Shown: positions 1-27,038 of the stretch, in pieces | Numbering within the stretch: position 1 is the first letter of the stretch | How the letters are laid out: every line of letters begins with the position of its first letter | Virus record (IMG/VR): IMGVR_UViG_3300007643_000002 | Span: 1-27,038 of that record | From: a virus | Lineage: Duplodnaviria; Caudoviricetes | DNA length: 27,038 nucleotides | Strand: one strand, 5' to 3' | Notes under the pieces: model-generated | What the model saw: only the letters and a program-made list of their open reading frames with translations | What the model was told of the DNA's origin: nothing | Databases searched by the model: none | Program-made: the position numbers and the translations under genes

Positions 1-312
1 ATTAGCCAACTGAAAATCTTTCACCGCCGCCACGGTCACAGGACCCCACACCCCATCGACGGTGACGCCGACAGCGGCCTGGACCGCCTCGACATCGACA
101 GCGGCCAGAGGTGCCGTTGTGGCCGTGGCTGTTGTTGTGGTCGGGGCGATTGTGTCGGCCAGGGGGATAGCGTCGGGAATCGCGACGGGTGGCGGTTCGG
201 GTGGCGGTTCGAAAGCTACCGACATGGCGTAGATGCCTGCGCCGGCCAGCGCGAACGCTATGAGTAGTGCTATGGCGCGGCGTACCGATTGTTTCATTTC
301 GAATCCCATCAT
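1..312 (-). CDS. Secreted or membrane-anchored peptidoglycan-binding protein, probable endolysin (5' part only, runs off the window)
   Basis: Not in the ORF track. Manual translation from ATG at 312 (ATGA overlap with the upstream stop; alternative ATGs at 309 and 297): MMGFEMKQSVRRAIALLIAFALAGAGIYAMSVAFEPPPEPPPVAIPDAIPLADTIAPTTTTATATTAPLAAVDVEAVQAAVGVTVDGVWGPVTVAAVKDFQLAN. It shows a basic n-region, hydrophobic h-region, Pro/Thr linker and a PG_binding_1-like motif (VQ..VGV.VDG.WGP.T..AVK.FQ). Confidence 0.8.
   Translation of the reverse strand, partial: MMGFEMKQSVRRAIALLIAFALAGAGIYAMSVAFEPPPEPPPVAIPDAIPLADTIAPTTTTATATTAPLAAVDVEAVQAAVGVTVDGVWGPVTVAAVKDFQLAN
187..210 (+). repeat. Perfect 12-bp tandem duplication (GGGTGGCGGTTC x2) encoding EPPPEPPP
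   Basis: Seen directly at 187-198 and 199-210, in frame within the linker of the PG-binding protein. Confidence 0.85.
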
Positions 313-524
313 TTGGCCTCGGTGTCTTGGCGTCGACCGAGCCACGCCCGTACCAGTTCTTCAACTGGGGCGCCGGTGGCCAAACCGGCGACGAGCCAGT
401 AAGCGACCGTCGGTGGGGCGAACTCGGGAACGAAAGCGTCGATCGCTACCAACCCGAGTACCGCCGATATGCCGAAGACAACCAGCGCCGTTGGTGTCTT
501 GTTATGTGCTGTTTGATCCGCCAC
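309..524 (-). CDS. Small two-TM membrane protein, holin candidate
   Basis: 71 aa with two hydrophobic segments (ALVVFGISAVLGLVAI; VAYWLVAGLATG) and a charged C-terminus (RAWLGRRQDTEAK); lies directly upstream of the PG-binding protein. Confidence 0.6.
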   Translation of the reverse strand: MADQTAHNKTPTALVVFGISAVLGLVAIDAFVPEFAPPTVAYWLVAGLATGAPVEELVRAWLGRRQDTEAK

Positions 525-663
525 CCATTCGCCCGATCCTGTTGATACTTACAGATGCCACGGCGCCGCCCACGAACAGGGCGGCACCGATCCACGAGGC
601 GAGTAGTAGCGCCAGTACCCATACAAGCGCTGCTGCTAGAGCCCACACATCGATTCCGGTCAT
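502..663 (-). CDS. Small membrane protein (holin or lysis accessory candidate)
   Basis: 3' part of ORF 502..918. Likely start is ATG at 663, 2 nt after the fibre stop: MTGIDVWALAAALVWVLALLLASWIGAALFVGGAVASVSINRIGRMGGGSNST, with a long hydrophobic stretch. Confidence 0.55.
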   Translation of the reverse strand: MTGIDVWALAAALVWVLALLLASWIGAALFVGGAVASVSINRIGRMGGGSNST

Positions 664-665
664 GG

Positions 666-3600
666 TTACGGCTTCATGCCGATCGCCTGCCAGCTGAACG
701 GCTCGGTGATCGCACCGGATGGTGCGTCGTCGATGCCGGGTCCGTGGAACACTTTGTCGTAGTGGACTTGGGTGGTTGTCTTGACGCTGTGCTGGACGAC
801 GAACAGATCGCTGGTGGTAGCAGCCTCGACATTGGCGACAAACGAGTAGCCGGTGTCGGCGAACGCTGCGGGGAACACGATGTCCCCGAGCGACGCGGTG
901 CCAGGCACGACACCCCACTGCATCCGCATGGTCCCGATATCGAAGTACCCGGACGCTGCCTGATCGTTAGTGACGAGGTCAGTGCTCGGGATGACGGTTT
1001 GCTGGCCGGCGTCGGGCATGACGACCGTGGATGTGGGGAGCTGCTTGACGGAAATGTTGTAGTACGAGGGGAAGATGTTGGAGGCGGCGGACGTCCCAAT
1101 CAGGATCGCTATTGAGTCACCGGCCACCAAGTCGCCAGACCAAGAAACAGGGACGGGGTGGTTCCTGTCGGCAGTGGCGTCGCCTTCGTTGAATCCGACG
1201 GCAAGCAGTTCAACGTCGTTGCGGGCGATCTGGACCAGTGAACGTGCGCCCACGGTGTTGTTGATGATGCCCAAGTTGACATCGATCTCGTAGCGGCCGT
1301 CGACAGCGACTGTGAGGGAGTCCGCCCCGATAGCGACATCGCTCGAATTGGAAACCGCTGGAGTGCTCAGATCAAGTTTCTGACCAGTTGGCAACAGTGC
1401 CGTAGCATCAGAGCTGGCCACCACGGCCACCGACCCCATGTTGCCTTCCTCTGTGGTCTCAGACTCGTTGAGATAGGCGTAAGCCAGTGATGTCGGGGTG
1501 ACCATCCCGGCCAGGACTGTTTGCCCGCCGCTGAATGTAGAGGCTGAGTCCTCGACCAACAGAACGATACCGATAGGCGAGACACCGGACTGGTCGGCGT
1601 TGTCCCTGTTGACGGTGATTTCGTTGACGCCAGTGATATAGATCGACGGGCGGTGGTCCGAAGCGTTCGGGGCGCTCGAACCGTTGCCGTGTGCAGCGTA
1701 GGCCGAACGGATCGCAGCGGTCGCCGGGACGACGGCGGCGCCAAGCTGAAGGACAGTCTGGTCATCCTGGAACGAGTAGAAATCAAGGTAGACCCTGCGG
1801 AAACTGCTGCCTTCGTCGATGTAGCGGATCGAGTTGATCGCCAACTGGCCCGTCGTCGGGGTTGTGCCTGTGATCAAGGTGTGTGACGTGGATGTCAGTT
1901 CGGTGAGCGGAGCTGTCTGGACTGGGTCCGTTGTCGAAGTTGCGCCGACAACGGACACGACCCACTGGCCAGCCGCGATGTCATCGGCCCGGAACTGAGT
2001 GCCTGCCGCATAGTTCGAGAAGTGGAACAACCCGTCGACCGACCCGTTGAGCTGTTCGCCTGCAGCGGGGGCCAGCGAGGCGGTGTTGGTGACGTCTTCG
2101 TTGGCGAAGAACACGATAGCGCCAGCGCCCGTAGCGGCAGGCAACACCTCAGCCACGGCACCGGCCGAAGAGTCGATCACCGTAGCGACAGCGGCCGACG
2201 CTGGGACGTATGGGTAATCCCAGTCTATGTCGAGCAGATCAATCGAATCGACGCGAGACACGTCCTCTGTGCCGAGCGCAGCGGCATCCGAATAGGCCGG
2301 GTACAGCCGCCAAGTCAAGGCACCAGCGACCCCGGTGAACGCCAACACCCACTCGAAATAGCCGTCCCGAGTCAACGTCGAAACCACCGACGGGGCAACC
2401 CCGGTTCCAAGCTGGGTGACAGTCGTCGAACCGTCAAACGGGTTCATCACGGCGGTCGCCAGATTCGCCGCAGCGAAATCAGCGGTCTGAACAGCGAACC
2501 CGTGGCCAGGCGTACCGACATCGGCAACCCGAACCCGGACATACTGGGTTCCGGTGACCGGAGCCGCCCCTGGCCCGGTGTAGAACCCGGCGTCTGTGCC
2601 GCTGTTGTCGGCAAGGCGAGTCGAGAACGAATTGTTCAGCCCAGCCTGAACCTGAATCGGAGTGTCAACGTTTGAAGTGCTCCACTGAGAAGCCTTCACC
2701 GTCAAATCGGTGAGCGGACTGTTGTTGACCTCGATCGCAACACCCGAACCGTCCACCGCGTAGACGCCCTCAGCCAAAGCCGGGTCAGGGGTGTCGGAAC
2801 CGTTGTAGTAGGCGGTTACATCAACCAGCGATGCCGTGGTGACCGCAGCTTGAATCTCGGCCAACGATGGCAGACCGGTCACGGCCGGGGCTACGGCGGT
2901 GTTGGTCAGGTGGGCCAGGTCGTTCCCTGCTGCCACGCCGAACACGTCGAGGCTGAGCTGGAAATCGTAGATCGGATTCATGCTGGCTTCCATCGGCGGA
3001 GCCAAAGTGGCCCCGTCGGTCAGCAGCCAGTACAGGTCATTAGGGCCACTGACAAAGGTGACGGTTACTGAGATGGTCTGACCTGCTGCCACGCTGATCG
3101 GCGCAGCGAACGACGCGACGTCGTTCGCCGACACAAACCCTCCACCAGCAGGGGCGGAAGCGGTGAAGTCGAGGGAGCTGCCCAGAAGGGTACCGCCGAG
3201 GCCAACCCCGTCATAAACATCGACACGTGCGACGTTCCCAGCAGTGTCCTGCGACGTGCTGACAGTAATCTCGCGGATCTCACCTGCAGCTGAATGCACG
3301 ATCGTCTGGTAAGCAGCGGCAGCGACAGCGAAAGCCAACGAGTCGACACCGTCAAGAGTCCGAAAACTCTCAACCGGAATCTCGCTCGGTTCGTTCAACC
3401 GGGTCACGGCACCGCTGCCATCAACGTCGTACACGTAGGTCGGGTTGTCGGCGTCGATGTCGGTGCCGGTGTAGTACAGCAGTACCCCGGTGATCGTGTT
3501 GGTCGTGACGTACGCCTGAACCTCGGTGTCGGTAGGCGCCTGCGGCAGAGCCGGAGCCAGGGCGGTATCGGTCACATGAACGCGGTCTAAAGCGGCGCCG

Positions 3601-3962
3601 CTGCCCGTACCAAGCGCAGTGACAGCGCCATTCGCATCAACCAGAAACAACGCCGTCGCCGGATCGGCCTCAACGTCAGTGCCGGTGTAGCGGACCAGCG
3701 CATCAACAATCGACCCCGCCGTGGTGAACACCGTGATCTCGGCCTCGGTCGGCTCACCCGGCACGGCAGGTGCGACCGACGTGTCATCGGCAAACTCTCG
3801 TGCCCGGCCATCAGCCTTCGCCTCGTTAGCGTCGATGATCACACCGAAAGAGATCAGGTCGGCGTCGATCTGGGCGAACTGTGCCGCCAGATCAGCAGCG
3901 ACCTGATTGTGCGTGTCCGTCGCAATGATTGGGTCTGGCGTGAAAGTCTTGTTCGTTGGCAT
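666..3962 (-). CDS. Large modular tail fibre/adhesin with three ~60-aa internal repeats and a C-terminal gp53-like domain
   Basis: 1098 aa, rich in A/T/G/V/D; AGGAG RBS. The C-terminal GYFDIGTMRMQWG..IVFPAAF..FSWQAIG matches the common fibre-tip (gp53-like) motif, and LTVAVDGRYEIDVNL resembles a C1q-like segment. Confidence 0.8.
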   Translation of the reverse strand: MPTNKTFTPDPIIATDTHNQVAADLAAQFAQIDADLISFGVIIDANEAKADGRAREFADDTSVAPAVPGEPTEAEITVFTTAGSIVDALVRYTGTDVEADPATALFLVDANGAVTALGTGSGAALDRVHVTDTALAPALPQAPTDTEVQAYVTTNTITGVLLYYTGTDIDADNPTYVYDVDGSGAVTRLNEPSEIPVESFRTLDGVDSLAFAVAAAAYQTIVHSAAGEIREITVSTSQDTAGNVARVDVYDGVGLGGTLLGSSLDFTASAPAGGGFVSANDVASFAAPISVAAGQTISVTVTFVSGPNDLYWLLTDGATLAPPMEASMNPIYDFQLSLDVFGVAAGNDLAHLTNTAVAPAVTGLPSLAEIQAAVTTASLVDVTAYYNGSDTPDPALAEGVYAVDGSGVAIEVNNSPLTDLTVKASQWSTSNVDTPIQVQAGLNNSFSTRLADNSGTDAGFYTGPGAAPVTGTQYVRVRVADVGTPGHGFAVQTADFAAANLATAVMNPFDGSTTVTQLGTGVAPSVVSTLTRDGYFEWVLAFTGVAGALTWRLYPAYSDAAALGTEDVSRVDSIDLLDIDWDYPYVPASAAVATVIDSSAGAVAEVLPAATGAGAIVFFANEDVTNTASLAPAAGEQLNGSVDGLFHFSNYAAGTQFRADDIAAGQWVVSVVGATSTTDPVQTAPLTELTSTSHTLITGTTPTTGQLAINSIRYIDEGSSFRRVYLDFYSFQDDQTVLQLGAAVVPATAAIRSAYAAHGNGSSAPNASDHRPSIYITGVNEITVNRDNADQSGVSPIGIVLLVEDSASTFSGGQTVLAGMVTPTSLAYAYLNESETTEEGNMGSVAVVASSDATALLPTGQKLDLSTPAVSNSSDVAIGADSLTVAVDGRYEIDVNLGIINNTVGARSLVQIARNDVELLAVGFNEGDATADRNHPVPVSWSGDLVAGDSIAILIGTSAASNIFPSYYNISVKQLPTSTVVMPDAGQQTVIPSTDLVTNDQAASGYFDIGTMRMQWGVVPGTASLGDIVFPAAFADTGYSFVANVEAATTSDLFVVQHSVKTTTQVHYDKVFHGPGIDDAPSGAITEPFSWQAIGMKP

Positions 3963-3975
3963 CAGCCAGCTCCTT

Positions 3976-4278
3976 CTAAGGGGTTAGAAATAGGTCGTCG
4001 GTCATAAACGGGTCGTGCGCCACTGGCGTCTGGTTTTCCCAGTCGGCCAACACGGTCGGGTCGGCGCCCATCAGACGCCACGTATCGCCCGTATCGGCAG
4101 TGACAGCGGTATCGCCGCGCTCTGCGTCGGTCAAGGTCACAAGGTCAGCGTTGGCGGGCACTTCGCCCCAGTGGTTGTTAGACACCGTCGGCGCCACCAC
4201 CAGAACACGGGCGTCGACCTGCGCCTGAGTAAGGCCAGTACCGCCACCGCCGCTACCGCCGAGGTAGACGTTGCTCAC
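3976..4278 (-). CDS. Short fibre-module virion protein
   Basis: 100 aa; Gly-rich start, then VPANADLVTLTDAERGDTAVTADTGDTWRL...W, a small module typical of phage fibres; GTGA overlap with the upstream gene. Confidence 0.65.
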   Translation of the reverse strand: MSNVYLGGSGGGGTGLTQAQVDARVLVVAPTVSNNHWGEVPANADLVTLTDAERGDTAVTADTGDTWRLMGADPTVLADWENQTPVAHDPFMTDDLFLTP

Positions 4279-4607
4279 CGGTCAGACTCGAACGTGAGAT
4301 CGCCGGCAGTCAGCGAGTGGACCGAAATGTCAAGGTCGCCGTTGGCCTGGACCAGCACCCTGACGTCGGCGTGTTGGACGTCCATGTTCCGTTCCTTCGC
4401 TTCCGCTGGGCAGTGTTCCTGATTGGGTGCCTGCGGGTCGGCCACGGTCCCGTCGAGCGCGACGGTCACAGGGTCGGTGTGCCCGTCCTTCACTAGGGTG
4501 AGCGTGGAACGGTGGTGTACCCCGGCGCTGTGCCCGAACCCTGTGAGTGTGAACGTTTCGGCGCCGGTCCCGCCGTGCGCCATGATTTGGGAATAGATAG
4601 ACGGCAT
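4275..4607 (-). CDS. Hypothetical beta-rich protein, probably virion-associated
   Basis: 110 aa; AGGAG RBS; coupled to the next gene by a GTGA overlap; His-rich. Confidence 0.65.
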   Translation of the reverse strand: MPSIYSQIMAHGGTGAETFTLTGFGHSAGVHHRSTLTLVKDGHTDPVTVALDGTVADPQAPNQEHCPAEAKERNMDVQHADVRVLVQANGDLDISVHSLTAGDLTFESDR

Positions 4608-4618
4608 GAAGCGCTCTC

Positions 4619-6526
4619 CTAAGGTAGTGATGTTTCGACAGTGAAACCGAGGAAAAGATTACGGTTGCCGCCCGCAAGTTTCCGGGCGTGACAAGTCAAA
4701 TCGGCCGCAAGGGCGGAACGGTTCATCACGCCACACTCGAACGTCGTCCGATACACGAGGTTGTTGGCGTTGGTGTTCGCAGTGGGGAACGCCGACCTGA
4801 GCGACTGATACACCGGCCGCCACTCCAGCAAGTTCACATTGTTCAGCCCGGCGTCCCACGAGTCAGAGTTGATCGCCGTGAGCAAACCGAACGCCACTTC
4901 GAAATCGGTGACGTCGGCGTTGTTGATCCGGTACCAGTAATGGATCCGTTCGACAACTGCGCCCGGTGGGATCATGATTGATGTGCGGTCGTTCTGGTTG
5001 CTGATATCCGGTGTCGCCCCGGTGCCCGAATCGTCAGACCAGACTTCGTTGTTGAGGCCCCACTGCTCGTTCATCCCGTACCACGTGTCGACGACGCTCA
5101 GCGTGTGGCGACCAGAATACGAATCTGTCGACAAGTACTTGGGTGCGGCGCCGCGGACGATCACAACCGGATTCTGATCCTCCGGATCAAACACCTGAAC
5201 AGGCGTGACTGCGTCCGAAGAAACGTTCTCGATGACGATAGGCGAACTGCCATCGGCGCCGATGCCGTATGGTGCGACCGAACGGACACGGACCGACGCC
5301 AGCGCAGCTGCCGCGCCGGTAGCGTTCGACACTTTTAGGTTGCGGACGGTCACGCCACCCTGGCCGATAGCCGCAGCGTACAGGTCGTCGTATCCGTCGA
5401 CCTCGAACCCGTCGATCAGAATGTTTGCGTCGTCCACGTCCGTGGCGTAGTTCACGCCCGGCTCCAAGATGCCGAGGACACCCTGCCCTGCGCCGCCATT
5501 CGGGCCAGCGGGCAGGTAGGTGGTGTCTTTCGAACGGCCGCCAAGAACGGTGATGTCGGTTACGCCGCGCTTGAACTCGATCGAGTCCGTTGTCATCCCT
5601 ACGAACTGCGGGTTGATGATCTCCAAATCGTGCGACTTGTCCTGCCCGATCGTCGCCGTCGAACCCTTACCCAGATATAGGCCCTCGAGCTCCTGCGGGT
5701 TCAAAGCGCCAACGTCGGCAGGGCCGACCTTCGGGCAGAGGATGCGCCCATACTCAGACCAAGTGCCAATGTCGCCAGTGAACGACTGCCACGCAATGTG
5801 CGCGGACCCGTCCGACAACGAACACTCGACGTGACCGATCACCGTAGGGTGCTCGGCCGTGCCCTTCACGCCCTGATATCGAATGTTGTCGAACCCGCCG
5901 ACCACCTTCACATTCTCAACCCAAACGTGAGCGACCTCGCCCACATCGATCGTCGGGTTAGCGGCAGTACCACCCATCAGGACATCGGGGTCGGCAGTGA
6001 ACCTCACCGGCTTGCCCGGTGTGCCGCCAACCATCGGGTTAGCACGGCCAGAGAACAGGTCGCCACGCATGTCGAAGTAGCCGACAATCTGAGCGCCCGT
6101 CCCACCGTCCGGGTGGCGCAGATGAACAACATCGCCCGCAGCTATCGAGGCTGCAGTCTTGAGTGCGTCGAGTTCGGCGGCGGTGTTGATGACGTGACGT
6201 GTTCCGCCCGTGGCCGGGTCGACGATTTGCGACTGGCCGCACGTCGGACACTCGAGCGGTAGCGCCGGGTCGATCCAGTGTCCCTCATACTTGGCGAACT
6301 TCTTACCGTCCGGGCAGCGGACGTTCGTAACGAACACCTCTACATCATCAACCAGAGCGTCATACGGCAGCTGCGTCAGTCGCCGCGGCGCCGTCGGAAC
6401 CCACTTGGCTGTGGCCGTGCTGTAGCGAACAGAGTTGCCCGCGACGGTCGCCTCGAACCCGTCGAGCGGCGTGACGGGCAGTGAAGCCACATCGGCGACA
6501 ACAGAGTCGGGCAGTATCCACGCCAT
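4619..6526 (-). CDS. Right-handed parallel beta-helix protein (putative polysaccharide depolymerase/tailspike)
   Basis: 635 aa; INTAAEL..A..AGDVVHL, GTPGKPVRFTA, EGLYLGKG and TDSIEFKRG are typical of pectin-lyase-fold proteins; N-terminal fibre module and a CPTC motif. Confidence 0.75.
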   Translation of the reverse strand: MAWILPDSVVADVASLPVTPLDGFEATVAGNSVRYSTATAKWVPTAPRRLTQLPYDALVDDVEVFVTNVRCPDGKKFAKYEGHWIDPALPLECPTCGQSQIVDPATGGTRHVINTAAELDALKTAASIAAGDVVHLRHPDGGTGAQIVGYFDMRGDLFSGRANPMVGGTPGKPVRFTADPDVLMGGTAANPTIDVGEVAHVWVENVKVVGGFDNIRYQGVKGTAEHPTVIGHVECSLSDGSAHIAWQSFTGDIGTWSEYGRILCPKVGPADVGALNPQELEGLYLGKGSTATIGQDKSHDLEIINPQFVGMTTDSIEFKRGVTDITVLGGRSKDTTYLPAGPNGGAGQGVLGILEPGVNYATDVDDANILIDGFEVDGYDDLYAAAIGQGGVTVRNLKVSNATGAAAALASVRVRSVAPYGIGADGSSPIVIENVSSDAVTPVQVFDPEDQNPVVIVRGAAPKYLSTDSYSGRHTLSVVDTWYGMNEQWGLNNEVWSDDSGTGATPDISNQNDRTSIMIPPGAVVERIHYWYRINNADVTDFEVAFGLLTAINSDSWDAGLNNVNLLEWRPVYQSLRSAFPTANTNANNLVYRTTFECGVMNRSALAADLTCHARKLAGGNRNLFLGFTVETSLP

Positions 6527-8020
6527 TTATGAGACTCCAGTGAGTGAAATGGTTGCGTTCAAATCTTCAGGCGGTGTCGCCCCGTCGGCGACGGTTACGA
6601 TCGCCCGGAACTGGTCGCCAGCCACGACAGCCTCGCCGATGTTGTCGACGGCGTTACCGACAACATCGGCCCCGACAATCGTCAACACCGGGTTCGCAGC
6701 GAATGCTGTGACTCTGCGTTCAAGTTCGACGGTGAAAGCGTTGTTCGAATCGTTGCTGGTGATGGCCATGCTGAACTTGTCGAGCGTCCCGCTAACCGGG
6801 CAAGCAATCCAGTTGGTGAAGTAGCCGACGCCGATCGTGCCGTCTCGGCTGCCGAGGTTCAGGGTCGTTGAGTTGGTCGCAGCCGCCGCAGTCGCCCCGG
6901 TCGCCTTATCGATCGACTCGTGCCGCAACAGACCGGTCGCCGAGTTTGTCCACTTCTCCCAGACACCGCCACCCCAAACCTCGAACGCCACCTTGGAGAC
7001 ACCGAAGGGCGCTTCAAGCTCCCAGTAGGTGTTATCGTCCGGCTGATAGCGGGTACGGATGTACGTGTCAACCTCGGCGTCGGAAATTATGGTGCTCTCA
7101 GCGTTCGGCTGTTCGGCGTACTCAACCGTCGAGAAACCACGACCAATAGACATATTAAACCGGGTGCCGGTAGACCCCTGGGTGCCGAAATTGAAGTTGG
7201 CATTACGGACATGCAGCCCATCGATGTTCGCAAGCCCTGGGCAGTCCCAGCGGAACTGAGCGCCAGCCCCGCCATCGTCCAGGTTTTTCTCCCAGTAGCA
7301 GTCGGTGACCCAAATGCCCCGCATCGGCAACCCGGTCACGTCTGCGGCGTCAACCTCGACGACGAGGCCCTCACGTTGGTTCCCTTCAAACGTGCAGTGA
7401 TTAATGGAGACGGCGACGCCTTGTCGGATCAGCGCACCCTGAGCGCCGTTCGTTTGAATGCGACACCCCATGAGGCGCATCGTTGTATTTCGCCCAGCGG
7501 TAACAACAGCAGGGTCGGACATGAAGCCAACCCCAAGGTTCTCGTACAAGTCGCATTCGTTCATTTTAAGAAAGACGACTTGAGCGGCGAACACTCCCGA
7601 CCTGACGCACCCGGTCACGTCGACACGATCCATGACCGACGACCCGGACTTGAAGCCGCCCGTCCCGTCGCCTAGCTGTATGCCGTCGATACCGACACCG
7701 CCCCCGTCAACCGTCAAGTCTCGAAGGACAGACCGGAGCGTTCTGATAGAGCCGCCCCCGACCTTGATCCCGGTTGGGCCACTGAAACGCAGCCTCGTCG
7801 CGGCAGCCGAAACACCCTCGATCACAACGTCGTCGTGGAGTTGTAGGGTGCTCGCCAGACGCAGCGGCCCAGCGGGCAGCAAGACCTTCCCCGGCTCGCC
7901 GCCCGCTATGTCAGCGGCCCGCTGGATCGCTGCGTTAATTCCTGGCACTGCGTCGGTTGTGTCATCCGCTACTACGTTGGCGTGGACGTCTCCCCGACTA
8001 ACAGAAGATCTAACAAGCAT
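6527..8020 (-). CDS. Pectate_lyase_3-like beta-helix protein (putative depolymerase)
   Basis: 497 aa; DDTTDAVPGINAAI...KVLLPAG.LRL.STLQL..DVVIEG opening motif, followed by repeated beta-helix coils (CDLYEN, CRIQTN, CTFEGN, CYWEKN). Confidence 0.8.
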   Translation of the reverse strand: MLVRSSVSRGDVHANVVADDTTDAVPGINAAIQRAADIAGGEPGKVLLPAGPLRLASTLQLHDDVVIEGVSAAATRLRFSGPTGIKVGGGSIRTLRSVLRDLTVDGGGVGIDGIQLGDGTGGFKSGSSVMDRVDVTGCVRSGVFAAQVVFLKMNECDLYENLGVGFMSDPAVVTAGRNTTMRLMGCRIQTNGAQGALIRQGVAVSINHCTFEGNQREGLVVEVDAADVTGLPMRGIWVTDCYWEKNLDDGGAGAQFRWDCPGLANIDGLHVRNANFNFGTQGSTGTRFNMSIGRGFSTVEYAEQPNAESTIISDAEVDTYIRTRYQPDDNTYWELEAPFGVSKVAFEVWGGGVWEKWTNSATGLLRHESIDKATGATAAAATNSTTLNLGSRDGTIGVGYFTNWIACPVSGTLDKFSMAITSNDSNNAFTVELERRVTAFAANPVLTIVGADVVGNAVDNIGEAVVAGDQFRAIVTVADGATPPEDLNATISLTGVS

Positions 8021-8029
8021 TGGCTGTCC

Positions 8030-10708
8030 TTAGTTAGTGACGACGTTCCAGCCGTTGGTCGTGAGGGTCGCTGCGTCGAGAAGGCCCGCTGCTGATGGTG
8101 CGGCGTTGACAGGTCCATCGAGAGTCAACTCTTGGGAGCCGACCGGGGTGACGGCAGCGGCGACCATGTCCGCCAATAGCTGGTCGATTTCGGTCTGTGT
8201 GAGCCCACCTGCAGATGCAGCACTGTATGACAGGTCCAGGGCTGTATTTATGGCTGGAGCAAACGACGTCGGCCATGTCACCGTTGAAGGCGTCATGGCG
8301 AGAGTGAACGTGAGTAGCCCCGCAGGGGCTTGGTCTGCGGGGCCAGAGATAATCGAATCGCCGACGTCGAGCCTCAACCTCGTGAGCCCTGCAGGCAGGT
8401 CCGTCGTGGCGCTGGTGATCACCGTGTTCGACTGGTGGGTCTGGAACGAAGTCAAACCCACAGGCAACTCCAGCCCGGTACCAGTGACCGCTACCTGAGT
8501 GAGGAACGCCGCGAATACTGTTAGCCCAGCGGGGAGAGCGGCCGCAGCGATTGTCAATGTCGAATTGGTTTCGTCGATTTGGACGTTCGTCAGCCCAGCG
8601 GGGAGGGTCGTACCACCGATGTTGCTGCCGGTGTTGCTGAGTAGTAGTGAGGTCAACCCTGCTGGCAGGTTCCCGCCCGTGGGGTCTTGAATGTTGCTGT
8701 TGCTGTTGTTGGCTCTCAGCGTCGTCATGCCTGTTGGCAGGTCTGCGGCGTTGCCGATGATCGACGCAGGCGTATTGAAAGCGTCGAGGATGGTGAGGGT
8801 TCGTGGCAGGTCTGCCGTGCCGCCAGAAAGCGTTGAAGCTGTGCCGTCGATCTGGAGTCTGGTCAACGTTGAGGGCAGATCAGAGACCCCGACGTTTAGG
8901 CCCCATTCGGGCTGGCCGAGCATGTTGATTCGTGTGATGTCAACAGATGTCCGCCACCTGAGCTGCACTGCGCCCGTGTATGCGGCGCCGTAGGTGTGGC
9001 TGTCTGTGCCCCCGGAGGCCGGGTTGGTGACGGTTCCGTCGCCCCACACGAACTGCACGTCGGTCGGTGTTCCAACGTATTCGACGATGACGTTCAGAGT
9101 AGAGGCTGCTACCGCCGCGAAGTTTAGGGTTTGCCACTGGGATACGACGGTTGATGGCGTGCAATTGAAAGGAGCCGACCCGGTGATGCGTGCCTTGTAT
9201 TCGCCCGCCAACGCGTCGGGTGCGAACATGATCGATACCGGCGCATCCGGGGCGGCCCCCAACTGACTCCATTTCGGCAGTACATAATCGCCGGTCGCTT
9301 GCTCGATCAAGATCACTGACGTAACCATGTCGAAGTTGTGGGCGATGTCGACGTTGTTTCCAGCAGGTATGTCTGCTTCTGGCGCCGCGGTCACCACCGG
9401 GCAGTTGAGAGCCCCATACTGAACGCCGACGGGCTCAAGCGAAATTGTCGTCCCGCCATCGAGTGTGACCACATCAAACTGGACAGACGTGTCGCCGCCG
9501 ACGGTAGAAAGATCGCCCAACGTTTCGGCCCACACGCCCTCGGTTTGTCTCCAGTCGAAGACTCGTCCGCCAGTGGCGTCCTGAAGTACTTTCACCCGGA
9601 TTCGTTGCGCCTTGTTATCTGCAGCGGGGTCCCACCCGGTAAACGACAACGGTGAAACGTCCCCGACGAGTGTGAGTTCCGCCGCGTCGTGCCCGGTTAC
9701 GTTCAAGACATAGCCGCCCGTCGCATCTTCTCGTGTGACGGTGACCAGATCGGATGGGATTAGGGGATCTTCGAACGGTGGCGGAACAGTCAGGTTCGTG
9801 CCTGAATGAGTCCACGCTTCGGCTGCTACCGGATTCGGAAAATTGACGATCGCCAAGCCGCCGACCGTTATGGTCGCCCTCTCAACCGTGCCCCGAATAC
9901 ACTCCCTGCCATCGGCCACGCCAGTCCCCAACCGAAACCGAGAACCCACATGAACGGGGACCAACCCATTGAAGAGAGTGACGAAAGGGAAGCTAACGGT
10001 CTCAAGGATTGTGAAGTCCTGCTCTTGGCTGTGTGATATGACTTCGTGTTTCTGTGACGCCACAGAAACGTCGACCTCGATCGTCGCTCCTAGGTGACGA
10101 AAGTCGAGACGAATCAGTAGCTTGCGTGCATCAGTTATCCCAACGTCGTAGACCGTCGAAACGGTCGTCCTCTGCGCCCCGGCAATCCCGTCGTCTGACC
10201 CGTACAGCTGAACCTGGCCGGTGGCGGACAGCCTCGCCGCCCAAGCCCGCAAATCTCCTGCGGTGATGTACTGCCCCAATATTCCCTGGTTGCCGTTCGA
10301 GTAGTCGTCAGAAAGGACAAGCCCCTCAGCCCGAAAATCAACCTGGGGGACCTGGATGGCAGCGCCGCTGATTATGTCCTGACCGCCCCCCGTCGCCAAC
10401 ACAACTGGCGGCTGCTTGGCGAACCAGCGATGTAGGTTGCCGTTGGTGTCTACCCGGTATTCCCACACGTCGCCGTTGGCGTCTGGGAAATCAGCGGTCG
10501 GACGCCACTTCGCTGTGACGCCGTCGGACTCGACCAGCTCGTGGCTGATGTTGTTGTCGATCGTCGTGTAGATCGTCCCGACATGAGCGGCCGTCAGGGT
10601 CGGCAGAGCAGCAGCGTTCGCCACTTTCGGGTAGCCGAAGTCGCGTAGCTCCGCCTGGACCCCATCGCCGACTGCCTGTAGATGTTGATCGACGATACGG
10701 TCAGGCAT
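8030..10708 (-). CDS. Modular adhesin: fibre N-terminus, lectin-like beta domain, PKD-like domain and leucine-rich repeats
   Basis: 892 aa; FVWGDGT...SHTY (PKD-like) followed by nine ~23-aa xLPxxLTxL repeats and a capping segment ending LTTNGWNVVTN. Confidence 0.75.
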   Translation of the reverse strand: MPDRIVDQHLQAVGDGVQAELRDFGYPKVANAAALPTLTAAHVGTIYTTIDNNISHELVESDGVTAKWRPTADFPDANGDVWEYRVDTNGNLHRWFAKQPPVVLATGGGQDIISGAAIQVPQVDFRAEGLVLSDDYSNGNQGILGQYITAGDLRAWAARLSATGQVQLYGSDDGIAGAQRTTVSTVYDVGITDARKLLIRLDFRHLGATIEVDVSVASQKHEVISHSQEQDFTILETVSFPFVTLFNGLVPVHVGSRFRLGTGVADGRECIRGTVERATITVGGLAIVNFPNPVAAEAWTHSGTNLTVPPPFEDPLIPSDLVTVTREDATGGYVLNVTGHDAAELTLVGDVSPLSFTGWDPAADNKAQRIRVKVLQDATGGRVFDWRQTEGVWAETLGDLSTVGGDTSVQFDVVTLDGGTTISLEPVGVQYGALNCPVVTAAPEADIPAGNNVDIAHNFDMVTSVILIEQATGDYVLPKWSQLGAAPDAPVSIMFAPDALAGEYKARITGSAPFNCTPSTVVSQWQTLNFAAVAASTLNVIVEYVGTPTDVQFVWGDGTVTNPASGGTDSHTYGAAYTGAVQLRWRTSVDITRINMLGQPEWGLNVGVSDLPSTLTRLQIDGTASTLSGGTADLPRTLTILDAFNTPASIIGNAADLPTGMTTLRANNSNSNIQDPTGGNLPAGLTSLLLSNTGSNIGGTTLPAGLTNVQIDETNSTLTIAAAALPAGLTVFAAFLTQVAVTGTGLELPVGLTSFQTHQSNTVITSATTDLPAGLTRLRLDVGDSIISGPADQAPAGLLTFTLAMTPSTVTWPTSFAPAINTALDLSYSAASAGGLTQTEIDQLLADMVAAAVTPVGSQELTLDGPVNAAPSAAGLLDAATLTTNGWNVVTN
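8280..8885 (-). repeat. Nine ~21-24-aa LRR-like protein repeats
   Basis: Repeat starts: DLPSTLTRL, DLPRTLTIL, DLPTGMTTL, NLPAGLTSL, TLPAGLTNV, ALPAGLTVF, ELPVGLTSF, DLPAGLTRL, QAPAGLLTF. Confidence 0.85.
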
Positions 10709-11617
10709 TTAACCGGCGAACCAGTACGTGCAGCGGTAGCCATTCAAGGCCGGAGTGGTCAGCGTGTTGATCACAATGTTCGTGTCATCGTTCGTCACAT
10801 CAGCACCGACCCGAGCGTCATCAGATTCACGAGTGATCTGCACAACAAGCTGATGCCCGGCCAGGCCGACGATGCCGTGAGCGACAGTGAACGTTTGCGC
10901 CGCAGCATCACCGAACAAGAAGGACCCGCCACGGTTGTCGATCATCGTGTCGACATCGGTAACCGTCGGCACCGACAACGCAGCGTTAGCCACAATCTCG
11001 GCCGCAGTCGCCAGACGAACAACACCCTCGACCGTTGTCGTGGCCGAAGTGACACCAGCAGACGGCCCGATAGTCGACCACGCCTGAGCGTCAGTGCCGA
11101 CCGTGACATCGTCAGCGGTCTGCATCATCAGCTTGTCTTGATTGGCCGTTCCCTCTTCGACAGCGACAACCGCGGCGTCAGCCTCCGAACCGCCATCAAG
11201 ATCGGTGACCCGAGTCATCGGAACGGCCGCGCCGTTCCACAGGTAAATGCCGTTCTCGATCGGGTCGGTATTCCCGCCGATCAACAAACGATCACCAGCG
11301 ACCATCGCCACGCCATCGATCGTCGCGCCAGGCGCAGCGATCGGAACATCAACAGCGAGCTCGGCGGCACGAACAGCGGCCTTGACGTTGTTGACCTGCT
11401 GATCGATCAGCTTCCGCCACTTGTTGTTGACAGCATCCCAATAGGCGATACAACCCGAGGCCGTCACGTACGCGATTTCACCGGCAGTGTTGCCCGTGGT
11501 TGTGGCGTTCATTGCCGCTTCGGAACCGAACGGGCGCCAACCGAACTGGAGCAGCTTGGCCCGGTCTACACCAGTACCATCCGCTTGGAGATCGACATCA
11601 ATAATCTGGTCAGGCAT
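10709..11617 (-). CDS. Fibre/decoration-type virion protein
   Basis: 302 aa; VKAAVRAA...TIDGV.MVAGDRLL...ENGIY...TRVTD is a widespread phage fibre/decoration motif; ATTTVEGVVRLAT is a tail-fibre repeat; GGGGAG RBS. Confidence 0.75.
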   Translation of the reverse strand: MPDQIIDVDLQADGTGVDRAKLLQFGWRPFGSEAAMNATTTGNTAGEIAYVTASGCIAYWDAVNNKWRKLIDQQVNNVKAAVRAAELAVDVPIAAPGATIDGVAMVAGDRLLIGGNTDPIENGIYLWNGAAVPMTRVTDLDGGSEADAAVVAVEEGTANQDKLMMQTADDVTVGTDAQAWSTIGPSAGVTSATTTVEGVVRLATAAEIVANAALSVPTVTDVDTMIDNRGGSFLFGDAAAQTFTVAHGIVGLAGHQLVVQITRESDDARVGADVTNDDTNIVINTLTTPALNGYRCTYWFAG

Positions 11618-11647
11618 TTCTCATAACTCCCCTTTAGTGGAACTTGG

Positions 11648-12421
11648 TTAGGTGGCGACCGAATGGCCGGTACGGGCAGACCCGAACTCGATCTGAACGG
11701 TGTTCAAGTCGATGAACGAAACTTGGCCGGTCACCGGAGAACCCGGCGCCGTCGGATCGAGCCCGTCGAACACACTGATCGAAACGTTCCGGCCGAGACC
11801 GTGAGCGTGAATCCATGTGGTCGAAGCGACCGTTTGAATGTGGACATCAGAATCAATGTCGGTGCCGCCACCGGTGGCCGACTCGGCCGACACGTAAGCG
11901 CCGGCCGTAGCGTCCCACCGGTAGATCCCCGGCTGGTTGACCCCATCGATGGCGGTCAACACGAACAGCTCGACACCCTCAACCAACGGCAGCGTCACAC
12001 CGAGGTCGACTTCGTTGTTGCCCGTTGCCGGTGTGATCGTCGGGATAGAAACAACATCGGGCACGGTCAAACTCCTGCGAACCATAAAAGACGAATTGAG
12101 ATCCTGCGGTGTGGCCGGGAACGTGCGGACACCGCCCGCCTCCTCGACCACAATGTCAATCGACACCAAACCTGGATGGGCCGACATCTCAGCAACAAGC
12201 GGCGTTGTCGTAGTCCCATTTGTAGGATCACCGACGATGTCGGCAGCCCATGCACCGAGAACCGTTTTGGTTTCCTCGTGGCGCAACACCCAAAAGATTC
12301 GGGTAGCGGCAGAAAAATCGATTGGGACACCGACCCGCGCCGGCCAGACCGGGTCGTTCAACACCTGCCGCACCAAGGCCGGGAGTGTGTCGCCCTGTTT
12401 CACCGTCGTACCAACAGCCAT
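11648..12421 (-). CDS. BppU N-terminal-like baseplate/fibre adaptor protein
   Basis: 257 aa; VKQGDTLPAL...PIDFSAAT...DPTNG...GGVRTFP is the BppU-like pattern; C-terminal HIQTVASTTWIHAHGLG...TVQIEF module. Confidence 0.7.
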   Translation of the reverse strand: MAVGTTVKQGDTLPALVRQVLNDPVWPARVGVPIDFSAATRIFWVLRHEETKTVLGAWAADIVGDPTNGTTTTPLVAEMSAHPGLVSIDIVVEEAGGVRTFPATPQDLNSSFMVRRSLTVPDVVSIPTITPATGNNEVDLGVTLPLVEGVELFVLTAIDGVNQPGIYRWDATAGAYVSAESATGGGTDIDSDVHIQTVASTTWIHAHGLGRNVSISVFDGLDPTAPGSPVTGQVSFIDLNTVQIEFGSARTGHSVAT

Positions 12422-12424
12422 GCC

Positions 12425-13504
12425 TCAGCTCCCCGGTGGAACGGTTAGAACGAAATGAGCGTGAGCCTCGCCCGCTCCCGCAGACCACACGGCACCAGCC
12501 GGGGTCTCGGTCGTGTTCGAAGCGCCTCTCGATGCGATAGTGAAGCGGCGCCAGTCGGTCGCCCCGCCAAGGCCAGTGCCATCGAGGTGGACCGCGTAGC
12601 CTGTCGGGTGCGTCGTCATTTGATGCTGCTGCTGTGTGGTCGACAGGGCGAACACTAGGTAGTCGTCGACCACCGTGGCCGACGGGTAGCCGGTGTTCGC
12701 GTCGGTGTTCACGACCGGCCCGTAACCGTTGACCTTCGGCACCAGCCGGTCCAGACCGACAAGCCCCACTTGTTGGTGCTGCTCGCCGGCCAGCTTCTCG
12801 TAACCGAACGTGTAGTTCGCCGCGCCGTCGTCAGTGAACGACCACACCCGCACGCGCTGCACAAACTGGTAGACCGAAGCAGGCTGAACCTCGTAATCGA
12901 TGACCGTCGTGGCGTTCGCTGGTTCTATCCACTGGTCGCCAGCGTTGTCGTAACCAGGCCCCGACACCACAGCGATAGCTATGAGCGTCCCGCCTGTGCC
13001 CTGGATCGGGTTAGGTAGTGTCCTAGTCGAAGCGCCACGACTAAAGCTCGCGTTCGCTACGTTCGCCTGAATCGACGGCTGCTGTATCTCTGCGGTCGGC
13101 GTCGATATCCAAGCAGGTTCGACCTCGGTTAGCCGAGTGAACCCGACACCCTCGGCCCGCATCTGAATCTCAATGAAGTACGGCCGTGACGATTCGGCGC
13201 CATCGAGGACCTTCACCCACTTAGTCAGATCGCCAGTAGTTGAACTGTTGAGCGCTTTCTCTTCGGTCGCCCACTGCCCACCGAGGTCATCCGTGGCGAC
13301 CAGGCGGACATGGCCGGAAGCCGAGGGCGAAACGTTGGCGCTGAAACTGCAGCCAATCCACCAATCGCCGGACGTGTCCGGCGGCGATGACCTGAACCTT
13401 TCGACCGTTGTCCAGCTGGACGACGCCGCTATCCGGTTCGCTCCGGTGCCGCCCATCCTGGCGAACTCCCCACTAAACCGAGGCGGCCACAGTGTTGCAA
13501 CCAT
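12425..13504 (-). CDS. Minor tail/baseplate protein
   Basis: 359 aa, beta-rich; follows the Tal-like gene with a TGATG overlap. Confidence 0.6.
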   Translation of the reverse strand: MVATLWPPRFSGEFARMGGTGANRIAASSSWTTVERFRSSPPDTSGDWWIGCSFSANVSPSASGHVRLVATDDLGGQWATEEKALNSSTTGDLTKWVKVLDGAESSRPYFIEIQMRAEGVGFTRLTEVEPAWISTPTAEIQQPSIQANVANASFSRGASTRTLPNPIQGTGGTLIAIAVVSGPGYDNAGDQWIEPANATTVIDYEVQPASVYQFVQRVRVWSFTDDGAANYTFGYEKLAGEQHQQVGLVGLDRLVPKVNGYGPVVNTDANTGYPSATVVDDYLVFALSTTQQQHQMTTHPTGYAVHLDGTGLGGATDWRRFTIASRGASNTTETPAGAVWSAGAGEAHAHFVLTVPPGS

Positions 13505-14661
13505 CAGGTAACCCCCCGTTTCGTGGCCTCAGCCAACGCCCTAATCGACGCGACCTCGGCAACCAACTTCGACACATCCCGCAAATCGCGGGAACCGAAC
13601 TCAACCGACCGCTCCCACTCGCCGCCAGTACCAGTCAACGAGACCTGAACGACCGGCAACTGCTCAAACACGTAATCGCCAGAGATCGTCGGCACAGCGA
13701 CCTCGGCCAACCATCCGACGTCCAAGTCATTACCCCACAATGTGGCGTCAGGATCGACCGCCGTAACCGTCGTCTTAGGCCCCAACACCGCCGCCTGGCG
13801 GTCAACATGATCTTGAAGTTCAGCGCCAGACATGGACGGCTGATTCTCCAACTGCTCACGGTAACGACCGAGCCAAGTACTGTCGTGCGTCGAAGCCGTG
13901 CGAACTTCCCGCGCTGGTGCCGTCGTATCCGCACCAACGCCGATGATCTCTGTAGCCGTAGCTACCGTTCGGGTGACCGACACCTTCTGAATGTTCCCGT
14001 CACGTGCAGAGAACTTCGTAGCCGAAACCGGCCGAGGCAGGATCTCCCATTGCAGCTCGGCCGCCGCTGGCGTCTGAGCAGGAACGAACTTGCGTTGCAG
14101 GTAGTAGTCAGTGCCTTCAAGTAGTTCCCTGATAAGCCGTAGGCATTCGGCGCCCTGCGGCCTAACCGTCGTATTCGGCAGCGCCGACCCGCCAGCGAAC
14201 ACATCACAAGGCCACGGCGGCTCACGCTGGACATCAAGCGAATAGATACCCGCCAACTGGATGAACTGCGTGGCGACCGATACCGGGTCGCCAGTGGCCG
14301 AGGCTGTAGCGTACTGCCACCAGTTCGCCTCGGCCGCCGACGGCCGGGCCAACCTGTCAGCCAACAGCACGTTGAAGTCGGAACCGCTAGCGGTCCATAC
14401 CTGGCCCTTGCCGAACACGTCATCGATGCGGAGACTTTCGAGCAGTCCTGTGTATCGCCAGCTTGTGTCAGCGTCGCGTATCGCCACCCCGGGCCGATCC
14501 GCCGAAGCCCAGTCGGCCAGCAGGCCACGGTTAGCATCAACCGTCGGCGCCTCGAACGACCACGACCCAACGTGGCCGTCGCGCTCCACAGCGGAAACGC
14601 TGCGCCAGCCATTCAAGTGGCCGACCACATCGAGCGAATCGAGCAGTTCGACGATCAGCAA
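13504..14661 (-). CDS. Baseplate hub/Tal, ReqiPepy6 gp37-like minor tail protein
   Basis: 3' part of ORF 13504..14769; likely TTG start at 14661 overlapping the Dit stop (start uncertain). WRSVSAVERDGHVGSWSFEAP and LLADRLARP fit this family, as does the position after Dit. Confidence 0.7.
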   Translation of the reverse strand: MLIVELLDSLDVVGHLNGWRSVSAVERDGHVGSWSFEAPTVDANRGLLADWASADRPGVAIRDADTSWRYTGLLESLRIDDVFGKGQVWTASGSDFNVLLADRLARPSAAEANWWQYATASATGDPVSVATQFIQLAGIYSLDVQREPPWPCDVFAGGSALPNTTVRPQGAECLRLIRELLEGTDYYLQRKFVPAQTPAAAELQWEILPRPVSATKFSARDGNIQKVSVTRTVATATEIIGVGADTTAPAREVRTASTHDSTWLGRYREQLENQPSMSGAELQDHVDRQAAVLGPKTTVTAVDPDATLWGNDLDVGWLAEVAVPTISGDYVFEQLPVVQVSLTGTGGEWERSVEFGSRDLRDVSKLVAEVASIRALAEATKRGVT

Positions 14662-15515
14662 TTTTCGTACCTGTTGATCCAAGTGAAATCGAACGTACCG
14701 ATCGACGAATCGCCGTTCTGGTTTAGCCCCGAAACGTTGATGAAGTTCCGGCCCGGTTCGAGACCCCACAATTCAGACGGTGCATCAAACTCCCAGATGC
14801 GCGCCCCGCCATTCAAGAACGCCCCGGTCTCGCCACGCGGGTCGGTGCGGATCTCGAGGGTGTCGCCGATGTTCTCGAGCTTTTCGGTGAACCGCCACGT
14901 CTGCCCGGTGCGAAGGTTCATCGCCGTGATGTTCTCGGTGACGCCCGTGATTGTCCATGTCGGCCAAACTTTGGCTGTCGCATCGATAACAAGGTTGATG
15001 TGGTTGATCCCACCGCCGAAAGCGTTATTGAACTTCCTCGGAGCGATACCCGATATCGCACCGACACCATCGATCCAGTACGGATCATGCGCCCGGAACC
15101 TCAACCGCAACTCAGCGTTGTCGACCAGGAAATTCTGGACAGCAACACCATCGAGCCCGGAAATGTAGCGAGCGAAAATCGACCGGCGCGTATTCCTCGT
15201 GCCCGCCGTTTCAACCTCGATCTCGACATCAACCTCGACGTCGCGAACCATCTCCGTCAGCTGTTCAATCAGGTTGTCTTGCTCGCTGTTCGTCGCCTCA
15301 GCGATCCTGACCGGAAGGATCAGGTCTCTCGGTGCGTAACCGGTCGATGAGACAACCTCGCCGGGGAGTCCACCGAGACGGCCTGCGTTGACAATCACCG
15401 GAGACGTACCCCACAGCGAAGCGTTCTGCGCCAGGTGGAACGGGCCGCCAGGGCAGGCCAACACGATCCGGTCGCCCTTCGTGCCCGACAGGGTTACGGT
15501 TCGTTCGACGGTCAC
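14655..15515 (-). CDS. Distal tail protein (Dit)
   Basis: 286 aa directly after the TMP (GTGA overlap); PRDLILPVRI, LRFRAHDPYW, VWPTWTITG and LWGLEPGRN are siphovirus Dit motifs. Confidence 0.85.
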   Translation of the reverse strand: MTVERTVTLSGTKGDRIVLACPGGPFHLAQNASLWGTSPVIVNAGRLGGLPGEVVSSTGYAPRDLILPVRIAEATNSEQDNLIEQLTEMVRDVEVDVEIEVETAGTRNTRRSIFARYISGLDGVAVQNFLVDNAELRLRFRAHDPYWIDGVGAISGIAPRKFNNAFGGGINHINLVIDATAKVWPTWTITGVTENITAMNLRTGQTWRFTEKLENIGDTLEIRTDPRGETGAFLNGGARIWEFDAPSELWGLEPGRNFINVSGLNQNGDSSIGTFDFTWINRYENC

Positions 15516-18157
15516 GCTCCGAGCTCCATGCGAACGAGTAGGTCGAACTCTGCGGCTAGGTCCCGGCCGGGTTGGGTGACGACGGTCATGTTCTCTGCGA
15601 TCTGCCGCACCGTTGGCTGCCCGCCCCCGCGCTGTTCACGGAGCACGTTGCGGAACACCTCGGCCATTGTCGACTCTGGTGTGGTGATTTCGGGGTTTGA
15701 TCTGGCGCCGGGGTATTCGCCGAACACGCCGACAGTAGGTGTGCGCGCTACGTTCCCGTCAGCGAAGAACGGAAGATTGTTGACCAACCCCGAGATTGTG
15801 CCGCCACCGACGGAACCGAGGCCGGGGACGCTAATCTCCGGAATCTTGAAGTCGAGTTTCGACCACAGGTTACGCACCCGGTCGATGACGCTTTTGAACT
15901 GGTTGTAGATCGGGTTGAACAGGCCTCGGACTGCGGAAGCGATCTGACCTGGCAGGCGTCGGAACGCTGAGACCATAGCGCCGAGGCCACGGGTGACAGC
16001 GCTCTTGATGGCATCGAGGCCTCGTGAGGCGAACGTCCGCAGCGCCGTCCACAGTCCACCCCATACGGCTTTGAGGGCCGCTATGTACGTGCTGAACAGT
16101 CCTTGGATGGCGGTCCAACCGAGGCGAATTAGGGCCTGTATGGCGGCGAAGTTGTCGGAAGCGACCGCTTTAATAGCGCTCCAGAAAGCCAAGAACGCTA
16201 CCTTCAGAATTCCGATGGCCGCACGGAACAGAAGCTTGATCGCTTCCCACCCCAGGCGGATCACGGACTTGATGATCGTCCATGCACCCTCAAGGATCTG
16301 AACGATCCCCGACCACGCCTCAGACCAGTCGCCCTGCATCAACGCGGTTACCGTCCTGATGAGGCCTTGAATGATGTCGAGCGCACCGCCGAGAACACCG
16401 ATGACCGCCTCAAAGATCACGGTCACAACATTCAGGATCTCGTCGCCCCACCGCTCCCAAATGAACACGATCGCCTGCAACACCCGCTCCCAAACAGCGG
16501 CGGCCAGCTCGATGACCGAAATCATCGTCGCCCCGATCTGCTCCAAAACCGGCAGCACCTTCGGACCGAGCTCCTGAAACACAGCCCCGACCTTCGCAGC
16601 GAACTCCTGCGCCGCCGGGATCACATCATTAATCAGTATCCGGCCGAGCTCACGGACAGCGTTAGCCATCCGAACCGCAGCCGGAGAGAAATCTTCCTCA
16701 GCCGAACCAGTACGCAACACGTTGAAGAAATCGCCGACAGCGACCACGACCGGCTCAATAGCACCCAACACGTCATTCAGCGTTTGACTGACGCCGCCGA
16801 AAGCTCCACCGCCACCGGCACCGCCGAACAGTTCCCGCACCTTCCCAGCCACAGCCGAGAAAGTCTCCCCAGCCTCAAACGCCACCCGCGCTACCCGAGA
16901 AAAGAACCGGCCCACACCGCCCTCGCCGAGGTTGGCGAAATAGGCGTTCATCTGCTCCGTGTCACCCTGCAAGAACGCCAGAGCAACACGGAACGCATCG
17001 ACAGCCTTAGAGACCACATCACCAATCGCGTCGAACGCAGGACCGAGAGTCCTGCCGACAACATCGGCAACCCGTTCGATAACGGGTATCACGATGTTCG
17101 ACATGAAATCGGCGAGCTTCTGCAACCCCTGGCGCCGGAACGCCTCGAGCTTCGTCCGTAGATTGTCGTTCAGTTCGGTGTCGAGCTGGGCCGCAGCGCC
17201 TTCAACGTCATCGAAACCGGCGCCCATGTCCTGCAGCGACTGCAGGAAATCAGGTATCTTCGTTACTCCGAGATCTTCAAGCGGAGTGCCAAACAAGGCA
17301 ATAGCGTTAGCTGCCTGCTCGCCAGGGTCCTCAATCGAAAGTAGGCCTTCAACAATTACTTGTGTCGCATCCTGGGCTTGCGCTCCACCTTCCAAGAGGG
17401 CGTTGGTGAGGTTCTTTAGGTTCTCCTCGCCGCCGTAGCCGATAGCGTCGAAGGCTGTCGTCGTAGCCTTCGATCCGTCGGTCGCCCGTATCCCGAACTC
17501 CTTGATCGCATTGCCAAAATTGTCGAGCGAAAACTCACCCTTAGAAGCGGCCTCGGTGAGTCCACCGAATATCTCCTCAGTGGTGAAACCGAGACTGTCG
17601 AGGAACACGCCGTACTCCGTGACGGCCTCGGCCATCGGGTCACGCATATTCGACGGGAGCTGTTGAAAGCTAGTCGTAAGAAGGTCAAGCGATTCTTCGA
17701 CCGAACCGGTAAACCCCTCTGTTTGGAACTGCTTAGCGAGCTGCAGGTACTCACCCGCTGCACCCTCAAAAGCGACCCCCATCGAGAACGCTTGCCCAGA
17801 GATAGCTTCCAGATCGTCAGTCGAGATATCGAGCGCTATGGCGTCAGCGACAACATCGGCAACATCGTCGAAAGACTCGCCGTAAGCGTTGGCGTAGAGA
17901 CTGCCAGCGATACGGCCGAGCTCCTCGGCCTCAGCACCCGTAACGCCAAGCTGGGCCGACAGTTTGTCTTGTGCGGCGCCGATGTCCAGGGCAGCGCCGA
18001 AAGCGTCACCGAGGCCGTTAGCGAGCGCCAGGCCGGCGCCAGCGCCGAGCCCTGCGAACAGGCCACCGATCGATTTGCCGAAGGCACCGACTTTTTTGGA
18101 TGCGTCTTTGAAGTCGGCGTCTCCGACGATGCGAACAACGAGAGGTCTACTTGCCAC
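15512..18157 (-). CDS. Tape measure protein
   Basis: 881 aa helical protein; PhageMin_Tail-like core (NAIKEFGIRATDGS, ALFGTPLEDLG), Trp-periodic repeats (GDWSEAWSGI) and a C-terminal FADG..TPTVGVFGE..PE motif. Confidence 0.95.
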   Translation of the reverse strand: MASRPLVVRIVGDADFKDASKKVGAFGKSIGGLFAGLGAGAGLALANGLGDAFGAALDIGAAQDKLSAQLGVTGAEAEELGRIAGSLYANAYGESFDDVADVVADAIALDISTDDLEAISGQAFSMGVAFEGAAGEYLQLAKQFQTEGFTGSVEESLDLLTTSFQQLPSNMRDPMAEAVTEYGVFLDSLGFTTEEIFGGLTEAASKGEFSLDNFGNAIKEFGIRATDGSKATTTAFDAIGYGGEENLKNLTNALLEGGAQAQDATQVIVEGLLSIEDPGEQAANAIALFGTPLEDLGVTKIPDFLQSLQDMGAGFDDVEGAAAQLDTELNDNLRTKLEAFRRQGLQKLADFMSNIVIPVIERVADVVGRTLGPAFDAIGDVVSKAVDAFRVALAFLQGDTEQMNAYFANLGEGGVGRFFSRVARVAFEAGETFSAVAGKVRELFGGAGGGGAFGGVSQTLNDVLGAIEPVVVAVGDFFNVLRTGSAEEDFSPAAVRMANAVRELGRILINDVIPAAQEFAAKVGAVFQELGPKVLPVLEQIGATMISVIELAAAVWERVLQAIVFIWERWGDEILNVVTVIFEAVIGVLGGALDIIQGLIRTVTALMQGDWSEAWSGIVQILEGAWTIIKSVIRLGWEAIKLLFRAAIGILKVAFLAFWSAIKAVASDNFAAIQALIRLGWTAIQGLFSTYIAALKAVWGGLWTALRTFASRGLDAIKSAVTRGLGAMVSAFRRLPGQIASAVRGLFNPIYNQFKSVIDRVRNLWSKLDFKIPEISVPGLGSVGGGTISGLVNNLPFFADGNVARTPTVGVFGEYPGARSNPEITTPESTMAEVFRNVLREQRGGGQPTVRQIAENMTVVTQPGRDLAAEFDLLVRMELGA

Positions 18158-18293
18158 GTTTCTTGGCCGCTTCCTCTCGTGCCTTCAACACCGCGTCACG
18201 GTGATCGATCAACGCCAACAACTCACCCGAGTCCAAATCCCTGAACCCGCTAGGTGTCAGCCCGCCTTCGTAGAAGTGGACCAACGATGCCAT
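18147..18293 (-). CDS. Tail assembly chaperone C-terminal (gpT-like) segment, reached by -1 frameshift or its own ATG
   Basis: Below the ORF-track cut-off: MASLVHFYEGGLTPSGFRDLDSGELLALIDHRDAVLKAREEAAKKRGK. It lies in the -1 frame of 18293..18649, is open back to the slippery site, and its stop overlaps the TMP start. Confidence 0.8.
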   Translation of the reverse strand: MASLVHFYEGGLTPSGFRDLDSGELLALIDHRDAVLKAREEAAKKRGK

Positions 18294-18649
18294 CAGGTGG
18301 TTTCGGTAGTCTCGCCTTCGTTGTCGTCGCCGTCCTTCTGGCCCATGCTGGCCAAAGGGATCTCCCCGGCCTCCTCAAGCGTGAGGTCCGGGTAGTCCGG
18401 CTTGAGAGCGACGTAGATCATTGCCCTGTTGATGTGGCCGGAACGTATCCGCTTGCCGTCATCATCGAACATGGGCTTGCTACCGGCAGGCTTGATGATG
18501 TTGCCGGCCTCGTCCTCGGTGGGCATGTTCTCTTTGCGGTTGGCCATCAACCGGTCGAAGTCGGCGTTGAGGATTTCTTCCATCTCGATCTGTTGATTCG
18601 AGTTCAGATCGCCGAAGTCGATTACTACTTCGTCAGGTACTTCAGTCAT
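18293..18649 (-). CDS. Tail assembly chaperone (gpG-like)
   Basis: 118 aa, acidic, upstream of the TMP, and carries a slippery heptamer. Confidence 0.8.
   Translation of the reverse strand: MTEVPDEVVIDFGDLNSNQQIEMEEILNADFDRLMANRKENMPTEDEAGNIIKPAGSKPMFDDDGKRIRSGHINRAMIYVALKPDYPDLTLEEAGEIPLASMGQKDGDDNEGETTETT
18353..18359 (-). promoter_or_regulatory. -1 programmed ribosomal frameshift heptamer C CCU UUG
   Basis: Codons ATC CCT TTG give an in-frame X XXY YYZ pattern; the -1 frame is open from here to 18147. Confidence 0.8.
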
Positions 18650-18676
18650 CGGGGATTTTCTTTCTTTGTCGGGGTT

Positions 18677-19057
18677 CTAAATAACTCGAGGCAGCTTGTC
18701 GGCCTCATCTTCAAACGCTTCGATAATCACACGCTGCCCGCCTGCATCCTCGGCCGATTTGAACGCCCAAGGGTTAGCGATCACGAAACCACCCTGCGGC
18801 CTCGACAGATCGCCGAACTCGTGGTTGCGGGCATACGGCGCCCGGGCGCCACCCCAACGCAACACAGCGCCAGCCTTCGTGCCAGACGTGCGCCCAGTGC
18901 GCCGCAACGCACCAGACGCCTCAGGCGTCTTAGGATCGGCCCGACGGAACACCGCATCAGCAACCCGCTTATGCGCCGCCTTCGTCGCAACCTTGTCCTC
19001 AAGGCCCTTGACACGGCGCGCAGCTTCCTGCGCGCCGTCGACCTCGACCTTCGTCAC
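18677..19057 (-). CDS. HK97 gp10-like tail completion/minor structural protein
   Basis: 126 aa; KVEVDGA..., TPEASGALRRT and APYARNHEFG match the gp10-like family. Confidence 0.75.
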   Translation of the reverse strand: MTKVEVDGAQEAARRVKGLEDKVATKAAHKRVADAVFRRADPKTPEASGALRRTGRTSGTKAGAVLRWGGARAPYARNHEFGDLSRPQGGFVIANPWAFKSAEDAGGQRVIIEAFEDEADKLPRVI

Positions 19058-19575
19058 TACGGCAGGGCAGGGCCGTCAGGGTGAGTGAACACCGCAGCGG
19101 CAGGCACGTCCGTCTCGGTCGCCTCGCCGCCCTTCACCGGCAACGTCAACTCGATGACGCTGTTCTCGTTCTTCAGGTAATGCGACCGGGGGCGCAGCTG
19201 CCCGAACTGGACGATGCCAGACTCCTCGAAGTTGAGCGGCCCGACAGCGCCAGAGAAATCGTTCACCGTGGCAAACGTGACCTCGGAACGCTGAAACGGT
19301 GCCAGCGCAGTGTGGAGCTCGTTCGACCAGCGCAGCGACAGCACGTACTCCGATGACGCCTGGCCGTAAGCCTGGCCGTTCGGATCGCACGCCGTGTCGA
19401 TGTCGACCAGCTCGGCGTCGCCGGACCCGTCGAGGTTCTGCAAAGCGCAGCGAACCTGCACCGCATCAGCGCCGGTCGCGACTCCGTTCTTGGTGTGGTC
19501 CTCGTGGTGATTGAACACGAAGGAGATGTTGCCGTCCGAAATGTACGGAGCGGCATTGATCGAAACAACAGCCAT
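19057..19575 (-). CDS. Major tail (tube) protein
   Basis: 172 aa, beta-rich, with AAGGA RBS; position after the terminator; DIDTACDPNG resembles tube-protein loops. Confidence 0.65.
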   Translation of the reverse strand: MAVVSINAAPYISDGNISFVFNHHEDHTKNGVATGADAVQVRCALQNLDGSGDAELVDIDTACDPNGQAYGQASSEYVLSLRWSNELHTALAPFQRSEVTFATVNDFSGAVGPLNFEESGIVQFGQLRPRSHYLKNENSVIELTLPVKGGEATETDVPAAAVFTHPDGPALP

Positions 19576-19584
19576 TTTCAGTCC

Positions 19585-20046
19585 TTAGCTTTCTAGATGT
19601 ATCTCTGTACGAAGAACCGACTGAGCGGCCCACAACTCTTGACCCGCATTAACCTGCAGGAACCTAAACCCACCGACACGCTCAAACACCGGAACCGGCG
19701 CCTGAGGCACCCACAACGGGTCATTGACGATCGGCCGCAACGGCCGACGGCCAGCAACATAATTCGACCAGTGATCGGCCAGCGGGCCGACATGATCGGC
19801 CCCCGGCGCACCAGCAGCAAACAAAACCTCGAACCGGCAAATCGCATGACAACCAGGAGAATCCTCGGTCCCATCGATAAACGGTTCATCCTCAAGCAAC
19901 GTGACCGTCGCGCCGTTCCCGACCTCCCACGGCCAATGAGCCGTAGCAGGCGTAACACCAGAATGCTCACCGAAACCACGGGCCAACTCACGGAGAATCA
20001 CGTCACGCAGCACCGTCACCGGGCCGTGAAAATCCCGCAACTGCAT
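19585..20046 (-). CDS. Tail terminator/completion protein (putative)
   Basis: 153 aa between the adaptor and the tube protein; TGATG overlap; assigned by position and size. Confidence 0.55.
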   Translation of the reverse strand: MQLRDFHGPVTVLRDVILRELARGFGEHSGVTPATAHWPWEVGNGATVTLLEDEPFIDGTEDSPGCHAICRFEVLFAAGAPGADHVGPLADHWSNYVAGRRPLRPIVNDPLWVPQAPVPVFERVGGFRFLQVNAGQELWAAQSVLRTEIHLES

Positions 20047-20654
20047 CAGGCCACACCAACCCGCAGCCAGTTAGCCAGAAGCTCGCGGACATCGGGGTCA
20101 TACTTTGATACTCGGATGGCGCCGCCAAACGCCGAAGCGCCCAACGTCCCATCAGGCGACATGCGCCGGCGGTACAGGCGTGCGGCGTGCATCGTCGTCG
20201 CCAGATTCACCCTCACCGGAACATCACACAACACCGGCACGACACCGTCGGCCAGGGCCACACCATCGGCATCAACGTTGACACCATCGGCGTCCTGAAG
20301 GATGTACGGCAACCCGGTGTCTTCGCTTATGTCATCGATCGCCGCCAACGTGGCCAGCTCGAGCGCACCAGTGTTCGCCGTCTCGTCTTGGCCCATCGCC
20401 GCGCCGACACCCTCGGAATGCGCCCACTGCTGAACGTCCTCATATGTGGGCCACGGGCAGTGCGGCACATTACTACGCTTCAGGTTCTCGGCCCGCGCCT
20501 CGTCCGCGCTAACCGCAGAACAGGCACAGAAGCTCGTACAGCCACAAGTTAGAAACAAGTTGCGAACCACCCAATCTTTGTGCTGGTCGGCCACACGGGA
20601 GCCGTAGGTCCCGGAGACGCCCCACGCCTGCCGGGTCCACTCCTGAAAAGCCAC
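20046..20654 (-). CDS. Head-tail adaptor (SPP1 gp15/HK97 gp6-like) with a ~65-aa N-terminal extension
   Basis: WPTYEDVQQW...VPVRVNLATTMHAARLYRRRMSPDG...YDPDVRELL is the typical actinophage adaptor signature; GTG start coupled by a TAGTG overlap. Confidence 0.85.
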   Translation of the reverse strand: MAFQEWTRQAWGVSGTYGSRVADQHKDWVVRNLFLTCGCTSFCACSAVSADEARAENLKRSNVPHCPWPTYEDVQQWAHSEGVGAAMGQDETANTGALELATLAAIDDISEDTGLPYILQDADGVNVDADGVALADGVVPVLCDVPVRVNLATTMHAARLYRRRMSPDGTLGASAFGGAIRVSKYDPDVRELLANWLRVGVA

Positions 20655-20848
20655 TAGCCCTCGACGTCAGCCTTGGCCCTGGCGGCACGCTTCTTAGGCT
20701 CAGCTACAGCGGCGGCCTTGCGCTTCAGGAACTCGCCCATCGATTCGACGACGAACCCACCGGCCGATGCCGACTGCGCTACAGCTGGGCGTTTGCCGTC
20801 GTGCTCTTTGAGGTACGAACCCATCGTTCCAACCTTGAAATCAGTCAT
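20654..20848 (-). CDS. Small post-capsid protein with an internal duplicated motif
   Basis: 64 aa; AGGAG RBS; FKVGTMGSYLK / FVVESMGEFLK repeat and a basic tail. Confidence 0.75.
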   Translation of the reverse strand: MTDFKVGTMGSYLKEHDGKRPAVAQSASAGGFVVESMGEFLKRKAAAVAEPKKRAARAKADVEG

Positions 20849-20861
20849 CGTTCAAACTCCT

Positions 20862-20922
20862 AAATAGAAAACCGGGGATCCCCTGGGGCAACAAAAACCC
20901 CGGTAATCACCGCCCCAGGGGA
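20862..20922 (-). terminator. Putative intrinsic terminator/attenuator after the capsid gene, built from interleaved inverted repeats
   Basis: Arms 20879-20889/20912-20922 (11 bp) and 20871-20877/20898-20904 (7 bp); on the mRNA they are followed by UUUCUAUUU. Confidence 0.6.
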
Positions 20923-20934
20923 GAAACACCAAGG

Positions 20935-22290
20935 TCAGACAGTGACCTGAGCAAACGCCTCTTCACACTGGATGGCAAAGCCAACCATGCGCTCAGCCAA
21001 GATCAGGACCAGGTTCCGACGGAACCAGTCTTTGTGCTGATCAGCGAAGTAAACCTGGATCGGTGAAGCGTCGGCAATCATCGCCCAACGGAAATCGCCG
21101 ATCAGCTGAGTGCCCACAGGAACAGCCTCGGTGATGACCGGAGTCATCCCCCAAGGGTTCAGGTTCGCTGGCGAAGACGCCGGCCCGCCGAACTGCCAGT
21201 TGCCGTTGCCATCGACCGAACCGAGGAACTCGGTTGAGTTCCAATCGACCGGGTTGATGATGATCGCCGACGGGTTGAACATTCCCTCGAACGACTGGGA
21301 GATAAGGCCCATTGCCGAGAGGATCGCCTGGAAGCGGTTACCGCCACCGACTGACACTGAGTGAATGTTTGCGTAGGGGTTGGTCGTGTTGAACACGCCC
21401 CGCAGGTTCGGGCTGGTGCCGTCGCCCTGCAAGAAACCAACCTCTTCGTTGACGCCGAGGCCGTCGACAAGAAAGGTCCTGACCACGTTCTCAACCCGAG
21501 GTGCGACCACAATCGACTGCCGAGTCATCGGCACCCAATGGGCGATCGTCTCGACAGTGCCAGTCACAACATCCCAGTCAAGGGCCGACTCCGGCTTGTA
21601 GCCGTTCGCCGCGTCCTCCGGGAGACCGTCAGCGGTAGAGGTCGACTCGGCAACAAACGCAGCGTTGTTGGTTCGCGACGTCAGCACCGGGTACTTCCAC
21701 CCGACGCCTGATACCTGCTCGACGTTGCAAATCTGCCGCATCCAAGTGCGCCGCATCGGCGCCTTGTCGAGGCCCGGCAGAGTAGTCGGTTCCACGAGGG
21801 GAACGCCACCGGTGCCGGTCGAGACGTCTGGCGATGTGATCAGAGCGTTACTGATCATGCCGTTACGGTCGAAGTTGTTGAACTCGAACTTGCCAGACTG
21901 GCCGTGCCAGTTGTCCGACAGGGCACCATCGACGCCCTTGGCCTGCTGTATCTCCTGGTAGGCGGGCGAGTTAACGAACGCCTCACCCATCGACATGCCG
22001 TTGGTCGGGAGAGTGATGCCGGACTGGGCCGCCATCTTCTCCTCGCGAGACTCGCCCTCGGCGGGTGCGTTCAGGCCGAGGCCCTTGAAAAACTCGCCGG
22101 TTGCCTTCAGTGAGCCAGACGCCTCGGCCTGGGTCTTCACCTGGGCCATCAGTTCGCCGGCCTCATTGGCCATTGCCTGCAGCTTCACGAGGTCGTCAGA
22201 CGACGGTTCGCTATCGGTAAACGATGCCTCGAAATTGACGGCCTCGGTGTACTTCTCTTCAGCGCGTTCGCGCAAAGTCAAACCACTCAT
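20935..22290 (-). CDS. Major capsid protein, HK97 family with N-terminal delta (scaffold) domain
   Basis: 451 aa; TNNAAFVAE...KPES...VETIAHW, GDGTSPNLRG, WGMTPVITEAVPVGTQLIGDF and RNLVLILAER parallel HK97 gp5; AAGGAG RBS. Confidence 0.95.
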   Translation of the reverse strand: MSGLTLRERAEEKYTEAVNFEASFTDSEPSSDDLVKLQAMANEAGELMAQVKTQAEASGSLKATGEFFKGLGLNAPAEGESREEKMAAQSGITLPTNGMSMGEAFVNSPAYQEIQQAKGVDGALSDNWHGQSGKFEFNNFDRNGMISNALITSPDVSTGTGGVPLVEPTTLPGLDKAPMRRTWMRQICNVEQVSGVGWKYPVLTSRTNNAAFVAESTSTADGLPEDAANGYKPESALDWDVVTGTVETIAHWVPMTRQSIVVAPRVENVVRTFLVDGLGVNEEVGFLQGDGTSPNLRGVFNTTNPYANIHSVSVGGGNRFQAILSAMGLISQSFEGMFNPSAIIINPVDWNSTEFLGSVDGNGNWQFGGPASSPANLNPWGMTPVITEAVPVGTQLIGDFRWAMIADASPIQVYFADQHKDWFRRNLVLILAERMVGFAIQCEEAFAQVTV

Positions 22291-22326
22291 GCGGTTCGCT
22301 CCTTCTCTATCAGAATTTTCGGTTGG

Positions 22327-23226
22327 CTAAATTTGGGCGAAATCCGCAGCAAGACGCTGCAGCCTCATCCCAGCAACCACCCGCTCAGCGCGCAGCCTCG
22401 CCTCGGCGCCTGCGGCCGTAGCGGCAGGGACCTCGGCGTCGGGGCATGCATCACTGGTGGAATCAACACCGGCAGCGCCATTGCTGCCAGCGACTTTCCC
22501 GAACAAAGCAGCGTCCCACAAAGCCGTGGGTTCGCCTCCATCGCTGTCCGGTTTCGACTTCAACGGGGCAGCCCGATCGGCAAGCCCGCGCTCCACGGCC
22601 TCGGCCGCGTACATCCAAGTTTCGTTCCGCATCAACTGCCGGAACTCGGCGACATCGCCACCAGCACGGGCAGCGTAAAACTCTGCGATCATGTCCGACG
22701 CCTTATCGAGCCGGGAAGCGTAAGCTTCCAACTCCTCGGCGTTGCCCCAAGTGACACCCCAAGCATCATGGATCATAAGCTCGGCGCCACGGTTCACCGT
22801 GACCGTCTCACCCGCCATAGCAATAACCGAGGCAATCGAATACGCCGCCCCATCAACCACAACGTCAACCGCCGCAGGATGATCGGCGATCAGGTTATGA
22901 ATCGCTAGACCCTCGGCGACTTCACCGCCGGGCGAATTGATCCGAACTGTCAGGCGTTCGACGTCGCCGATCTCGTCGAGGCCAGCGCGGACATCGTCCG
23001 CGCTGATACCCCAGTATCCGCCCCATGAGTCGATGGCATCGTAGATCATGAGTTCGCCACCCGATGCGGTAGCGGCGCCGGTGTCGGCCTGTTCTTCGAA
23101 CAGTTCAGCCTTAAACCTGGCGCCGTCCGGCCGTTCAGCCTTGACGATCTTGTCGGCCACGTCCCGAGGCATCGCCCCGGCGACGACTGAGGCTTTCATA
23201 GCTCCGCGCTTCTGATGCAGATTCAT
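22327..23226 (-). CDS. ClpP-type (S14) head maturation protease
   Basis: VRINSPGGEV, DGAAYSIASVIAMAG (catalytic Ser region), LMIHDAW (His) and ETWMYAAEAVERGLAD. Confidence 0.93.
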   Translation of the reverse strand: MNLHQKRGAMKASVVAGAMPRDVADKIVKAERPDGARFKAELFEEQADTGAATASGGELMIYDAIDSWGGYWGISADDVRAGLDEIGDVERLTVRINSPGGEVAEGLAIHNLIADHPAAVDVVVDGAAYSIASVIAMAGETVTVNRGAELMIHDAWGVTWGNAEELEAYASRLDKASDMIAEFYAARAGGDVAEFRQLMRNETWMYAAEAVERGLADRAAPLKSKPDSDGGEPTALWDAALFGKVAGSNGAAGVDSTSDACPDAEVPAATAAGAEARLRAERVVAGMRLQRLAADFAQI

Positions 23227-24776
23227 AAATCCAGCTCCTTCAAGCCCGCCCGCAAATCCTTAACCGACCCACCAGCACCCAACAAACGCCCATGCAAACC
23301 AGACACCGCCTCCGCAGCAGCCGCAGGCAAACCCTCAACCACAACCGCCACATCAACGCCCTCAAGCGACTCCTGCCGAGACAGGCGCCCCATCACCGTC
23401 GAGGCCGCCGTCCGCGCTGCAGGCGAATCCTCGGCATCGTCGACGCCGCCGACCGAGCCGTCCTTATCCAGATCACGGCCGCCAGCCTCATCCAACGCCA
23501 CAAGCGCCGCATTCACCAACGGACGATCACCGCCAGGGAGCGGCACCAAATTATCCTCACCACGAATCTCATTGACAGTCCGCTGGGCAGTCTGCAACTG
23601 AACTGAACGGGTCTGCGCCAACGCCTCCGGTGAACCACGCAACACCTTCGACTCCATGTGATCCATGAAGAACGCCGAACCGTAATCAGGTTCACCGCCC
23701 GCACCATGACGGCCATCACGCAAATCGTGATCCACCACCGACTCAAACCGCCGCAAATGCGGCTGCATCGTCGTGCGCAACACATCCCGCAACAACTCTT
23801 CAACGTTGTTGAAAGTCGCCCGCTCCAAATCATGCAACGCCGGCGGAGTCAAATCGAACACCGCACCAACCTCACGGTCAGTCAGCTTCCGCAACTCCAA
23901 ATACTCCAGGCCCTTCTCGATCCGAAGTTCCTTGATATCAACGCCGCCATCGAGAACCAAAGGTTTCTGCCAGTTCGCAACGCCGCCATGCGCCGCCTGG
24001 ACCTTGTCTTGAATCTGCTGGATAATCGCCGGACGGTTAGAGAAATCGTCGTCAGAAGTCAGAGCGAACGCAGGCCGCGCCCCCCGCTTCCACATCGACT
24101 CCATAGCCTGCCTGGCCGAACCGTCATCCTCAAGAGTCCCACGAAGAGACTCCAACTTAGAGAGACCCCACTCTTCGTTGTCGGGGTTGAAGTTCTTCAA
24201 CACCACAAGGTCACGGCGCGCTATCTGAAACTCCACACCATGCGCCAACTGATACCACCAGAAGCAACCCGTATCAAGCTCGTGCTCAGTCAGCCTGGCC
24301 CGGTCGGCGACCTTCCAACACTGCCCCTGCTCCGCGCCGTACCGCATACGCCCCGGGTGAAACACCAACAACTCGGTAGGGCGGCCGAGGCCATCGCGCT
24401 GCTTGGCCGCAAACGCAGTGCCATGCAGATAGTAGAAATGTAGGAACCGATCCCAGAACTCGGCCGCAGACATCCGAGACGGGCAAGGGTCCGCCATCAA
24501 CCTGCCCAGCGGAGAGTCAGGCGCTTCAGACTTCACGCCATCAGACGCCCGCCTGAACACACCAATCGGGATCATCGCGTGAAGCGAAGAGAGCTTGTCG
24601 ACCACTTTCCGCACCGACGGCTGACACCGATACATGTGGTCATAGGATGATTGCCGGTACAGCGTCAGTAGCGGGTGGGCAGCGTTACCGCCGGCCCCAG
24701 TCCACTCGAGCGGCGACGACCACGGCCCAGTGGCCGATGTCGTGACCGTCTGGCCGCCAGTGCCGAAGACGGCCAC
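23223..24776 (-). CDS. Portal protein, HK97 family
   Basis: 517 aa; FNPDNEEWGLSKLESL, LVLDGG, ATFNNVEE and TVNEIRGEDNLVPLPGGD are HK97-type portal motifs. Confidence 0.95.
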   Translation of the reverse strand: MAVFGTGGQTVTTSATGPWSSPLEWTGAGGNAAHPLLTLYRQSSYDHMYRCQPSVRKVVDKLSSLHAMIPIGVFRRASDGVKSEAPDSPLGRLMADPCPSRMSAAEFWDRFLHFYYLHGTAFAAKQRDGLGRPTELLVFHPGRMRYGAEQGQCWKVADRARLTEHELDTGCFWWYQLAHGVEFQIARRDLVVLKNFNPDNEEWGLSKLESLRGTLEDDGSARQAMESMWKRGARPAFALTSDDDFSNRPAIIQQIQDKVQAAHGGVANWQKPLVLDGGVDIKELRIEKGLEYLELRKLTDREVGAVFDLTPPALHDLERATFNNVEELLRDVLRTTMQPHLRRFESVVDHDLRDGRHGAGGEPDYGSAFFMDHMESKVLRGSPEALAQTRSVQLQTAQRTVNEIRGEDNLVPLPGGDRPLVNAALVALDEAGGRDLDKDGSVGGVDDAEDSPAARTAASTVMGRLSRQESLEGVDVAVVVEGLPAAAAEAVSGLHGRLLGAGGSVKDLRAGLKELDL

Positions 24777-25213
24777 TAGCTCACCCCGGTAGAGAACTTG
24801 ACCTGGCCAGCCGGGATACTCACATGATCGATCTGCTCAGCGTGCTTCGTCGCACCGTCAGTAAACATCGCCGAACGGCCACCGACCGACTCGAGCCGGA
24901 CCATCTTGTCATCCCACGCCACCACAAGCCCCTGATAGCCGTCGCCATTGAGGTCGTTAATCAACGCCCACTCGCCAATTAGATCGTCACGGCACGACGA
25001 CTGCAGCGCGTCCACAGCCGCGCTCAGCCGCGCTATCTCGCCCTTCTGATCATTGACAGCGGCCTTGATCTCATCGACACGGACCCTGTGGCCCTCGGCG
25101 TTAGCCTCAGCCAACTGGCGCCCAACGTTGGCCCGGCGGGCGCCCAACGCCCACACCACAGGCATGACACCGACGGCCGTGGCCAGCAGCACTACAAGCA
25201 CGATGACCATCAT
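24776..25213 (-). CDS. Membrane-anchored coiled-coil protein with a C-terminal Sm/LSm-like domain
   Basis: 3' part of ORF 24776..25492; likely ATG at 25213 behind GAGG, just after the terL stop (145 aa). TM segment VIVLVVLLATAVGVMPVVWAL, heptad region, then ALINDLNGDGYQGLVVAWDDKMVRLE...VSIPAGQVKF. Confidence 0.7.
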   Translation of the reverse strand: MMVIVLVVLLATAVGVMPVVWALGARRANVGRQLAEANAEGHRVRVDEIKAAVNDQKGEIARLSAAVDALQSSCRDDLIGEWALINDLNGDGYQGLVVAWDDKMVRLESVGGRSAMFTDGATKHAEQIDHVSIPAGQVKFSTGVS

Positions 25214-25223
25214 CAAACCTCGA

Positions 25224-26702
25224 TCAATCCCAAGAGAACAACCCGCCACGCTCCAACACCGGAGACCCCGCCGCCACAGGCTCATCAACCAACAACGCCG
25301 CCCCACCAAGAGCGACCGTCCCCGCCTCCAAAGCCCCCACAGACTCGGCCCCATTCGCCCGAACCCAACACCACAAATCACGCAACGGCCTCGTCTTAGC
25401 CTCAGCCAACGCCCCAGCAAACTCCGCCTGGCCACGATGCCACAACCGGCCCTCACTGACCGCAGAAGCCAAACGCCCACAAGCGCTCGCATACTTCCCA
25501 GTGCTCAACGCCTCAACCTCAAAACCAGCCGCCTCGAGATCGGGCACCAACGCAGCCGCAGGGCCGCCACCATCGAGAGCGACAGACCGCAACGCAGCGT
25601 GAGCACCAAACATCTCGACCACAGCACCAACAACCCACGTCGTACCGCTCGCAGTCTTTGCGTGGTCAACATGCCAATCACCATCGCCACGCCGCCCAGC
25701 GACAACCAACGTCGAAAACCCCAGGTCCGGGTCAACAGCGACACCGACGACAGCGCCCGACTCGATCGAGCTCGCCGGGTCGATCTGCCGTTCCCACACC
25801 TCGGCCGCGATCTCCTTCTGGCACTCTTCGTCCTCACCCATATCAGTCTGGTTGAGGAACGCCCGCCTGAAATCCCGCTCAGGCAACTTCAAAAACCCGG
25901 CAATACGCTTCTCAGTAATCGTATGACCGAGCGCAGGCATCACCTGCCGCCAAACCTCACGGTCCCGATAATCGCACTCGTCGTCAGCCGACCACTCGAT
26001 GTGACAAACACCATCAGTCACACCCTCAGCCACCGCCTGGCGGCCGAGCTGCTGATGGTGATTCAAGTAAACCGACTTCTTCTTACCGGCAGTCGAAGCC
26101 ACCCAAAGCTGCGGCGACCAAACCGTCGACATCGTCGGAACAAAACCCTGATCAACATCATGCGACCGGTGAGCGAAAGCCTCATCCAAAACCACCATGT
26201 GGTTCGTGTCCGAATGGCCCGCCTCTTCACCGACCGCAGACAAAGTGAACAGGCTGTCAGTCTCAAAAAACTCGATCGACTCGTTACCGCTCGAAGTCGC
26301 AACGTGATAGTCGCGCCCCTCCTCGAGCAGCTTCACCGCCCTCAACCGAGGCAGCATCTCCCGCTTCCATTTCTTGCGGGCCAGCTTCAATTCCTGGGCC
26401 GTGTAGACCACGTTCTGCCGCTGAAACTTCAACAGCCGCCAGAACATCACCGCCATAATCAGGCTCGACTTGCCGTTCTGGCGAGGAACCATCAACACCA
26501 CGGTCTCGTAAACGAGCTCCCCAGTGTCAGGATCGTACTCGAGCGTCACATCCAAGACGTGCCGCTGCCAAGGCATCATCTCCCAACCCAACCGCCGAGC
26601 CAGATTAGCGGCATCACCACCGTAGGTAGGGCGGTCAGTGCGAGGCGTACCGAACGTCGGCGCCGGGAAACTAGCTGAACAGACCTTCTCGATTGTCTTC
26701 AC
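25224..26702 (-). CDS. terL: Terminase large subunit
   Basis: MMPWQ, Walker A VPRQNGKSS, Walker B VVLDEAF, STAG coupling motif and PALGHTIT. Likely start is GTG at 26702 with GGAG upstream; the track start at 26801 overlaps terS too far. Confidence 0.95.
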   Translation of the reverse strand: MKTIEKVCSASFPAPTFGTPRTDRPTYGGDAANLARRLGWEMMPWQRHVLDVTLEYDPDTGELVYETVVLMVPRQNGKSSLIMAVMFWRLLKFQRQNVVYTAQELKLARKKWKREMLPRLRAVKLLEEGRDYHVATSSGNESIEFFETDSLFTLSAVGEEAGHSDTNHMVVLDEAFAHRSHDVDQGFVPTMSTVWSPQLWVASTAGKKKSVYLNHHQQLGRQAVAEGVTDGVCHIEWSADDECDYRDREVWRQVMPALGHTITEKRIAGFLKLPERDFRRAFLNQTDMGEDEECQKEIAAEVWERQIDPASSIESGAVVGVAVDPDLGFSTLVVAGRRGDGDWHVDHAKTASGTTWVVGAVVEMFGAHAALRSVALDGGGPAAALVPDLEAAGFEVEALSTGKYASACGRLASAVSEGRLWHRGQAEFAGALAEAKTRPLRDLWCWVRANGAESVGALEAGTVALGGAALLVDEPVAAGSPVLERGGLFSWD

Positions 26703-26979
26703 GGCAGAACTTCTCCAACGAATCGAGCAAGCCACGCAACTCCTTAGACACCGCAGCCGGCGCAGGCCGCTCACTCGACGGAGAATCAAGTTCCTTCGCA
26801 AGCGTCATAGCCATCTCAGCCCGGGCCAAGTCGGCCTCGGTCACACCATCGCCGGCCACCTTCGCCACCACAGCAGCCACGCTCGACTCGACCGACCGAG
26901 CCGACTCAAGGAACTTCAGCCGCTCAACAAGCTGCACTTTCGTCATCGAAGAGAAATCCACGGCAATCCTTGACATCAA
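26671..26979 (-). CDS. terS: Terminase small subunit (putative)
   Basis: ~100-aa helical protein overlapping the terL start; AMTLAKELD...AAVSKELRGLLDSL resembles actinophage TerS. Exact start uncertain. Confidence 0.7.
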   Translation of the reverse strand: MMSRIAVDFSSMTKVQLVERLKFLESARSVESSVAAVVAKVAGDGVTEADLARAEMAMTLAKELDSPSSERPAPAAVSKELRGLLDSLEKFCREDNREGLFS

Positions 26980-27038
26980 CCCATCGGGGCACTAAGGGCA
27001 AACGGTCGGATCTCGCCAGATTTCGCTGTATGTATGCG

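Follow-up and report, generated by a model that had tools for sequence, protein, structure and literature searches.

What happens, in a phage head closed by covalent chainmail, to the crosslinking sites around the portal? A portal in place of a penton must leave some of these sites unpaired, and the available text of the papers cited here does not state their fate. The question is raised by a phage contig of 27,038 bases (the window, that is, the whole stretch of DNA analysed), whose minus-strand morphogenesis module has the order terminase, portal, ClpP-type protease, capsid, a 64-aa ORF, a 202-aa adaptor ORF and tail genes. The adaptor gene, lying between the capsid and the tail-completion genes, encodes a near-copy of the capsid segment which in HK97 holds the crosslinked Asn. 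The features concerned are the following.

23223..24776, minus strand: portal protein (PF04860)
22327..23226, minus strand: ClpP-type head maturation protease (family matches)
20935..22290, minus strand: HK97-like major capsid protein, 451 aa, with a helical N-terminal scaffold region
21595..21597, minus strand: capsid K232 (HK97 K169, the E-loop lysine and predicted partner; alignment to HK97 gp5)
21004..21045, minus strand: capsid P-loop, residues 416-429, ADQHKDWFRRNLVL (translation)
21013-21015, minus strand: codon of capsid N426 (HK97 N356)
20992..20994, minus strand: capsid E433 (HK97 E363, catalytic; alignment to HK97 gp5)
20654..20848, minus strand: small Lys/Ala-rich ORF, 64 aa, whose TAG overlaps the adaptor GTG
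20046..20654, minus strand: adaptor ORF, 202 aa, with a gp6/gp15-like core and an N-terminal arm
20457..20654, minus strand: N-terminal arm, about residues 1-66 (P-loop copy, Cys-rich stretch, predicted helix 50-61)
20550..20591, minus strand: copy of the capsid P-loop on the adaptor arm, residues 22-35, ADQHKDWVVRNLFL (translation)
20559-20561, minus strand: codon of adaptor N32
20520-20546, minus strand: Cys-rich stretch C37-C45, CxCxxxCxC, a possible metal site or disulfide knot
20046..20456, minus strand: gp6/gp15-like adaptor core, residues 67-202 (phrog_5938 and superposition on 3JVO)
19585..20046, minus strand: probable tail terminator, immediately after the adaptor (TM 0.66-0.71 to gp17/tail terminator clusters)

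The preliminary description of this DNA had reported that adaptor residues 22-35 and capsid residues 416-429 agree at 11 of 14 positions, with six synonymous codon differences (GCT/GCC, GAT/GAC, GAC/GAT, CGG/CGC, CTG/TTG and CTG/CTA) and with an Asn and a Cys at adaptor residues 32 and 39. All of this is correct, and 30 of the 42 nucleotides are identical. The similarity is confined to the 14-residue peptide, the flanks being unrelated. A chance origin can be rejected, since in the six frames of the window no other 14-mer, self-matches and this diagonal aside, agrees with the capsid at more than 8/14. We also rejected the template and variable repeats of a diversity-generating retroelement (adenine is involved in 1 of the 12 differences) and a capsid-adaptor fusion via the repeats, in which E433 and the last capsid strands would be lost. 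The idea that Cys39 is a meaningful counterpart of the catalytic Glu did not survive: across 36 arms, G, C, P, A and D occur at this position, but no E.

That the capsid segment holds the equivalent of HK97 N356, as had been stated, is well founded. The capsid aligns with HK97 gp5 (E 3e-29), placing K232, N426 and E433 on K169, N356 and E363, and this triad is invariant in 59/59 aligned homologues (P0067 omitted); no Cys is invariant across them. The capsid model has the HK97 fold, with D3, phiXacJX1 and HK97 as best matches (E about 1e-23). In this model a helical tip (420-424) sits between two strands (403-416 and 427-440), which is why we take the copied segment to be the P-loop. Two of the three residues of the HK97 hydrophobic pocket, given as V163/M339/L361 in the available text of 10.1101/2022.09.09.507160, are kept (V213 and L431), with S409 in place of M339. 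We infer that the capsid of the window crosslinks in the manner of HK97. The incomplete pocket counts against a crosslink, as does, just before K232, an E-loop insertion of 13 residues (about 21598-21645, minus strand), whose length varies across homologues.

The other partner is harder to recognise. The adaptor has no Pfam match, and neither Foldseek nor a profile of the adaptor run against PDB sequences gave a significant match. Its residues 143-202 match phrog_5938, a head-tail connector family (E 1.1e-9), and residues 67-198 superpose on HK97 gp6 (3JVO; Z 8.2, rmsd 3.4, 91 aligned residues). Among the top rows of the core superposition, 32 of 33 are neck proteins or neck assemblies, the remaining one being B. 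subtilis YqbG. The core, as modelled, thus has the gp6 helical-bundle fold. Residues 1-54 of the arm, folded alone, have a pLDDT below 50. Does this arm belong to the protein at all? Translation from the downstream GTG at 20468 would remove the copy, a possibility that we reject: the arm is kept in 11/11 homologues from the first search, and the upstream GTG is tied to the stop codon of the small ORF. The upstream GTG is favoured as the start because it overlaps or abuts this stop across loci (the window, L043, L107 and L179).

Some further observations concern the neighbourhood. There is no stopper gene between the adaptor and the probable tail terminator (19585-20654, minus strand), and the order is the same in L043 and L179; stopper-less necks are described for Jabs, T5 and DT57C in the available text of 10.64898/2026.07.24.740622. 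The 64-aa ORF contains an internal repeat (FKVGTMGSYLK / FVVESMGEFLK). At the corresponding place, L043, L107 (again with a repeat) and L179 have small ORFs that resemble it. A tail of this kind is also fused to the C-terminus of capsid P0024, which suggests, from sequence, that the product is a capsid-associated peptide. The spacer between the capsid gene and the small ORF (20849-20934) has complementary CCCCTGGGG / GGGGATCCCC tracts, possibly forming a hairpin, and many differences in a related strain. Finally, the tail-fibre/receptor region (666-11617, minus strand) is unusually large, with ORFs of 1098, 635, 497 (beta-helix), 892 and 302 aa, most of them without family matches. A search for related loci in viral, metagenome and genome contigs gave no confirmed relative.

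The arm is not peculiar to the window. The first homologue search gave 11 adaptors, all arm-bearing; a profile search added four with the motif, one whose start falls immediately behind it and one from a different class; and the best 150 of 892 matches in a 50% library gave 145 new representatives, 19 of them arm-bearing. In total, the arm of about 60 residues with the capsid copy is present on at least 36 adaptors, with 26-62% identity to that of the window; near-copies with the motif (P0073/75/76) and sequences with a later called start or cut (P0074/P0085) stand outside this set. A DNA scan with a degenerate motif found 179 loci, of which three are adaptors and the remainder capsid motifs or chance matches. 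In L043 and L179 the capsid and the adaptor occur together, in the gene order of the window. Among annotated phages we found only weak C-terminal matches, to Arthrobacter and Pseudomonas phage adaptors, and no cultured phage with this arm-bearing adaptor.

The preliminary description had made its reading depend on the peptide and its Asn persisting in homologues, and they do. Numbering from the Asn, Arg-1 is present in 36/36 arms, Asn in 35/36, Asp-5 in 35/36 and Phe-3 in 32/36 (the window arm has Val at this last position). Over columns -10 to +3 the arms resemble the capsids closely (D 35/36 vs 56/58, F 32/36 vs 55/58, N 35/36 vs 58/58). The likeness ends before the catalytic Glu, which at +7 is found in 0/36 arms vs 58/58 capsids, the copy terminating one to three residues past the Asn. 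With a profile of the capsid P-loop, the 36 arms rank above the other 126 adaptors scanned, a partly circular result since the 36 had been picked beforehand by pattern. The linker from the Asn to the core has 26-38 residues in 36/36 arms, which suggests, as far as sequences go, a fixed reach. In related strains, the 10 changes listed in the arm region (4 synonymous, 6 nonsynonymous, no indel and no stop) include V29M within the copy and leave N32 unchanged; they are too few for selection on the arm to be measurable.

However conserved where present, the arm is not generally needed. Of 28 adaptors that lack the motif but share the core start, 14 are interspersed with arm-bearing adaptors in the core tree (10 changes, with starts as called), and in L002, L003/L124 and L034 a similar capsid P-loop stands beside an adaptor of another class without the copy. 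Arg-1 and Asp-5 are conserved at least as well as the Asn, which may therefore be structural.

Does each arm follow its own capsid? The co-variation that the preliminary description had suggested looking for is there. In 13 pairs, the arm agrees with its own capsid at 9.46 of 14 positions on average, vs 7.18 for the capsids of others, a difference reached in 0 of 200,000 permutations (permuting removes relatedness only in part). With nine pairs, one per lineage, the figures are 9.44 vs 7.24 of 14 and 12 of 200,000. Three of the 13 pairs (window, L043 and L179) are joined on DNA and ten are inferred from equal length of the longest contig; the set of 13 and the set of nine both include the discordant pair P0083/P0078. 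The shared peculiarities are sometimes striking, such as W and NM in P0003/P0015, SNRD-FERN in P0011/P0082 and DSHSDFF-RNIL in L043. Position -8 agrees in 13/13 pairs (Q/Q in six, S/S in seven), both motif-free trees require more than one change there, and the arms of P0007 and P0010 track their capsids rather than their adaptor relatives. This is not a lock and key: 7 of the 13 arms match no other capsid better than their own, and the P0083 arm (SNRDYFERN, own capsid SHRDFFTRN) fits the capsid of another lineage better. P0012 and P0083 share a 90% cluster and are paired with similar capsids, yet P0012 has SHVDYFTRN where P0083 has SNRDYFERN, and outside this arm motif the two hardly differ; the arm may have been exchanged.

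The earlier argument from synonymous codons to selection on the peptide is valid for the window, where 4 of 10 degenerate codons are identical (4.7 expected), and does not extend to L043 (10/11, 7.7 expected) or L179 (7/9, 4.7 expected). These last two together share 17/20 degenerate codons vs 12.4 expected (P 0.006, pooled post hoc), and all three loci give P 0.06. The excess in L043 and L179 is a hint, from sequence, that the capsid gene at times serves as the template for a fresh copy of the arm. In L043 the two copies (3532-3580 and 3992-4035) are identical at 37/42 nucleotides, possibly by recent gene conversion.

One could then ask whether the repeat is simply held alike at the DNA level by gene conversion or recombination, the peptide being functionless. 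The codon sharing in L043 and L179 speaks for such a process. However, synonymous sites are saturated between the window copies; the copy is always in frame, in the same place and with the same boundary, its residues being kept at 26% overall identity; and conversion might refresh the arm yet would leave its retention unexplained. We find this explanation hardly credible. On the sequence evidence, the peptide is a real, conserved and co-varying capsid mimic on a gp6-type adaptor.

What could such a mimic do? According to the available text of the sources, neighbouring capsomers are linked by an isopeptide bond between the Lys of an E-loop and the Asn of a P-domain, with a Glu from a third subunit as catalyst (10.1101/2022.09.09.507160; PMC12749128; PMC13595954). 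E-loops overlie the P-domain of a neighbour in the same capsomer (PMC13595954; 10.1101/626804). P-loops close the local threefold, the P-loop residues N360 and F364 of D3 (arm positions -7 and -3) belonging to a triad kept there, and the crosslink acceptor lies beneath the E-loop (PMC12749128).

We propose that the P-loop copy stands in for the P-loop of the missing penton at the five local threefolds that surround the portal. Each of these would contain one intact hexon-hexon bond, one Lys and Glu site without Asn, and one lone Asn. If the catalytic third subunit is the neighbour under the E-loop, the Lys and Glu would come from the same hexon, the Asn alone being missing, and the arm peptide, having an Asn and no Glu, would complete this site; the lone Asn would not be simply completable. 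Five of the 12 arms would reach these sites through their 26-38-residue linkers, and Asn32 would become isopeptide-bonded to Lys232 of the neighbouring hexon with capsid Glu433 as the predicted catalyst, after packaging, fixing the neck to the expanded head. An isopeptide bond is plausible because the hexon Lys and Glu would be present and the Asn alone absent. The absence of Glu from the arm fits the three-subunit geometry of HK97 and thus does not weaken the crosslink reading, and the absence of any E-loop (Lys) copy, sought in the window, L043 and L179, is expected if completion is possible only at sites lacking the Asn. The access of a late-arriving peptide is uncertain, since the acceptor lies under the E-loop. 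We consider it probable that the arm docks at the portal vertex, and put the chances of a covalent Asn32-Lys232 bond between adaptor and capsid at about even.

The same docking could also work without a bond, the arm completing the P-loop trimer at the five portal-adjacent threefolds and bridging the 12:5 mismatch. Conservation of the Asn is matched by that of D, F and R, and the P0008 arm has Gly in the position of the Asn (its capsid is not in the data). Bond-free contacts between adaptor and capsid are described for Douge (PMC13033339), R4C (PMC10276861) and Jabs (10.64898/2026.07.24.740622), and the portal vertex protein of P74-26 replaces lost penton contacts (PMC12407722), in the available text of these papers. 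Nevertheless, we think this rather unlikely: the Asn persists in all arms except that of P0008 and the copy ends right after it, and a docked P-loop would presumably place this Asn beside a free Lys and Glu. Cysteines might form the actual link, by disulfides or a metal site, the copy merely positioning them; four to six Cys follow the motif in 12/36 arms, and neck 1 of Milano is disulfide-bonded to the capsid in 5/12 subunits (PMC10491603, available text). Yet the other 24 arms keep the motif with two Cys or fewer, which makes this very improbable.

Another possibility is that the copy binds a different partner of the P-loop (a scaffold domain, the small upstream protein or a packaging component), perhaps as an assembly decoy or checkpoint. 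A shared partner would equally produce co-variation, and the small ORF is always immediately upstream of the adaptor. In the D3 Prohead 1, the available text of PMC12749128 has the P-loop Phe binding the P-domain-associated region of the scaffold. However, in the established pathway adaptors bind after scaffold removal and packaging (PMC12407722), and the arm is tethered beside the sole vertex with vacant P-loop sites; we judge this improbable. The reading in which the copy replaces the penton P-loop and is isopeptide-bonded to Lys232 could, to us, go either way. In evolutionary terms, it is conceivable, at a little under even chances, that the adaptor captured 14 capsid codons, keeps them matched (possibly refreshed by DNA copying) and offers them as a substrate to the autocatalytic crosslinking of the capsid, with five subunits serving as covalent chainmail links that lock the tail junction onto the matured head.

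If this is true, a phage protein mimics its own capsid to enter an autocatalytic reaction, the attachment of a 12-fold neck to a fivefold vertex is explained by sequence identity, and the tail connection is stitched into the chainmail of the head. Arm-bearing adaptors would offer a specific answer for the unpaired sites, in the form of one residue pair (K232-N32), and would suggest that a short peptide can attach covalently to HK97-type shells at vacant sites.

How does this compare with known systems? The preliminary description knew of no described example, which is too broad as regards covalent neck-capsid links: in Milano, 5/12 subunits of the adaptor neck 1 gp14 are tied to the capsid. 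It holds for the route by sequence copy and isopeptide, absent from the available text of the literature searched. We found no published adaptor with a copy of capsid sequence there (mostly non-subscription literature, with the phiXacJX1 and Bxb1 structure papers and supplements outside its scope), and the available text on JBD30 (PMC11445458), the HK97 prohead portal vertex (PMC10275583) and NF5 (PMC12917162) has nothing further on a neck-capsid copy or link. The Milano disulfides come from a beta-sandwich loop, with no capsid-sequence copy reported in the text available (PMC10491603). The adaptor extensions of R4C/RcGTA (attachment domain, PMC10276861), Douge (C-arm, PMC13033339) and Jabs (beta-domain, 10.64898/2026.07.24.740622) also contact the capsid across the 12:5 mismatch, by unrelated folds and variable contacts, and no mimicry is reported in what is available of these papers. 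In P74-26, five copies of the portal vertex protein offset the contacts lost with the penton by joining the P-domain sheet of the major capsid protein; this protein is separate and non-covalent and, in the available text, no capsid copy (PMC12407722).

The chainmail of HK97 and D3 has the same fold, triad and P-loop segment (K169-N356 by E363; K178-N367 in D3). There, the acceptor comes from capsid subunits only, whereas here a candidate acceptor is also found on the adaptor. HK97 gp6 itself has no such arm, since its alignment starts at its residue 7, opposite residue 67 of the window adaptor. Another parallel is the vertex protein of Nocturne116, which is not the major capsid protein and gives only an Asn to the Lys of the latter at the vertices, a heteromeric isopeptide seen by cryo-EM (PMC13595954, available text). 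The window arm, at the sequence level, likewise has an acceptor Asn without an E-loop Lys. The carriers differ: in Nocturne116 it is a full HK97-fold paralogue, at 11 pentons (PMC13595954), and in the window a gp6-fold neck protein with a 14-residue copy, which would act at the portal vertex.
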